From Thermoplasmata archaeon (GTDB lineage Archaea > Thermoplasmatota > Thermoplasmata > RBG-16-68-12 > JAFNFQ01): DNA of 64,000 bases. Shown here one piece after another: positions 1-64,000 of the stretch. The notes beneath the pieces were generated by a model. The model did not search any database and was not told the origin of the DNA. It saw nothing but the letters and a program-made list of their open reading frames with translations. Both the position numbers and the translations under genes were made by a program. The DNA lies in NCBI GenBank assembly GCA_041489255.1, contig JBGPQV010000009.1:1-64000 (forward strand). Reading direction: 5' to 3'. Within the stretch, counting starts at the first letter, position 1. Every line of letters starts with the position of its first letter.

Positions 1-9
1 AAGCGGCGC

Positions 10-420
10 ATTGTCCCGCCGCCCGGGACAATTGGGACCGGCTCTCGGACAACCGGAATCGAACGAGGGACAGGAATCGGGGATGCCGCGACAGCACGGC
101 AGGGCGCGGGACAACCGGGACGATGTCGGGGACAATTGCCCTATGCATTCGGACAACGGGGACGCATACCGGGGCAATTGGGACGTGTCCGGGGACAACC
201 GCCCCCAATCCGGGGACAACGGGGACCGTCTCTGGGACAACCGCTCCATATGCGCGGGCACGGGGATCGACCCTCGGATAATCGGGATGGGTCCCGGGAC
301 AATTGGGACCGATACCGGGACAATTGAGAAGGCTACGGGGGCAATCGGCCCCAAGTCGCGGGCAATTGCCCCGGATACGGTTCCGATTGGGGAGAATCGG
401 GTCCCGTATGGAGTGGACTT
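10..420. repeat. Degenerate 21-bp-period tandem array A (GGACAA/GGGCAA core)
   Basis: Core at 26,47,68,89,109,130,151,172,193,214,235,256,276,297,318,339,360 (steps of 21, two steps of 20); perfect 9-bp inverted repeat ATTGTCCCG (10-18)/CGGGACAAT (24-32) at the left end. Confidence 0.85.
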
Positions 421-489
421 GGTCCTGATCCGATAAAGACCACTTCGCCCTGGCTACATATCGACATGGTATCTTCCACGCCAAGTTTC

Positions 490-1000
490 ATTTCGAATCG
501 ATTCCGTCCACGGCTGCCCTCTCGCCACGGAATACCGCACTCGTGTCGGCACCATGTGAACTCACCTGCGTTCCACCGTCACTGACCCTCTCTACCCTTG
601 AAACACATCCTCCACCATCCGAATCGATGTCGTCCACGCGTGCGCGGGACTGCTCTCCATGTGAATCGAATCGGTCCACGCCGGAACTGACTTGTTCCCC
701 ATTGGAGTTGGCCTGTTTCGAGGCTGAATTGCAGTTCTCGACGTTGGAAGGCTGTGTGCTACAGTCGGGAACAGGTCGATTCATGTGTAAACGAGGTTGC
801 TCCAGATGTGGATGAGACGGGTCTCGGTGGAGAAACGGTCGATTCAGGCGTTCGAGCATGGATGAGAGAGTAGAGCAGATCGATTCAGGCGTAGACCGCA
901 TTGCTCCAACATGTCGGGGCACCACGGTCCATTGGGGTAAGTCCCACGCGAACGTAGACCCGGAAAGCGCGAGGGCGACCGACCTCGATGAGCGAGTGGC
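490..1000. repeat. Degenerate 21-bp-period array B with two inverted arms
   Basis: GAATCGA-like core at 495,558,600,621,663,684,705,726; reverse-complement TCGATTC-like core at 776,797,839,859,880,901,985; polarity flips near 755. Confidence 0.7.
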
Positions 1001-1182
1001 GCACCATGACGCGCACCAATCATTATGTTTTGTTCGGCAGAAGATGAGGCGGATCCTGATAAACGAATGAGGATAGCCGCCACAGATTCTTGATTCCCTC
1101 GCCCGAGAACAAGGTGGACAAAGTGATGCAGTGTCACGTAACCGCAAAACCTACTTATCGCCGCCAGGTCTACTCTCGCCTC

Positions 1183-2436
1183 GTGAGAGTCCACGTCGAG
1201 GCATACGGCTGCACCCTGAACAAGGGCGAGGCCAGGATGATGGCCGAGACCCTCCGCGAGGGCGGGCACGCCATAGTCTCTGACGCAAACTCAGCCGATG
1301 CGAACCTCCTCGTGACCTGCACCGTGATCGACGCCACGGAGAGGCGAATGATCTCTCGGATGAAGGCCCTGGCGGGAACCGGCAAACCTCTCATCGTCTC
1401 CGGCTGCATGGCCACCGCACAGCCCGCCATCGTGAGTGAAGTCGCTCCACAGGCGGAACTTGTCCCGCCAGGGGATTTTTCCCGCCTATCCGAAATCTTT
1501 GGCGGGAAACGAATCGGATGGCGGGAGGAAATCACTTCGATTGAACCGCCAGACTCCAGCGTCGAGGCGATAGTCCCCATCGCGCAGGGCTGCGTCGGGC
1601 GGTGCACCTACTGCATCACGAAGCTCGCGCGCGGCGGTCTGAGGAGCCGTCAGAAAGAGGACATCATCCGGCGGGTGGAGCGCCACCTCTCTGCGGGCTG
1701 CAAGGAGATATGGCTCACCGCGCAGGACTCGACCGCCTACGGGCGGGACATCGGCCTGACCCTCGCCGGCTTGATCGATTCTGTTGCGGGAGTCGAGGGG
1801 GATTTCCGCATCCGCGTCGGCATGGCGAGCCCGCAGACCTGTCTCCCGATCTTCAACGAACTCGTCAAGGCCTACTCCTCCCCCAAGGTCTACAAGTTCC
1901 TGCACCTGCCCGTGCAGAGCGGGGACGACGAGATACTGGAGGCGATGGGGCGGGACTACACCATCGACGACTTCAAGCGGATCGTTGCGGGATTCCGCGA
2001 GGCTTTCTCCGACATCACGCTCTCCACCGACATCATAGTCGGATTCCCCGGAGAGACCGAGAAGCATTTCGAGGCGTCCATGAACCTCATCAAGGAAGTC
2101 AAGCCTGGCAAAGTCAACGTGACCAGGTTCTCCTCGCGCCCGGGCACGAAAGCCGAGACGATGGCGGGTAAGGTCGCCGGCTGGCGCGCGAAGGAATGGT
2201 CTCGCAAGATGACCGCCATGCGCTTCCAGATCGCCCGCCAGATCAACAAGGCCTACGAGGGCAGGGTGCTCGACGCGATGACGACGGAGAGAGGGAAGAA
2301 CAAGACGACTCTCGCGAGGACTCTGAACTACAAGCAACTGGTCATCAAGAGCGAACTGCCCCTGGGCCGCATGATTCGAGCGAAGGTGGTCGAAGGCCGG
2401 GATGTCGACCTCATCGCCGAGGTCGTCGAGACTTGA
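1183..2436 (+). CDS. mtaB: MiaB-like tRNA methylthiotransferase (archaeal e-MtaB/CDKAL1 type)
   Basis: UPF0004 N-terminus (EAYGCTLN, TCTV, SGCM), radical SAM CVGRCTYC, HLPVQSG, DIIVGFPGETE, C-terminal TRAM; GTG start at 1183 chosen from the domain start and an upstream CTTAT box. Confidence 0.85.
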   Translation: MRVHVEAYGCTLNKGEARMMAETLREGGHAIVSDANSADANLLVTCTVIDATERRMISRMKALAGTGKPLIVSGCMATAQPAIVSEVAPQAELVPPGDFSRLSEIFGGKRIGWREEITSIEPPDSSVEAIVPIAQGCVGRCTYCITKLARGGLRSRQKEDIIRRVERHLSAGCKEIWLTAQDSTAYGRDIGLTLAGLIDSVAGVEGDFRIRVGMASPQTCLPIFNELVKAYSSPKVYKFLHLPVQSGDDEILEAMGRDYTIDDFKRIVAGFREAFSDITLSTDIIVGFPGETEKHFEASMNLIKEVKPGKVNVTRFSSRPGTKAETMAGKVAGWRAKEWSRKMTAMRFQIARQINKAYEGRVLDAMTTERGKNKTTLARTLNYKQLVIKSELPLGRMIRAKVVEGRDVDLIAEVVET

Positions 2437-2861
2437 GCGTCGGAAGAGGTGAACGCACTCTTTCCCGCCAAGATACATCCGTTGGAAATCACTAACACCT
2501 ACCACCGCCATACTCAATGACGGAGGGATGTCAGATCCCCTTCAAGGGAAAGGCAAAAAGGATCTCGCAACGAACTCCGGCGGCACACGACCCCGAGCGC
2601 CTTCGAATATCTCGCGCTCCGCCAGCCGCGCCGAAGCGCCGCATGCACCCACCACTAGCACCCGCGGGCGCGATTCACCTCCCGCACGCACGGTGCCTCC
2701 ACCCCTCCTCAATGCATGCCGAGCGCGACGACGCAGAGCTGGCATAGAGCCCCCCTCGCACCTCCACCGGGACAGCGCGAAGGGTCACGTCGGAGTCGCG
2801 CGGCGGGACACCGGGCTTTCCTGACATCCCTTCTTATTTTTTTATCCAGCAAGTGAGGCAA

Positions 2862-2875
2862 GCTGTTTATATGCC
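2862..2875 (+). promoter_or_regulatory. TATA box of the tRNA-Ser gene
   Basis: TTTATATG about 30 nt upstream of the tRNA 5' end. Confidence 0.6.
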
Positions 2876-2904
2876 GTTGCCGTGATACTCGCGCGGCGGC
2901 AGAT

Positions 2905-3027
2905 GCCGAGGTCGTCTAGTCCGGTAGGGCGCCAGCTTGGAGAGCTGGTGGCGGGAAACCGCCTCGGGAGTTCAAAAGGACTCCAGCTCTTGTGACGGCA
3001 TGGGTCCTGGAATTCTCCCCCTCGGCG
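2905..3027 (+). tRNA. tRNA-Ser(GGA) with a 37-nt intron in the T-loop
   Basis: Acceptor GCCGAGG/CCTCGGC, discriminator G, anticodon stem CCAGC/GCTGG with loop TTGGAGA, long variable arm GGCGG-GAAA-CCGCC, T-stem GGGAG/CTCCC; removing 2977-3013 restores T-loop TTCAAAT. Confidence 0.92.
2977..3013 (+). other. Non-canonical tRNA intron (position 59/60) with bulge-helix-bulge motif
   Basis: GGGAG-TTCA-AA|A-GGAC...GTCC-TGGA-AT|T-CTCCC: 4-bp central helix TTCA/TGGA flanked by two 3-nt bulges and outer helices. Confidence 0.85.
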
Positions 3028-3115
3028 CTTGGCCGCCGTCCTTTTTCCGGGGAGACAGCGTCGGGCGACAATGAAACTTATTTCAACTTCTAACCGGTTG
3101 CCTCGGTCGAGACGC

Positions 3116-4543
3116 ATGGCCACGAGGTTACTCTTCGTCGAGCCGCCAAAGGAATACTGGTTCGTGATGGGGGAGTACCTCCCGCCGCCGACGGGGCTCC
3201 TCGCCCTTGCGGCATACGTCGAGAGGGAGCTGTCGGGCACCGAGATCGGGGTCGTCGACTGTCAGGCGGAGGGCAAGGGCTGGCCGGAGCTGGAGAAGAG
3301 CATCGAGTCGTTCTCTCCTTCCATTGTCGCCACCTCGGGCTTCACGTGCAACGCTTACGTGTGCGCGAAGGTCGCCGAGCTTGCGAAGAAGGTGGACGAG
3401 AGGATCGTCACAATCGTCGGCGGGCAGCACTTCTCAGCGATCCCCGAGGAATCCCTGAGGGACTTCCCTGAGATAGACTACATCGTCCGCGGCGAGGGCG
3501 AGCAGACCCTGGTCGAATTGATCAGGGCCTTAGAGCAGGCGAAAGGAGTCGCCGACGTCAGGGGCCTCTCGTTCAAGAACAACGGCGGCATCGTCCACAC
3601 GCCCCCCCGCCCCCTGATCGAGGACCTCGACAGCCTGCCCTTCCCGGCCTACCATCTCCTGGGGAAGAACATCGGGAAGTATCACTTCACGATGATGGCG
3701 GGCAAGAACACCAGCTACATGATCCTGGAGGGCTCGCGCGGCTGCAGCTTCAAGTGTTCCTTCTGCACTCAGTGGCGGCACTGGGGCGGGACGTGGCGGA
3801 CGAAGTCCGCGAAGCGCATCGCGGACGAGATGGAGCACCTGCACAACGATTTCGGCGGGCAGTTCCTCTGGCTCACCGACGACAACTTCGACTACGAGAA
3901 GAGGGGGAAGGCGCTTTGGCTGGAGCTCAAGGACAGGAAGTTCAGCAAGGATATCGTCTGGTTCTTCCAAGCGAGGATGGACGACATCGCCAGGCACCCG
4001 GACCTCGTGGCGAAGATGCACGAGGTAGGCAACAACTGGATACTCGTGGGCGTCGAGAGCGACTCGCCTGAGCGATTGAAGGAGTTCAGGAAAGGAATAC
4101 AGAAGAGCCCTGCGGCCCAGGCGGTGAAGATTTTGAACGACAACGACATCTTCAGCCAGTCCATGCTCATCATCGGTTCGAGGAAGGACACCGAGGAATC
4201 GATCGAGCAGCTGAGGCGCTTCACTCTCGGCCTCGACACGAACTTCGCCATCTACACGGTCCTCACACCCTTCCCGGGCACCGACATCTACCAGGAGGCC
4301 GCGCAGAACGGCTGGCTCGAAGACAGGAATTTCGCGCACTACGACATGTCCCACGCGATCATGCCGACCGAGACCATGTCGAGGATGGACGTGCAGGAGG
4401 CGCTATACTACTGCTACAAAGACTTCTATGGGTCCGTCACGAGGGGGCTGCGCGGGCTGTTCGCGAAGAACATGGTGAAAAGGAGGGCCTACCGCCACAT
4501 GGCCAAGAAAGGCGTCCTCCGCAGCCTGAGGAATCTGATTTGA
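3116..4543 (+). CDS. Cobalamin-binding (class B) radical SAM protein
   Basis: PPTGLLALAAY, IVGGQH, RGEGE B12-binding domain; SRGCSFKCSFC; DDNF; GVES; TPFPGT. Confidence 0.85.
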   Translation: MATRLLFVEPPKEYWFVMGEYLPPPTGLLALAAYVERELSGTEIGVVDCQAEGKGWPELEKSIESFSPSIVATSGFTCNAYVCAKVAELAKKVDERIVTIVGGQHFSAIPEESLRDFPEIDYIVRGEGEQTLVELIRALEQAKGVADVRGLSFKNNGGIVHTPPRPLIEDLDSLPFPAYHLLGKNIGKYHFTMMAGKNTSYMILEGSRGCSFKCSFCTQWRHWGGTWRTKSAKRIADEMEHLHNDFGGQFLWLTDDNFDYEKRGKALWLELKDRKFSKDIVWFFQARMDDIARHPDLVAKMHEVGNNWILVGVESDSPERLKEFRKGIQKSPAAQAVKILNDNDIFSQSMLIIGSRKDTEESIEQLRRFTLGLDTNFAIYTVLTPFPGTDIYQEAAQNGWLEDRNFAHYDMSHAIMPTETMSRMDVQEALYYCYKDFYGSVTRGLRGLFAKNMVKRRAYRHMAKKGVLRSLRNLI

Positions 4544-5250
4544 GCGAGAAGGATGGCGCGGGGGAGATGCTGATCCTCTCCCTGGCGGGAGCGGTCATAG
4601 TGCTGACGCTTGCATGGCTTGGCGCATCTGTCCATGGCGGTGTGCAGCTCACCGACAGGCTGATCATCGGAGTGCCGCTGCTCGCGAGCTTCCTGCTCGG
4701 CATGTCGATGGCGGTGAAACCCGGGTGGATGAGGAGACTGCGCAGGGACGCGGTTCACTCGCCAAACGTCAGCCCGCCACAATCTTCGGATCGAGTTCGC
4801 CATGGCCATCATCCCGACTGTGAGCATTTCAGACCGCACACTGTAAGAGTTGGCGGTAAGGTTCTCTGCGCGGGATGCACTGGGCTGGCATTGGGTTCGG
4901 TCGTTTCGATTGCGATGGTGATCCTCTACGTTTCTCTGCAAATATCCGTGACACTCGGCGTTTCAATTAGCCTTGTAGTTTCTGGTATTTCATTGGTTTG
5001 GGTATCCTTGGCCAGTAGCGAATTGATCCAGGCACGAGGAAGCGGCCGCTTCTACAGCAATAGTCTGATGCCCGTCGGTTTTTTCCTCGTGGCGATGGGT
5101 CTGCTCGAAACGACCGGGAACGCTGCCTACGGATTGGCGGGAGTCCTGATTTCATTCCTTTGGCTCGATACAAGGATCAGACTGTCCCGCCGCCGCCACA
5201 TCCGGATTTGCAGCAGCTGCGGTGAGACCTGCAAGTCCTATTTGGCCTGA
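4540..5250 (+). CDS. Multi-pass membrane protein with Cys/His metal-binding motifs
   Basis: About 6 hydrophobic segments; HGHHPDCEHF, LCAGC and C-terminal CSSCGETC; start overlaps upstream stop (TTGA). Confidence 0.6.
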   Translation: MSEKDGAGEMLILSLAGAVIVLTLAWLGASVHGGVQLTDRLIIGVPLLASFLLGMSMAVKPGWMRRLRRDAVHSPNVSPPQSSDRVRHGHHPDCEHFRPHTVRVGGKVLCAGCTGLALGSVVSIAMVILYVSLQISVTLGVSISLVVSGISLVWVSLASSELIQARGSGRFYSNSLMPVGFFLVAMGLLETTGNAAYGLAGVLISFLWLDTRIRLSRRRHIRICSSCGETCKSYLA

Positions 5251-5573
5251 CCCTGCTTCCTCAGCATGCCGACGCCCAGGGCAATGACGACTATCCCGAT
5301 GACGATCGGGAAGATCCACCACAGCTGGAAGTTCGCGAGCTCTGGCGGAAGCCCCTGTATGTTCCTCAACCCGAACTCGAAGATGATCCAAAGCCCGATG
5401 AGGATGACGATTATCGCCCAGAACCACGAGCCCTTGTGGGATGTGCCCGAGCAGCCCTCGTCGCACTGGTCCTTCCTCTGCTCCCTTACCCCGACTCCGA
5501 GCGGGGCGCCGCAGCCGTTGCAGAACCTCGCGTCGTCCTCGTTCTTCTTGCCGCATTTGGCGCAGTAAGTCAT
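5238..5573 (-). CDS. Zinc-ribbon membrane protein
   Basis: YCAKCG...FCNGCG zinc ribbon followed by two TM helices. Confidence 0.75.
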   Translation of the reverse strand: MTYCAKCGKKNEDDARFCNGCGAPLGVGVREQRKDQCDEGCSGTSHKGSWFWAIIVILIGLWIIFEFGLRNIQGLPPELANFQLWWIFPIVIGIVVIALGVGMLRKQGQAK

Positions 5574-5652
5574 GCCTTACACCGAGTGCGAATCTGGACT
5601 CGTGTTAATAATGCTTTCCCGCAAGGAAGGACTCGGTCTCACATTCCACGTC

Positions 5653-6705
5653 TCAGGCCTGCTGGCCCCCGCCCCTCGACCTCAGCCTGGCCTTCAGCGC
5701 CTCTATCGAGACGACCGGATAGGGGTCCACCTTGCGCAGGACTGCAAGGTATATGCTCGCCAGGTCGCCGAGCAGGAGAGTCCCCAGCATCCTCGACAGC
5801 AGGTTGTCCCCCTCGCTCTGCACCTCTATCGGCTTCACCCTCTTCCCGATGATCGCCCTGGTCGCATCGAGCCTGTTCCTTAACTCCTCAGTCTCGTCGC
5901 GGTCCCTCAGGAATATCGGCAGGAACCGCCCCGCCACCTGGCTCCCGCCCCATCCCTCGATCTCGTTGTGGTCAGCCTCGGGGAAGGACGAAGCCCAGGC
6001 GAGGATCTTCGCGTTCTCGTTGAACTCCGTCTGCCACCGCCTCGCGACAGGGGCGAAGGCCATAGAACCGTAGATGATCGGCGTCTTGCCGTAGACCTTG
6101 AGCGCGATTGACTTGGCCCTGTTCACCTTCGTGCTCTTGTCGGGGTTGAGCACCTTCCTCTCCTCCTCGAGGTGCGCCGCCGCTTTCTTGATCTCCTTGT
6201 CGACGTTGTCCACGATGACGCTGCGGCACAGCCCCGCGATCGTACCGAACAGGTAACCGAAGGCGCCGCGCGGCGGGTATCCCTGTGGCACCCCAATCCT
6301 CTCGGCGCGATTCTCCATGCAGAAGCTCGCGAGCTCCCCGCCGCTGCTGACCCCTATGAGCTTGCACCCGATGCCGAGCGCCTGACTCGCGGCGCTGAGA
6401 GTCTCCTCTGTGTTGCCCGAGTAGCTCACCGCGATGACGACGTCGCCCTCGCTCGCATACGCAGGCAGCCGGTAGTCCCTGACGACCTGTATGTCGGTCG
6501 TGCGCCTATCCATCGTCCAGGCGGCGAAGACATCCGCGGCGATGGCCGAGCCGCCCATCCCGACGACGAATATCTTACTCACGTCCGAGGGCAGACTGAA
6601 TGCACTCCCCTGGTCGAGGCCGAAGACCATCTGCTCGGGCAGCGACGATAAGATGCCAAGCAAGTCCCTCTTGTCTATCCTCGAGACCTCTCCGGGGGCT
6701 AGCAT
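5653..6705 (-). CDS. Bifunctional phosphoglucose/phosphomannose isomerase
   Basis: GMGGSAI, SYSGNTEET, SSGG, PPRGA, EFNENAK, PEADHNEIEGW. Confidence 0.9.
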   Translation of the reverse strand: MLAPGEVSRIDKRDLLGILSSLPEQMVFGLDQGSAFSLPSDVSKIFVVGMGGSAIAADVFAAWTMDRRTTDIQVVRDYRLPAYASEGDVVIAVSYSGNTEETLSAASQALGIGCKLIGVSSGGELASFCMENRAERIGVPQGYPPRGAFGYLFGTIAGLCRSVIVDNVDKEIKKAAAHLEEERKVLNPDKSTKVNRAKSIALKVYGKTPIIYGSMAFAPVARRWQTEFNENAKILAWASSFPEADHNEIEGWGGSQVAGRFLPIFLRDRDETEELRNRLDATRAIIGKRVKPIEVQSEGDNLLSRMLGTLLLGDLASIYLAVLRKVDPYPVVSIEALKARLRSRGGGQQA

Positions 6706-6816
6706 CGGTGCGGAGGCATCTGCTGCGGGCTATTATGACTATCGCAGGCCAGAAGCTCTACCCGTTTCTTGGTAGTTACACCAATCTTGAAATACGCTGA
6801 TGGCGTGGTGAGCTTC

Positions 6817-7515
6817 GTGAACAATCTAGGGAAGGCTCTGGACGACCTCAGGGCGGGCCGGTTCGTTCTGGTCTATGACGCTGACGGCAGGGAGGAGGAG
6901 ACCGACCTGTGCATCGCCAGCGAGTTCATCAGCCCCGGGGCGGTGAGGTCGATGCGCAAGGACGCCGGCGGCTGGATATGCACCACGATACCGCCGGAGA
7001 TGCTGCGCACCCTGGACATCCCGACCCTTGCCGACCTGTTCATCCAGGGAGTCAAGAAGTTCCCGTCGGTCCGGGGGATCGTGCCGGAGAGGCTGCCCTA
7101 CGACCGCAAATCCGCTTTCAGCCTCACGATAAGCCACCGCAACACCTACACCGGGGTCACCGACAACGACCGCGCCCTCACCATCAAGCGGTTCGCCGAG
7201 TTCGCGAGCGAGGCGATCAAGCAGGGGAACGGCTGGGCCGTCAGGTCGTTCGCGAAGGAGTTCCTCGCGCCCGGCCACGTGGCGCTGCTGAAGCCGTCTG
7301 TTCCGCTTCTCGCCTCGCGCCTCGGTCATACTGAGCTCACCACCGCAATGGCGGCGATGGCAGGGTTGACCCCCTCGGCGACAATCTGCGAGATGCTCGG
7401 CGACGACGGCAAGGCGCTCTCCAAAGCCGAGGCAAAGAAATATGCGGAGGCACACAATCTCGCATTCCTCGAAGGGCGGGAGATCCTCGAGGCGTGGCGC
7501 TCATGGTCCGGGTAA
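6817..7515 (+). CDS. ribB: 3,4-dihydroxy-2-butanone-4-phosphate synthase
   Basis: YDADGREEETDL, TYTGVTDNDRA, PGHV, RLGHTE, ICEM; GTG start after GGTGA SD (start uncertain). Confidence 0.9.
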   Translation: MNNLGKALDDLRAGRFVLVYDADGREEETDLCIASEFISPGAVRSMRKDAGGWICTTIPPEMLRTLDIPTLADLFIQGVKKFPSVRGIVPERLPYDRKSAFSLTISHRNTYTGVTDNDRALTIKRFAEFASEAIKQGNGWAVRSFAKEFLAPGHVALLKPSVPLLASRLGHTELTTAMAAMAGLTPSATICEMLGDDGKALSKAEAKKYAEAHNLAFLEGREILEAWRSWSG

Positions 7516-7964
7516 TGGCGACGGGGGTTTTCGACCTGCTCCACCTTGGTCACGTTCACTACCTGACTGAGGCGAAGAAGCAGGGGGACGAGCTGGTCGT
7601 GGTCGTTGCCAGGGACAGCACCGCCAAAAGCGTAAAGCACCAACCGATCACTAAGGAGGAAATGCGCCGGGAGCTGGTTGCGGCGCTGAAACCCGTCGAC
7701 AAGGCAATTCTCGGCCAAGAGGGCAACATCTACGACATCCTCGACGAGGTCAAGCCGGACGTCATCGCCCTGGGCTACGACCAGAAGCACGACGAGGCAC
7801 ACATCATCAGGGAGTGCAAGGCACGCGGACTCGCGAACACCAGGGTCGTCAGGATGCCCAAGTTCGAGGGCGACATCGACGGCACCAGGAAGATCGTGCG
7901 GCGGGTGGCCGACTGGCTCAGGATGCAGGAGAGGCTGGCGCTGGTGGAAGACAGGAAGGTGTGA
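7503..7964 (+). CDS. ribL: Archaeal FAD synthetase (cytidylyltransferase family)
   Basis: GVFDLLHLGH (HxGH), VVARD, PDVIALGYDQ; inside riboflavin operon. Confidence 0.85.
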   Translation: MVRVMATGVFDLLHLGHVHYLTEAKKQGDELVVVVARDSTAKSVKHQPITKEEMRRELVAALKPVDKAILGQEGNIYDILDEVKPDVIALGYDQKHDEAHIIRECKARGLANTRVVRMPKFEGDIDGTRKIVRRVADWLRMQERLALVEDRKV

Positions 7965-7968
7965 TCAC

Positions 7969-8597
<629 letters not shown>

Positions 8598-8598
8598 G

Positions 8599-9012
8599 AT
8601 GAATCTAGGAGTAGTGGTGTCTGAGTTCAATTCGGACGTGACCTATCTGATGTTGGAGAGGGCGAAGGAGCACGCGGCGTTTCTGGGGGCGACGGTGAAG
8701 GAGGTAGTCAAGGTGCCGGGCGTGTACGACATGCCCGTGGCGGCAAAGGCGCTCCTAGCCAGGGTGGACATCGACGGCATAGTCGCCCTCGGCGCTGTCA
8801 TAGAGGGGGAGACGAGGCACGACGAGATAATCATGCAGCAGGCGACGAGGAAGCTCATGGACATCTCCGTCGAGACGGGCAAGCCTGTCGGCCTCGGGAT
8901 AACAGGTCACGGCATGACGAGGTTGCAGGCCCTCGACAGGATAGACAACGCGAAGCAGGCGGTCGAGAGCGCGGTCAAGATGAACCAGAGGCTGAGGGAG
9001 ATCAGGATCTAG
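8599..9012 (+). CDS. ribH: 6,7-dimethyl-8-ribityllumazine synthase
   Basis: [35 protein letters not shown]. Confidence 0.92.
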
Positions 9013-9094
9013 GAACAGGTCCAGAGCCTCTGAGCGGAGCCGATAGCATCAATTACCCCCGCGGCCAATAAGGCAGGAGCGATTTCGCTCGGCG

Positions 9095-12886
<3,792 letters not shown>

Positions 12887-13026
12887 GCAATTAGCCTCCT
12901 TCGAAGTAGGGTAGATATGTTAGTGGTTCTATAAAATCATATCGTGATTCGACCCTGATGGCGGACTGGGTCAGGTGCCGCCCGAAGCGGCCGAGCAGGA
13001 GAACCTCAGCACCGGTTTGAGCTCGA

Positions 13027-16000
13027 TCAGGAGTTATGGCTGGAGACGACCTCACTTTCGTCGAACTGCACGCCGAGCTTCTCCGCCACCTTCCTGAGCT
13101 CACTCTCCTTCTTGCGGAGCTTCTCCTCGCGATTCAGTATCTCCATTGCCTTCTTCTGGACTATCTTGACGCGGCTCTCGATGTCACGCCGCCATTCTTC
13201 CATCTCCGCGGTCGACGCCGTGTCTTTCACAGCTTCCGCGAGCTTCTCTTTCAGCTTCACGACCTCTGCCTGCGTCTTATTCGCCTTCTCCGCGAGTTCC
13301 TCCCGTTCTTTTTCGAGCGAGCGTTCCCTTTCCTGGACAAGGTCGTCCCTGGTCTGGATTCTGTCTTCTGCCTCGGTGATCTTGACCTCTCTCGTCCTCA
13401 GTTTCTCCTCTTTGTCGAGGAGCTCCATCGCCTTCTTCTGGAGGAACTTCATGTTCTTCTGGAGCTCCTTCTGCATGTTCTCCGCCTCGGTCTTCTCTTT
13501 CTCGGCCCTGGCACGTAGGCTCAATGCTTCTTCGCGTGCCTTGTGCGCCTGTGCGCGGCTTGATTGCGCTTCCTCCACCCTGCTCTCGAGCTCCTTGCGT
13601 TCTCTGTCGACGTCCTCCATGTTCCGCCGGACCTCGACTTCCAGCTTGGAGAGGATCGAATCGCGCTTGGTGATGTCCTTCTGGATGCTGATGATGAACT
13701 GCTCGCGCGATTTGACATCAGACTCCTTGTTCCGCAGGTCTTCGGTCATGTTCTCCAGGCGCTGGAAATCGGCCGTGAGGGCCTGCTCCCGCTGAGCGAT
13801 ATCTGCCAGTCTAGCCTGGGTGTTCGTTTCTCTCTCTTCTAGTTCAGCGCGATGGGCCTCGAGCTCCGAGGACGACGCCGAAAGGCACTTGGCCTCCTGT
13901 TCCAGCGAGGAGCGCTTGGTCGCCAGTTCCTCGGAGGTCTTCGAAAGGCTGTTCTCCAATGCCACTAGCCTCGCCTCGCGGGCCTGAATCTCGCTCGTTG
14001 CAGATTGGATTCTGACCTCCCTCGATCCGAGCCTCCTCGCGGCCTCGTTCAGCTGGGACACCTGAGCCTCCGCCGCACGCTCAGCTTTCTCCGCAGCAAG
14101 GCGGCGCTCCTCCAGCCGCGCCTCCATCTCCCTGATCTCTTCTGCGTGCCGCTTCATCATGTTCTCTAGTTCTGTCGCGACATACGCCCGGCGCTGCGCT
14201 TCCTCGATTAGCTTCTCCGAGCGTTGCGTTTGCTCGGACACGTCCTGCCTGGACGCTTCGAGCTGGTTGAATTCTTTCTCCTTGGATGCAGCCCATGCTG
14301 CCCTCTCCGCATCCAGTGCCTGCCGGTCGTGCGAAATCTTCGCCTCTCGAGCCGCGAGGCTCTTGTCGAATTCGGAAAGCTCGAGGGCCTTGGCGCTAAG
14401 CCTATCTTGGAGCGCGGCTGATTCCCGCTCGAGGCGCTCTTGGTCCGACTTGAGCTCTGCCTCCTTCGCGGCGAGCGACTGCCGAACCACCCCTGCCTCG
14501 GCGTGGAGTCGCCCTGACTCGTCGGCCTGCCTGACAGTTGCTTGGGTGAAATCGATCTCCCTGGTCTCCAGCAGTTTCGCAGTGGCATCGAGGTCGGCCT
14601 CTTCCCTCGCGAGCCTATCCTCGCGTTCCTTGAGGGTGGACTGTGCCGACGCTGCGCCAGCCTCCTTTCCCGCCAACTCGCGCGACCTCGCCTCCAAGGC
14701 TTTGGCCATCTTGTTCAATTCGCTCTCTCGCTCGCTGACCTGTAGAACGCGGGCAGAAACCTCCTCGTCGAAATGCGCGTTCCTCGACGCCAGCTCAGCC
14801 TCGGCATTCTTCAGCATATCCGCGCGCTTGGCGAATTCGTCTGAAAGCCTTGTCGCCTCTTCGCGAAGCGCCCGCTCTCTCTGCTCGAGTTCGGATGCGC
14901 GCTCGTCAGCAATCTTCTTCGCGGCCTCCGCTGCCGTCTGCGCTTCCGTCGCAGCTTGCATGGCCTGCTTGACCTCGTTCTCGCAGCGCGCCAGATCATC
15001 CTTCGCGCGGTCGATGCGCGATTGATTGGTCTGAATTCTCATCTGTTGTTCCGCGAGGTTTGCTTCGTGTTTCTCGATTTCGCGCAGGCGGTTCTCGAGC
15101 GTTTCCTGCTGCTCCTTCATCTCTTGATCGAAGGCGTCATGCTGCTGATGCAGCAGAACCTGCTGCGACTCCATCGTTTCCTGCCAAGAGCGGAACTCCT
15201 CGGCCTTGCGGGCCTCAATCTCGAGAATCGTGGCGGCCTTCGCCTCGAGGGTCTTCGAAACCTTTTCATTCTCCTGCTCGCGAGCTGCGAGTTCAGCGTG
15301 CGCCTTCGCGATCTTCTCCGCCTCCTCCTTGAGATCGGCCTCCTGTGAAGTGAGCTGGGAGAGGAGGAGTGCATGCTCCTCGGATTGACTTTGAAGCTGC
15401 TCCTCCTTGTCATGCAATGATTGCTCCTTGGATTCGAATTCGATTTCCTTGGCGGCGATGGACTCGCTCTTTCCCCGCCATTCGGCGTCGAATTCCTTCC
15501 TTGCTGATTCGATCTCGTGCTGCTCCGCCCCTAGGGTCTTCTCCTGCTCGACTAGGGACATTTCCATTCGTTCGATCCCCTGAGCCCGCTTGTCGAGAGA
15601 GGCTTTCAAAGCCTCCATCTCATGCGTTTCCCGTTCCACGACCTGTTCCTGCTGCTTCAGTCGGTTCTGCCACTGGGAGAAGCTCGCCACCTTCGTGCGA
15701 ATCGAGGCGGCTTCCCGCTCGAGCTTGGTCATCGTCGTCGTGGTCACATCGAGCGCTCCCTCGAACGCCTTCGATCGCGCTCTCAGCGAATCCCATTTCG
15801 CCTGGAGTTCTCTGTTCGAGTCCTCCAAATTGTTTTCGGCAGTCCTGGCGGCTCTGAGCCGTATCTTCACGTTCTCGTCGAACTTGTCCTGGACATTCAC
15901 GAGCATCTCGCGCGCAAACTCCACCTGCTCCATCGAGACGGGTCCGTAAGCCAGCAGGCACACGGCCAGCGCGTCCCCCTGTACGGTCTGCGCGTGGTAC

Positions 16001-19000
16001 TTCTCCACCTTGACGGCCTTCTCCACGGCGTCCAGCGCTCCCGCCTGCGAAACCTGTTCGTAGGTGACCTCGCAGCGCGGGTCCAAGGTGAATTCCCTGA
16101 GCAGTCTCCTTCTGTCGTCCACAAGGAAGGCCTTCGCGGGCCTCCAGCGCGCTCTTTGCGCTATCATTCCAACCACCAAGAGTATTCCGAACGGGATTAC
16201 CGCCAGCGTGTAGGGGCTCCTCCACCACACCGGGCTGAAGGAGATTCTCACGGATTGAGACGCGGTGGCGGTTCCATCGGATATCGTGACTGTGAAGACG
16301 GTGTCGGTCTGACCCGCCGGGAACGCGATGGTCAGGACGCGGCCGTTTGCCGTGACATAAGGACTGTCCGTTGTCGCGAAGATTTCAGACATGTTCGTGT
16401 CGACGTCGGAGATATAAGGAGTGAGATCGAGGGTGATTGTGGCTCCGTCGTCGATTTGGAGTTCCGCGATCGGCGCCAGGACAGGGGGATCGTTGACTGG
16501 CAAGACGATGACGAGGAATGTTGCTTCCGCGAACGCGCCGGAAGGATCAGTCACCCTGAGGCGGAGGGTCTCTGGACCAAACCAATCCCGGGGCGCCCAG
16601 AAGTCAACCGTGAGGTCGGCGTTTATTTCGAACAAGACACGCGTCGCGCCGAGAACTGTGAATGTGAGCGGGTCGCCGTCGCGGTCAAAGAAGTAGAAGG
16701 CCGGGGATCCGCCGAAGGCATCGAGCCTGACGGTATCCTCATCGAATGAGACAGTCGGGATTGCAGAAAGAGCGATTGGCGCGTCGTTGACGGGTCGTAC
16801 TGTGACAGGGAACGACCCCTCAGCGAAGCTGCCAGAGGGGTCAGTAGCGCGGACACGGAGGTTCTCCAAGCCGGACCAATTCGCCGCTGCCCACAAGTCC
16901 ACAGTTCCATCCGGATTGATCCGAGAGCTAACTTGGACGCCTCCCAGAACTATCAACGTCAGCGGGTCTCCATCAACATCGAAGAAATGGGTCGTCGCGG
17001 CCCCTCCGAAGGCGTTAATCGCGACCGCATCTTCGTCGAAGGCAATCGCTGAGAACTGCGCGATCAGGACCGGCGGATCGTTGACAGGGCGCACTGTGAC
17101 TGTGAACAGCGCCTCAGCAGAACTTCCGTTGGGATCAGTCGCCCGGACGAGCAGAGTCTCGGAGCCGTCCCAGTTCGCCGTTGCCCAAAAGTCGACGGTG
17201 AGGTTCGCATTGATTCGGGTCGAGACCTGAACGCCCCCCAATATCGTGAACGAGAGTGGGTCGCCATTTCTATCGAAGAAGAATGCCGAGATTGGTCCGG
17301 CGAACGCATCAAGAGTGACCGTGTCCTCGTCAAACGTGATATCCGGAATCGGAGAAAGGAGAACGGGCGCGTGGTTCACGGGCATAACCGTGACGACGAA
17401 TGGGCCCTCCGCAAAGTCGCCTGAGGAATCGGTCGCGCGCACCCTCAACGTTTCTGAGCCGGACCAGTTCGTCGCGCCCCACAGGTGCACGGTTCCGTTG
17501 GGATTGATTATGGAGCTGATATTGACGCCCCCGAGTATTGAGATGATTAACGGGTCTCCGTCCGCGTCATAGAAGTTGCTGGTGGCGTTTCCCCCGAAAG
17601 CGTCGAGCGCTGTTGAGTTCTCATTGAAGGAGATTGCAGGGAAAGGCGTCACAAGGACTGGCGGATCGTTCACGGACCGCACGATGACGAGGAACACACT
17701 CTCCGCGAATCCGCCGGAGGGGTCCATAGCCCTCAGGCGCAGAGTCTCAGAACCGAACCAGTTCATGGGTGCCCAGAAGTCGATCGTGTCGTCTGCGTTG
17801 ACCTGCGAGGAAATGTTTGCCGCGTCTAGGACTGCGAATGACTGCGGATCACCGTCAGGGTCGTTGAAGAACGCGGTGCCGGGTGCACCGAGCCCGTTGA
17901 CGGCGACAGTGTCCTCATCGAAGATGACGGTCGGGATTGGGGAAATGAGGACTGGCGGACTCTGAGCTGACGCAATGATCCGAATCACTCTCCACGCTGT
18001 GTCAGTGCCATCCGAGACCCACAGAGTGACCATGAACATGCCCGGAGAGCCATATGTCACATCGAGGAAGGGATACGCGCCCGGGTTTGCTGTGACATTG
18101 GCTGGGTCAGAATCCCAGACGGCAAGTGCCGCAAGTGGTGTGTCCGGGTCCGTAACATAGAACGTGAGGTTGAGGGTGTATGTCACAGCGACGCGGACAT
18201 GCAGGTCCGGAATCGGTGCGATCGAAGGCGGTCTGGATCCGATGATATAGCTGCCTACGCCCTGTTCCTCGTCCCAGCCTGTAAGGTTGACATGATCAAT
18301 CGCAACCGCGCGCAGGGTGACCCCGTTGATGGGGACGCCTGGGTTCCACAGACATGAGCCGTCAATCGTGAAGTCAGATCCAATCGTATGCCATGAGCCG
18401 TCGAAGTAAGTGAAGTCAATGCGCACGACATCGGAATCCGTCGTGTATCCGATCGTGAGCGTCCCGTCCACTGCTTGGTTGTCCACCACGGCTCCGATCG
18501 TGATTGTGGGCGGCGTGTTGTCGACATCGATCGGGGAGACGATAGTCATGTTCGTGGCCGTCACGTTATTCGTCACTGTGGCAAGGAGGCTGCCGCTCAC
18601 GAAGTTCAGTCCAGAGGTATCCCAGTAATAGGTGCCATTGAGGGTTGCGGTGCTCCCAATAGGTGTCCAAACCATCCCATCATTGTAGTCGAACTGGACC
18701 GAGATAGAGTCCGTGCTGTTCGTATACACTATTGGCACGACGCCCGTCAGGAGTGACCCCGATGCAGGGGAGCTGATCGCTATCCACGGTGGTGTGCCGA
18801 GAATCACATGGATTTGCGCTGTCCCGATGATCGGTCCGAAGGAAGCTTGCAGGGTCCCGTTGGCGGCGGGCGGGTTGGATGTGAAAAGAACGTCTTGTCC
18901 CCATGAAATGTTGAGGCTGCCGACACCACCACCGACAGCCCATGTGAAGTTCACGCCGGGTATGGCGTTGTTGTATGAATCGTACGCCTGTGCGTTGAAA

Positions 19001-21408
19001 ATCTGAGACGCGAATGCTTGCATTGTGACGTTGTCCGGCGTGACGATTATGCGGTTCACGGGGCCGGGCGAGACGGTGATGTTGTCGCTGAGACCGGTGA
19101 CGGTGCTGAAGTTAGAGAAGATTCTGATAGTTTCTGCTTTGGTGTACGTCTCTGTTGCCAAGGTGGCGGCACCGCCCGCTGGAATCACGAGCGATGTTGT
19201 ACCCAAGACACCCCCGCCAGGTGTTATCCCGTCTGGGAGGCGAGCCTCCAGGGCGACAATGCCTGTCCAGGAGGTCATCGTCGCGTTCAAGATATCTTTC
19301 GCGGTCACAGTGACCGCGAACGGTGCTCCGGCGACCGCGGACGACGGGGCGGTCACGTAGAAGTGGTCGAGCCGGTGGGTGTAAGTAAGCCGGATTTCCT
19401 CAAGCACGGGAGTGATCAGGGTGTTGGCCGTGGATAGACTGGCTCGGAAACGGATCTTTCCAGTCGCGATGCTTGCGGTCCGGAGATTCGCGGGTGGCGT
19501 GACAGCTATCCATGTACTGCCGGAGTCGAGGGAGTATTGGTACGAAATCGTCTGGCCATTGAGATTCTCCACAACTGTGAAGTTACCCCAAGCGGAGAGA
19601 TCCGCCGGCACGAGGTCGTTTGTCTCGATTGTCCCTGCCGGTGGATAACGGAAATAGGATATGTTCACATCCCCTATGACTGGCATATGCCCCGGGTTGG
19701 TGACCGAGAGAAAGAGGCGGTAATCGACCCACCGCGAACTCCCTGTCATCGGGGAAGCCGATGAACTCGGGTATGGCGCGGACCATCCAGACCATGTGGC
19801 GTCCACAGGATTCGTGTCTCCGATGCGGGTTTGAACAGTGACCGTTGCGTCATTGGGCAGAATGAAGCGAATATAATCCACGTCAACTGGGAGTGCGGTG
19901 CCGGAGAATCCATCGGTAACGAAGAACGCAGCTCGGACTCCGAGCGTATACTCGAACGAGGGTGTATATGTGTCCCGGACGGTCCATGCGGCACCGTTCG
20001 TGCTGGTCGAAGCGGTAAATGTGTTTCCCACGCGCCGGATTCGGACCCACGCGGGGACGGGGTTGCCGCTGGCGACGTCTACGCGGACCGTAGTGGCGGC
20101 ATCGTCCGTCGCATAAACCCTCCAGTTCCTCGGTCCGCCCACATTCGTCTTCGATATGCTGTACCAATTATGGTTGTCAACGAGGATCATGAGGCCAGAT
20201 TTCTGGCCATTCACAGCGGGGTTCACGCTGTATTTCATAATGGCGGTGAAATCCCCGACGAGTCTCTCCGAGAGGACATTGCCTGTGAACGTCCCGTCAG
20301 TGAAGTCAGTCCCGGTACTCGAGACGACATGGAGGCTCCCGGGCGTGGTCACGCCGACGTCATACGAGGACGGCGGGTTAGTCCACGCCCATTTCGGGTC
20401 TAAGGACGCGCCATTGAACTCATCCGAGGCGAGGTCTCGGACCGACGGGTTCCACGAGATGTTCTTCCATGCGGCTATGGTTCCTGGGCCGCCCACCTTG
20501 GAGATGTACTCGGCAGTGGCCCCGACCACTCTGTACCAGATCTCCAGCTTCGGACGTCGGGTCGAGTCGATTGCGTAGTCTGAGGAGTAGAAAGTCTTGT
20601 CCGAGTCTGCCCCGGGGTTCGGTCCTTCGATCAGCAGGCCGTAGTTGGGCAGCCGCCCACGGTGCCATAGGTCGACAAGCTGGGTGACGTTCCAGGTCCT
20701 CCAGCCAGCTGTGTTGTCGATGAACGTCTGGTCGATCACGCGCCCGCTGAAATCGCCGCCCGAGGTCCCCCATTTGATTCCGGTGAGCCGATCGTTCCAC
20801 GTCACTTGGGCCTCGTTCCACTGTGCAACCACATGGTGGAGGCTCGCGGTGAAGGAGTTGCCGAATCCCGCGCTCTGGTAGAGGCTTAATCTCGCGCCGT
20901 CAATCACTGCGCTCGCGGGAATCGCGGAAATGTCGAACCGGAGAATCGGCTGAGCGTCGGGGTTGCGGCCATCGAGGACGAGTGTGGTGCCGGCCCCGTG
21001 GTTGAGGTCCGGGTTCGTCTTCTCTAGCCACGCGTCTTCCCCGGTCGCCCCGGGCTGGAGGGTCAGGAGGGTGCCAGGCCCCGAAGGAATCGCCATTGCG
21101 ACATCCCCTGGCCACCGATTGAGATCGATGTTGGTCGCGCTGTCCGGGCCGGAGAAGTCCGCTTGGGTCGTGCTGTTCCACCAGAAGGTGGGCTGGCGCT
21201 CGAGGGTTGCATTGCTGCCCAGGATTTCCGTGTTCGTGAAGGTGTAGTCCGCAGGGTTCGTGAAGTTCCAGACAGCGTCTGATGTGCCGTCGGGATTGTC
21301 CGTGATCGACGGGTCCGCGGAAACGTGGCGGGAAAAGGGGGTAAGCGACGCCGCAGGAGCCAGCAAGACCATGCTGATTGCTAGGGCGCGCACCAAGTCG
21401 GTTCTCAT
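13027..21408 (-). CDS. Giant single-pass membrane protein: DNRLRE-like, lectin-like, Ig-like and cadherin-like ectodomain, TM, very long cytoplasmic coiled coil
   Basis: Signal peptide; EDAWL..NPDLNHG / NYGLLI / RRPKL; about 6 repeats of ~98 aa with VNDxP and DxDGD; TM near 16160-16215; E/K/A/R/Q-rich heptads from ~15880 to the end. Confidence 0.8.
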   Translation of the reverse strand: MRTDLVRALAISMVLLAPAASLTPFSRHVSADPSITDNPDGTSDAVWNFTNPADYTFTNTEILGSNATLERQPTFWWNSTTQADFSGPDSATNIDLNRWPGDVAMAIPSGPGTLLTLQPGATGEDAWLEKTNPDLNHGAGTTLVLDGRNPDAQPILRFDISAIPASAVIDGARLSLYQSAGFGNSFTASLHHVVAQWNEAQVTWNDRLTGIKWGTSGGDFSGRVIDQTFIDNTAGWRTWNVTQLVDLWHRGRLPNYGLLIEGPNPGADSDKTFYSSDYAIDSTRRPKLEIWYRVVGATAEYISKVGGPGTIAAWKNISWNPSVRDLASDEFNGASLDPKWAWTNPPSSYDVGVTTPGSLHVVSSTGTDFTDGTFTGNVLSERLVGDFTAIMKYSVNPAVNGQKSGLMILVDNHNWYSISKTNVGGPRNWRVYATDDAATTVRVDVASGNPVPAWVRIRRVGNTFTASTSTNGAAWTVRDTYTPSFEYTLGVRAAFFVTDGFSGTALPVDVDYIRFILPNDATVTVQTRIGDTNPVDATWSGWSAPYPSSSASPMTGSSRWVDYRLFLSVTNPGHMPVIGDVNISYFRYPPAGTIETNDLVPADLSAWGNFTVVENLNGQTISYQYSLDSGSTWIAVTPPANLRTASIATGKIRFRASLSTANTLITPVLEEIRLTYTHRLDHFYVTAPSSAVAGAPFAVTVTAKDILNATMTSWTGIVALEARLPDGITPGGGVLGTTSLVIPAGGAATLATETYTKAETIRIFSNFSTVTGLSDNITVSPGPVNRIIVTPDNVTMQAFASQIFNAQAYDSYNNAIPGVNFTWAVGGGVGSLNISWGQDVLFTSNPPAANGTLQASFGPIIGTAQIHVILGTPPWIAISSPASGSLLTGVVPIVYTNSTDSISVQFDYNDGMVWTPIGSTATLNGTYYWDTSGLNFVSGSLLATVTNNVTATNMTIVSPIDVDNTPPTITIGAVVDNQAVDGTLTIGYTTDSDVVRIDFTYFDGSWHTIGSDFTIDGSCLWNPGVPINGVTLRAVAIDHVNLTGWDEEQGVGSYIIGSRPPSIAPIPDLHVRVAVTYTLNLTFYVTDPDTPLAALAVWDSDPANVTANPGAYPFLDVTYGSPGMFMVTLWVSDGTDTAWRVIRIIASAQSPPVLISPIPTVIFDEDTVAVNGLGAPGTAFFNDPDGDPQSFAVLDAANISSQVNADDTIDFWAPMNWFGSETLRLRAMDPSGGFAESVFLVIVRSVNDPPVLVTPFPAISFNENSTALDAFGGNATSNFYDADGDPLIISILGGVNISSIINPNGTVHLWGATNWSGSETLRVRATDSSGDFAEGPFVVTVMPVNHAPVLLSPIPDITFDEDTVTLDAFAGPISAFFFDRNGDPLSFTILGGVQVSTRINANLTVDFWATANWDGSETLLVRATDPNGSSAEALFTVTVRPVNDPPVLIAQFSAIAFDEDAVAINAFGGAATTHFFDVDGDPLTLIVLGGVQVSSRINPDGTVDLWAAANWSGLENLRVRATDPSGSFAEGSFPVTVRPVNDAPIALSAIPTVSFDEDTVRLDAFGGSPAFYFFDRDGDPLTFTVLGATRVLFEINADLTVDFWAPRDWFGPETLRLRVTDPSGAFAEATFLVIVLPVNDPPVLAPIAELQIDDGATITLDLTPYISDVDTNMSEIFATTDSPYVTANGRVLTIAFPAGQTDTVFTVTISDGTATASQSVRISFSPVWWRSPYTLAVIPFGILLVVGMIAQRARWRPAKAFLVDDRRRLLREFTLDPRCEVTYEQVSQAGALDAVEKAVKVEKYHAQTVQGDALAVCLLAYGPVSMEQVEFAREMLVNVQDKFDENVKIRLRAARTAENNLEDSNRELQAKWDSLRARSKAFEGALDVTTTTMTKLEREAASIRTKVASFSQWQNRLKQQEQVVERETHEMEALKASLDKRAQGIERMEMSLVEQEKTLGAEQHEIESARKEFDAEWRGKSESIAAKEIEFESKEQSLHDKEEQLQSQSEEHALLLSQLTSQEADLKEEAEKIAKAHAELAAREQENEKVSKTLEAKAATILEIEARKAEEFRSWQETMESQQVLLHQQHDAFDQEMKEQQETLENRLREIEKHEANLAEQQMRIQTNQSRIDRAKDDLARCENEVKQAMQAATEAQTAAEAAKKIADERASELEQRERALREEATRLSDEFAKRADMLKNAEAELASRNAHFDEEVSARVLQVSERESELNKMAKALEARSRELAGKEAGAASAQSTLKEREDRLAREEADLDATAKLLETREIDFTQATVRQADESGRLHAEAGVVRQSLAAKEAELKSDQERLERESAALQDRLSAKALELSEFDKSLAAREAKISHDRQALDAERAAWAASKEKEFNQLEASRQDVSEQTQRSEKLIEEAQRRAYVATELENMMKRHAEEIREMEARLEERRLAAEKAERAAEAQVSQLNEAARRLGSREVRIQSATSEIQAREARLVALENSLSKTSEELATKRSSLEQEAKCLSASSSELEAHRAELEERETNTQARLADIAQREQALTADFQRLENMTEDLRNKESDVKSREQFIISIQKDITKRDSILSKLEVEVRRNMEDVDRERKELESRVEEAQSSRAQAHKAREEALSLRARAEKEKTEAENMQKELQKNMKFLQKKAMELLDKEEKLRTREVKITEAEDRIQTRDDLVQERERSLEKEREELAEKANKTQAEVVKLKEKLAEAVKDTASTAEMEEWRRDIESRVKIVQKKAMEILNREEKLRKKESELRKVAEKLGVQFDESEVVSSHNS

Positions 21409-21663
21409 TGCGACGACTCCCCCTTTCATCCAGCAGTCGGGCTGCTGGGCTGGGAATCGCGATTTTACCTGCCTTCTTTCTATATAACAGGCGTCTGGTG
21501 GTTATCTCTTCAGAGAATCACCAGATGGAATCTCTCGAATATCGGCGGACCCCAAATCCGTCGATTCCCGCCATTTCCATTTGCGAGAACGGGATGATGG
21601 CGGGGCGGAAAAATGGATGGATGCAGGTCGTTGGCTACTCCTGCCGTCCTCCGTAGCGCAGGC

Positions 21664-21840
21664 CTATCCCATTTCCCTTCTCACCGTGATGGGTATGACG
21701 CCTTTCTGGAACTCCAGTTCCGCGATCGAGAGCGGGTCGATGATGGTCTTGGGGACATCGACCAAGACGGGTGCACCCATGGAGATTTGGAGTGCCCGTG
21801 CGCCCAGTATCCTTGCTCTCTCGAAGCGCGTGTATTTCAT
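21664..21840 (-). CDS. rpoK: DNA-directed RNA polymerase subunit K (Rpo6) (absent from ORF track)
   Basis: [27 protein letters not shown]...[17 protein letters not shown], 58 aa. Confidence 0.95.
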
Positions 21841-22052
21841 CGACTGCCTCTGATGATGCTCCCTAATCGATACGTTGCTCGATACCGAACACTCGGTGCG
21901 GCTTTAGGGTTTCGGATTCTCCTCAATGGGCAGGTAGTACATGATTCTTGGCATTTGGGCATGGCTGAATCCCCCGCTTCTCTCTGGAGGAACAGAACTT
22001 GCCGATGGGCAAACCTATAAATGACCGGGTCACCTACTCAACGGAGATTACC

Positions 22053-22862
22053 TTGGATGCACAAATACCGCCCCCGGCTGAGAAGCCTGCACGCCGCGTT
22101 ATCCTGCCGGGCGACGAGGTTGCAGTGAGCGAGGAATACGAGTCGGGAGAGGGGACCTACGAGCGCGACGGGAAGATCTATGCGACCGCGCCGGGGATTC
22201 TGAACCTCGATGACGCGAGCAAGATCGCCCGGGTCAGGATGTTCAACCCTCCCGCGCAGCTCAAGGTCGGCGACATAGTGTACGCGACGGTGAGCGACAT
22301 CAGGAGTTCTATGGCGACGGCGCAAGTCGTCGTCCTCCATGGCGTCGACAGGCAGCTCAGCGGCGACACAGAAGCGGCAATTCACATCTCTAACGTCTCT
22401 TCCGATTACACCGAGGAGTTTAGGCAGGTGTTCTGCCTTGGGGACATCATCCGCGCCCAGGTGATCCAAGCTCAGCCTTCGCTCCAATTGACGACTGCCG
22501 GTCCGACATTGGGCGTCGTGAAGGCGCTATGTTCCGAGTGCAGGGGTCCCTTGGTGAGGAGAGGAAACGAGCTTTACTGCGAGAGGTGCGAACACAGCGA
22601 GCAGAGGAAGATCACGTCCGACTACGGCGACCTCACGCTCGATTCGCCAGCGAAGCAGATGAGCATCGCATTCTCCGGCGACCGCAGAGAGCGGAGGAGC
22701 GAGGGCAGAGGCGAAGGGCACGGGTACCGCGGAGGGGACAGGGGCGACAGCGGAGATCGGAGAGGCGGGAGAGGCCGAGGTCCCCCGCGGAGAGGTGGTT
22801 ACGAGCACCGTGGCGGTGGCGGGAGAGGCAGGCCGCCGAGGCGCGATGGCCCCAGGCACTGA
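22053..22862 (+). CDS. csl4: Exosome RNA-binding subunit Csl4 with RGG-rich C-terminal tail
   Basis: ILPGDEV..EEY..GEGTY, S1 domain, LGVVKALCSECRGPL...CERC zinc ribbon; TATA (CCTATAAA ~22015) places start at TTG 22053. Confidence 0.9.
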   Translation: MDAQIPPPAEKPARRVILPGDEVAVSEEYESGEGTYERDGKIYATAPGILNLDDASKIARVRMFNPPAQLKVGDIVYATVSDIRSSMATAQVVVLHGVDRQLSGDTEAAIHISNVSSDYTEEFRQVFCLGDIIRAQVIQAQPSLQLTTAGPTLGVVKALCSECRGPLVRRGNELYCERCEHSEQRKITSDYGDLTLDSPAKQMSIAFSGDRRERRSEGRGEGHGYRGGDRGDSGDRRGGRGRGPPRRGGYEHRGGGGRGRPPRRDGPRH

Positions 22863-22945
22863 GTGATGAGTGCGATAATCAGCACTATCATTCACAGCCA
22901 AAAGCATATGAACCCGCGAGGATATGCATAGGATGTAGGTAGCAG

Positions 22946-23110
22946 ATGCCGCAATCCACTGAGGAACTTCTACAGGAGCTCCAACGGCTCAGGACGGAGA
23001 TTCAGCAGCTGCGCGAGATGGTGAACGCGCTGTTCAACGCGGTCTTCGAGGACCTCGAGGAAGACTGGGACACGCTCCCGCACCGCGAAGACTTTAACGC
23101 CTACAACTGA
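22946..23110 (+). CDS. 54-aa coiled-coil small protein (absent from ORF track)
   Basis: MPQSTEELLQELQRLRTEIQQLREMVNALFNAVFEDLEEDWDTLPHREDFNAYN; host-like codon usage, fills the gap before glyA. Confidence 0.6.
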   Translation: MPQSTEELLQELQRLRTEIQQLREMVNALFNAVFEDLEEDWDTLPHREDFNAYN

Positions 23111-23130
23111 TGCCTTGCCGGCTTGACGGC

Positions 23131-24333
23131 ATGAGCGACATTACTTCTCTAGTCTCTCGTCACGACGAGTGGCGGCTTCGCGAGTGCATCAACCTGCAGT
23201 GTTCCGAGAACGTCACGAGCGAGGCGGTCAGGAAGATACTATCCTCCGACATGGGCCATAGGTACACGCTGCCCATCAACCAGGACGTGCACGGGTCATT
23301 TGTCGAGAACGCGTACCGTGGGACGCGGTACATGGACGAGATAGAGGCGTTGGGGGAGAAGCTGGCCGCAGAACTCTTCGGCGGGAAGTTCGCGACGGTC
23401 AAGCCGCTCTCGGGCCACATTGCCGCAATGATCATGCTCACTGCGATTTGCAGGAAAGGTAACGGGATGCTCGTCGTGGATGCGAGGCATGGCGGGTATG
23501 ACGGCTATCTTCCAGAGAACATGGCCGGCATGTTCGGCTTCAAGGCGGGTTTCCTTCCTTTCGACAAGAGGAGGTGGAATGTTGATTCCGGCGCTGCGGC
23601 TCGCAAGATCAGGAAGGAGAAACCTAGGCTCGTGGTCCTGGGGGCCAGCTTCATCCTGTTCCCATACGATATTCGGCCAATACGAGAAGCTGCTGACGAC
23701 GTCGGTGCGCGGCTCGGCTACGACGGTTCCCACGTCCTCGGGCTGATGGCGGGAGGCGAATTCCAGAAGCCTTTCGAAGAGGGTGTCGACATCCTTGTGG
23801 GGAGCACGCACAAGTCATTGTTCGGGCCGCAGGGAGGGCTAGTGGTCTGCCGGGATGACAGCCTGGCCGATGACATCCGGAAGGCGTTCTACTGGAAGGT
23901 CATGGACAACGCTCACTGGAACAGGATCGCCGCGTTGACGCAGGCGCTGTCGGAAGTGAAGAGACATGGGGCGAAGTATGCGCGGCAGGTCGTGAAGAAC
24001 TCGAAGGCCCTCGCGTCTTCCCTGCATCGTGGCGGGTTGGAGTTGAGGTTTCCAGAGCTCGACTTCACCGAATGCCACCAGATGCACGTCGATGAGCGCG
24101 CGCTCAAGGCGGATTGGAATCTCACCCTGGACCAGTATGCCAAGAAACTGGAGAGGAGCAACCTGATCGTCGACGCGGTCGGCCGCATCGGGACGAATGA
24201 GCTCACGAGGTTGGGCGGGCGGGAGGAGACCACCTCCGAGATCGCAGACATGATTCTTCGTGCCCTGAAAGATGAGGACGTAGCGCGGGAAGTTGCCGCC
24301 CTGCGCTCCAATCTCAAGATGAGTTACTGCTAG
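23131..24333 (+). CDS. glyA: Serine hydroxymethyltransferase
   Basis: INLQCSENVTS, YRGTRYMDEIE, YDGSHVLGL, GSTHKSLFGPQGG (PLP Lys). Confidence 0.9.
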   Translation: MSDITSLVSRHDEWRLRECINLQCSENVTSEAVRKILSSDMGHRYTLPINQDVHGSFVENAYRGTRYMDEIEALGEKLAAELFGGKFATVKPLSGHIAAMIMLTAICRKGNGMLVVDARHGGYDGYLPENMAGMFGFKAGFLPFDKRRWNVDSGAAARKIRKEKPRLVVLGASFILFPYDIRPIREAADDVGARLGYDGSHVLGLMAGGEFQKPFEEGVDILVGSTHKSLFGPQGGLVVCRDDSLADDIRKAFYWKVMDNAHWNRIAALTQALSEVKRHGAKYARQVVKNSKALASSLHRGGLELRFPELDFTECHQMHVDERALKADWNLTLDQYAKKLERSNLIVDAVGRIGTNELTRLGGREETTSEIADMILRALKDEDVAREVAALRSNLKMSYC

Positions 24334-24366
24334 CCAAGGGGAAAAAGACAATAAGCCACACCAGTC

Positions 24367-25392
24367 ATGTCCATCCACCGCATGCCCAATCTGGATAGAT
24401 ACAGCCGCCAGACAGTCCTCGAACAGGTCGGCAAGGAAGGCCAGAAGAGATTGCTCGATGCACATGTCTCCGTTCTCGGCCTCGGGGCCCTCGGAACCGT
24501 GAGTTCGACTCTGCTGGTAAGGGCCGGGGTTGGGCACCTCACCGTCATCGACAGGGACGTCGTCGAACTCGTCAACCTCCAGAGGCAGGTACTCTATGGA
24601 GAGGATGACATCGGGCTGCCAAAGGCACCTGTAGCCGCCGCAAGACTGAGACAGATGAACTCCTCGATCAAGGTCGAGGGCATGGCGAAGGATGTGAGCA
24701 GCGCCAATGTGCTCGGACTCCTCAAGGGTTCGGAGCTTATTCTCGACGGCACCGACAACCTCGAAACGCGATTCCTACTGAACGAGGCTTGCGTGGAGAC
24801 CGAGACTCCGTGGGTCTATGCGGGGGTCATAGGGACGGAAGGAAGGGTAATGTCGATAGTCCCCGGCAAGACCGCGTGCTTCCGATGCTTCTCCAGAAGC
24901 CTTCCGGCCCCTGGGACTCTGCCAACGTGCGAGACCGCCGGGGTACTCAACTCAGTAGCTGCCGCCACCGCGTCTCTGCAAGTAACGGAAGCCATCAAGC
25001 TGATGGTCGGGGAGGAACCTGCTGGATATCTCATGGTCCTCGACGGATGGTCCCCCGAACTGCTGCGAATCAAGATGCCCCGGAGCAGGACCTGTCCGGT
25101 CTGCGTCGGCGGCAAGAGGGAGTATCTTGGCGGGAGGAGACCCCAGGTGATAACCGCCCTCTGCGGCGGGAACACGATATCGTTCGACCCGCTGCACAAA
25201 GGCAAGGTCGATTTGGCGGGAATCGCGATGAGACTCGGGAAGATTGGGAAGGTTAAAGTGGCGGGCGGGGTGGTGGTCTTCGAGACGGGCAGGCACAGAA
25301 TGACGATATTTGAAGATGGGCGGGCGTTAATCAAAGGCGCGCGCAGCCCGGGAGAGGCGAGGTCCCTCTATTCGAAGTACGTCGGGCTGTGA
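24367..25392 (+). CDS. ThiF/MoeB/UbaA E1-like adenylyltransferase with C-terminal extra domain
   Basis: DRYSRQ, GLGALG, DRDVVELVNLQRQ, DGTDN, CFRC...CPVC, PTCETAGVL. Confidence 0.9.
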   Translation: MSIHRMPNLDRYSRQTVLEQVGKEGQKRLLDAHVSVLGLGALGTVSSTLLVRAGVGHLTVIDRDVVELVNLQRQVLYGEDDIGLPKAPVAAARLRQMNSSIKVEGMAKDVSSANVLGLLKGSELILDGTDNLETRFLLNEACVETETPWVYAGVIGTEGRVMSIVPGKTACFRCFSRSLPAPGTLPTCETAGVLNSVAAATASLQVTEAIKLMVGEEPAGYLMVLDGWSPELLRIKMPRSRTCPVCVGGKREYLGGRRPQVITALCGGNTISFDPLHKGKVDLAGIAMRLGKIGKVKVAGGVVVFETGRHRMTIFEDGRALIKGARSPGEARSLYSKYVGL

Positions 25393-25405
25393 CCTGAGGA
25401 AGTGA

Positions 25406-26080
25406 ATGATGACCAACATCGCTGGAAAGGGGTTGTTGCTCTTGAGTGGTGGGTTCGACAGCCCCGTGGCCGGCCACCTCATGAAGCAGCAGGGCCTTGA
25501 CATCGACGCGATCCATTTCTCGCTCGAACCCGTCACCGACGACGCAGCCGAGAAGAAGTGCATGGAGCTCGCGAGGATAGTCGGGCTTCGAAAGGTGTAT
25601 GTCGCGAAAGTCGGGGACGCATTCACGAAGATTGCGGCGATGTGTTCACACCGATTCTATTTCGTCCTCAGCAAAAGGCTGATGGTTCGGGTGGCCGAGG
25701 CCGTGGCCAGGCGCGACGGCTACAGTTTCCTCGTCACGGGGGAGAACCTCGGGCAGGTCTCGAGCCAGACGCTGCAGAACCTGACTGTCATCGACAATGC
25801 CGCCAGGATCCCGGTTTTGCGTCCGCTTCTCGGCTTCGACAAGCAGGAGATAATCTCGGTGGCGAAGAAGCTGGGAACATACGAGACCTCGAAGGGCCCT
25901 GAGATATGCGACGCGCTCGGCCCCGACAAGCCGTCGACAGCCGCCACTCTGCCGGAGATCCTTCAAGAGGAGACCAATCTGAACGGCGAGGGGCTTGTCG
26001 AGAAAGTGGTCGGTGATATGGAGGAGAGAGCAATACCTCGCGACGCCAAAGCCGCCGACAAGAGGGAGGCCGCTGGATGA
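25406..26080 (+). CDS. ThiI-like PP-loop domain protein lacking the N-terminal ferredoxin-like/THUMP domains
   Basis: LLSGGFDSPVA, TGENLGQVSSQTLQNL, RPLLGFDKQEII, GTYETS; only 224 aa. Confidence 0.85.
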   Translation: MMTNIAGKGLLLLSGGFDSPVAGHLMKQQGLDIDAIHFSLEPVTDDAAEKKCMELARIVGLRKVYVAKVGDAFTKIAAMCSHRFYFVLSKRLMVRVAEAVARRDGYSFLVTGENLGQVSSQTLQNLTVIDNAARIPVLRPLLGFDKQEIISVAKKLGTYETSKGPEICDALGPDKPSTAATLPEILQEETNLNGEGLVEKVVGDMEERAIPRDAKAADKREAAG

Positions 26081-26367
26081 CCTATTACTTGCTCAAGCCC
26101 TGCAAGACCTCCGCGGGCTTCACGAGCACCTTGAAAAAGAGGACGAAGCTCAATCTCAAGGACGCGAAGCCGAAGTTGGAGGCGGCGGGATACAAGGTAA
26201 CCGATGTCGAGGTCATGCTCATCCTCGAGGGCCCGGGGGGCATGACTGTCTACGAGAGCGGCAAGATCCTCCTCAAGACGAACGACAAGGATGAGGCGCA
26301 GCATCAGATTGATTCAGTATACGGGATCCTAGGTCTGTCTGAAGAGAAGGCCGAGACCCCCGCCTAA
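26077..26367 (+). CDS. Small protein, possible single TBP-like repeat fold
   Basis: MTVYESGKILLKTNDKDEA resembles the TBP repeat pattern and the C-terminal domain of the neighbouring ThiF; ATGA overlap with the thiI-like gene. Confidence 0.65.
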   Translation: MTYYLLKPCKTSAGFTSTLKKRTKLNLKDAKPKLEAAGYKVTDVEVMLILEGPGGMTVYESGKILLKTNDKDEAQHQIDSVYGILGLSEEKAETPA

Positions 26368-26870
26368 TGCTTATCTATATGCATTCCGAATCCACCGTCG
26401 TGAGATTCGTCCTGGACACCTCGGCTCTCATGAGCGGCAAGACGTTCGAGGGCGATCTGTACACGACGCCGGAGGTTCTGAGCGAACTCAGGAGGTTCGG
26501 CGTTACCCCGCAGCTTGAGGCCTTCATCGAGAACAAGGTCCGAATCGTCACTCCCGGTGACGAGTCAGTCGATGTGGTGAAGCGCAAGGCCGAAGAGACG
26601 GGAGACGTCAATCGTTTGTCGCCGACGGACATCGGCATCCTCGCGTTGGCGGTCGAATTGAGAGCGGCTCTTGTGACAGACGACTATTCTATCGAGAACA
26701 CGGCGAAGGCGATGGGCATCCGGTACGACACGGTGATGATGCCAGCGATCAAGGAGGTGGTCCACTGGCGGTATCGCTGCATCGGCTGTCTCAAGTTCTG
26801 GCCCGAATGGCACAGCGCGTGCCCGGTTTGCGGCGCTCGGCTAAAGACATCCAGATCGAAGAAGAAGTGA
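26367..26870 (+). CDS. nob1: Nob1 rRNA-maturation endonuclease (PIN + zinc ribbon)
   Basis: VLDTSA, ETGD..RLSPTD, VTDDYSIEN, CIGC...CPVCG. Confidence 0.9.
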   Translation: MLIYMHSESTVVRFVLDTSALMSGKTFEGDLYTTPEVLSELRRFGVTPQLEAFIENKVRIVTPGDESVDVVKRKAEETGDVNRLSPTDIGILALAVELRAALVTDDYSIENTAKAMGIRYDTVMMPAIKEVVHWRYRCIGCLKFWPEWHSACPVCGARLKTSRSKKK

Positions 26871-27653
26871 CTACTTCCCGAAGCGCCTGTGGCGCATCTG
26901 ATAAGACCTTATTGCCCGCAAGAAGTCGATTTTCCTGAAGCCCGGCCAGTAGACGTCCACGAAGTACAGTTCGGAGTAGGCGAGCTGCCACAAGAAGAAG
27001 TTGCTGATCCTCTCCTCCCCGCTGGTCCTCAGGACCAGGTCCGGGTCCGGGATGTCCGCCGTCCACAGCCGCTTGGAGAAGAACTTCTCATCAATGTCCT
27101 CCGGCGCGATCTTCCCGCCGCGCGCGTCTCGCACGAGCCCTCTGATGGCGTCGAGGATCTCCTCTCTCCCGCCATAAGCGATAGCGAGGTTCAGCCTGTA
27201 CTTGTCGTAGCCCCTGGTCCTGCCCTCGCAGTAGTCGATTGCCTCGACCACCTCCCTCGGGAGCATGTCCCGCCGCCCGAGGACCGTGATCCGGATCTGG
27301 TTCTTGTGTACCCTCTCCTCGTCGCCCGCCCTCCGGAAGTTCTCGGCGAAGAGGCGCATGATGTGCCTTACCTCCTCCGTGTCCCTCGAGAAGTTCTCGG
27401 TGGAGAAGGCGTACACGGTAAGGATCTTGACGCCGGCCTCGAGGCACCACTCCAGGACCTCCTCCAGCTTCTCCCGCCCCTTCTCGTGCCCGGTCAGCGG
27501 CCTCAGCCCTATCGATTCAGCGAACCGCCGGTTGCCGTCCATGATTATGGCGACATGCTCGGGGACGGGTCGCGATTTGACCTGCTGGACCAGGCTCCTC
27601 TCGTAGGCCTGGTATGCAGCATCGCTGAGCATCTTGGAGATATCGACAGGCAA
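26871..27653 (-). CDS. uppS: Cis-prenyltransferase (UppS family)
   Basis: HVAIIMDGNRR, YAFSTENFSR, AYGGREEI, RTSGEERISNFFLWQ. Confidence 0.95.
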   Translation of the reverse strand: MPVDISKMLSDAAYQAYERSLVQQVKSRPVPEHVAIIMDGNRRFAESIGLRPLTGHEKGREKLEEVLEWCLEAGVKILTVYAFSTENFSRDTEEVRHIMRLFAENFRRAGDEERVHKNQIRITVLGRRDMLPREVVEAIDYCEGRTRGYDKYRLNLAIAYGGREEILDAIRGLVRDARGGKIAPEDIDEKFFSKRLWTADIPDPDLVLRTSGEERISNFFLWQLAYSELYFVDVYWPGFRKIDFLRAIRSYQMRHRRFGK

Positions 27654-27803
27654 CGGCCGTTCTCATCGTCCATCCGCTTATTAACCTTCTCGGCGAGCCG
27701 ATTCCGCAGGATCCTCTCAGCCAGAATCGCTAGTCCCGAAACTTTAAGTAGAACACCTTTTATCAATCAGCCAGATACAAACAGGAATCCTCCAGTGGAG
27801 CCG

Positions 27804-28601
27804 ATGAAGCATAGCGAATATATGGAGCTTTATCGAAAGCTCTCCACGCCCGAAGATATCGATTTTCTGGCGGAGAACTTTGGATACGGCAAAGAACTCC
27901 TCCTGGTCATCTACACGCAGCGAGTGACACGAGACGCGACGAAGCGCTACTACCGCGTCAAGGACCAGGTGAAACGCCTCCTGAGGATGTGGCAGGACGG
28001 ACAATCATTCGTCCAGATAGCGAGGAGATACGACTTCCCGCCCGTGCTCACCGCCATGATGATAATGGAGCAGAGAAAGGTCTCGCGGAAGCAGTTCTGG
28101 AAGCTCGCGTCAGACCCTGGGTTGTCGGGAGACGCCGGTCTCCGGAAGGATCTGCAGCAGGCCCTGAAGGATGACATCGTTTACTCGCCATCCGGAGTCG
28201 AGACGCAATACGCTCGAGGGAGATGGGGCGAAAAGATGCTCACTGACTGGCTCGATGCTCGAGGTCTCCAGTACAGGACGGAGAAGCAGCTCAAATCCGA
28301 GTACGACAAGACACCTGATGTGCTGCTGCATAAACCGATTGAGTGGAACGGGTCGAAGAACTATTGGATAGAGAGCAAGGCGATCGTCGGCGACCCCGTC
28401 GAGATAAAGCGCCACATCAGGAAGCAGCTAGGTCCGTATTGGGAGATTTTCGGGGATGGGATAGTGGTCTACTGGTTCGGCTTTGTGGACGATGTGAAGC
28501 TCGAAGTGCCCAAAGGCATTAGCATGGTCGATCAGCGCTTCTTCGAACGGGACGACGTCGTGCCTCTGCCCCAAACGGTGAAGCGAGTCGGAAGCAGCTG
28601 A
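27804..28601 (+). CDS. TPD-domain / C15orf41 (CDIN1)-like PD-(D/E)xK nuclease
   Basis: Helical N-terminus, then GE..L...TE..L...KTPDVLL...WIESKA...QL..Y...FG.G.VVYWFGF. Confidence 0.75.
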   Translation: MKHSEYMELYRKLSTPEDIDFLAENFGYGKELLLVIYTQRVTRDATKRYYRVKDQVKRLLRMWQDGQSFVQIARRYDFPPVLTAMMIMEQRKVSRKQFWKLASDPGLSGDAGLRKDLQQALKDDIVYSPSGVETQYARGRWGEKMLTDWLDARGLQYRTEKQLKSEYDKTPDVLLHKPIEWNGSKNYWIESKAIVGDPVEIKRHIRKQLGPYWEIFGDGIVVYWFGFVDDVKLEVPKGISMVDQRFFERDDVVPLPQTVKRVGSS

Positions 28602-28663
28602 ATTCCATTGCGGTATCCCCGTCCCAAGAAAGCCTTATACGGTTCAACAACATCGTCGGCTCG

Positions 28664-28969
28664 ATGCCTGAAAATGAAGCGGGCCGAGTGAGGCTCCCAC
28701 AGCTGAGAGGCGGAGAGATTTTCGGAATCGCGGACCAGCTCCTCGGCGCATCGCGAATCAAGGTAATGTGTGCGGACGGCAAGAGCCGCCTGGGGAGAAT
28801 CCCTGGCAAGTTGAAGAAACGGATGTGGATAAGGGAGGGGGACTTGCTGGTCGTCAAGCCTTGGGACTTCCAGGACGAGAAATGCAACATCGTCCACAGA
28901 TACACCAAGACCGAGGCCAGCTACCTGAGCAGGCGTAGGGCAATACCCAAGACAATCGATATATTCTAG
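28664..28969 (+). CDS. eif1a: Translation initiation factor aIF-1A
   Basis: QLLGASRIKVMCADGKSRLGRIPGKLKKRMWIREGD. Confidence 0.95.
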   Translation: MPENEAGRVRLPQLRGGEIFGIADQLLGASRIKVMCADGKSRLGRIPGKLKKRMWIREGDLLVVKPWDFQDEKCNIVHRYTKTEASYLSRRRAIPKTIDIF

Positions 28970-29003
28970 TCGCTACGTACGGCTTTTGAGGAAAGCTCCT
29001 GCC

Positions 29004-29795
29004 ATGTGCCCTCCGTTATCCCGAAACAGACTCAGGCTGGACGAGAAGAAGCTTCTCATTCTCGAGGAGCGCATCGACGGATGGCGCGTTCGCGTCAAGG
29101 ACGACAGCCAGGCAAAGACTTATGGCGAGGTCTTCGACCAGAGGACGCTCATGGTCATCTACAAGCTCATCAACGAGGGAGCCGTTTCGACCGTTGATTA
29201 TCCTGTCTCGACGGGGAAGGAGGGCAATGTATTCCATGCGACGGCGAACGGCGAGCCTGTCGCGCTCAAGATATACCGAGTCAGCAATGCGGCCTTCCGC
29301 GCGCTTTCAGACTACATCCTGGGCGATCCTCGCTTCAAGGGACTGAAGGGAAGCAAGAGGAAAATCATCTGCGCCTGGGCGACAAAGGAGTACAAGAACC
29401 TCGAGAGGATGCACCTCTCGGGGACAAGGGTCCCGAGGCCGATCGCCGTGGAGGAAAATATACTAGTCATGGGCTATTTAGGTGACGAGACAATGCCCGC
29501 CCCGATGCTCAAGAGCGTGAAGCTCAAGGATCCGGAGTCGGTAATGGACGACGTGATAGACAACATGAAATGCATACAAAAAGCGGGGCTGGTACACGGA
29601 GACCTGAGCGAGTACAACATCCTCATCTGGGACGGGAAGACATACATCATCGATGTCGGGCAGGCGGTCACGCTGGATCATGTCAACGCGAATGAATGGT
29701 TCAAGAGGGATGTGGAAAACGTCGCGCGGTACTTCCGCCGCCTCGGTTGCGACATCACGCCGGAAGCGGTCAATCAGCGAGTCAGGGGTGTGTAA
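29004..29795 (+). CDS. rio1: RIO1 serine/threonine kinase
   Basis: STGKEGNVF, ALKIYR, LVHGDLSEYNIL, IIDVGQAV; start uncertain. Confidence 0.93.
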   Translation: MCPPLSRNRLRLDEKKLLILEERIDGWRVRVKDDSQAKTYGEVFDQRTLMVIYKLINEGAVSTVDYPVSTGKEGNVFHATANGEPVALKIYRVSNAAFRALSDYILGDPRFKGLKGSKRKIICAWATKEYKNLERMHLSGTRVPRPIAVEENILVMGYLGDETMPAPMLKSVKLKDPESVMDDVIDNMKCIQKAGLVHGDLSEYNILIWDGKTYIIDVGQAVTLDHVNANEWFKRDVENVARYFRRLGCDITPEAVNQRVRGV

Positions 29796-29796
29796 G

Positions 29797-30336
29797 ATGT
29801 TCTACGTGAGAATACCTGTCGACAGGGTCGGGGTCCTCATAGGCGAGCAGGGACAGACGAAGGCCCGCCTCGAGGAACTGACCGGGGTCAAGATCATTGT
29901 CGATTCGAACACCGGCGAGGTCACAATCGATGAAACCGGGGCAAAAGAACCAACGTTCTCGCTAAAAGTGAGGGACGTGGTCACGGCGATAGGGCGGGGT
30001 TTCTCTGAGGAGAAGGCATTCCTGCTCATGGACGATGACATGTACATTCAGGCTTTCGACATCAAGGAGTTCGCGAGCGACAGCAAAGACAGGGTCGCGC
30101 AGATCAAGGGGCGCGTCATCGGGGCGGGAGGCAAGACCCGCCGCCTTCTCGAGGAATTGGCGGGAGTCGACATCTCCGTCTCCGGGCACACGGTTGCCAT
30201 AATCGGCGACGCGTTCCATCTGGACATCGGTAAGCAGGCGGTCGAGATGCTGCTTGGCGGGAGCGAGCACAAGACGGTCTACCGTTTCCTGGAGCGGAAG
30301 AGGCAGGAGATCAAGGCATACGAGACGGGCCTGTAG
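29797..30336 (+). CDS. KH-domain RNA-processing protein (Dim2/Pno1)
   Basis: RVGVLIG..G.TK, AIGRGFS, KGRVIGAGGKTR, H.TVYRFLE; conserved aIF1A-rio1-KH order. Confidence 0.9.
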   Translation: MFYVRIPVDRVGVLIGEQGQTKARLEELTGVKIIVDSNTGEVTIDETGAKEPTFSLKVRDVVTAIGRGFSEEKAFLLMDDDMYIQAFDIKEFASDSKDRVAQIKGRVIGAGGKTRRLLEELAGVDISVSGHTVAIIGDAFHLDIGKQAVEMLLGGSEHKTVYRFLERKRQEIKAYETGL

Positions 30337-30402
30337 CCATTATTTCTAAGCAGTCGCAAATTCTTAAGTAATCGGGTCGTGTCCCAACCAATCGGTGAGC
30401 TG

Positions 30403-33117
30403 ATGTCAAAGTACGTTTACTTCTTCAACGAAGGCAGTGCAAAAATGCGGGACCTCCTCGGGGGAAAGGGAGCTAACCTGTGCGAGATGACGCGCCTGGG
30501 CATGCCCGTGCCTCCCGGATTCGTGATAACGACCGAAGTCTGCGTCCATTATGCGAGCGAGGGCGCGTACCCGCCAACGCTCGATGAGCAGGTGAATGCC
30601 GCTCTCGCCAATGTCGAGAAGGAGATGGGCCTGAAGTTCGGGGACGAGCACAAGCCCCTGCTGCTCTCCTGCCGGAGCGGGGCGAGGCGCTCGATGCCCG
30701 GGATGATGGAGACCGTGCTCAACGTCGGCCTCTGCTCGAAGACGATTCCGGGTTTGATTGAAAAGACGCGCAACGAGCGATTCGTCTATGACGCCTACCG
30801 CAGGCTCATCATGATGTATTCAGACGTGGTCATGGAGAAAGCGGAGGGCATCGAGACGAAAGAAGGCGAAGGCATCCGTGACAAGTTGGAATCGCTGATG
30901 GCGGGGATGAAGAAGAAAAAGCACTACACTCAGGATACGGAATTGACCGCTGAGGATCTCAAGGAACTCTGCACTCAGTTCAAGAAGAAAGTCAGGGAGG
31001 TCATGGGCAGGGACTTCCCCGACGATCCGATGGAGCAGCTCTGGGGGTCGGTCGGTGCTGTCTTCAAGAGCTGGAACGGCAAGCGCGCCGTCTCATATAG
31101 GAGAATCGAACACATCCCCGACGATTGGGGGACCGCAACGAACGTGCAAAGCATGGTTTTCGGCAACATGGGCGAGACATCTGCCACAGGCGTGGCTTTC
31201 ACGCGGAATCCCGCCACGGGAGCGAACAAGTTCTATGGGGAGTGGCTGCCGAACGCCCAGGGCGAGGACGTCGTCGCTGGCATCCGCACACCGAACCCCC
31301 TTAACGAGGAAACGAAGAATCCCCAGAACAAGCACCTGCCATCTCTCCAGAGCAAATGGCCCGCGCTCTACCGCGAGCTCGGCAGTATACGGACCACGCT
31401 GGAGAAGCACTTCAGGGACATGCAGGACATCGAATTCACGATTCAGGAGGGCAAGCTCTACATGCTCCAGTGCCGCAACGGCAAGAGGACAGGCACGGCC
31501 GCACTGAACATGGCGATGGACATGCTGGAGGAAGGCCTGATCGATAACAGGACGGCGGTCCTGCGCGTGGAGCCGGGGCACCTCGAAGAACTGCTGCACC
31601 CCATAGTGAACCCTGATGCGGAGAAGAAAGCGAAACCGTTCCTGACGGGTCTTCCGGCTGGTCCCGGAGGAGCTTTCGGGAAGATTGTGTTCACCTCGAT
31701 TGACGCGGTTGAATGGACTCGCCGCGGCGAGAAGGTCATCCTTGTGCGCAATGAAACCAATCCGGAGGATGTCGAGGGGATGCGCGCTGCGGCGGGAATC
31801 CTCACGGCCCGCGGTGGCATGACCAGCCACGCTGCCCTTGTCGCTCGAGGGTGGGGCAAGTGCTGCATTGTGGGGGCCGGAGAGGCCGAGGTCGACGCGG
31901 AATCCAGGAAGCTGGTCGTCGGCTCGACGAAGCTCAAAGAGGGGGATTTGGTCACGCTGAATGGGACCAAGGGCCTGGTCTATCAAGGTGCCCTCGCGAT
32001 GATGGACGCGAGCGAGAACCCGCGCTTCCAGCGATTCATGAAGCTGGTGGACGGGTTCCGAACCATGGGCGTCCGGACGAACGCTGACACGCAGAAGGAC
32101 GCTAGGGTGGCCAGGGACTTCGGCGCGGAGGGCATCGGCCTGTTCAGGACCGAGCACATGTTCTATGGGAAGGGCTCGGACGAGCCTCTGTTCCTGCTGC
32201 GCAAGATGATCCTCAGCAACACGCCGGAGGAGAGACAGGCGGCCGTCGACGAGCTCTACCCGTTCGTCAAGAGGGACATCAAAGCGACCCTGGAGGCCAT
32301 GGACGGGCTGCCAGTCACTATCAGGCTGCTCGACCCGCCGCTGCACGAATTCGTCCCTCAGGGCAAGGAGGACCAGGCGCAGCTGGCAAAGGCGCTCGGC
32401 ATCAAGCCGTCCGACGTCAAGAAGCGCGGCAAGGCACTGCAGGAGTCCAACCCGATGATGGGGCACCGGGGCGTCCGCCTCGGCATCACGTATCCCGAGA
32501 TCACGGAGATGCAGGTGCGCGCAATCCTCGAAGCCTCCGCGGAACTCATCAAGGCGGGCAAGCGCATGAAGCCTGAGATCATGGTCCCGGTGACCTGCGA
32601 TGTAGGCGAGCTCGACGCCACGAGGGTGATCGTCGACCGCGTCCATAACGAGGTCAGGAAGTCGACCGGCGTCGACGTGCCTTTCCTCTACGGCACGATG
32701 ATCGAGATCCCGAGGGCTTGCCTGTTGGCTGACAAGATGGCAAAGTCCGCGCAGTTCTTCTCGTTCGGCACCAACGACCTGACGCAGATGACATTCGGAT
32801 TCAGCCGCGACGACATCGGGACTTTCCTCCCCGACTATCTGAAGCAGGGCCTGCTGCCCGCCGACCCATTCCAGACCATCGACCAGTCTGGAGTCGGCCA
32901 GCTGATCCAGATGTCTGTGGACAGGGGCCGGGCCGCTCGACCGGATCTCAAGATCGGCATCTGCGGCGAACAGGGCGGCGATCCCGCAAGCGTCGAGTTC
33001 TGTTTCAAGGCCGGGCTGAACTACGTCAGTTGCTCGCCTTTCAGAGTCCCCGTGGCCCGTCTCGCGGCCGCCCAGGCCAATCTGAAACACAAGGAGGCGG
33101 AGAACAGAGGAGTCTAG
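30403..33117 (+). CDS. ppdK: Pyruvate, phosphate dikinase
   Basis: LLGGKGANL, SMPGMMETVLN, GGMTSHAA (phospho-His), GIGLFRTEHMF, FSFGTNDLTQ, GICGE. Confidence 0.96.
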   Translation: MSKYVYFFNEGSAKMRDLLGGKGANLCEMTRLGMPVPPGFVITTEVCVHYASEGAYPPTLDEQVNAALANVEKEMGLKFGDEHKPLLLSCRSGARRSMPGMMETVLNVGLCSKTIPGLIEKTRNERFVYDAYRRLIMMYSDVVMEKAEGIETKEGEGIRDKLESLMAGMKKKKHYTQDTELTAEDLKELCTQFKKKVREVMGRDFPDDPMEQLWGSVGAVFKSWNGKRAVSYRRIEHIPDDWGTATNVQSMVFGNMGETSATGVAFTRNPATGANKFYGEWLPNAQGEDVVAGIRTPNPLNEETKNPQNKHLPSLQSKWPALYRELGSIRTTLEKHFRDMQDIEFTIQEGKLYMLQCRNGKRTGTAALNMAMDMLEEGLIDNRTAVLRVEPGHLEELLHPIVNPDAEKKAKPFLTGLPAGPGGAFGKIVFTSIDAVEWTRRGEKVILVRNETNPEDVEGMRAAAGILTARGGMTSHAALVARGWGKCCIVGAGEAEVDAESRKLVVGSTKLKEGDLVTLNGTKGLVYQGALAMMDASENPRFQRFMKLVDGFRTMGVRTNADTQKDARVARDFGAEGIGLFRTEHMFYGKGSDEPLFLLRKMILSNTPEERQAAVDELYPFVKRDIKATLEAMDGLPVTIRLLDPPLHEFVPQGKEDQAQLAKALGIKPSDVKKRGKALQESNPMMGHRGVRLGITYPEITEMQVRAILEASAELIKAGKRMKPEIMVPVTCDVGELDATRVIVDRVHNEVRKSTGVDVPFLYGTMIEIPRACLLADKMAKSAQFFSFGTNDLTQMTFGFSRDDIGTFLPDYLKQGLLPADPFQTIDQSGVGQLIQMSVDRGRAARPDLKIGICGEQGGDPASVEFCFKAGLNYVSCSPFRVPVARLAAAQANLKHKEAENRGV

Positions 33118-33120
33118 GAA

Positions 33121-33897
33121 ATGGGTCTGCTGGACTTCCTCAACACGCCCTATGCGGTAGTCGTAGTCCTGCTGATTTTCGCTTTCCTGCCGCCAATAGC
33201 CTTTCTAATCTGGGTCAGGAACACCGAACGGTACGGTCGGGAGCCCTGGTTCGCCGTCATCAAGGTTTTCGTCTGGGGTGCCGTGTTTGCGGTGATAATC
33301 TCCATATTCCTCAGCTTGGGCCTGACCTGGCTCTACAACAGATTCGCGCCCGCATATGTCATCCTAGGGAGCGAGCAGACTCTCGAGTCGCTCGTGGTCG
33401 TACTCGTCGTCGCTCCATTCGTGGAGGAGGGCGCGAAAGCGATCGGGGTCTACACGACGGCGTATAATATCAACGAGGTGGAGGACGGGATTGTCTACGG
33501 CGCCGCCTCCGGTCTCGGCTTCTCAGCCACCGAGAACCTCTTCTACGGGATTGCGGCCCTGGTGATGCTCGGTCCGGCGGGCTCGATCACGCTCATCGTG
33601 GTGAGGAGCATATCTTCGACGCTGTTGCACGCGAGCGCGACGTCGACGACCGGCCTAGGTATCGGAAAGAGTCTCGTCTCCGGCGGGAAGAATCGCGTGG
33701 CGCCTTATTACCTCATTGCGGTGGCCATGCACGCTTCCTACAACTTCTTCGCGTCCTTCGGGGAGCTGTACAAATCGAGTTTCGGGGACAACGGGTATCT
33801 GTTCGGATTTGCGGCGGCATGGATTTTCGCGATCATAGCATTCAGCGTCCTGAGGGGCAAGATTTCCAAGGGCGAAGGGGGCGTCACCCCCAAATGA
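33121..33897 (+). CDS. PrsW-family intramembrane metalloprotease
   Basis: REPW, VEEGAK, GLGFSATEN, LLH, MHASYN; multiple TMs. Confidence 0.85.
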   Translation: MGLLDFLNTPYAVVVVLLIFAFLPPIAFLIWVRNTERYGREPWFAVIKVFVWGAVFAVIISIFLSLGLTWLYNRFAPAYVILGSEQTLESLVVVLVVAPFVEEGAKAIGVYTTAYNINEVEDGIVYGAASGLGFSATENLFYGIAALVMLGPAGSITLIVVRSISSTLLHASATSTTGLGIGKSLVSGGKNRVAPYYLIAVAMHASYNFFASFGELYKSSFGDNGYLFGFAAAWIFAIIAFSVLRGKISKGEGGVTPK

Positions 33898-33969
33898 CCG
33901 CGCTGGCGCCAATCTTCAAGCGCTCTCTCACGGCACATTTAATATCCTCCACCCTCATCGAATCGGTGA

Positions 33970-34446
33970 ATGCGGTATCGCTTCTTCCTTGATGGCCCAG
34001 CCTACTCGAAGAACAAGAACTCGTTCAAGAAGCTGCTGAGGAAACATGAGCTATCTTTCAAGGGTTCCTTCGGTGACTTTGTCTGGGAGAACGACAGGGA
34101 GAAGGTGATTGCGGAGTTCGAACGGGATCTGGAGAAGGACCTGACCATCTCCGCGACACTGGTCTGGGAGGGCCGCAAGAAGACCGAATTCATGGAGGAG
34201 TTGAAAGCCTGGGTCTGGGAGCTTGGCGGGAAAGGGGACAAGGACGAGGCGCCCGCTCCCAAAGCATCCGAGGTCGAATCGCGAATCGACGAGGAGATGG
34301 GATTCTGGGACGGCATCAACAAGCCTGACGTGGATCACCTAAGGGTGACGGGAAGGCCCGAGGAGTGGATAATGAGGGATTTGGAGGACTGGAAGAAGCG
34401 CAGGCGCGAGAAGAAGAGGGAGCTCGTGGAGAAGTACCGCGCCTAG
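33970..34446 (+). CDS. Hypothetical protein
   Basis: 158-aa ORF with host-like codon usage and TTTAAT box upstream. Confidence 0.6.
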   Translation: MRYRFFLDGPAYSKNKNSFKKLLRKHELSFKGSFGDFVWENDREKVIAEFERDLEKDLTISATLVWEGRKKTEFMEELKAWVWELGGKGDKDEAPAPKASEVESRIDEEMGFWDGINKPDVDHLRVTGRPEEWIMRDLEDWKKRRREKKRELVEKYRA

Positions 34447-34610
34447 GTGGCGGACGGAGCCGGCGCCATTAGGCTCTCGATGCAGTCGAAGCAGAATCCC
34501 TGCCGCTTGTCGTTCGGGAGGAGCACGAGCCTCATCCCGCAACGCCGACAGTAGCTGACTTTCTCGTCGTCAAGCTCATACTTCCTAATATCTGGACGAA
34601 GCCGCAACAA
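34443..34610 (-). CDS. Small zinc-finger protein (~55 aa)
   Basis: YCRRCG...GFCFDC; TTG start preceded by AGGAGG SD. Confidence 0.55.
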   Translation of the reverse strand: MLRLRPDIRKYELDDEKVSYCRRCGMRLVLLPNDKRQGFCFDCIESLMAPAPSAT

Positions 34611-34754
34611 GAACTCTCCTCCTGCATGCAAGACGGGCGAGCAGGGGAGAGGACCGAGTCTATAAAAAAGTTCCTGACTAAGGAGACGCGCAGCGAGATA
34701 CAATGATGTCTCTGAGGCCAAGGTTTTTCTCAAGGGCTGCGCATCCCGCGCGAG

Positions 34755-35372
34755 ATGAGAGGCAGTTTTGTCACGTTTGAGGGCATCGACGGCTCCGGGA
34801 AGACGAGCGTCGCCAGAAAGACCGCCGCGAGATTACGGCGGCGGGGGCTGCCGATCGTCCTCACCACCGAGCCCACGAAGACTTGGCTCGGCGATGCGGT
34901 CAAGCGGAGCTACAGAGAGCCCGTGAGCAATTTCACCGAAGCCTTTCTCTTCATGGCGGACAGGGCGACGCACACCATGAGAATCGAGGAGATGCTCGGG
35001 AAGGGGAAGCTGGTGATAAGTGACAGGTACTGCGACTCCACCTATGCTTACCAGGCGGCTAGGTTGAAGGGAATGGTGAAGGACCCGATGAATTGGCTGA
35101 AACGAATCAGCGAACCGTTCGTCATCGAGCCGGACTTGACGATATTGCTGGATATCGAACCCCGGAGTGGACTAAGGAGAATCGCAGCGAGGAAGAAGAA
35201 GGTGCACTTCGAGAACGAGCCGTTCCTCAGGCAGGTGAGGCGGAATTATCTCGCCCTTGCGGGGGAAAGGAGGTTCGTCGTGCTGGATGCGTCTCGCTCT
35301 CTCGACGAGGTCGTTGAGGATTCAGTTGACGTGATCAGTTCGCGATTGCGAGTATCAAAGGGTCTTCGGTGA
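34755..35372 (+). CDS. tmk: Thymidylate kinase
   Basis: FVTFEGIDGSGKTS, LFMADR, SDRYCDSTYAYQ, PDLTILLD. Confidence 0.95.
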   Translation: MRGSFVTFEGIDGSGKTSVARKTAARLRRRGLPIVLTTEPTKTWLGDAVKRSYREPVSNFTEAFLFMADRATHTMRIEEMLGKGKLVISDRYCDSTYAYQAARLKGMVKDPMNWLKRISEPFVIEPDLTILLDIEPRSGLRRIAARKKKVHFENEPFLRQVRRNYLALAGERRFVVLDASRSLDEVVEDSVDVISSRLRVSKGLR

Positions 35373-35514
35373 TGCGGACGGTCGGGTTCTCCTCCTGAGC
35401 GAGGAAGGCCTTGGCGAAAAGGATGGCCCGTTCTACGTTTCCCCTGCTCAGCTCTGCCAGGAAAGCTCTACCGAAGACGGTCTTCGGGCTGGGCAGAGAG
35501 GGGAAGCCGCTCAT
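35335..35514 (-). CDS. Possible 59-aa small protein (absent from ORF track)
   Basis: MSGFPSLPSPKTVFGRAFLAELSRGNVERAILFAKAFLAQEENPTVRITEDPLILAIAN; amphipathic helical composition, convergent with tmk. Confidence 0.4.
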   Translation of the reverse strand: MSGFPSLPSPKTVFGRAFLAELSRGNVERAILFAKAFLAQEENPTVRITEDPLILAIAN

Positions 35515-35700
35515 CCAGCATCTACTTGGCCGCGTGACACCATATAGCTCGGCCTGTCAGAATCACCGGTGATTATCTCGCGAGATTGTGAGAATCAAGC
35601 GGCGAAACGTTTCCACGACGCGACGAGCGATTCGACCCTCGTCCATGGAAAAAAGTATTTATCGAGGCGCTAGGATTACTCAACACTCGCGGATGCACTC

Positions 35701-37197
35701 ATGGACGCAAGTGTTCAGAACCATTCAGTGGTATCCAGCGACGCCGCTGAAGGGTTCGTCGGCGTGATTTATGGCGATGTCGGCACGACAAGCTTCAGGT
35801 GCAGCGCGATCGGGCCGATAGACCGCAACGAGTTCGTCCAGGTCAGGCACTGGCAGTGCGGAATGGTGCTCGGCAGGGTCGAGGAGCTTCAGAGGAAGAC
35901 CGACCTGTCGTTGGAGAGGGCCCAGCTGGTCTCCGACGGCGAGGACGTGCAGGTCGACGAGAAGGTCTCGGCGGCGATCCACGTCATCGGGTACAGGGAC
36001 GAGCGCGGGCTCCTCCAGGTGCCGAGGACGCCGTTCAGGGCTGGGGAGTCGGTGTACAAGGCCGAGGACTCCCTCATAAGGCAGGTCATCGGCCTCCTGG
36101 ACAGCGAGAGGAAGGGGGCCTACATCGGAGTGCTCAACGGGCACGAGATCCAGATATACCTCGACATCAACGCGATGGTGCAGAAGCACGTGAGCGTGCT
36201 CGCGAAGACTGGCGGCGGCAAGAGCTACGTCGTCGGCGTGCTCATGGAGGAATTCATGAAGCATGGTGTGACGGTGGTGATAATCGACCCGCACGGGGAG
36301 TACTCCTCTCTCCGCGACAAGTCGAAGGCCGAGGCGACAGAGAGGAAGTTCGGCGTCAAGCCAAGGAGCTACTCTGATCAAGTCCTCGAGTTCTCGCCCG
36401 ATGTGAAGGTGAATCCCTCGGCCCACCCTCTGAGGTTCACGCTCGGTAACCTCGAAGCGAGGGACATACTAGGCCTCACGAAGCTGTCAAACCAGAGGAG
36501 CCACCTGCTGATGCTCAGGAAGGTGCTGGACGCGCTCAGGATGGCGGGCAAGGCCTACTCGCTCGCGGAGATAATCGCCCTGCTTGATGTGGAGGACGAC
36601 ACCACGGTAGGCTCTCTGATCGACGAGCTGGAATACCTGCGCGAGGTCGAGATATTCGCCAAGGAAGGCACGAAGATCGACGACCTCGTCGTCAAGGGCA
36701 AGTGCACCATCATCAACCTGAAGGGCAGCCCGCCGGACATCCAGGAGCTCGTCGTCAGCAGGATAGCGAGCGCGCTGTTCGAGCTGCGCAAGGTCAACAA
36801 GGTCCCTCCGATGCTGCTGGTGCTCGAGGAGTCGCACAACTTCTGCCCCCAGATGGGCGTGGCTGCGTCGTCCAAGATACTCCGCACGATAGCCTCCGAG
36901 GGCAGGAAGTTCGGCCTGGGGCTGCTCATCGTGACACAGCGCGCGGCCAAGGTTGATAAGAACGTGCTGAGCCAGTGCAACACGCAGATAATCCTCAAGG
37001 TCACCAACCCCAACGACCTGAGGGCGATAACCGCCAGCGTCGAAGGGCTCACGGCCTCGATGGAGGACGAAGTCCAGAGGCTGCCGATCGGGGTGGCCAT
37101 AATCACCGGAGGCGGGATTCAGATGCCTCTCATGGTGGAGATCAGGCCGAGGGAGACCCGCCACGGCGGCGAGAGCGTCAAGGTCCTGCCCGACTAG
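35701..37197 (+). CDS. HerA-family (HAS barrel + FtsK/HerA ATPase) protein
   Basis: KHVSVLAKTGGGKS, IIDPHGEY, LVLEESH, EGRKFG, TQR, SQCNT; no nurA adjacent. Confidence 0.88.
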   Translation: MDASVQNHSVVSSDAAEGFVGVIYGDVGTTSFRCSAIGPIDRNEFVQVRHWQCGMVLGRVEELQRKTDLSLERAQLVSDGEDVQVDEKVSAAIHVIGYRDERGLLQVPRTPFRAGESVYKAEDSLIRQVIGLLDSERKGAYIGVLNGHEIQIYLDINAMVQKHVSVLAKTGGGKSYVVGVLMEEFMKHGVTVVIIDPHGEYSSLRDKSKAEATERKFGVKPRSYSDQVLEFSPDVKVNPSAHPLRFTLGNLEARDILGLTKLSNQRSHLLMLRKVLDALRMAGKAYSLAEIIALLDVEDDTTVGSLIDELEYLREVEIFAKEGTKIDDLVVKGKCTIINLKGSPPDIQELVVSRIASALFELRKVNKVPPMLLVLEESHNFCPQMGVAASSKILRTIASEGRKFGLGLLIVTQRAAKVDKNVLSQCNTQIILKVTNPNDLRAITASVEGLTASMEDEVQRLPIGVAIITGGGIQMPLMVEIRPRETRHGGESVKVLPD

Positions 37198-37292
37198 CCG
37201 TCTTCCCTCGGGCAATCCGTCCTAAACCGATAAATACGCGGTAATGGTTTTAGACAGTCAACCTCTGACGCGCACGGGAGGAGTGGGCAGAA

Positions 37293-40200
37293 TTGTTAAA
37301 GACAAGCCTCTTGGCTCTGCTAGTGCTGGTGCTTCTGGTCGTACCGTCGGTTCCGTATGTCCAGGGAACTCATGTTGCGGGTGTTGAAGAATCCGGCCAG
37401 GCGATTTCGCTGGATTCAACCGCAGATCAAACGCAGGGCTGGACGCAGACGAGCATCGAGGATACGCTGGTCGCGGATGCCGGGAAGCAGTTTGTGGACG
37501 TCGTCGTTTTCACAAGCGACGCAGGCGAGCTCGGACGTGCGCTGTCGAGCATGCCTCACCAGGGGGTCGTCGGCACCGCCAGCGGCGGCGGTTTCAGCAC
37601 GCCCCGCATCCAGGTCCCCGCGTGGGCACTCGAAAGAATCAAATCGCTTCCATCCACCATCGGCGTGTACGACTATGAATCTCCCGAGAGACAGATAATG
37701 GACGATGCAGAAATCATGTCTGGCGAGGGTGTCGTCCCGACTAACATAGATTCTGTGAACAATCACAAGGCACCTGCCGCCTGGGCGCGGGGCTACAGGG
37801 GCGAGGGGACGGAGATCGCGATAGTGGACGACGGGATAGATTTCGCACATCCGGATCTCCTGGGGACGGTCGCGAGGTACAACGCCAGCGAGGTCCCTCA
37901 GGCCACGCTGAACCAGAAGCCCTGGCTGGGCACTTACGACGGCTGGCCGATCGCCTACGACCCGACATCGATGTCCGGATGGTTCGCCAAGGGAGGGAAG
38001 GCGGAGGGCACTTGGTACGCAAACACGACCTCGACCGACGACACCGTATGGCACACCATCAAGGTCGACGGCAAGAACGACTTCTGGACCGACGGTAGCG
38101 AGAAGATCGGGAGCGACAGCAACAGCGACATAGTCGAGATTAATGGCACCGAGACGAGGCAGGACTACAACCTCATAGACCTCTGGGCCACCCAAGACCA
38201 GAACAACTGGTACTTCGCCTTCTCTTCAAAGGCGAACCACTCGACGATGAACTTCGGGCTCTACATCAACACGACATCGTCGCCGCCATGGACCGCGGGT
38301 GCGACGTACGATCCTGTGAACGGCAATCTCATCACGCCCGTTTCGAACCATACCCCCGAGTTCGCGATCTATATGACCCACAACGGCGGACAGCTGCCGG
38401 GACACTACGACAAGAACGACACGATCGACAACGCGACGGTGTGGAAGTGGATCGGCTCTGCATGGGGATCGCCGGTCAACGTCACCGATTCCCCGATAAA
38501 CGGGCAGTTCGGTTACGGGAAATACGACTTCAAGAAAGGCGTGGGCTTCGTCGAGATCATGATACCGAAGTCCTACCTCGGCAACCCGCCGGGGGTGTCG
38601 GTGGAGCTCTTCACAACTGGCACGAATGTCTCGCACGCGCAGGACACGTGCTACGAGGATCCAAACGTAAACTTCGCCAACCCTGACTGGTCCAGCACGC
38701 CCACTCAACTGTCAGCCTTCGTGCAAGTGGAGCGCAGCTTCTGGCATCACACGAGGAACAAGGTCGGCGACAGGGCGACGCTCTCATGGCCGATACACTA
38801 CATCACCACCGGCACGAGCAAGAGCGGCTCATATTTCTTCGGGGATCACCCGGACAAGAACCTGCCCCAGACCAGGGTACTCGTCGTCGATGAGGCGGCG
38901 GCGGGGGTCTACGACACGGTCTACGACACGGTCTACGTCGACCTCGACCACAACAAGGACTTCCATAACGACAAGGCGCTGAAGAAACTTGGAAAGTACG
39001 ATGCGTCGTTGAACTGGCATCCGGTCGATTGGAACGGCCAGGGGACCATCTACGACGAGACCTCGTACATGGACTTCTACGATCCGGGAGGGGCGGTGAG
39101 GACGGTTGCGTACTCGTCCGACGGCAAATGGCTCGTGTCCGGCGGGGAAGACCACCAGGTGGTGCTCTGGGACACGTCGAACTGGGCGATCAAGTGGTCG
39201 ACGAACCCGCGCGATGGCCGCCCTGTCTCGTCCGCATTCTCACCTGACAGCAACAGCGTGGCGGTCGGGTTCCACGACGCCTCGGGCGGCAGGTACTACG
39301 TCGTGATCTGGGACGTGGCGACTGGGACCATCACGCACACGCTCGCCGGTCACACGGGGAGCGTGAACGGTCTCGCCTGGTCGCAGGACGGTACCAAGAT
39401 TGCATCCGCGTCATCCGACGGCACAGGGAGGATATGGGTCGTTGCCACGGGTTCATACATTGAGCTGGCAGGACACACCAACGCCGTGACCGGTGTAGCG
39501 TGGAGGTGGTCGGACAACATAGTCGCGACCAGCTCTCTGGATGGCACGATACGCCTGTGGGACTCGTCGGGCACGAGCACCGCAAGGCTGGTCTACGGCC
39601 CGCCTCTGTCCGCAGTTGACTTCAACCCGACCGGCACGATCCTTGCGGCCGCGTCGTTCGATGGCAACGTCACGCTCTGGAACACCGTCACTCGGCTGTT
39701 CTCAGCCGCCGCGGCTCACGGAGGCAACGGAGTGCTCAGCGTCAAGTTCAACAACACCGGCACCGGGCTCGTCACTACATCGAACGTGACCGGCGACTTC
39801 GACGCGACCGTGGTGACCTGGGACGTCGTTGCATGGGACAACTTCTTCCCGAGGGCCTCGGGGGCGAGCGCCTGCTACGAGAGCGCCCGGGGATACCGGT
39901 CGCCTGCGGGCGCGTTCGCGGCGAATGGCACACAGGTCGCATCGGCCTGCGGCAGCAGCTCGATAAAGCTGTGGGACAACAACCTAAGGCTTCAGGGCAC
40001 GCTCAGGGGGCACCGCATAGGAGTCACGGACTACACGATATGGGATGCGGGCGACGGTCTACCTGACATCTCCGGCGGGATGATTTACTTCATCGCGCAG
40101 AACTATTATTACGCCGCCACCACCAGCTGGGGGACGCCGATTCCGTATTCTGACGCCTACAAGAGCCGAAATGGCCAGGAGAATCTCTTCATCCCCGTCA

Positions 40201-43200
40201 ACGGCACGCTCGTCGCTTTCATGGGCGAGATGGACCTGGGTAACAAGCACGGGACTCTGATGGCTTCCAGTATCGTCGGCAGGGGGGCATCGAGGTACTA
40301 CGACTCTACCACGACGATACCTTACCCGATGAAGGAACCGACTGCGCCGCAGGTGGTCGGCATCGCGCCCGCAGCGAAGCTGGTCCCGATAGCGAATGTG
40401 TACACAAGTAGTGTCTTCGAAGGGTGGTGGTTCACCGTCCAGGGATACGACGGCGCACCGGCGAGCGGCGACGAGCCGCAGATTGCGGCGAACGGCTTGA
40501 GTTTCAGCAGCACCTTCGAGGACGGCTGGGACTTCTACTCGCGGTTCGCCGACTGGATCACCATGGTCTACGCGAGTGGCAGCGTCGCCTTCACGATGTC
40601 GGCGGGAAACGACGGTAACGGCTACGGTACCGTGACATCGCCCGGCTCTGGAGCTGGGGTGATCAGCGTCGGGGCCAGCACTGACTTCTTCTACCGCAAG
40701 GCATCTGGGTTGGAAGGGGGCTCGAGCCAGAGCTACGGTGATGTGGTGCCATTCTCCAGCCGAGGCCCGACAGCACTTGGAGCGCCCGATCCCCACATGC
40801 TCGCGAACGGCCGCATGTCCTACGGCTCGACCCCGCTCAACCTCGTGATCCCATACAACGGACAGATAGCGAGCGAGCTCTGGTCTGGGACGAGCTTGTC
40901 ATCGCCACTGGCGGCGGGCATACTCGCGATGACCGAGCAGGCCTACAAGCAGAAGCACGGCCATTGGCCCGATGCAGCAACCGCCAAGTCCCTCCTGATG
41001 AGCTCGTGCGACGACATCAACTACGACGCCTACTCGCAGGGCGCGGGCTTCCTCAACGCGGACCGCGCCACGAAGCTGGCGGAGGAGAGCGAGGGATTCT
41101 ACGTCACTCCCTCTCTCTGGACCCCGGGCAACTACTCCGGACAGAAGTATGAGGCCTTCACATCGCTTCTCGACCCGGGCTCCTCCGACTCCCAGACATT
41201 CACGATAGGTAACATTCATCAGACGGCCGCGCGGACAGCCAACCTGTCCGCCGAGATATTCCACAGGTTCTCACAAGTCGATCTCGCGGTGAACACGCTG
41301 GCGGACTTCACCGGTGTCGCGATTGACAACTACGTCACTCTGTCGGTGCTCAGCCCGGCCGCGCAGACCCTCGGCGGCCCCGGAGCGTACCAGCTCATCC
41401 CTCCAACGGTGATGAAGAAGCGCGCGTCGATCAACGTGGCAGACTGGATCAGGGCGGACCTGTTGCGGGTCACGATATCTGCCAATTTCACCTCGCTGGA
41501 CGGGGACGGTGACGGCATCCTTGGCGGGTCGAAGGACTTCACTTACAACATCGACCTGTACGACTGGACCTGGGACGGGCTTAACCCGATAATGCCGCAC
41601 ACGGGCAACTTCGCGGACCTCAACAGGATGACAATCAACCATCCAACCGCGAACGTCGTCCAAGCGACTATCCGCAACCCCGCGATGAGGACGCACGACG
41701 GCCTTGTGGTCGGCATCAGGAGGTTCCCGTACGGCGCGAAGGACATCTACTTCCGGATCAGTATCGAATTCTTCGAGAAGACGACGTGGTCCCCGTTCCT
41801 CACGCTCGACAATAATTCGGTGAACGTCCCTCCGAACTCGAATGCGACATTCACCGCCACCGTGAACGTCCCCTCGAATATCCCGATCGGTAGCTACGAG
41901 GGATCGATCTACGTCAAGGGCAACCCGCAGCACGACATCAAGACGTGGGAGGTCGTGAGGACGAACACGAAGTACGCCGCGCTGAACCAGTTCAACATAG
42001 TGAGCATCGCGGTCTGGCGCGGGGCTGTCAAACTGAGGCCGGGCATCGACTATGTCGCCTACAACGACACCGGAGTCGTCGAGTTCAAGATTGTCCTGGG
42101 GCTGGGGAACATCATGAAGGTGGACTACTGGTACGACCAGGTGGTCACGATCCCCGTCTCCGTCACGGTGCCCGCTCACGGAGTCATTTTCAACTGGTCG
42201 GCGGGCCAGGTGCCCGGACAGGACGAGTTCTACTCGAATGTGATCTCTGCGGGCTTCGGGCTGGGCGGGCAGTCTGGCGACTGGCGCTTCTACCCGACGT
42301 TGCTGCCGCAGGGCGGGCTGTACGACCTATCCAAGACCTTGCGCTTCATCGCGGAGGTGAGCTGGGATCTTAACAGGACGGACATCGACGTCTTCTCGTT
42401 CGGCCCAGGCGGCTCCGTCGTCGCGGTGGGCTCCGACCTGTCCACGCAGAGATACGGGCCGTTCCTGGTCGGCAGGAACAACGGCGGCAGCACGACCACA
42501 GCCCTCGTATTCACCACGACCGGGGGGAACATGGAGATAGCATCGCCGGCCTTCGCCGGTGGGCTCAACATAATCGCCGTGCACGTCGTGCACATGAACG
42601 GCCTGCGCTACAGGGAGAACGTCTCCGGGGAGGTCGGTCTCTTCGGTCTCAACCCGAAGGAACTGACCGTGGTCACCAACAAGCTGTACGGGCGCAGGGC
42701 GTTCCAGATATTCAGCACAATGAGCTGGCCAGGCATCGGAGCGGTATCCGCTGGCCCGGCGCCGCCGGAGCGCTACATGAACGAGCACATTAAACAGGAC
42801 TCGACCGAGGGGACGGACTTCGTCTCGATACTCTCCAAGGGTTCCTACACCCGCCTCGTCCGTGTCAAGCCGAGTGCACTCATCTTCAGCGCGAACACAT
42901 CGAGCGATCAAGGCTACACCGACAAGCCCTGTTCCGACCTCGACCTGGGCGTCTTCCTCGACGGCAAAGGGCCTGGCAACGTCCCTGACGGCATCGCGCA
43001 GCCGGAGGAGTTCGTCGTCTACTCCGCCGGTCAAAGCGCGACGGAGGAGGTGAGGCTGATCAGGCCAACCGTCGAGGACGACCCGGACACGCCGAGCATC
43101 AACGAGATGGAGGTCGGCGCGCCCTACCTGATAAAGGTCCTGGGCTACATCGTCCCTTGGGCTCCTTACGGCACGTTCAACGTGGACGTCACCCTCGTGC

Positions 43201-44903
43201 AGGGCGTGGGCTTCAGCGTCGAGGGTGCGACCAAGCTCCGCGTCGACCCTTACAACATATCGAAGGTGTACCTGAACTGGAACCTGCAGGGGAGCACGAA
43301 ACCTGGCAGGATGCTCGGCGCTCTCTACATCGGTCCCTCGAACGCGCCACTCATGATACTGGTCCCGATAACGCTGGTCATCGACTTCACTGCACCGAAG
43401 ATCACCAAGTTCTCCGTTACGGCGACAGGCGACAACCGCGTGGACGCCGCAACGGGCAGGACGACGAACGACAGGATGCCGAGTCTCGTCCTCGAGGTGA
43501 GGGACGACGACAGGGGCGAGCTGGACCCCGCGAGCGTCAGGACATACATGGACGGGGAGAACGTCACAGCATGGACTTCTGTCTCCTTCGCATTCAGCCC
43601 CCACCCGACCAGCGCGGTCCTTGGCCGGTGGAGCGGGAGCATCCGGTACGTGCCGATAAGGCCGCTCAGCCCGGGGCCCCACTTGTTCAAGGCCTCGGTG
43701 GCTGATGTTGCCGGGAACTTTGTCGATAGGGACTATGTCTTAGTGATCGACCCCGATGCCCCGCCAATATCCATAGAAGGCCCGCCGGTCCGGTACACGA
43801 ACGTCTCTGATGCGGAGATCCGCGGGACCACGGAGCCGGGCGCGACCGTCGTCATGGGGAACGCGACAGTCGTGGCCGATCAGGACGGGGCTTTCTCCTT
43901 CAATGTGCGCCTCACTCCAGGGATCAACGAGTACACCGCAAGGGCGACCGACTGGTTTGCGGCAGGCACTGGAGGAACGCAGGTCAGCGGCAATTACGCC
44001 GATGCCGCGATCAGGATAGTCTATGACACCGTACCGCCGGAGCTGCAGGCGGCGATTTCTCCGTCCCTGGTCACGAGCGGCGAGGCCGTCATGGTCTGGG
44101 GGCAGGTGAGCGACAGCGCCTCGACGATCGAACTGGACCCGACCACGGTGAGGGTGACCGTGAACGGAAACGACATCCACGTCAGCGCGGACGGGAAGTT
44201 CTCGGTGTGGGTCACGTTGTCGCTCGAAGGCGACAACCTGATCACGATCACCGCGACGGACCTTGCGGGCAACACCGCCAGCCAGGAAATCACGGTCACA
44301 AGGGATACAGAACCGCCAATCCTCGTGCTCGATGACATCCCCCGTGTTGTGACAGAAAGCACCGTCACGGTCTCCGGGAGGACGTCGTCAGGGATGAGGG
44401 CGAAGGTGAACGGGTTCGAGGCTCCCGTGAACCCTGACGGGACATTCTCGAAGCAGGTGCAGCTCAGCTACGGCATGAACTACATCGTGGTCAGGGTGAC
44501 CGACGATGCCGACAACGTCAACGAGATGAAGGTCGGAGTGTATTACGCCTCCAGCTTTGCGCCGGAATCGGGGGCGCCAGGCGGCTACCTCAACATGTCC
44601 CCGGGGGTGTGGGCGGCGATTGCCGTGGTGCTCGGCGTTGTGATCGGGCTGGTTCTCTCCATTCTCTTCAAGCCCAAGGGTGGAACGAAGGGCGAACCCC
44701 AGGAGGGCGAGGCCGTGGAAGTGGAGGGCGAGGAGAAGCCGAAGGAGGAAGAGGCTCCGAAGAAAGAGGTTCCACCTGAGACCGAGCCGACGAAGCCCGC
44801 AGAGGACAAGAGGGAGGCTGCGCTGCGCAAGGCCCTCGAGGACGGGAAGATCAACAAGGAGGTCTACGAGAAGAACCTGGCCCGCATCAAGGGGAAGGCA
44901 TAG
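37293..44903 (+). CDS. Giant membrane-anchored S8 (pyrolysin-like) serine protease with WD40 and carbohydrate-binding-like insertions
   Basis: Signal peptide; IAIVDDGID (Asp ~37827), HGTLMAS (His ~40248), SAGNDG, SGTSLSSP (Ser ~40893); GH...WD repeats ~39090-40045; C-terminal Ig-like repeats, TM ~44607-44670, charged tail. Confidence 0.88.
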   Translation: MLKTSLLALLVLVLLVVPSVPYVQGTHVAGVEESGQAISLDSTADQTQGWTQTSIEDTLVADAGKQFVDVVVFTSDAGELGRALSSMPHQGVVGTASGGGFSTPRIQVPAWALERIKSLPSTIGVYDYESPERQIMDDAEIMSGEGVVPTNIDSVNNHKAPAAWARGYRGEGTEIAIVDDGIDFAHPDLLGTVARYNASEVPQATLNQKPWLGTYDGWPIAYDPTSMSGWFAKGGKAEGTWYANTTSTDDTVWHTIKVDGKNDFWTDGSEKIGSDSNSDIVEINGTETRQDYNLIDLWATQDQNNWYFAFSSKANHSTMNFGLYINTTSSPPWTAGATYDPVNGNLITPVSNHTPEFAIYMTHNGGQLPGHYDKNDTIDNATVWKWIGSAWGSPVNVTDSPINGQFGYGKYDFKKGVGFVEIMIPKSYLGNPPGVSVELFTTGTNVSHAQDTCYEDPNVNFANPDWSSTPTQLSAFVQVERSFWHHTRNKVGDRATLSWPIHYITTGTSKSGSYFFGDHPDKNLPQTRVLVVDEAAAGVYDTVYDTVYVDLDHNKDFHNDKALKKLGKYDASLNWHPVDWNGQGTIYDETSYMDFYDPGGAVRTVAYSSDGKWLVSGGEDHQVVLWDTSNWAIKWSTNPRDGRPVSSAFSPDSNSVAVGFHDASGGRYYVVIWDVATGTITHTLAGHTGSVNGLAWSQDGTKIASASSDGTGRIWVVATGSYIELAGHTNAVTGVAWRWSDNIVATSSLDGTIRLWDSSGTSTARLVYGPPLSAVDFNPTGTILAAASFDGNVTLWNTVTRLFSAAAAHGGNGVLSVKFNNTGTGLVTTSNVTGDFDATVVTWDVVAWDNFFPRASGASACYESARGYRSPAGAFAANGTQVASACGSSSIKLWDNNLRLQGTLRGHRIGVTDYTIWDAGDGLPDISGGMIYFIAQNYYYAATTSWGTPIPYSDAYKSRNGQENLFIPVNGTLVAFMGEMDLGNKHGTLMASSIVGRGASRYYDSTTTIPYPMKEPTAPQVVGIAPAAKLVPIANVYTSSVFEGWWFTVQGYDGAPASGDEPQIAANGLSFSSTFEDGWDFYSRFADWITMVYASGSVAFTMSAGNDGNGYGTVTSPGSGAGVISVGASTDFFYRKASGLEGGSSQSYGDVVPFSSRGPTALGAPDPHMLANGRMSYGSTPLNLVIPYNGQIASELWSGTSLSSPLAAGILAMTEQAYKQKHGHWPDAATAKSLLMSSCDDINYDAYSQGAGFLNADRATKLAEESEGFYVTPSLWTPGNYSGQKYEAFTSLLDPGSSDSQTFTIGNIHQTAARTANLSAEIFHRFSQVDLAVNTLADFTGVAIDNYVTLSVLSPAAQTLGGPGAYQLIPPTVMKKRASINVADWIRADLLRVTISANFTSLDGDGDGILGGSKDFTYNIDLYDWTWDGLNPIMPHTGNFADLNRMTINHPTANVVQATIRNPAMRTHDGLVVGIRRFPYGAKDIYFRISIEFFEKTTWSPFLTLDNNSVNVPPNSNATFTATVNVPSNIPIGSYEGSIYVKGNPQHDIKTWEVVRTNTKYAALNQFNIVSIAVWRGAVKLRPGIDYVAYNDTGVVEFKIVLGLGNIMKVDYWYDQVVTIPVSVTVPAHGVIFNWSAGQVPGQDEFYSNVISAGFGLGGQSGDWRFYPTLLPQGGLYDLSKTLRFIAEVSWDLNRTDIDVFSFGPGGSVVAVGSDLSTQRYGPFLVGRNNGGSTTTALVFTTTGGNMEIASPAFAGGLNIIAVHVVHMNGLRYRENVSGEVGLFGLNPKELTVVTNKLYGRRAFQIFSTMSWPGIGAVSAGPAPPERYMNEHIKQDSTEGTDFVSILSKGSYTRLVRVKPSALIFSANTSSDQGYTDKPCSDLDLGVFLDGKGPGNVPDGIAQPEEFVVYSAGQSATEEVRLIRPTVEDDPDTPSINEMEVGAPYLIKVLGYIVPWAPYGTFNVDVTLVQGVGFSVEGATKLRVDPYNISKVYLNWNLQGSTKPGRMLGALYIGPSNAPLMILVPITLVIDFTAPKITKFSVTATGDNRVDAATGRTTNDRMPSLVLEVRDDDRGELDPASVRTYMDGENVTAWTSVSFAFSPHPTSAVLGRWSGSIRYVPIRPLSPGPHLFKASVADVAGNFVDRDYVLVIDPDAPPISIEGPPVRYTNVSDAEIRGTTEPGATVVMGNATVVADQDGAFSFNVRLTPGINEYTARATDWFAAGTGGTQVSGNYADAAIRIVYDTVPPELQAAISPSLVTSGEAVMVWGQVSDSASTIELDPTTVRVTVNGNDIHVSADGKFSVWVTLSLEGDNLITITATDLAGNTASQEITVTRDTEPPILVLDDIPRVVTESTVTVSGRTSSGMRAKVNGFEAPVNPDGTFSKQVQLSYGMNYIVVRVTDDADNVNEMKVGVYYASSFAPESGAPGGYLNMSPGVWAAIAVVLGVVIGLVLSILFKPKGGTKGEPQEGEAVEVEGEEKPKEEEAPKKEVPPETEPTKPAEDKREAALRKALEDGKINKEVYEKNLARIKGKA
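38906..38937 (+). repeat. 12-bp in-frame tandem duplication
   Basis: GGTCTACGACAC x2 + GGTCTACG, encoding VYDT-VYDT-VY. Confidence 0.85.
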
Positions 44904-44945
44904 GGCGCAAAGCTATTCTACCGGAGGCGGTTAGGCACCGCCCAA

Positions 44946-45017
44946 GGGCCGATAGATCAGTGGAAGATCGCCGCCTTCGCAAGGCGGAAGCCGTGGGTTC
45001 AAATCCCACTCGGTCCA
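44946..45017 (+). tRNA. tRNA-Ala(CGC)
   Basis: Acceptor GGGCCGA/TCGGTCC with G3:U70, anticodon stem CCGCC/GGCGG loop TTCGCAA, T-arm GTGGG-TTCAAAT-CCCAC, discriminator A. Confidence 0.95.
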
Positions 45018-45179
45018 CTTCACTCTGGGGAACGACCTTCGAACATGCAGAATGATGAAGATCCGCTAGCGCAAGAATCGTGGAATCAAGATGGCTCTAG
45101 ATTTCGAGCGCGTCGAAGCGTCTTCCCGCTGAGCGCAATGATGAGTGCATACGAGGGAACCCTGCTCCAATGCGATCCG

Positions 45180-47528
45180 TCAAGGTTCCTTCAGACGCCC
45201 GAAGCGGCCGAGCTGGTCCTGTTCCTTTCTAAGCTGCTCCTTGTATATCCAGAAAAGGACCAGAAGGCACCCGACCGCCAGCGCGACGGTGATCACCCCG
45301 CAAGCGCTCACGAGGTATAGGCCCGACTCCTCCACGGTGTCTGCCTGGTTGCCGACGAAGACGTTGTCGCTGAGCACCATGTGGCTCGCGCTGTCGTACC
45401 TTATGGCGTAGTTGCTGTTGTGCTCGAAGTAGTTGGAGCGGACTATGGGGCTTGAGCTCTGCACGACGACGCCGTGGAGGTTGTCGATGAAGGAATTGCT
45501 CTCGATGAGTGCGTCCGAGCCTTCTGCGACTATCATCGCGTAGTTGCAGTTCTCTATCCTGTTGCCGACGATGCGCGCCTTGGAGCCATGCATCTCGATC
45601 CCGTCGTCGCCCGCGTCGGAGATGGTCGAGTTGGCGATGGTCGGATTCGAATTCATGATTAGGATTCCGTTGAGCCTGGCGTCGGGGAACCTCGTCGCGT
45701 TGATTATGACATCGCTGGAATATATCTCCAGGCCGCCATTGAAGTTCTCCTGCTTCGGGTCCGCCCAGACCCCGGAGATCAGGCTGTTGTCAATTACCGC
45801 AGCTCCCATTATCTCAAACGTGTAAGTGAAATCGGAGCTCGAGCTCAGCACCTTGGAGTCGGCGCTGATGAAGAGCGTCCCGCCATCGGCGACCCATATG
45901 CCGAACTCCTTGTCGGAGGAGAGGTTCATGATCAGCGACGTGTTGACGAGCTGGAGGATCTGGCCCGCGTCGACCAGAACCCAATCGTTCACATTGATTG
46001 TGGCGTTCACATAGGTGCCCGGCGCGAGGCTGCTGGAGGCCGGCTTCGGCTCGATGTAGATTGCCGACTGCGGGGTGGCGGGAACCGAGGCGGCTATCTC
46101 CAGCCCTATGCTGATGAAGAAGAAGGCCAGCGCCACCGCGATGATGGCGGCGGGGACCTTGATGTTCAGCCTTCTTGGCACGATCTTCTGCATCTTCGTC
46201 ATCCTGAACGTCATGTATGTGACCGCGAGCATGACGAAGATCGGCATGACGAGTCCGAGACCGGAAAACACGAGGGAGGTTGACTGACCCGAGAAGGTGT
46301 ACAGGATGAACAGCGCGCTGATGACTACCGCGACAATGGCGGAGGTCGCGTAGAGCCCGTATTCCATCTTCCTCGAGGAGACGGCCTCTTCGGGCGACAC
46401 CTCGCCCTTTACGACGAACTCCTCCCGCCCGAGCTTGGCTTTAATCGTGTCGAGCATCTCCGGGAAGCCGCGCATCTTCTTCCTGATCGCGATGCTCTGC
46501 CTCGGGTTGTTTGTCCTGAAGATGTAGATCCGGCCGTCAATGAAATTGCCCATCTCCGTGACGTCGAGCAACTCGCCGAATGAGTAGAAGAAAGTCCGCC
46601 CGCCGAATGGCGCGGTCGCTTCAATCCCGTTCTCATAGATCTTGACGGGTTTCAGTCTCCGACTCATGAACATGAGCACGATGCCGACGGCGGCGAGCAT
46701 CGGACCGAAGACGAAGAACATCATCAACAGGAGGAAGAAGAGCGTCGGGAGCCTCACGGCGAGGAGCGCGACCCCTACGCCCGCGATCACGATGCCGATG
46801 CCGACGAGCAATGCACCGCCTCTGACGAAGGCCTGCGCCCTTTCCGCGATGTCCTCTTGACTCTCCTGGAGCAGCAGCTTGCCTTTGCCCTCGACCGCGG
46901 TCTTTGGCGGGGGCATCCCGAACGGTCTCGTCTCGGACGGTCGCGGGATTCCCGGAGTCCGCATGCTCTTGTGGATGAGGAGCTCGCCCTCCATGAAGTT
47001 GCCCAAGAGCGTCTCGTTCTCGCGGTAGGTCTGGTACCACCGCGGGCCCATCGCCTGCTTGAGCACGGGGACAATCCGCTCGAAGTCGTGTGCTCTCGAG
47101 CTGACGAGGAGCACCATCGAGCTCTCCGTCTCTATCTGCACCGCCTTGAAAGACGCGTGGCCGGTCCAGATCGAGTCGGTCTTCGTGAATGGGTTCTCAA
47201 TCTTCACGGGGTAGATGTCGGATATCTCTGACCAGGGCACGAAGACGTACTTACCTTTCTTGCCCAGGCTGAATTTGGCGTAGATGCCGTTCTGGTAGAT
47301 CGCCATGCCGTCATGCGAGACGAGCTTGCGCTTGTACAGAGGAGAACCCTGAGGTCTCGCCTTAGGTTTCATCGCCCTGTATCTCCCGTTCGCTTCCTTC
47401 AGGGCATTGACCTGCGTCTTGTCGAGCTTGAGCCAGCCGTGGACCACGGAGCCGTAGCGCTTGATCCCGTACCAGAGCGCCAGGGGAATGCCGAAGGCGA
47501 CTGCAAAGATCGCGATATCCTCAATCAC
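45180..47528 (-). CDS. Multi-pass membrane protein with two repeated small soluble domains and a right-handed beta-helix
   Basis: IYQNGI..VPWSEI and IYENGI..YSFGEL repeats; several TMs; Asn-ladder repeats (DGIEM..S...I.GN.I.N); C-terminal TM. Confidence 0.7.
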   Translation of the reverse strand: MIEDIAIFAVAFGIPLALWYGIKRYGSVVHGWLKLDKTQVNALKEANGRYRAMKPKARPQGSPLYKRKLVSHDGMAIYQNGIYAKFSLGKKGKYVFVPWSEISDIYPVKIENPFTKTDSIWTGHASFKAVQIETESSMVLLVSSRAHDFERIVPVLKQAMGPRWYQTYRENETLLGNFMEGELLIHKSMRTPGIPRPSETRPFGMPPPKTAVEGKGKLLLQESQEDIAERAQAFVRGGALLVGIGIVIAGVGVALLAVRLPTLFFLLLMMFFVFGPMLAAVGIVLMFMSRRLKPVKIYENGIEATAPFGGRTFFYSFGELLDVTEMGNFIDGRIYIFRTNNPRQSIAIRKKMRGFPEMLDTIKAKLGREEFVVKGEVSPEEAVSSRKMEYGLYATSAIVAVVISALFILYTFSGQSTSLVFSGLGLVMPIFVMLAVTYMTFRMTKMQKIVPRRLNIKVPAAIIAVALAFFFISIGLEIAASVPATPQSAIYIEPKPASSSLAPGTYVNATINVNDWVLVDAGQILQLVNTSLIMNLSSDKEFGIWVADGGTLFISADSKVLSSSSDFTYTFEIMGAAVIDNSLISGVWADPKQENFNGGLEIYSSDVIINATRFPDARLNGILIMNSNPTIANSTISDAGDDGIEMHGSKARIVGNRIENCNYAMIVAEGSDALIESNSFIDNLHGVVVQSSSPIVRSNYFEHNSNYAIRYDSASHMVLSDNVFVGNQADTVEESGLYLVSACGVITVALAVGCLLVLFWIYKEQLRKEQDQLGRFGRLKEP

Positions 47529-47935
47529 AGTCTCATCTCCGCGCAGCTCTTCTGGTGGCTCTCCGATACCTTCCTGCTATTGAACATCTTGCCGCAGTGC
47601 TTGCACGCGAAGTCCCCCGCAATGGCGGCGAGTTCCGGGTTTCCCATGCGGTAGACGGTCATGAGCGAGATTCCCAATCCGGCGAAGAGCAGGACCGTGA
47701 AGAACACCATGAACACGGTCTGCAGCATCTCCTTGTTGGGGAGAAGGACGAGGAGGGAGAGGAAGACCACGCCGAAAACGCCGTACATTACCGCCATCAC
47801 CCAGATCCTGCCGGCGGCCTCTGGCCTCACCGCGGTTGGCGGGGCCTGGATGGGCTTGCTCGCCCTGGGAGGTGAGAAACCTTGCGTCCTCGGAGTCATC
47901 CCCATGAATCCTGCCCCCTGCAGAGGCTGAAGCAT
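47525..47935 (-). CDS. Two-TM membrane protein with C2H2/C2HC-type zinc finger
   Basis: FACKHCGKMFNSRKVSESHQKSC; GTGA overlap with the next gene. Confidence 0.65.
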   Translation of the reverse strand: MLQPLQGAGFMGMTPRTQGFSPPRASKPIQAPPTAVRPEAAGRIWVMAVMYGVFGVVFLSLLVLLPNKEMLQTVFMVFFTVLLFAGLGISLMTVYRMGNPELAAIAGDFACKHCGKMFNSRKVSESHQKSCAEMRL

Positions 47936-48215
47936 GCTCCATGGTCAAATGCTTTGCGCTGGAGGCGGCGTTGTCAAATCTTCAGGGATGAGAACCGCCA
48001 GGAATCGTATCGACCGCCCTACACATATGGAGAACGATCATTCGCTGAGATTAGGTCTCAGCCCGAATATCCCTAGGTTTTTGACAACGTCGCTGGAGGC
48101 ATGGGCGTAATCGTCACCGCAGGGACGCCCGTCGAGCATTCGCTCGTGATTAGCCGGCCCCGTTCGGGACCGCGAATCCTCATGCACGGTCCCTGGATCG
48201 GATTCTCGCCCAATC

Positions 48216-50870
48216 CTAGCTGTTCGGCACGGCCCAGTTGACATCGCTGCTCACGCGGATCATGTAGGCGTAGCCGACCACCAGGTGTGTTGATGCCCAG
48301 TCGTTCCTGAGTACCTTCTGCAGGTAGTACGGCCCCGCGCTCGCGTCGTACATCTCCACGAGCTGCAGCAGTCCTCCAGTGGCGGTGTTGAGATCCGCGA
48401 AAGTGTATGTCTGATTGAACGTGGGAAAGCCGATCATGTTCCAGCCGCTCTTGAGGCTCACGACAATGTCCTTCGGGACAAGGCCAGCCACAGTCATCGT
48501 GCCTGGACCGTCGAGATCGACCCAGAAGCCCTGCACCACACTGAGATGTGTCAGGCTGTTGATGAACAGACCAGGCTTATGACACCACCATGGGTTCGGC
48601 GTGCCGGCGATGTATGTCCTCACGTAGTTGTAGCTGAAGGTCTGGAAGACGACTGCCGGGTCATCGTCCGCCTGCAGCAGCGGGAAGGAGACGAGCTGCT
48701 TCCCCGTCGTCATGCTCCTGTAGAACTTGGCGGCGAGATCCGAACACGGGCTGTCGTACATGTATGAGCTCGCGACGACGCAGTAGAAGAAGTTGAGGTA
48801 GGACCCATGGCCCGCGCCGGAGTCAGTGTACGAGTAGCTCAGCAGTCCGGTCGCTGGGACGATTGCTATCTGGGCGAAGGGCCCCTGCACGGTGCTTGAC
48901 TTGAGGACTTTGTATGCGATGACGTTGTGGTTTCCCCCTCCGTCATCGGGAGAGGCATTCCAGTGGAGCGTGACATCGGTGAAGCCTGGCCCCGTCAGCT
49001 CTGCTTCCGTTATCTGCGGTGCGCGCGGCGGTACCTCGTTCACAGCGCAGACATCGACGTAGCCGCCGGCGCCCCAGTTGCCGACGCTGTCCCTGCCGTG
49101 GATCCAGAAGCGGTGACAGGAGCCGACCGACCATCCGGCGGCGGTGTCGTTCGCCCAGAGCCAGGCGGTCTCGGTCTTGCTCCTGTTGACGCCTGTCAGG
49201 TTCATGGCCCACGCGTCCGTCCAGTCGACCATTGCCGGGTCGTTCACAGTCGTGTCCGTTATCACCAGCTCTGCGGCGTCTATGTAGCGCGAACCGGTCC
49301 GGGAATCGTCTATGGTCGCTCTTACTTCGAGCGACGTGGAGAAGCCGACCAGATACGGATTGGGGATGGTCATCGCGTTGCGCGTGATTGGGCCGGTGGT
49401 GTCGTTACCGGCTTGCGAGCTTGCGCCAATCGTCACGTAGATGTTCGTGTCCCCGTCCCTGTTGTCCTGCCAGGCGATCGCCAGATCGACAGCACCAATG
49501 TAGACCGTGGTAGCCTTCTCGTCGTTGACGGCGGTGCCTGCGTTGTCGCTCACCTTCTGCGGGCCGGTCCAGGTGCCTCCGGTGTCCGCGCTCACCATTT
49601 CGGTCATCACGGAATCAGAGTAGTAGGCTATATGGGAAGTTCTGCTGACGCCCGCCACCGAGACGGAGCGCTGGTCGGTTATTGCGGCGTCGAGCTGGAC
49701 GGCGGTGGGCATAGAGAGCCAGCCGTCCGTCGTACTGAAGGAGATGATTCTGTGCCCGGTCGGGTCTGAAGGAAGCTGGAATGATCCGGCGAGGACTGAT
49801 TTGACCCCGTCCGATGCCCCTGCAGCGAAGATGCCGTCGGTCGAGTTGGCATTGGACTCCCAGCCGTTCACGATCGTCCCGGCATCTTCGGTCATGAAAA
49901 TCCACAAGAGTTTCCACTGTGCGTCATCGATGGTCTCCATGTCCATCGCCATGACGTAGTCGTGGCTGCCCCACCATGCGGACGGATGCAGCGGATCGGG
50001 CAAGCCTGAGGTGCCGTTCGGCGCGGCGGCGACATTCCAGCGGTATCCGCCAAGGCTGAGAGTCCAGCCCATGACGTCGTTGGCGAACTCCTCGCCGAAC
50101 CAGAACGCCGTGTGCGCCCCGCCATCGCAGCCCACTGTAGCGGTGCAATATGCCTGTGCCTGGAACATGATGCCGTCCGGGTATGCGCCCACATTCCTCT
50201 GAGCGATGACCGTGGGGAATTGAATGTCAGTCATCGTCCCGCTCCACATGCCGCCGATGTCAAGACTGTATCCGAGGAAGTTCTTACCGTTGGTTGAGTG
50301 GGCGAACGGCATGACGCTCGGCTGCGAAGCGTCCTGCCACGTCACGATGACCGTGCCCTGAGACGTGATCGCGATGGACGGGTTGGTCTCGTCGCCGTCG
50401 GCATTCCAGAACGGCTGAGTATCCCACGGCGTGCTGTTGTCCGGAGCGACCGACATGTAGATGTCCCAGTCCGCTCCGTTGAAGTGCTGGAACACGAGGA
50501 ACCAGGCTCCGTCCATCGCGCTTCCGATGGCGGGGTATTGGGCCATGCTCGGCCTCGTCTGCTCGTTCGCGTCTCCCCAGACGCGTACGTTCGGATCGAA
50601 GGGCGGGTCGCCTGGCGGTGGTCCTCCCTCCTGTGAATGCCTCCAATCGATCGTCATCCTCGCTCCTGTTGGCTGGGCCTTCAGCGATTCTGCCGAGAAT
50701 TTCTGGACCGCCGGAGGAGCAATCCGCTGGACTCCCATGGGTTCAGTATCTGATGGGGTTTCAGCCCCCGCACCCGGCGTCCTGCCGAGATACGCGAACG
50801 AGCTGGCCGTCACCAAGCCAATCAAGAGAAGGACAGTGCTGGCTCTTGCCAATTCAATGTCGTTCCTCAT
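48216..50870 (-). CDS. Secreted surface protein (propeller-like region, FN3 domain, C-terminal GWN-motif domain)
   Basis: Signal peptide; PSIA/WQD.R..D..IY repeats and SADTGGTW Asp-box; VTLHWNAS..YKV..YSYTD FN3; LKSGWNMIGFP. Confidence 0.7.
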   Translation of the reverse strand: MRNDIELARASTVLLLIGLVTASSFAYLGRTPGAGAETPSDTEPMGVQRIAPPAVQKFSAESLKAQPTGARMTIDWRHSQEGGPPPGDPPFDPNVRVWGDANEQTRPSMAQYPAIGSAMDGAWFLVFQHFNGADWDIYMSVAPDNSTPWDTQPFWNADGDETNPSIAITSQGTVIVTWQDASQPSVMPFAHSTNGKNFLGYSLDIGGMWSGTMTDIQFPTVIAQRNVGAYPDGIMFQAQAYCTATVGCDGGAHTAFWFGEEFANDVMGWTLSLGGYRWNVAAAPNGTSGLPDPLHPSAWWGSHDYVMAMDMETIDDAQWKLLWIFMTEDAGTIVNGWESNANSTDGIFAAGASDGVKSVLAGSFQLPSDPTGHRIISFSTTDGWLSMPTAVQLDAAITDQRSVSVAGVSRTSHIAYYSDSVMTEMVSADTGGTWTGPQKVSDNAGTAVNDEKATTVYIGAVDLAIAWQDNRDGDTNIYVTIGASSQAGNDTTGPITRNAMTIPNPYLVGFSTSLEVRATIDDSRTGSRYIDAAELVITDTTVNDPAMVDWTDAWAMNLTGVNRSKTETAWLWANDTAAGWSVGSCHRFWIHGRDSVGNWGAGGYVDVCAVNEVPPRAPQITEAELTGPGFTDVTLHWNASPDDGGGNHNVIAYKVLKSSTVQGPFAQIAIVPATGLLSYSYTDSGAGHGSYLNFFYCVVASSYMYDSPCSDLAAKFYRSMTTGKQLVSFPLLQADDDPAVVFQTFSYNYVRTYIAGTPNPWWCHKPGLFINSLTHLSVVQGFWVDLDGPGTMTVAGLVPKDIVVSLKSGWNMIGFPTFNQTYTFADLNTATGGLLQLVEMYDASAGPYYLQKVLRNDWASTHLVVGYAYMIRVSSDVNWAVPNS

Positions 50871-50965
50871 AGTCCTTCCTCCTTGCATTTGAGCTCCGAT
50901 CGAGCTCTCTCGCTCTCACTGAATGAATAATCAATTCCGGATATTGCATCGTTAAGTCCCCCTCC

Positions 50966-53900
50966 TCATGTCTTACCGCCGCCTTCATGCGTCGGCGATT
51001 CCACTTCCTTGTCCTCCTCTCCCGCCTTCTTGCGCACTTCTCCGTGCTTGACGCGTTTGAAGTACCAGTAGGATAGCAGGACCGCCGCGAGGATCAAGGG
51101 GACGGCAATCGCAAGGGCAACGAACGGGAGTGTCGGCTGTGCAGGCATCCGCGCGACCCAGGTCGCGGTCACGGTCTTGGGCGAGTCCATGGTCAACGTA
51201 ACGGCAAGATTCTTCCCGTCAGCGTCCCCTGTCCACCCGCCAAAGTCCCAGACTGTGCCGGAAGAATCGGTGAAGGTGGCGTCGACCGTCAGGGAAGCGA
51301 TTGAACCATCGTTGTACCAATCTGTCCCGGAAGGCGTTTCACAATCGACGCTGCCGCCGCAATCCGATTTCACAACCAGCCTGAATTGCGTGGTCCAGCT
51401 GGCGGTGATAGTCAACGGTCCATCCACTCTTACGGTCGTCTGATTTACTGTGCCGCTCGCGTCGCCCGACCATCCAATGAATACGTAGTGCGTGCCAGTA
51501 TCCACATTGACAACGTTGGAAAGAGAGACGGTGGCATCTGTCCCGCCATCGTACCAGCCCGCTCCAGTCGGCGAGCCGCAATCGGTCATGGAGGCGCAGT
51601 CTGAAATCACGATCACCAGGAACTGCGGTACCCATGAGGCCTCGACGGTCTTTGGCGCCGTCATCGTGAGCATTAGGGGGATTGTCATTCCCGAGGCGTC
51701 GACGGACCAGCCGGTGAACATCTGTCGAGTGCCCGTGCCGGTCACGACAGGATTCACCAGAGTCACGGTTGCGGTGGTTCCGCTGAGATACCAGCAATCC
51801 GCGTTCGAGCAGAGAGGGGTCCCGTACAGGGAAATCACGGTCAGATGGAAGGAGACATTCCAGCCAGCAATCGCAGTCTTCGGGGCGTCCATCAGGAGCG
51901 TTGCCGATGTGTCCGTCCCGCTCGCGTCCCCGGACCATTGCGCGAAGTCGTAGCGAGAGCCGCCACCGTCGAACCAAGGAGATGTGACCCGTGCCGTTGC
52001 GATCTCGCCGGAATCGTACCAGCAGTCGGCATGCTCGACGCAGCGAATATCTCCGATGACCAGCGGGGAGAGAGTGAGCTTGTACTGAATGATGTCGTAG
52101 TACGCGATGAAATCCTCTGGTGTATCGATGAGGACTTCATGGTGCGAAGAGGTGCTGCCGTCCGACCAGTGCGTGAAGGTGTATCTCACATAGCCGATAT
52201 CGTAATCAAGGACGGTCAGGTTGAGCCAGTGCTTCGACTGGTTGGTCCACCAGAACTGACTCAGGCCGTTGTGAGGTGAGTCGTCCACGTCGTAGTCAAT
52301 GCCTGTCGGACTCGTGTCGACGGTCACAAGGAAATCAAGGTAGCACACGGACGTCTCTGTGATGCTGCCAAGAATCGTGATCGTTCCGTTCGGGTCGGAG
52401 CCCGTGTAGTTCCCGGGTCCATCGCCGATCCACATCTCGAAGCGGTACCGCGTTCGCGGCGGGAGATTGGTCGACGAATTCCCCGCCAACTGCACATCCG
52501 TCCCCACATCGATCCAATCGGTGATCGGTGGATTGCCAGTGCATGTGTCCTGCAGAGTGAGCTTACACTGCCCGCTGTATATCGCGACGTAAGTGGCTGG
52601 ACCAGTGACGGGGCCGATGGGTCTTACCAACCGCAGGTCTCCGTCCGACCATTGGATGAAGACGTATCTGCAGCCGCCAAAAGTCTGCGGCGTTAGGATA
52701 ATCAGGATGGGAGAGGAGTCCTTGTCTACCCAGCAGTGCAACGGGGCGGGCATTTGGACGTCGCATCCAGGCATGTCGCTCCCCACCATCGGACCTGGGA
52801 CGTTGGATGCTATCGTGATGAGGTATTGGGTGATGAATCTGGCCACGTATGTCTGAGACCCGTTGATTGTGACGTTCCATCCCCATGTGGTGGGTCCCCC
52901 GATCCAGCGATCAAACCTGTAGCGGGTGTCGACGGGGCTTGGCGGTTGCGGGGACAAGGTAAGCAGCATGCTCGTCGTCCCATTCCCTGCCCAGAACGTG
53001 ACGGGTGCAGGCGCAAAAGGCGAGGAGTTGTAGGCAACCAGCAACCCTTGTGGTTCCGTCGAGATTGTTATCATGTAGTCGATTCCGTAGAATGCCGTCA
53101 GGTTCACGCAATCATCAACGACATCGACGGTCCTCGCGGGCGTGGTCAGACCATCGGACCAATACAAGAAAATCAACCTCTCGCTTGGGGAAGGACCTTG
53201 CTGAGGCGTTGTTGCAACGGCAGCATATGTGCCGGGTCGTTCGAGAGACACGTATGGCGTCACATGCTCCACGCCGTTCCAATCGATCGTGAGACCAATG
53301 GGATCCGTGTCCCGCGTCACTCGGTAGTAGTCGAGGAACTGTGCTGTCATATCGTTCGGACCCATCACGAGCAGCGTCTTCGAGCTGTTCGTGTCGCCAT
53401 CAGCCCATTGGTGGAAGGTGCACTGTCCGCAGGATCCTCGAGATTGTGAAAGCGGCGTCGCATTGACAGTTATGTTCGTGCCCTCTGGCCATTGCGCGAT
53501 GTAAGGCGTCTGTATCGGTCCGATGCCCTCGATTTCCAGAGTGAGATTCGCGGCAGACCCGCCGCATGACGCGTTGATCCAGATTGTCCAGACCGCATCG
53601 GGTTTAGGCTCCCCGCTTTGGCCTTCATTTAGGTCAAGAGTCTCTCGATTACCGGCAGTGCTCGGTCCGTTCTGCTGCTTCAAGTCGCCCGGGGCGCCAA
53701 CGTTCAGCTCAAGTTGCGAATCGTTCGGGACAGGGCCACCCTTCTCCTGAATCTGCGCTTCCGGCAGAACCATTGTGACACCGCCCGGTTCAGGTGCCAT
53801 GGGGGATCCCATGTCCAACTGTTTTTCAGGCGGTGGAATCGTGGTGAGCCCGGACTGTTCCGGGCGGACTGCGTCCGCTCCCGTGTCCGGCCTGGCGCCG

Positions 53901-53983
53901 AGCACCGGAGCAAGACAGGAGAAGAGGGCCACAACGACAAGAAGCAGAGCGCTAGCTCTACAGAGTCTAAGCTCATGTAACAT
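50966..53983 (-). CDS. Cell-surface protein with tandem InlB B-repeat-like domains and C-terminal TM anchor
   Basis: Repeated F..WSDG / F.GWSGDASG...MD.PKT..A.W; signal peptide; TM + KRVK tail. Confidence 0.75.
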   Translation of the reverse strand: MLHELRLCRASALLLVVVALFSCLAPVLGARPDTGADAVRPEQSGLTTIPPPEKQLDMGSPMAPEPGGVTMVLPEAQIQEKGGPVPNDSQLELNVGAPGDLKQQNGPSTAGNRETLDLNEGQSGEPKPDAVWTIWINASCGGSAANLTLEIEGIGPIQTPYIAQWPEGTNITVNATPLSQSRGSCGQCTFHQWADGDTNSSKTLLVMGPNDMTAQFLDYYRVTRDTDPIGLTIDWNGVEHVTPYVSLERPGTYAAVATTPQQGPSPSERLIFLYWSDGLTTPARTVDVVDDCVNLTAFYGIDYMITISTEPQGLLVAYNSSPFAPAPVTFWAGNGTTSMLLTLSPQPPSPVDTRYRFDRWIGGPTTWGWNVTINGSQTYVARFITQYLITIASNVPGPMVGSDMPGCDVQMPAPLHCWVDKDSSPILIILTPQTFGGCRYVFIQWSDGDLRLVRPIGPVTGPATYVAIYSGQCKLTLQDTCTGNPPITDWIDVGTDVQLAGNSSTNLPPRTRYRFEMWIGDGPGNYTGSDPNGTITILGSITETSVCYLDFLVTVDTSPTGIDYDVDDSPHNGLSQFWWTNQSKHWLNLTVLDYDIGYVRYTFTHWSDGSTSSHHEVLIDTPEDFIAYYDIIQYKLTLSPLVIGDIRCVEHADCWYDSGEIATARVTSPWFDGGGSRYDFAQWSGDASGTDTSATLLMDAPKTAIAGWNVSFHLTVISLYGTPLCSNADCWYLSGTTATVTLVNPVVTGTGTRQMFTGWSVDASGMTIPLMLTMTAPKTVEASWVPQFLVIVISDCASMTDCGSPTGAGWYDGGTDATVSLSNVVNVDTGTHYVFIGWSGDASGTVNQTTVRVDGPLTITASWTTQFRLVVKSDCGGSVDCETPSGTDWYNDGSIASLTVDATFTDSSGTVWDFGGWTGDADGKNLAVTLTMDSPKTVTATWVARMPAQPTLPFVALAIAVPLILAAVLLSYWYFKRVKHGEVRKKAGEEDKEVESPTHEGGGKT

Positions 53984-54198
53984 CGTCGTGCCTCCTCCAA
54001 TCGAAGCCCTATCAGGGGCATCGAAACTCAAAGCGATATCCGACTATTTAATAACAGATGTCAAGGAGGTGCGATTGGATGCGGATGCCGATGACGTGGG
54101 GGATTCCCGCCATTCTCGGAGCACCGTCGTTCTATCATGTCGCGATGTTACAACGACACCAATAGGCCTTTGAGCCGCCGCGCACTTTCTCCCTCCGC

Positions 54199-57084
54199 TT
54201 GAAACGACTGAAGGAACGGATTGAGCGTCAAGTGCAGGAGGGCTTTGCGGCCTTGGCGGAGAACGATGCGGAGGCGGCGGAGCGCCACTTCAGAATCGCC
54301 GGTCACACGCTCGGCATCGCGCTCGCCTGCTACCACGGCCGGTTTTGGGAGCGGGCGACGAGCAAGGCCTTGGCGGCACTGGCCCAGGCCGGGCCGGGAA
54401 CCGAGGATGAAGCGGTCGCCCTCAAGGTCCTCGCGATCGCCTCGAAGCAGTTGGGCGAGGAGAAAAAGGTCAAAGGCGCCGCGCAGCAACGGCGGGAGGC
54501 GCTTATCAAGCGCGCGGAGGAGCGGCTGGACGGGGTCGAATGGGGGCCGGTGCACGGCCTGATGCGCGAGCTGGCGAAGAAGCAGCCCGCCGTCTACGGG
54601 GCCCTCGCCTCCGTCCGCATGGGGCGGAAAATGGTGAAAGCGGGTTTCCGGACAATAGTCGACTTCGTTCTTGCGGGAGATTACCACCGGGCGGCCTGTC
54701 TGGGCGACGACCTCACGCGCATAGAGGCGACGACCTGGGGGCTCGCGGCGGAGTTCTCCCTCTGCCCGGACTGCCTGGAGGAGTGGTTCGAGCCAGCTCC
54801 GGGGGAGCCGCCGAACGTGGCGCTGAACCGCTTGAGCGCGCTGACCGGGACGATACTCTTCGAGTTCACGTGGAAGAGTCCGGAGCACGCGCTGATCCTC
54901 GGGATCTCGGCGCTTCACTTCGCCGAGTTCAGGGCCCGCCACGGGGAGGACGTCGCGAGGCTCGTCGAGCGCGCGCAGGTCTACTATGATGCGGCTGCGG
55001 CACCGCAGTCGCTCGCGCCCGAGGAGGCGGGGCGCTGGACCGCCTGCGTCGACTATCACAGGGGGCGCGTCCTCGAACTGGGGAAGAATGAGGCGGCCGC
55101 GCTGGCCCTCGTCGAGAAGGTCGCCGCGGGGCCGGCAGCCCCTTGGAACGATAGGGCGCGGGAGGTGGCCGAGAGGATCCGCCGCCGCCAGGCGTCGGAG
55201 GCGAAAAGGGCGCGCGTCTCGAGCTTGCGCGGGGAATGCGAGGCCGCGAGGAAGAGAAGCGACGACGAGGCGGAGCTCGCTGCCATGAAGGCCCTTTCAT
55301 CGGAGATCGATCTGGAGCTCGGCCAGCTCGAGAGGCTCTCGCGACTCCGCGACGAGGATCACGATCCAGGCTGGACGGACACCGCGATAAGGGCCGCGGC
55401 GAAGGGATCGCACGACGAGAACCTGTCAAGGCGTCTCGGGGATGAGGCCGCCGTGCGGTGGTCGGAGGGGAAAGGGCGCGAAGCATTGAACCTCTTCATC
55501 CTGGCGCGTCGCATCGCTCCGCTGTCCCCCGACGTGATGTCGGCATGCGCGGCAGTGCTCGCCTCCTTCGGTCGCAACGCCGAGGCGGCGAAGGCGTACG
55601 CGGCGGTCGGACACAGGGAGCCCATACACTTCCTCGAGAGCGCGCGCTGCTTCATGGCGGCGGGCGAGGAGAAGCGTGCGGTCGCGGTGGTGCAGGCGCT
55701 GTTCGTCGCATCGGACGCGGTCAGCCTGTGGGAAGAGGGGCTGCGCCTTGTCGAGTCCCACACCACACCGCCGGCCCTGCGCCTCCTGGCCAGACTGCTG
55801 CTGGACCGGCAACCTGAGAACGAATTCGCCCGCACCGCCCTTGCCCGTGCAGAGGCGGAGGCGTACCGCGCGGCGGTCGAGGAACGCGAGAGAGTACGCG
55901 CAGTTGCGCGGGGGGCCGCGAAGGCGGGGGACTGGCCGAAGGTGAGGGATTCCCTGCAGAGCGTGCAGGAGAATGTGAGGGACGGCGAACTCTGGACCCT
56001 GCTCGCGCGGGCTCACGAGAGCCTCGGCGAGGCAGAGGAGTCCCTGCGGTGCTATGAGGCGATGTCGCAGACCGCGGCCTCCGTGGCGGGTCGCGCACGC
56101 AGTCTGATCCGCCTGAGGAGGTTCGAGGATGCCCGCGAGACCCTGGAGCGTCTCCGTGCAAGATTGGAGCCCGAGGAGGAGCCGGAGCTGGGGAGCGACC
56201 CTGATGTCAAGGGGCTGTGGGCCGAAGTGAAGGGCGACCTGCAGCTTGCTGCGCGGCTGTATGTCGATGAGGCGATGCTCCGCTCTCTGATCATGAAAGC
56301 GCGCGAGCGGGAGGACGCACTGGCGGAACTGGAGGCGCTCTCGGTCATCGCCGCGCGCGATGAAGCGTGCGTCGGCGAGCTCATGGAGCGTGTGCGGGCC
56401 CTCGAGGGGCGTCTGCCTGTCCGCGCGAAGGCGCGTATCGTCCGAGATCGCATGCCTGCACTCATCCTGTGTGACACGAACGTGCTGCTGTCAAAGGTGC
56501 TCGAGGGCGTCCCCTTGCCGGACGTTCTGCAGGCGCTCCGCAGTCCGCGGGGTGTCGAGCGGTTCGAGGCGCTCAGATCGCAGAGAGGGAACGTTGCTCT
56601 CGCAGTCACGGATACCGTGGCGGGGGAGCTTAGGTCCGTGCTCAAGTACCAGATGGCGGTCCGGGAGGACGAGGAGTCGGAGAAGGCGCTCGAGGAGGTC
56701 ATGCGGCGCGCGGAACAGCTCGTTTCGGAGTTGCACGTGGAGAAGGTCGCCGGCCTCTCGCCGAGGCCGCCGCCGGAGTACTCGGAGCGCGTGAGGTCGT
56801 TCTACAGGTCGATGGGTCCGCGCCTGCGCGCGATCACGCGGCGCAAGGTGAGCAGGCGGCCCGAGCGGTCGTCGGAGATCCTCGGCCGCCGGGGAGTGAG
56901 CAAGGACAAGCCGGGGCGCGCGCCGATGCCGGAGGCGGTGGACCAGCGGCTGCTCGCCGAGGCGGCGTCGCTCGTTGACGGACCGCTGCCCGGGTTCGGC
57001 GGCGTGGGCATCCTGTCCGACGACGCCGACTTCCGGAGTTTCGCGCGGGAGATCGAGACGACGTTCGGCGTGAGGATCCACTGA
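54199..57084 (+). CDS. TPR-like alpha-solenoid protein with C-terminal PIN domain
   Basis: About 750 aa of Ala/Glu/Arg-rich helical repeats (LWTLLARAHESLGEAEESLRCYE); ILCDTNVLL ... E ... D ... ILSDDADF acidic PIN motifs. Confidence 0.7.
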   Translation: MKRLKERIERQVQEGFAALAENDAEAAERHFRIAGHTLGIALACYHGRFWERATSKALAALAQAGPGTEDEAVALKVLAIASKQLGEEKKVKGAAQQRREALIKRAEERLDGVEWGPVHGLMRELAKKQPAVYGALASVRMGRKMVKAGFRTIVDFVLAGDYHRAACLGDDLTRIEATTWGLAAEFSLCPDCLEEWFEPAPGEPPNVALNRLSALTGTILFEFTWKSPEHALILGISALHFAEFRARHGEDVARLVERAQVYYDAAAAPQSLAPEEAGRWTACVDYHRGRVLELGKNEAAALALVEKVAAGPAAPWNDRAREVAERIRRRQASEAKRARVSSLRGECEAARKRSDDEAELAAMKALSSEIDLELGQLERLSRLRDEDHDPGWTDTAIRAAAKGSHDENLSRRLGDEAAVRWSEGKGREALNLFILARRIAPLSPDVMSACAAVLASFGRNAEAAKAYAAVGHREPIHFLESARCFMAAGEEKRAVAVVQALFVASDAVSLWEEGLRLVESHTTPPALRLLARLLLDRQPENEFARTALARAEAEAYRAAVEERERVRAVARGAAKAGDWPKVRDSLQSVQENVRDGELWTLLARAHESLGEAEESLRCYEAMSQTAASVAGRARSLIRLRRFEDARETLERLRARLEPEEEPELGSDPDVKGLWAEVKGDLQLAARLYVDEAMLRSLIMKAREREDALAELEALSVIAARDEACVGELMERVRALEGRLPVRAKARIVRDRMPALILCDTNVLLSKVLEGVPLPDVLQALRSPRGVERFEALRSQRGNVALAVTDTVAGELRSVLKYQMAVREDEESEKALEEVMRRAEQLVSELHVEKVAGLSPRPPPEYSERVRSFYRSMGPRLRAITRRKVSRRPERSSEILGRRGVSKDKPGRAPMPEAVDQRLLAEAASLVDGPLPGFGGVGILSDDADFRSFAREIETTFGVRIH

Positions 57085-57216
57085 AAGCTGCCGCGGTAGC
57101 GCGGTCTGAGCGTCCTTCATTGTCCCTACTTCAAGGAACCAGACAAGGCATATGCATCAAGATTCCGTCATCGCCGGAATCGCATGGTTTAACATCCGCG
57201 GAGATTTACCTCGGTC

Positions 57217-58482
57217 GTGGCCGAGGTCTGGGTCAGCCTGCTCGTCGGCGGGACTCTCCTCCTCATCGGGTACGGCGCCTCCCTGATTTTCGACAGGTTC
57301 CGGATCCCCGACTTCATCGTGCTCATCTTCCTGGGGGTCCTCCTGGCGCAGATACCGGTCGATCCGTTCGGACCCGGCCTCGTGCCCTCCCTCACCCCGA
57401 TACTGCCCGTCTTCACGGCCCTGACGATAGCATTCATCATGTTCGAGGGCGGGCTCTCGCTCAACCTCAAGGGCTCGGGCAGGGGGATGCCGGGGGTCCT
57501 TGCCCACGTCGCGGTCTCGGTTTTCATCACGGTCGTCCTGATCTGGTTGATCGCGACGCGCCTCCTCGGCTTCGACGGTGTCACCGCGCTCGTCCTGGCG
57601 GGGGCGTTCTGCGGGCCTTCAGCTGCAGTCATCCTCAGCTTCGCGACGCGCCTCAAGCTCGGAAAGGAGGCAGAGAGGGCGGTCGTGCTCGACGCCGTGG
57701 TCACGAACGTCATCGCGGTGATTCTGGTGTTCTTCGCGATAAGGTCGGCGAGCGCCGCCCCTGCCACTTTCCTCCCTCAGTATGCGCTCGAGATTGCGCT
57801 CGCGACGATCGCGGCGGTCGCGGCCGGGATGCCCTGGAGGATGGCGATCAAGCGCTCGCCATCGCGGAAGTTCATGTACATCGCGACTGTCGCTTGGGCT
57901 CTAGTGATCTATGGCCTCGCCGATGGGCTGATCAACGGGAACGGCCCCGTCGCCGTGTTCGTCTTCGGACTCGTCCTCGCCTACCGCAAGCCGGAGGACG
58001 CTCCGGACCCGGAGGGGAAGGGCAGCCTCCAGGAGTTCCAGTCCGAGATCACCTTCGGCATGAGGACGTTCTTCTTCATCTACCTCGGCCTCGTGGTGAC
58101 CGTCGACAGCGTGACCCCGGTGGCGCTCATGGGCGCGCTCCTCCTGACGCTGGTGTTCGTCGTCTCGAGGGTGCCGAGCTCGATCGCCCTTGGCAGGCTC
58201 TCCGGGTACAGCAAGAGGGAGACCAGGGTCCTCATCGCGTCGATGGCGCGCGGGATGACCGATGTGGTGCTAGTCCTCATCGCGATCGAGAGCGGAGTGG
58301 TTCCTGCGTCCTCGGTATCGTTGCTCGTCGGGCTGGTGACGGTGACGATCCTGGTTGCGGTGGCGGTGTGCGCGGGGCTGGTCGTCTGGGCGGAGAAGAG
58401 CCCCGAAGAGGGACAGGAACGAGAGATTCCACCAGTTCAGCCTGACGCGGATGTCCCCCTGCGATTCGATCCTCCTGCGTAG
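57217..58482 (+). CDS. Cation:proton antiporter (CPA1/NhaP-like)
   Basis: RIPD, FEGGL.L, TFFFIYLG, MARG; about 12 TMs. Confidence 0.85.
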   Translation: MAEVWVSLLVGGTLLLIGYGASLIFDRFRIPDFIVLIFLGVLLAQIPVDPFGPGLVPSLTPILPVFTALTIAFIMFEGGLSLNLKGSGRGMPGVLAHVAVSVFITVVLIWLIATRLLGFDGVTALVLAGAFCGPSAAVILSFATRLKLGKEAERAVVLDAVVTNVIAVILVFFAIRSASAAPATFLPQYALEIALATIAAVAAGMPWRMAIKRSPSRKFMYIATVAWALVIYGLADGLINGNGPVAVFVFGLVLAYRKPEDAPDPEGKGSLQEFQSEITFGMRTFFFIYLGLVVTVDSVTPVALMGALLLTLVFVVSRVPSSIALGRLSGYSKRETRVLIASMARGMTDVVLVLIAIESGVVPASSVSLLVGLVTVTILVAVAVCAGLVVWAEKSPEEGQEREIPPVQPDADVPLRFDPPA

Positions 58483-58506
58483 ACGAGGCGCCCAGCGCCT
58501 GCCATC

Positions 58507-58977
58507 CTACTTCAGGTTCATCCTGTAGAAGCTCCATTCAGTCTTTTCTGCTCCGTTCTTCTCGTAGAACTTCTGAGCTGACTTGTTCCAGTTAAGGACG
58601 GTGAACTCGATCCTCCCGCAGCCTTCCTTCCTCGCTCGCTTGACGCAGAAGTCGAACATGGCCTGGCCTATGCCCTGCCTCCGGTACTCCGCGAGCACGA
58701 AGATGTCCTCAAGGTAGAGGATTGGCAGGGCGCGGAAGCTCGAGTAGGTGAAGTACAGGATGATGTAGGCGACGTACCTGGAGCCGAGCCTGCCGAGGTA
58801 TGCCTCGCATCTCGGGTTCTTAGAGAGCGAGTCTCGCCTCAGCCGCCTCTTTGCGGCTTTGTCAGGAGGCGTGAGCTTCTCGAACTTCGCGAGTCCCTCG
58901 ATGAGAAGGAGGAGGTGATGGAAGTTGTTTTCCGTGACTCGTTCGAGGATGAGTCCACTGTCCGCACGCTTTCTCAT
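58507..58977 (-). CDS. GNAT acetyltransferase (spermidine/spermine N1-acetyltransferase-like)
   Basis: LYLEDIFV..EYRRQGIG, VLNWN..A.KFY.K.GA. Confidence 0.88.
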   Translation of the reverse strand: MRKRADSGLILERVTENNFHHLLLLIEGLAKFEKLTPPDKAAKRRLRRDSLSKNPRCEAYLGRLGSRYVAYIILYFTYSSFRALPILYLEDIFVLAEYRRQGIGQAMFDFCVKRARKEGCGRIEFTVLNWNKSAQKFYEKNGAEKTEWSFYRMNLK

Positions 58978-59038
58978 GGCGGTAGTGGGATGAGATGTCG
59001 ATTCAAATATCCTTCCACGGAAACGCTTCGAGTGGGAA

Positions 59039-59977
59039 TCAGCGGGCCGGCGTCTTCGACTGAACCGTTTTCGTATATTGCGCGAGCGCACGCTTGCTTG
59101 AATACCAGGTGCGGCCGATCTTGACGGCCTCGAGCATCCCCTGCCGCGCGCGCAGCGAGAGGTATTCCTGAGAATACGCGCTGCCCCGCACCAACTGCCT
59201 CAAGGGGACGAGAGCCCGTTCCGCATCCACGGCGGATAGGAACACCGTCAGCCCCTCGTCGACAGCATGCAGTACGAAGCCCGAGAACGGTCCGTACCGG
59301 CCCCGGTCCGCCTCATCGAGACCCTTGTAGTACCGCCGTCTGTCCTCCACCCGGAGGACGACAGGCGGGTATCCGGCGCCGATCAGCACCAGGTTGGCTG
59401 CAAGCCGCGCGGTCCTCCCGTTCCCGTCGAGGAACGGATGGATCATCGAGAGGCGGTGATGCAGGTAGACGCTGCGGAGGACCGGCTCTCGGATGGCGGG
59501 GAGCTCCTTGAACAGCTCGTCGAGCCGCGGGACGATCTTGGACGGAGGCGGCGGGACGTGCGCCGAACCGCCTATCCAGACCTGCTGCTGCCTGTATTGC
59601 CATGGAGTCTCCAGCGTCCCTTTCGTGACCATTTCGTGGAGCTTCTTGAGGGGGGCGTGATCGAAATGCAGGCCAGGACGGCCACTCTTCCATATCCAGT
59701 CGAAGGCCTCCGCGTTGTCCGTGGCTTCTAGATGCTCGCGGACGCTCCTCCCCCCGATCGTGATCCCCTGTTCGAGGATGAGGCGGGTCTCCTTGAGGCT
59801 GAGCGTGTTCCCCTCTATTGCGTTGCTGTTGTAGGTGTGGTACAGGCGAAGCTGCTGCCGCAATCGTTCCATTATGTCCCGGGGGAGGGGCCTGCGGGAC
59901 CGCAGCTCCTTGAGGTTCGACTGGACCCGCCGCCATGTCACGGGAGGGAGGTCGGAGACGGATATCGGTATCGGCAT
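59039..59977 (-). CDS. Fic-domain protein with C-terminal HTH-like domain
   Basis: SNAIEGNT inhibitory motif, HPFLDGNGRTAR, C-terminal YSQEYLSLRARQGMLEAVKIGRTWYS. Confidence 0.92.
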   Translation of the reverse strand: MPIPISVSDLPPVTWRRVQSNLKELRSRRPLPRDIMERLRQQLRLYHTYNSNAIEGNTLSLKETRLILEQGITIGGRSVREHLEATDNAEAFDWIWKSGRPGLHFDHAPLKKLHEMVTKGTLETPWQYRQQQVWIGGSAHVPPPPSKIVPRLDELFKELPAIREPVLRSVYLHHRLSMIHPFLDGNGRTARLAANLVLIGAGYPPVVLRVEDRRRYYKGLDEADRGRYGPFSGFVLHAVDEGLTVFLSAVDAERALVPLRQLVRGSAYSQEYLSLRARQGMLEAVKIGRTWYSSKRALAQYTKTVQSKTPAR

Positions 59978-60047
59978 GTTTCCGTGTTATCCGATAGTCT
60001 TGCGGATATATATCGGTATCGGCAAGATTGACAGTAATCCGATATCT
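59959..60047. promoter_or_regulatory. Duplicated palindromic operator-like sites at the fic start
   Basis: ATATCGGTATCGGCA at 59962 and 60010; ATCCGATA at 59989 and 60037 (48-bp period). Confidence 0.55.
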
Positions 60048-60122
60048 GTCTCTCCATGAAGGCGATTCCGGGACTTGACGCCCCTCGCACAAGCCCGGAA
60101 GATTCAGCGCATCCAAGTGTCC

Positions 60123-60791
60123 TCATCCAGCGGTGAACACGTCCCATCTCGAGACCTTCGCACCCGCCGACCTCAACTCCTCGATGAGGGCGGCGGCATC
60201 CGCGTCCGAGAGCATGAGGACAGAGGGGGAGACGACGGTCGCGCCGTACTTGTCCTTTAGCCCCTCGTACCTGTAGGTCGTCCGGCGCCCTCCGACGTCC
60301 TTCGTCGAGACGGACCCGTGAACCTTGCGAGACACCTGCACCTTCTTGCCGGGCGGAAGGCCTGTGAGGTCGTAGGAGACGAGCACCCTCGGCCTCAACG
60401 CGAGGTGCTCGGGTGTGAGGACGAACTTGCCCTGGAGCACGACTCCCTCCAGGAACACATTCCTCAGGAAGCTCGGGTCGAGGTCCCTCAGGTCCGTGGG
60501 GATCGCGTTGATGTCCCTGTGGGGCCTGAGCGCTGTCACCATGCGCGCGATCTGCCGGTTGAGCGTCTGGGGAACCCTGCGGTCGACTATCACGAGGAGG
60601 TCGATGTCGGACCTGCGGTCGAATTCGCCGCGAGCGAGGGAGCCGAATAGCACTACCCCGCCAGCTCGGACGATTCCCTGAAGGCCGTCGAGGAACCTCT
60701 CGATGAGCCGCCGGTCGTCGTCGGGGAGCTCAGTGAAGCTCGGCTTCGATGTCCCCGAGGATTGCCTTCGCTCTCTTGGCCGACTTTCCAT
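60123..60791 (-). CDS. Minimal nucleotidyltransferase (MNT) fused to a Cas2/VapD-like C-terminal domain
   Basis: LFGSLARG..SDIDLLVI; C-terminal VLVSYDL ... GATVVSPSVLML. Confidence 0.75.
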   Translation of the reverse strand: MESRPRERRQSSGTSKPSFTELPDDDRRLIERFLDGLQGIVRAGGVVLFGSLARGEFDRRSDIDLLVIVDRRVPQTLNRQIARMVTALRPHRDINAIPTDLRDLDPSFLRNVFLEGVVLQGKFVLTPEHLALRPRVLVSYDLTGLPPGKKVQVSRKVHGSVSTKDVGGRRTTYRYEGLKDKYGATVVSPSVLMLSDADAAALIEELRSAGAKVSRWDVFTAG

Positions 60792-61065
60792 CTCCTTTTC
60801 CTCCGTAGAATCGACCAGTCCGGAGAGCCTCGAGCTCCCTGAACAAGCTAGCTAGTTCCAGGAGTCCCAAATCGTCCAGGAACCTCGCAAGGCCTTTGTG
60901 GGTGTCGAGGTGGGCCTTCTTCCTGCGCTCCGCGATGCATGCGATCATGTGGAGCGCCGCGGCGTGGCACGTCTCTATGATCGTCTCGTAGTCTTGCTCG
61001 TCGCTGAGCTTTGCGAGGGTCGCCTTCAGGCGATGCGCCTTCTCCAGATGGTCGTTTACGTTCAT
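60730..61065 (-). CDS. HEPN-like protein
   Basis: All-helical, HLEKA, HKGL, LRTGRFYG (Rx4Y variant); overlaps MNT start. Confidence 0.65.
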   Translation of the reverse strand: MNVNDHLEKAHRLKATLAKLSDEQDYETIIETCHAAALHMIACIAERRKKAHLDTHKGLARFLDDLGLLELASLFRELEALRTGRFYGGKGDGKSAKRAKAILGDIEAELH

Positions 61066-61200
61066 TCTGTAACAGGTTAATGAAAGAGGCAGTATTTGGC
61101 ACTTTCTGTTAACGCGTCACAGAAGGACACCCATATGGGCCGGATAGCTAAGAATGGCGTTGGGCAATCTATATATGCGCGCAAGACCATACTGCTTGTA

Positions 61201-61452
61201 ATGCGTGTCATTACAATCCGCTTGGACGCGGAAACCGAGAACGCCATGAAGGGAGTCAGAGGAATCAACTGGAGCGAGGTGCTCCGGCGGAGGATCAGAG
61301 ATGTATCCCGCAGGCATTCCCGCCAGAACAAGGTCAAGGCCCTGCTGGCTTCTCAGGAGCTTTCCAGGAAGCCCGCCAAGGGCTTTGAAAGCACTAAGGT
61401 AATCCGCAACTGGAGGGACCGAAGGCATGGCGCGGTGCGTGCCGGACGCTAG
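61201..61452 (+). CDS. vapB: VapB-type antitoxin
   Basis: VITIRL...MK....INWSEVLR RHH-like N-terminus; IR..RD C-terminus; overlaps PIN gene. Confidence 0.8.
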   Translation: MRVITIRLDAETENAMKGVRGINWSEVLRRRIRDVSRRHSRQNKVKALLASQELSRKPAKGFESTKVIRNWRDRRHGAVRAGR

Positions 61453-61858
61453 CGTCGTGGTCAAATGGTTCCTCGAGGAGGAGTTCTCCCGAGACGCCCG
61501 GAGGCTGAGAGACGACTACGCCTCTGATGCTGTCGAGCTGGAGGCGCCATCCCTGCTACCATTCGAAGTCCTCAACGCGGTTCGTTATGCCGGAGTGTTC
61601 TCGGCGAAGGAGTTGCGGCGGGTGGCCGAGGCGCTCGACGCCTTCGCCATACCCACCAACCCGTTGGAAGGCCCCCTGGCGGTGAACACTTTGGAGGTGG
61701 CGTCGACGACGGGACTCACCGTGTACGATGCCAGCTACGTCGCCTTGGCTCGCGAGGTCGGTGGCATCCTGTACACCGCGGATCGCGCTTTGATCGCCGC
61801 CACGAAGCGTCTCGGTGTGGCCGCCCACATCGAGAGATACAAGACTCCTGATGAATGA
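61427..61858 (+). CDS. vapC: VapC PIN-domain toxin
   Basis: DASVVVKWF, EVLNA, LTVYDASYVALA, LYTAD. Confidence 0.9.
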   Translation: MARCVPDASVVVKWFLEEEFSRDARRLRDDYASDAVELEAPSLLPFEVLNAVRYAGVFSAKELRRVAEALDAFAIPTNPLEGPLAVNTLEVASTTGLTVYDASYVALAREVGGILYTADRALIAATKRLGVAAHIERYKTPDE

Positions 61859-62045
61859 AGACCGCGGATGCATTACATTGGAACCCGCATCCCTCCGGGA
61901 AGCATCTCAGCAGCTTCCCGGGCAGCCTGTCGTCAAGCTCCTCGATGTCGCGGTCCACGGGCTCAATCACGCGGATGCCATGCCTCTTGAGGCTCTCCCG
62001 CTTCGTCTTCGGCCATTTCACGAAGCGCGCACGATCTGAGTATGT

Positions 62046-62429
62046 TTAGATCAACAGAGCGGCTTGCTCGACCGTCCCGCCGCAGAGTTCGACCGATTCG
62101 CTATCACTCTGCGGGCCCAATACCCCGCCTGTCGAATCCGCGGACACTTGGTGCGTCTGACAGGAGTCGACGAGCCATGTTATATCGAACGTGTACTGGA
62201 TGGACCCCAAGGGCGAGAGAGTCCCGCTGTACTTCAACTGACCGTCCAGAAACACCCGGTATTCCACATCATTCACCAGATGCGTGCTCGTCACGGTCAC
62301 AACGATCTTGCCGTTCTTCGAGATCATGAAGAACCCGATCAGTGCGACAACCACCACGATAACGACCACGATGATAATACCAGTGTGCTTCTTGGACCGT
62401 GCTTGTTGCATCGGCTGAGGCTGTGCCAT
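62046..62429 (-). CDS. Small single-TM membrane protein with extracellular beta domain
   Basis: IIIVVVIVVVVALIGFF TM followed by a beta-rich domain with two Cys. Confidence 0.6.
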   Translation of the reverse strand: MAQPQPMQQARSKKHTGIIIVVVIVVVVALIGFFMISKNGKIVVTVTSTHLVNDVEYRVFLDGQLKYSGTLSPLGSIQYTFDITWLVDSCQTHQVSADSTGGVLGPQSDSESVELCGGTVEQAALLI

Positions 62430-62603
62430 ATACCTATGCTCCCTGCGCCAGAGATATCTCGAGAAGCCTTAAATGTTTCCGGACACCGCATGTCACCGGG
62501 CATTCGGGGTCGCGGAGCCTGCGCAATCGATGCAGGCGGTCGATGGACGCCCCTCGCTCGGACTTACCGGAACCCGTATCCCTCCGGTAAGCATTTCAGC
62601 GAG

Positions 62604-62792
62604 TCAGAAAGGCCCAATCTGAAAGACATGAGAAACAGTGACGCCTAGTAATGGTGTCGTTCTACTCTGCTGCGAGTCGGCAGGGGGATCGGGCGGGAGC
62701 GGCTTGGGGACATATGCGCGGTAGCCCTCCGGTTGCATCGCGTAGTGACCTGCGCGCTCAGTCGCCTTCGCCATATTCAAGTCAGCCTTCAC
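62604..62792 (-). pseudogene. Truncated N-terminus of a second Fic-family gene
   Basis: RAGHYAMQPEGYRAYVPKPLPPDPP matches the typical N-terminus of Fic/DOC proteins, then the similarity stops. Confidence 0.55.
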
Positions 62793-62922
62793 ACCTCAGA
62801 ACCTTTAGCAGTTAATTAGGTTCTTGGAGCTATTCTTTAACAACGTGATGGATATCTAAGTACATTCCGCCTGAAGTGAGCTGGCATGAAAGTGACGCAG
62901 CCCATGTTCCCCTATCCAAATG

Positions 62923-63026
62923 ACGAAGGGCCGCTGGCGCTTGCCCATCCTGGCCGAGTCCGCGATGATCTTGGCATACTGCCAGTACACGAGGTCGTTG
63001 AGAGTGCGGACGGCAGGTGGCGGCCT
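62923..63026 (-). pseudogene. Gene remnant, possibly N-terminus of an archaeal HNH endonuclease
   Basis: (R)PPPAVRTLNDLVYWQYAKIIADSARMGKRQRPFV; AGG where ATG would be expected; family recalled from memory only. Confidence 0.35.
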
Positions 63027-63188
63027 GGTTAGAACCGTGGGTGATAGATGGGGAGCTGTCGACCTAAATCCTCACCCTGCCGCCAGTCCGCATGCGAACC
63101 GCCATCGGTCGTCCTGTCTCGGGCGGGTCGCGCTCAGAGCGCTTGAGTGTCCGAAGAGCATCGGGTGAAGGGAACAATTAAGTATGGC

Positions 63189-63251
63189 TTCCTATATTGA
63201 TTTCCCATAAAGTACCATGAAAGAGACACTTTCAGGAAACGGATATAGGAA
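63189..63251. promoter_or_regulatory. Inverted-repeat operator over the abiEi start
   Basis: TTCCTATATnnnTTTCC (63189-63205) / GGAAAnnnATATAGGAA (63235-63251). Confidence 0.6.
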
Positions 63252-64000
63252 AAGTCTCTCTCCCACCGAGAGCCGCGTCCTCTCAGACCTCGTGTTCCAC
63301 GGCATGTCCATGTTCACCGCCAAGGACCTCGCCCCTTACGGGGTCGACGCGAAGCGCTTCCTATCGCGGCTCAGGAACAAGGGGTGGATCGCTTGGGTGA
63401 AGAGAGGCCTCTACCTGATAGCGCCGCTGGAGGCCGGGAAGGACGGCGCGAAGTCACACACCGTCCACAGCTTCGTCCTCGCATCGCACCTCGCCGAGCC
63501 CTGCTACGTGGGCTTCTGGAGCGCCCTGAGCCACCACGGCATGACGGAGGCCACGCCCCCGGTCGTGTATCTCGCGAGCACGGTACATCAGAACAGCCGG
63601 ATCATCTTCGACGTGCGCATTGTGTTCGTCACGCTGCGACCTTGGAAGATGTTCGGGACTGAGATTGTCAGGATCGAGGGGAGCGAAGTGACCGTGTCGG
63701 ACCGGGAGAAGACGGTTGTGGACTGCCTCGACCATCCGGAGCATTGTGGCGGTATCGTGCAGATCCTTGACGTCCTCGAGGACGAGTTCGACAGGGTGGA
63801 CTACGGGCGCGTGCTCCGTTATGCCCGCAGGATGAGGAACACGACGATCCTGAAGCGCCTGGGCTACCTGCTCGACATCCTCGGATACCACGATGAGGCA
63901 GGACGGATCCCGCGTGCCTCCATCGGGCAGGGGTACTCCAAGCTGGACCCCAGGTTCCCCAACGCGGGTCCGACGAACGAGCGGTGGAGGCTGCGGGTCA
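63217..64000 (+). CDS. AbiEi-family type IV TA antitoxin / transcriptional regulator (runs off window; absent from ORF track)
   Basis: wHTH LSRLRNKGWIAWVKRGLY, YVGFWSALSHHGMTE, VSDREKTVVDCLDHPEHCGG, KRLGYLL. Confidence 0.85.
   Translation, partial: MKETLSGNGYRKSLSPTESRVLSDLVFHGMSMFTAKDLAPYGVDAKRFLSRLRNKGWIAWVKRGLYLIAPLEAGKDGAKSHTVHSFVLASHLAEPCYVGFWSALSHHGMTEATPPVVYLASTVHQNSRIIFDVRIVFVTLRPWKMFGTEIVRIEGSEVTVSDREKTVVDCLDHPEHCGGIVQILDVLEDEFDRVDYGRVLRYARRMRNTTILKRLGYLLDILGYHDEAGRIPRASIGQGYSKLDPRFPNAGPTNERWRLRV

Follow-up and report, generated by a model that had tools for sequence, protein, structure and literature searches.

On F, the gene encoding the sopC-binding protein has sopC on its 3' side. 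Plasmid iterons (R6K, RK2, F, P1) are units of ~20 bp placed two helical turns apart in direct and inverted orientation, and orphan clusters of them occur on the replicon. The CsrB/RsmZ sponge RNAs are non-coding elements of ~350-450 nt that carry roughly 20 copies of a short motif.

In the available part of the source, F sopC is described as 12 repeats of 43 bp, each a 16-bp inverted repeat with the dyad TGGGACCATGGTCCCA, taken by one SopB dimer (PMC2910045). The accessible text of a second report presents StbA of R388 as a PadR-like HTH protein that binds ten 9-bp stbS repeats along a single DNA face, in an 11-bp cycle, without a plasmid NTPase partner, and AspA of pNOB8 as a PadR-like protein that forms a protein-DNA superhelix (bioRxiv 10.1101/2022.04.29.490116). 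For dispersed prokaryote satellites, the portion available of Subirana & Messeguer 2019 gives transposed families of long repeats in Leptospira interrogans and Methanocella conradii only (PMC6749651).

The DNA analysed here, termed the window, is a stretch of 64,000 nucleotides comprising the first 64 kb of contig C9 in an archaeal assembly of 2.74 Mb, 41 contigs and 59% G+C (genome G000; G001 denotes a congener, and other C numbers are contigs). The array at the start of the window belongs, as an orphan, to an undescribed gene-plus-array system; no description of such a module was found in the literature searched.

As presented in that source, sopC resembles the array in having tandem units that each hold a short dyad and a period of whole turns (43 bp there; 21 bp, with a partial 42-bp alternation, here). 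The GGGAC half-site is also the same, which may be coincidence. The array differs from sopC in that no gene for a ParB/SopB-like protein or a SopA-type NTPase lies beside any module, and in its degenerate repeats, its fixed landmarks and its many chromosomal copies with different cores, some of them orphans.

With StbA and AspA, as far as the accessible text describes them, the system shares a small PadR-like gene adjoining a phased array of short repeats, a proposed cooperative coating of one face and the lack of a dedicated NTPase. The PadR-like gene is present here in 7/14 modules, however (of the 13 examined 6 are without it, and the fourteenth is a C7 fragment), and its Pfam scores are sub-threshold. 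The constant partner is instead all-helical and unrelated, the array is located 3' of the genes and not in a promoter, and the spacing is 21 bp and not the 11 bp of that description.

Iterons are matched in the ~20-bp units, the two-turn spacing, the mixture of direct and inverted sites and the orphan clusters. They are not matched in the genes, since no Rep-like gene is present, nor in number, with 17-20 units here compared with 3-9. There is also no clear AT-rich unwinding element, landmark B being AT-rich over ~10 bp, and about two dozen arrays occur on 2.7 Mb. The CsrB/RsmZ RNAs differ in that the array has no homology to them, no Rfam match and no CsrA-like protein. Like the satellites of Subirana & Messeguer, the arrays are non-coding tandem repeats at several sites of an archaeal genome; the available portion of that paper mentions no partner gene, whereas the units here are degenerate, helix-phased and linked to a protein.

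Of the properties of plasmid partition centromeres, helix-phased tandem repeats (putative sites) were found; no ParB HTH, RHH ParR or TubR fold and no ParA, ParM or TubZ NTPase gene was adjacent. NTPase-less systems such as StbA exist, so a missing NTPase does not exclude centromere function. Of the properties of iteron origins, no adjacent Rep initiator was found, and the only AT-rich element is a short landmark. A CRISPR or guide-RNA array, defined by near-identical repeats, unique spacers of at least 25 nt and turnover of units between strains, was rejected: the cores are degenerate, only 7-9 nt of a unit vary, and between lineages the units correspond position by position as orthologues.

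Structure of the array

The features of the window are the following.

1-24, + strand: end of the leader and inverted 'cap' half-site ATTGTCCCG (10-18); the leader runs ~65 nt further left in C1, C11 and G001:C33.
25-379, + strand: 17 phased units, consensus GGGACAA-YY-G-GGAC-GGAyyCg.
25, 46, 67, 88, 108, 129, 150, 171, 192, 213, 234, 254, 275, 296, 317, 338, 359, + strand: unit starts.
46-107, + strand: landmark A, irregular units (GGAATCGAAC ... GGATGCC ... ACAGCAC), the last being the first 20-nt unit (88-107).
234-274, + strand: landmark B, the later of the two 20-nt units together with the unit beside it, with CTCCATATGCGC in the window copy.
380-415, + strand: terminal motif TTCCGATTGGG-N-GTCCCGTATGGAGTGG, the array end in every lineage.
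497-924, + strand: second orphan array, TCCAC-type and weakly 21-periodic; it comes directly after the first, with TCCAC/TCTAC-type units over 420-1022.

Segmentation by PWM and dynamic programming gave the 17 units with core GGGACAA at spacings of 21,21,21,20,21,21,21,21,21,21,20,21,21,21,21,21; exactly two units, 88-107 and 234-253, are 20 nt long. The regular expression GG[AG][ACT]AA placed cores at 26, 47, 109, 130, 151, 172, 193, 214, 235, 276, 297, 318, 339 and 360, and the units at 67, 88 and 254 are degenerate. A preliminary description of this DNA had reported 17 cores at 21-nt spacing, which holds with the two 20-nt units as the exceptions, and a perfect 9-bp inverted repeat at 10-32, which is present as ATTGTCCCG/CGGGACAAT (10-18/24-32, 9-nt arms, 5 nt apart).

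Autocorrelation, proposed in the same description as a check, supported the periodicity: identity at lag 21 over 25-379 was 0.506, compared with 0.278 +/- 0.024 (maximum 0.359) in 2000 shuffles. The pattern GGRCAA-N15-GGRCAA occurred 10 times in the window, always inside 26-365, against an expectation of 0.02, and 0/100 shuffles reached 10. Tandem Repeats Finder, run on window 1-5000, gave no report at the array because the units are too degenerate. The array was present in contigs of three DNA runs (X1, X2, X6) and so has read support beyond the single assembly; the best holders may be the source samples.

A length of 21 bp is two turns of B-DNA. Within the units, a second pentamer lies 10 nt past the first and is either direct (GGGAC) or inverted (GYCCC), a pairing that produces 14-bp dyads, for example GGGGCAATTGCCCC. 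Over the middle block the two kinds of unit take turns, one having its second half-site direct (GGGAC) and the next inverted (GYCCC), which gives a partial super-period of 42 bp. The period and the half-site grammar fit B-DNA, with a step of 21 nt and 20-nt exceptions only.

The landmarks recur outside the window. Landmark A has the same ordinal place in every lineage of the array and in a further array family with the core GTGTGGAC. Landmark B, an AT-richer stretch, reads GAACATTCT.GC.ATATAC in C35, C7, C15 and the GTGTGGAC family. Across lineages the terminal motif has the form ..GATTGGG..GTYCYGTATGGAGTGG, and in the GTGTGGAC family it is found facing the 3' end of a helical-protein gene. 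The 9-nt inverted repeat amounts to the cap half-site, CAWTTGYCC, which is conserved before unit 1 in all lineages.

Copies in the genome and its relatives

A PWM chain scan detected eight GGGAC-core arrays in G000: C9 (the window), C16, C35, C7, C15:30760-31177 and three that form a more palindromic GGGAC subfamily (C2:253403-253708, C36:7846-8088, C4:34039-34344). Their chain scores were 69-234, whereas a single contig, C1 (388 kb), gave at most 18.5 when shuffled; the matrix was trained on C9, C35 and C7. Four lineages (C9/C16/G001:C33; C35; C7/G001:C34; C15) align end to end at about 70% identity and have the leader, landmark A, landmark B and the terminal motif in common. The scaffold of the window array likewise aligns end to end with the gene-linked array C15:30740-31215 and with the metagenome locus L210.

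By BLAST, the GGGACAA family was seen in G000 and the one congener G001, that is, in 2/41 genomes of the order; a pattern search for GGGACAA gave 2/79 genomes of the order, and its reversed-pattern control 0/79. The preliminary description had suggested that the genome and its relatives be scanned for 21-periodic motifs; such scans gave the related arrays in G000 and G001, and the genes beside them were recorded. A wide contig scan for four GGRCAA cores 21 nt apart returned at least 120 stretches, nearly all of those listed being single matches in unrelated bacteria.

Autocorrelation at lag 21 (background 0.29 +/- 0.04) marked 35 regions in G000, a minority of them inside long ORFs. The non-coding regions have different cores, for example CCAGA..TCTGG, ACATGTTGCGG, CGCTG..CAGCG, CCTCCACATGTGG and GTGTGGAC. 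The following are example lag-21 regions.

C1:190458-191024
C2:22275-22706
C3:40624-41060
C15:44591-44980
C1:379820-380295

Several array families with different dyad cores are unusual for a genome of 2.7 Mb.

The second array of the window (497-924) is 76% identical to C17:58311-58738, which lies directly 3' of the helical-protein gene C17:57683-58078. Window 1-1022 therefore consists of two stranded arrays in tandem. This block is 91% identical to C16:1-1042. In the congener (G001:C4:68491-69239) the second array alone precedes a miaB-like gene, so that the window block seems to have been copied recently, and recombination through the second array may have been the route.

The first gene past the arrays, window 1090-2436 (+), encodes a MiaB-like radical-SAM methylthiotransferase (UPF0004, Radical_SAM and a weak TRAM match) and is an ordinary neighbour. 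At window 2905-2969 (+) there is a weak tRNA-like Rfam match (24.5 bits, gathering score 29, E 0.097).

Linkage to a helical-protein gene

ORFs within 2.5 kb of 22 arrays were clustered. Two families, one of helical and one of winged-helix (wHTH) proteins, were the only recurrent neighbours, and no NTPase or initiator gene recurred beside the modules. Two genes of the C15 module are used below.

C15:31554-31934: helical-protein gene, with a hairpin and then a T-run after it.
C15:32164-32658: PadR-like winged-helix gene, upstream of C15:31554-31934.

A profile search for the helical family (~125 aa) gave 20 genome hits, and G000 has about 14 paralogs. Lag-21 identity of at least 0.45 was found within 900 nt 3' of the gene in 16/20 hits and on the 5' side in 2/20, both of the latter being gene fragments on the far side of those same arrays; 2.3% of 5000 random 900-nt segments reached this value. 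The family occurs in 6/401 genomes of the class: both of this genus, 3/3 of another and 1/29 of a third. Foreign loci with 1000 nt of downstream sequence had their best lag at 20-21 or 41-43 in 12/15 cases, and a metagenome relative of 36% identity also has a lag-21 array (0.54).

In the C15 copy the terminal motif lies ~340 nt beyond the 3' end of the helical-protein gene, which it faces. The whole gene-array arrangement is kept on the L210 metagenome contig, whose protein is 87% identical to that of C15. Beside the C9, C16, C35 and C7 arrays, a sensitive six-frame HMM search found no helical-protein gene or remnant (best E 0.26). With no helical gene within about 1 kb, the window copy is an orphan.

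Paralogs differ in the core of their arrays, and each clade has its own. At the sister paralog C9:70558-70935, the leader, landmarks and terminal motif of the array are those of the window type and the core is GTGTGGAC, which means that the scaffold was inherited and the core swapped. Orthologues in the two species keep the core, as with ACATGTT (G000:C2, G001:C86) and CCATGGTGA (C3, G001:C52). A PadR/MarR-like winged-helix gene stands ahead of the helical gene in half of the loci counted above, C15 included; Pfam scores of these genes for PadR/MarR were sub-threshold (E 1e-4 to 1e-3).

Properties of the helical protein

The protein gave chance-level matches alone in Pfam and NCBIfam, with no family assigned, and a Foldseek search of the PDB returned no fold match at E<=0.001. 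It has 119 database homologues, none functionally annotated apart from a few automatic labels; the few source names read 'hypothetical protein' or are of that automatic kind, for instance TolA-binding protein, and one homologue is named 'Methanobacteriota archaeon'. The nearest Atlas clusters are from Acidobacteriota.

The AlphaFold2 monomer (pLDDT 82) has helices at 5-21, 23-28, 33-89 and 95-107, and the best-conserved segment, AKNFRRIRS, is in the last helix. The homodimer model scored 0.77, compared with 0.01 for the best control; this mark was reached by 20/30 solved homodimers and 1/23 single chains. Between runs at least 78% of contacts agreed, with pLDDT (partner) of at least 82. The modelled dimer is antiparallel, long-helix residues 62-58, 69-51 and 76-44 being paired.

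A proposed DNA docking track

The array is best explained as a phased, non-coding DNA docking track for a cognate dimeric protein, comparable to a centromere or a set of iterons (probability roughly 0.55). Four features favour this reading: a grammar that follows helical turns, the presence of dyads, cores specific to each clade, and a symmetric dimer. The same-face array of protein-binding sites proposed in the preliminary description accordingly stands as the best reading, the support being indirect: gene linkage of the sister arrays, paralog-specific cores and dyad half-sites. Against it, the helical protein is without a recognised DNA-binding fold (Pfam and PDB fold searches), and classical centromeres have near-identical repeats whereas these units are degenerate. 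Further points against it, detailed elsewhere in this text, are the core conservation, which hardly exceeds that of the spacers, the fast divergence of the units between C15 and L210 beside a well-kept leader, the RNA-library contigs and the folding of the + strand, and the lack of a recurrent NTPase or initiator gene.

The array would offer ~17-20 sites, two helical turns apart, to one sequence-specific protein. We infer that the helical protein binds DNA. The likeliest binder would be the ~125-aa all-helical product of C15:31554-31934, possibly together with the PadR-like winged-helix protein of C15:32164-32658. This gene pair has its own array beyond its 3' end, and the window, C16, C35 and C7 copies would be read in trans. 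In the model the protein is a rod-like antiparallel dimer, whose 57-residue helix would by arithmetic be ~85 A long, with the basic helix AKNFRRIRS near each end. Such a dimer could bridge neighbouring 21-bp units (~71 A) and might polymerise along one face of the DNA. Candidate roles are a centromere- or iteron-like handle for a cassette, a local silencer or insulator, and a chromosome-organising site.

If the protein reads the arrays, its family would be an undescribed one that binds DNA (or RNA) sequence-specifically and is easily re-targeted, and the arrays would be a natural counterpart of the operator arrays used for tagging loci. About two dozen phased arrays, tied to an unannotated helical family, are present on one small archaeal chromosome, and a scaffold is common to families with different cores. 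In these genomes the arrays account for several large 'gene-free' islands and for contig breaks.

More speculatively, the arrays may be orthogonal 'addresses', each read by its own rod-dimer paralog that sets the 21-bp pitch, with gene-linked and orphan arrays of the same core tied in trans. They would then represent a new sequence-addressed chromosome scaffold, or an NTPase-less device for pairing or segregation, common to archaea and bacteria. We hold this wider proposal to be rather doubtful.

Transcription and RNA structure

The array could instead be transcribed from the conserved leader, the functional product being an RNA of ~20 GGGACAA sites and small GGGRC-AAYU-GYCCC hairpins that binds or titrates the helical protein, as a CsrB-type sponge or an RNP scaffold. 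We consider this a possible reading, though probably not the correct one. Contigs from one RNA library span window 52-303 and 493-814; in metatranscriptome run X24 contigs lie on 52-303 (depth 11) and 493-651 (depth 11.6), with the neighbouring gene at 2-6. The run has no contig on 304-492 or 815-1540, a gap that carries no weight as evidence. These depths are doubled because the locus is in two copies, the library contigs give no strand or ends, and carry-over of DNA is possible.

The cores are all in one orientation between a defined leader and a terminal motif, as would suit a transcript. The leader is also the best-conserved part. Between C15 and L210 its 112 nt (C15:30640-30751) differ at 3/112 positions, far below the units (64/415, which diverge as fast as the neighbouring spacer at 33/249) and third codon positions of the gene (15/127). 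The C15 leader might act as a promoter, as the 5' domain of an RNA or as a site of nucleation.

On folding, the + strand had an MFE z of -3.1, with 1/100 shuffles as good, and the - strand a z of -1.8. A hairpin is impossible in most units (the 'D' units), however, and the covariation term of RNAalifold was -2.46 of -78.41 kcal/mol. No Rfam match on the array was obtained at E<=1 (window 1-6000 and six related loci). Moreover, a half-site spacing of 10-11 nt in either orientation makes sense on duplex DNA and not on RNA, a point against the RNA reading.

Divergence between copies

A further alternative takes the array for a dispersed satellite, selfish or neutral, that is spread by recombination, kept periodic by duplication or conversion of units and functionless at the window site. 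The 91% identity of the window block with C16 and its apparent recent copying, given that the congener has the second array only before the miaB-like gene, are in keeping with this, as are differences between copies by whole-unit indels of 20-21 nt. Divergence at the C7 orphan points the other way. The C7 array, syntenic in both species, differs from its orthologue G001:C34 at 16/461 positions, compared with 38/366 in adjacent non-coding DNA (p=9.5e-5), about 3x less, and with 30/310 at codon position 3 in the adjoining ABC ATPase gene (p=5e-4). The order of the units and the landmarks, which a drifting satellite would lose, also persist across lineages at about 70% identity. We regard the satellite explanation as unlikely.

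Core and spacer differences between close orthologues were counted in five comparisons: 5/136 vs 22/219 (p=0.04), 6/143 vs 25/231 (p=0.03), 6/152 vs 10/247 (p=1), 2/136 vs 8/219 (p=0.33) and 20/158 vs 45/255 (p=0.21). The cores are at most weakly better kept than the spacers.

Downstream of the C7 array, C7:40654-41193 (-) is a real gene of 179 aa with no Pfam or NCBIfam family; its divergence from G001 by codon position is 2.8%, 2.2% and 34.6%.

Coding status

A gene for a heptad-repeat protein, either live and read with frameshifts or recently decayed, would account for the open frames. The frame 2-436 in C9 is open through the array and crosses GQ, DN and GT/TI heptads, and in C35 one frame is open throughout (215 aa, three heptad registers). 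The passage of the ORF through three heptad frames, noted in the preliminary description, was reproduced and coincides with the two 20-nt units. The frame-breaking 20-nt units are, however, at the same ordinal places in all copies, and the C7 array uses other frames than C9 and C35. C9, C16 and G001:C33 differ by 20-nt indels, and close copies also by 21-nt indels. Substitutions by position mod 3 showed no codon phase in three comparisons (9/9/9, 12/12/7, 4/6/6), lag-3 identity in the window array was 0.19, and the array-spanning ORF of C35 had no protein match among 5.8 billion clusters (118-377 aa).

The window array is non-coding DNA, and the earlier view that protein is unlikely to be what is conserved is upheld by the 20-nt indels, the 9/9/9 substitutions and the missing protein match. 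A heptad gene is very improbable. The preliminary description had named two findings that together would make the array a decayed coiled-coil gene: no mirrored TTGTCC arm upstream, and intact in-frame orthologues of a heptad protein. The mirrored arm is indeed missing, but no intact in-frame orthologue was found either. The decayed-gene reading was rejected and does not replace the fold-back reading, which also fell.

Left flank of the window

C9 and C16 begin with the same 128 nt, and C1 and C11 begin with the reverse complement of these 128 nt. Such an overlap is what a junction in the assembly graph leaves at a two-copy repeat; contigs break at the window start because the window block is a two-copy repeat. 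Past the overlap, C1 and C11 share the leader of ~65 nt and then become unique. A 6645-nt contig of DNA run X6 reaches 5.5 kb left of window position 1.

The preliminary description had placed an inversion centre at the window start, with the array continuing in opposite orientation to the left. This was not borne out: the left flank is a unique leader and a gene end, no TTGTCC arm was found left of the contig start in the C1 and C11 flanks, and the congener copy G001:C33 has the same leader with no mirrored arm. The reading of a large inverted (fold-back) structure with its centre at window 10-32, in which the array would form one arm, is almost certainly wrong and was rejected, since its one support is the perfect 9-nt inverted repeat, whereas none of the known left-flank sequences (C1, C11, G001:C33, the leftward extension in run X6) shows an opposite arm and the complete internal copies C35, C7 and C15 are also without one.

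Beyond the leader, the unique sequence in C1 is an intact gene end of PKD type. A degenerate look-alike of this gene end lies upstream of the leader at C11:230-360 (reverse strand) and at G001:C33:2900-3050.

Follow-up and report, generated by a model that had tools for sequence, protein, structure and literature searches.

The reverse strand of the window, by which we mean the whole 64,000-nucleotide stretch of DNA that we analysed, carries a giant gene of an uncultured sediment Thermoplasmata archaeon, surrounded by housekeeping genes (HSP20, CDC48, Rrp4, SHMT, ThiF and riboflavin genes). It had been proposed from the letters alone that the locus encodes a single 2,800-aa surface protein with one transmembrane (TM) segment, and we found that it is indeed one minus-strand ORF with the features collected in Table 1. 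Given that the N-termini of the homologues line up with Met8 of this ORF, the true start is probably Met8 at position 21408, where the sequence-only reading had also ended the gene, giving a product of 2,793 aa. Directly after the signal-like segment there is an Asp39-Pro40 pair that is invariant in 30 sequences, and the only two hydrophobic peaks above a KD of 1.6 in the entire protein are this N-terminal signal sequence and residues 1739-1757. This is a real and conserved membrane protein of type I, with an architecture and a topology that are nearly certain. In addition, two RNA-library runs contain contigs that are 90-99% alike over 19/30 and 5/30 bins, part of which belong to a relative and may include DNA carry-over.

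Table 1. Features of the giant gene and its product; positions are those of the window and residues are numbered from the first ATG.
Feature	Residues	Positions	Strand	Basis
Whole ORF, 2,800 aa + stop (13027-13029)		13027..21429	-	from first ATG
Signal-peptide-like N-terminus	8-38	21316..21408	-	KD peak 1.81, residues 12-30
DNRLRE / CBM96 domain	~130-298	20536..21042	-	NF033679, PF24517
Concanavalin-A-like lectin/glucanase-type domain	335-522	19864..20427	-	PF17851, PF07081
Middle ectodomain, beta-rich by composition	523-1130	18040..19863	-	no significant family match
Cadherin-like / tandem-95 repeat region	1131-1735	16225..18039	-	profiles and repeat dissection
Single TM helix	1739-1757	16159..16215	-	KD 2.09; QRARWRPAK next
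TM-proximal longin-like domain (predicted fold)	~1763-1862	15844..16143	-	conservation, AF2 model, fold matches
Coiled-coil rod, proline-free with heptad periodicity	~1863-2650	13480..15843	-	composition, periodicity, AF2 helix
C-terminal conserved region	2651-2800	13030..13479	-	motif twice; common to small paralogs

The ectodomain is about 1,700 aa long and is made of a DNRLRE/CBM96 domain, a ConA-like domain and cadherin-like repeats. The first was matched by the DNRLRE_dom profile NF033679 over residues 131-298 (E 1.6e-28, 99.9 bits vs. a curated cut-off of 34) and by CBM96 PF24517 (E 9.4e-13, 48.7 bits vs. a curated cut-off of 26), and the second by PF17851 GH43_C2 (E 4.6e-13) and PF07081 DUF1349 (E 6.9e-9), so that the DNRLRE-like and lectin-like modules of the sequence-only reading are borne out, along with its claim of about six cadherin-like repeats bearing Ca-binding-type motifs. 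The repeat region was recognized by Big_9 (E 1.8e-27, 96.5 bits vs. 23.6), Cadherin_4 (E 1.1e-17, 64.7 bits vs. 25.1), Cadherin_5 (E 2.4e-14, 53.4 bits vs. 26.5) and tand_rpt_95 (E 1.7e-38, 130.5 bits vs. 90), always above the respective cut-off, and resolves into five exact 98-aa repeats between residues ~1155 and 1644 plus a degenerate sixth at residues 1645-1735. Each of the five contains a VN(D/H)xP linker and a DxDGDP motif, which appear to be acidic motifs of the Ca-binding type, with Ca binding itself being predicted. The Ig-like modules also claimed before were not confirmed: the Pfam scan of residues 520-1160 gave nothing significant, and Big_3_3 (E 0.062) was its sole match. Altogether, these profile matches support a predicted adhesin-like and glycan-binding-like character of the ectodomain.

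Three lines of evidence place the coiled coil inside the cell, as had been proposed, and reject the opposite topology against which that proposal had been set, namely, the positively charged residues immediately C-terminal of the TM (a positive-inside signature), the enrichment of N-glycosylation sequons on the outer side (31 observed vs. 17.5 expected in the ectodomain, and 3 vs. 3.0 expected in the tail), and the existence of homologues of the cytoplasmic module without signal peptide or TM. The sequence-only reading had given about 900 aa for the cytoplasmic coiled coil; the cytoplasmic part as a whole is ~1,040 aa and ends in a conserved motif that had been missed. The junction itself is not an assembly chimera, because the same plan recurs in 66 clusters of homologous proteins from many assemblies (E <= 1e-3; the named ones are from Thermoplasmata MAGs), the TM is spanned by metagenome contigs of independent runs (15874-16470 in X5 record 25, 16016-17171 in X3 record 16), and the gene is found again, with its neighbours, in G177, a genome of the same genus. 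The TM-proximal domain is present in all 66 clusters, immediately preceded by a hydrophobic peak in 63 of them, and 59/66 have tails of at least 870 aa.

The globular segment of about 100 aa that had been noticed after the TM is a conserved domain, in fact the best-conserved part of the giant protein, and begins no more than about 8 residues from the membrane. Its predicted longin-type fold, overlooked until now, comes from two independent AF2 models, one of the giant's domain (pLDDT 84.1) and another of a small paralog (pLDDT 84.4), which both have the strand-strand-helix-strand-strand-strand-helix order of longin domains (DSSP of the giant's domain: E11-19, E24-29, H38-44, E53-56, E59-65, E69-76, H81-). 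Both models match the longin domains of AP mu-subunits, VAMP7, sedlin and synbindin with Z of 7.6-9.2, the best matches being 9u9i_M for the giant's domain (Z 8.4, rmsd 1.9 A, 82 residues, followed by 2xa7_M with Z 8.3) and 9pwb_M for the paralog (Z 9.2, 94 residues). All of the top non-helical matches are longin/roadblock domains, against a typical best Z of 7-8 for this tool; the domain models confidently as a longin-type fold, yet with a Z only slightly above background, and the best Foldseek E-value is only 1e-2. By sequence profiles, residues 1754-1930 match no longin or roadblock family of Pfam at E <= 10, and a profile search of PDB chains with this domain returned none below E = 1. Its relatives number only 84 among 1.84 billion representative proteins, and there is no curated family for it.

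The last helix of the longin-like domain runs on into the rod in the AF2 model (helix 1833-1899), and the near-continuous heptads announced in the sequence-only reading are confirmed for ~800 proline-free residues, with a mean 3.5-residue periodicity power of 0.92 in the tail vs. 0.15 in the ectodomain, and with a composition over residues 1920-2800 of 68% E/K/R/Q/A/L, 0% Pro and 1% Gly. If it forms one continuous coiled coil, this rod of ~800 residues would measure roughly 120 nm, and a fold-back on itself might halve its reach. The rod seems to be more than a spacer because its sequence is conserved along its length, with many invariant and near-invariant positions in 30 sequences, and a recent tandem expansion is excluded by the tail's self-BLAST, which gave 0 off-diagonal hits at E <= 1e-3. 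It had no over-threshold match to any cytoskeletal or filament-forming family. The similarities to CRWN_N, SMC and RNase_Y_N are compositional or below cut-off and were taken as generic coiled-coil similarity: SMC_prok_B scores 43.9 bits vs. an equivalog cut-off of 567, covering coiled-coil stretches only, and the lamin-like PF27881 (CRWN_N), precomputed on most homologues, short-tailed members included, is missing on a C-truncated copy with 100% identity across residues 1730-1930.

At its far end, the giant carries the family C-terminal motif ('KIIQKKA..LLDREEKLR') in two copies at residues 2662 and 2756, with the form (F/I)(L/V)QKKAME(L/I)L...EEKLR. This motif lies in the last 100 aa of 61/66 homologues and is duplicated in 49/66. 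Comparing the giant with a small paralog of the same genome, the motif is 64-69% identical and the longin-like domain 17-26%; paralogs resemble each other much more in the motif than elsewhere, which makes it a candidate joining element. The domain and the motif are not obligatorily coupled, since a paralog named C2 and the ~750-aa f10 proteins keep the domain and lack the motif. No head-to-tail contact is indicated by the AF2 model of the small paralog, in which the C-terminal helices are placed with a low global confidence (pTM 0.40), and a complex prediction of giant residues 1758-1900 plus 2640-2800 with a 249-aa paralog, run without controls, scored 0.09 (mark 0.32), which speaks neither for nor against binding.

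The search for homologues with different ectodomains, suggested earlier, was rewarding: in 19 of the 66 giants the ectodomain is unrelated and lacks all the DNRLRE/ConA families, and the three of these giants that were scanned match no Pfam-A family. The similarity to this second class extends from residues ~1692-1735 through to the C-terminus. Besides, the module occurs as soluble proteins of 250-350 aa and ~750 aa and as short N-anchored proteins of 400-560 aa with a bare N-terminal TM, and the rod length varies across the family from ~100 to ~1,500 aa with both ends kept. This comparison demonstrates, at the level of sequence, that the cytoplasmic part (longin-like domain, coil and C motif) is an autonomous lineage-specific module that has been joined to giant ectodomains of at least two unrelated kinds. 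There are several module paralogs per genome, a point that had been overlooked, and the domain and the C motif share the same phyletic pattern, restricted to families f1, f5 and f6 within the order, with 1-4 motif matches per genome in these families. A locus search with one f10 protein found 7 loci, each in a MAG titled as Thermoplasmata or Methanobacteriota; the family is confined to a few Thermoplasmata lineages. No paper on this module family was found by full-text literature search, and the passages of PMC10936438 dealing with 'Thermoplasmata' and 'longin' mention no such protein.

What could such a protein do? It had been suggested to be an adhesion receptor coupled to an internal scaffold or cytoskeleton-like filament; the adhesin-like ectodomain stands, whereas the scaffold or filament coupling stays a conjecture, and no filament-forming family was matched. 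The reading that we prefer, with a chance approaching one half, is that of a stalk, anchored in the membrane, that associates beneath it with its paralogs and couples the ligand of the ectodomain to the cell interior. As our best guess for the mechanism, the giant protein would dimerise in parallel through its rod, the longin-like domains would form a membrane-apposed platform, the conserved C motif would link the rod to further members of the family or to a common partner, and the resulting sub-membrane coiled-coil assembly would couple, mechanically or spatially, the ligand outside to the interior. That the family members act together is suggested by the shared phyletic pattern of domain and motif, by the paralog next to the giant in f5 and by the high motif identity between paralogs; the unlinked paralogs of the source genome and the members that lack the motif count against it.

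A transmembrane signalling platform, in which the longin-like domains, alone or paired with those of a paralog, are the docking, GEF or GAP site for Ras-family GTPases, the rod scaffolds effectors and the engagement of the ectodomain is relayed to GTPase switches, is in our view rather unlikely. The top fold matches were often solved together with small GTPases (AP-3-Arf1, Mon1-Ccz1-Ypt7, DENND1A-Rab35, MglB-MglA and Rag-Ragulator), the source genome has 19 Ras-family matches over the cut-off plus 8 Roadblock genes, and PMC10936438 says of the longin domains in Asgard multidomain proteins that they suggest small-GTPase activation. Against it, the profile searches with the domain were negative for longin and roadblock families and for PDB chains at the thresholds given above, its Z of 8-9 barely exceeds the background stated for the tool, and the conserved neighbours of the giant, f10 and f5 loci include no GTPase gene. 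We also rejected a correlation between GTPases and the module, because the Ras-like GTPases, which number 10-19 per genome in these Thermoplasmata, are expanded throughout the order (61/61 genomes), equally so in f2, f3 and f4, three families in which no module was found; Ras-family counts do not track module presence within the order.

We concede only a small chance to a radial, golgin-like tether, whose rod would reach ~100 nm inward and whose distal motif would capture one particular target (the nucleoid, vesicles or a factor of division or segregation, for example) and position it relative to surface contacts. One end fixed in the membrane, a long proline-free rod, a short conserved motif at the free end, and the wide variation in rod length while both ends persist are what such a tether would have; the soluble members that keep both ends without an anchor fit less well, and so does a rod conserved along its length, unlike a pure spacer. 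Similarly small is the chance that the coil works exclusively in ectodomain clustering, that is, that it oligomerises and stabilises the adhesin and so raises its avidity without any internal partner. Coiled coils commonly drive oligomerisation, and the same tail does occur on two unrelated ectodomains, but 800-1,500 aa are far beyond what oligomerisation would require, soluble and N-anchored proteins conserve the module in the absence of any ectodomain, and conservation is highest in the distal motif and the longin-like domain.

A broader version, to which we grant a slim chance, is an undescribed membrane skeleton of a few Thermoplasmata lineages, built of longin coiled-coil proteins in soluble, N-anchored and adhesin-fused forms, with the giants linking it to outside contacts and Ras-like GTPases setting its platforms. 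Lastly, a chimera of an adhesin gene and a coiled-coil gene, or a coil lying outside like the stalks of tetrabrachion and SlaB, is extremely improbable, with nothing found in its favour beyond the existence of such extracellular archaeal stalks, and with the recurrent junction, the G177 locus and the topology evidence all against it.

Comparison with known systems helps to situate the preferred stalk. By its predicted strand-helix order, the TM-proximal domain resembles the longin domains of AP mu/sigma N-termini, VAMP7/Sec22/Ykt6, TRAPP sedlin/synbindin and Mon1-Ccz1, and also the Roadblock/LC7 proteins (MglB, LAMTOR), whose fold is related to longin, but it has no sequence-profile similarity to longin domains and is limited to few Thermoplasmata lineages. 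Longin SNAREs place a longin domain beside a coiled coil and a TM, as the giant does, although in R-SNAREs the order is longin-SNARE-TM, the reverse of the TM-longin-coil order found here. The ectodomain shares, at the level of domain membership, the families of bacterial and archaeal cadherin-like and DNRLRE (CBM96) surface proteins, over curated cut-offs; to our knowledge, those adhesins end in a short tail or sorting signal, whereas the giant continues for its whole cytoplasmic module. Long coiled coils anchored in membranes are found in golgins (giantin, golgin-84), nesprin/SUN LINC complexes and bacterial EzrA, and the giant is like them in outline, with a single TM anchor, a rod on the order of 100 nm and short conserved end elements, but it has no sequence or family relation to them, its anchor lies on the N-terminal side of the rod and carries a giant ectodomain, and its host is an archaeon without known endomembranes. 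Tetrabrachion of Staphylothermus and SlaB of Sulfolobales are likewise archaeal surface proteins in which beta-rich domains go with a long coiled coil and one TM, but there the coil is outside the cell and the TM C-terminal, in contrast with the cytoplasmic coil that follows the TM in the giant. With the animal cadherin-catenin-actin linkage, evoked in the sequence-only reading, there is an analogy only, of Ca-type repeats, a single TM and a cytoplasmic part possibly tied to the interior; classical cadherins have short tails that bind catenins, whereas the tail of the giant is the rod itself.

Prokaryotic adhesins are, as far as we know, treated as purely external devices, and an adhesin family that continues inside as a rod of about 100 nm behind a predicted longin-type domain would be a candidate for coupling, mechanical or spatial, across the archaeal membrane. 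The longin-like domain, the coil and the C-terminal motif together also define a new and compact protein family, whose 250-aa soluble members should be easily expressed and solved. The putative longin fold, best known from eukaryotic trafficking, is placed here in GTPase-rich Thermoplasmata, which bears on the spread of eukaryote-like building blocks of membrane organisation outside the Asgard archaea; the membrane skeleton, if true, would be a convergent prokaryotic counterpart, outside the Asgard archaea, of the cadherin-catenin/LINC or golgin-GTPase systems.

As for gene context, the neighbours at f10 loci are a P-type ATPase, a RIO/APH-like kinase and a NAD ligase, and the paralogs are unlinked in the source genome of the giant. 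The context is informative only in the paralog adjacency of the sister family f5, where the flanking genes encode a Cys/Met PLP enzyme and a methylguanine methyltransferase, and where a paralog of ~470 aa lies immediately upstream of the giant on the same strand in at least 11 of 26 genomes.

The giant, the window's 2,800-aa adhesin-like protein, is a type I membrane protein; its ectodomain is of a binding type, and its cytoplasmic part is an autonomous module made of a TM-proximal longin-like domain, a coiled-coil rod, and a conserved C-terminal motif (C motif). In a word-seeded search with residues 1730-1930 as the query (E <= 1e-3), 66 protein clusters of 1,968-4,782 aa were matched; the domain was present in all 66, a KD peak >1.7 marked its start in 63, and the tail past it was 870-1,524 aa long in 59, the remaining 7 being contig-end fragments or short-tailed forms. 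The sequence-only reading had proposed looking for tail homologues with different ectodomains, and such forms do exist, given that the DNRLRE and ConA families are absent from 19 of the 66 giants. A second ectodomain class was seen in clusters P0023, P0046, P0078, and 16 further giants, of 2,000-3,250 aa and beginning ..DPLAPFR, and the whole proteins of the three named clusters gave no Pfam-A match. Because the BLAST similarity of these three to the window protein is confined to residues ~1692-1735 through the C-terminus, two or more unrelated ectodomains have been fused to the same TM and tail. The module has no curated family (its cluster names are "hypothetical protein" only), and no description of it was found by full-text literature search, nor in the consulted passages of PMC10936438; what is new here is a narrowly distributed protein family within a combination of an adhesin and a membrane-anchored long coiled coil, both of known kinds.

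Features of the giant, its neighbours, its paralogs in the same genome, and example GTPase genes
Feature	Location	Strand	Remarks
Giant ORF	13027..21429	-	single ORF, 2,800 aa counted from first ATG
HSP20	12359-12886	-	
CDC48-type double AAA ATPase	10141-12330	-	
DNRLRE_dom / CBM96	residues 130-298 of giant	-	profile match over curated cut-off
ConA-like GH43_C2/DUF1349 domain	residues 335-522 of giant	-	profile match over curated cut-off
Big_9, Cadherin_4, Cadherin_5, "tandem-95" repeats	residues ~1150-1700 of giant	-	matches over curated cut-offs
Transmembrane segment	residues 1739-1757 of giant	-	KD 2.09; QRARWRPAK directly after
C motif, two copies	positions 2662, 2756 of giant	-	
C2 paralog, 1,9xx aa	G000:C2:33114-38843 (L002/L057)	-	DNRLRE/ConA/cadherin-like ectodomain plan, TM, longin-like domain
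Soluble paralog, 249 aa	G000:C1, L003:1492-2238	-	longin-like domain, acidic linker, short coil, C motif
Soluble paralog, 284 aa	G000:C13:~44214-45065	+	longin-like domain, acidic linker, short coil, C motif
Ras-family examples in G000 (the window's genome)	C4:112012-114294, C7:60687-61816, C4:150878-152046		

The best-conserved part of the giant is the domain itself (residues ~1763-1862), for which an AlphaFold2 model from 33 sequences (mean pLDDT 84.1) gave the order strand-strand-helix-strand-strand-strand-helix, with the last helix continuing unbroken into the rod. Longin domains ranked first in an exhaustive structural comparison, among them the AP-4 mu N-terminus (9u9i_M, Z 8.4, rmsd 1.9 A over 82 residues), AP-2 mu (2xa7_M, Z 8.3), sedlin (Z 7.7), and the VAMP7 longin (Z 7.6), values to be read against the aligner's background best Z of 7-8, and were followed by Asgard Rag-like GTPase C-terminal domains, MglC, LAMTOR, and Roadblock proteins. 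A separate model of the 249-aa paralog (pLDDT 84.4) returned the same match list, with 9pwb_M on top (Z 9.2 over 94 residues). Given this background, a best Foldseek E-value of only 1e-2, and the fact that no sequence profile recognises the domain (Pfam at E <= 10; PDB), we call it longin-like at the fold level, as modelled, and not a member of a curated longin family.

Over residues 1920-2800, E/K/R/Q/A/L make up 68% of the sequence, Pro 0%, and Gly 1%; at period 3.5 the mean power reaches 0.92, vs. 0.15 in the ectodomain. Coiled coils rise ~0.148 nm per residue, and the ~800-residue rod is thus predicted to be ~120 nm long if the coil is continuous and without fold-back. The rod has many positions that are invariant, or nearly so, in 30 homologues, which suggests that it is more than a spacer. 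A recent internal repeat was ruled out by repeat analysis of the tail, and the matches to SMC (43.9 bits vs. a cut-off of 567) and to RNase_Y_N reflect generic coiled-coil similarity, as the precomputed PF27881 annotation (atlas name CRWN_N, a plant lamin-like coil) probably does too. At the distal end, the C motif, (R/N)RVKI(I/V)QKKA(M/L/F)(E/D)LLDREEKLRK, falls within the last 100 residues of 61/66 homologues, and a looser form occurs twice in the last 220 aa of 49/66; the same region of the 249-aa paralog is modelled as a pair of long helices (133-201 and 205-248, pLDDT >90), with a low global pTM of 0.40.

A domain-only profile searched against 1.84 billion representative proteins found only 84 matches at E <= 1e-3 (46 at <= 1e-10), and these form four groups: the giants; proteins of 400-560 aa whose domain is immediately preceded by a bare N-terminal TM (e.g., P0114, P0125, P0134, P0140); soluble 250-350-aa proteins with domain, short coil, and C motif; and soluble proteins of ~750 aa starting MFGKK..GFLVD. 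Among 401 genomes of the class, 80 carry the domain, as giant forms in the window's order (families f1 1/1, f5 33/34, f6 3/3) and as the ~750-aa form in f10, a family of another order (42/46), with no genome positive in the other families searched. The C motif follows the same pattern within the window's order (f1 1/1, f5 26/26, f6 4/4; 0/29 genomes in f2, f3, f4, and f7). The f10 homologue (~740 aa, L034-L039, same start) has its own conserved C-terminus, ..QVIxEQVDSIxEITxKLEELR; its conserved syntenic neighbours are a heavy-metal P-type ATPase, a RIO/APH-like kinase, and an NAD-dependent DNA ligase.

The family has multiple paralogs, whose phyletic pattern matches and which, in one lineage, are adjacent in an operon-like way. 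Four members are encoded in the window's genome: the giant; the C2 paralog, which shares the giant's ectodomain plan, has a domain 47-49% identical to the giant's, and has a coil of only ~130 aa without the C motif; and two soluble proteins. The giant and the 249-aa protein share 64-69% identity in the C motif and 17-26% in their domains. A DnaJ-domain membrane protein gene directly precedes the 249-aa gene in the same orientation, and the C2 paralog is closely preceded by a weak, sub-cut-off Ras-like fragment (C2:38972-39106, E 3.4e-4). The informative gene context is the f5 paralog adjacency only, the other neighbours being housekeeping genes: in at least 11/26 f5 genomes, the giant is immediately preceded, in the same orientation, by a ~460-490-aa N-anchored paralog, the distance between the two motif matches equalling the giant's length, and at two loci a third paralog of ~230-270 aa comes before that pair in a same-strand trio ending in the giant (pairs or trios at L048, L049, L050, L051, L052, L054, L056; in L049 and L052 the upstream paralog was placed from motif positions).

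As the leading reading, we tentatively suggest that the rod dimerises in parallel, that the longin-like domains would form a platform, and that the C motif may join family members or a common partner, the possible result being a sub-membrane coiled-coil assembly coupling surface binding to the cell interior. A GTPase-docking signalling platform is attractive because the genome encodes 19 Ras-family small GTPases over the Pfam cut-off and 8 Roadblock/LC7 genes, some in tandem; however, the Ras expansion is order-wide (61/61 genomes with 2-19 matches at E <= 1e-15 vs. 1/14 reference genomes) and independent of the module, and we regard this alternative as unlikely. A radial golgin-like tether, or a mere clustering device, seems to us improbable in either case. 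That the arrangement is a chimeric artefact, or that the coil lies outside the cell, is extremely improbable.

The ectodomain-tail junction is not a chimera: it recurs in the homologous clusters, the same gene is present in G177, a same-genus genome, and independent contigs bridge the TM (X5 record 25, 15874-16470; X3 record 16, 16016-17171), from sequencing runs without a flag as possible sources. As to topology, KD values above 1.6 are reached by just two hydrophobic segments, an N-terminal, signal-like one and the TM; N-glycosylation sequons number 31 in the ectodomain vs. 17.5 expected from composition, and 3 vs. 3.0, without enrichment, in the tail; and some tail homologues have neither signal peptide nor TM. 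Together with the QRARWRPAK stretch, these features assign the ectodomain to the outside and residues 1758-2800 to the cytoplasm, in agreement with the cytoplasmic coiled coil originally proposed. No more than ~8 residues separate the longin-like domain from the inner face of the membrane; the long heptad rod and the conserved distal motif follow.

The ectodomain families are already known. The roughly six cadherin-like repeats with Ca-binding-type motifs of that first reading were resolved into five exact 98-aa units, each with VN(D/H)xP at its start and DxDGDP within, and a degenerate sixth (1645-1735) extending up to the membrane, and its "Ig-like" label is left unverified because residues 520-1160 have no significant family match in Pfam (best Big_3_3, E 0.062). 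Its coordinate 21408 fits well: the N-termini of the homologues coincide with Met8, which is therefore probably the true start, for a product of 2,793 aa. The window (G+C ~60%) is contig C9 of a 2.74-Mb genome (41 contigs, 96% complete), those homologues for which a source is given come from MAGs labelled Thermoplasmata or Methanobacteriota archaeon, and the runs containing its DNA are sediment and freshwater-sediment metagenomes. The genes for HSP20 and the CDC48-type ATPase come directly after the giant in the same orientation, and this gene order, absent from f5, is also found in G177.
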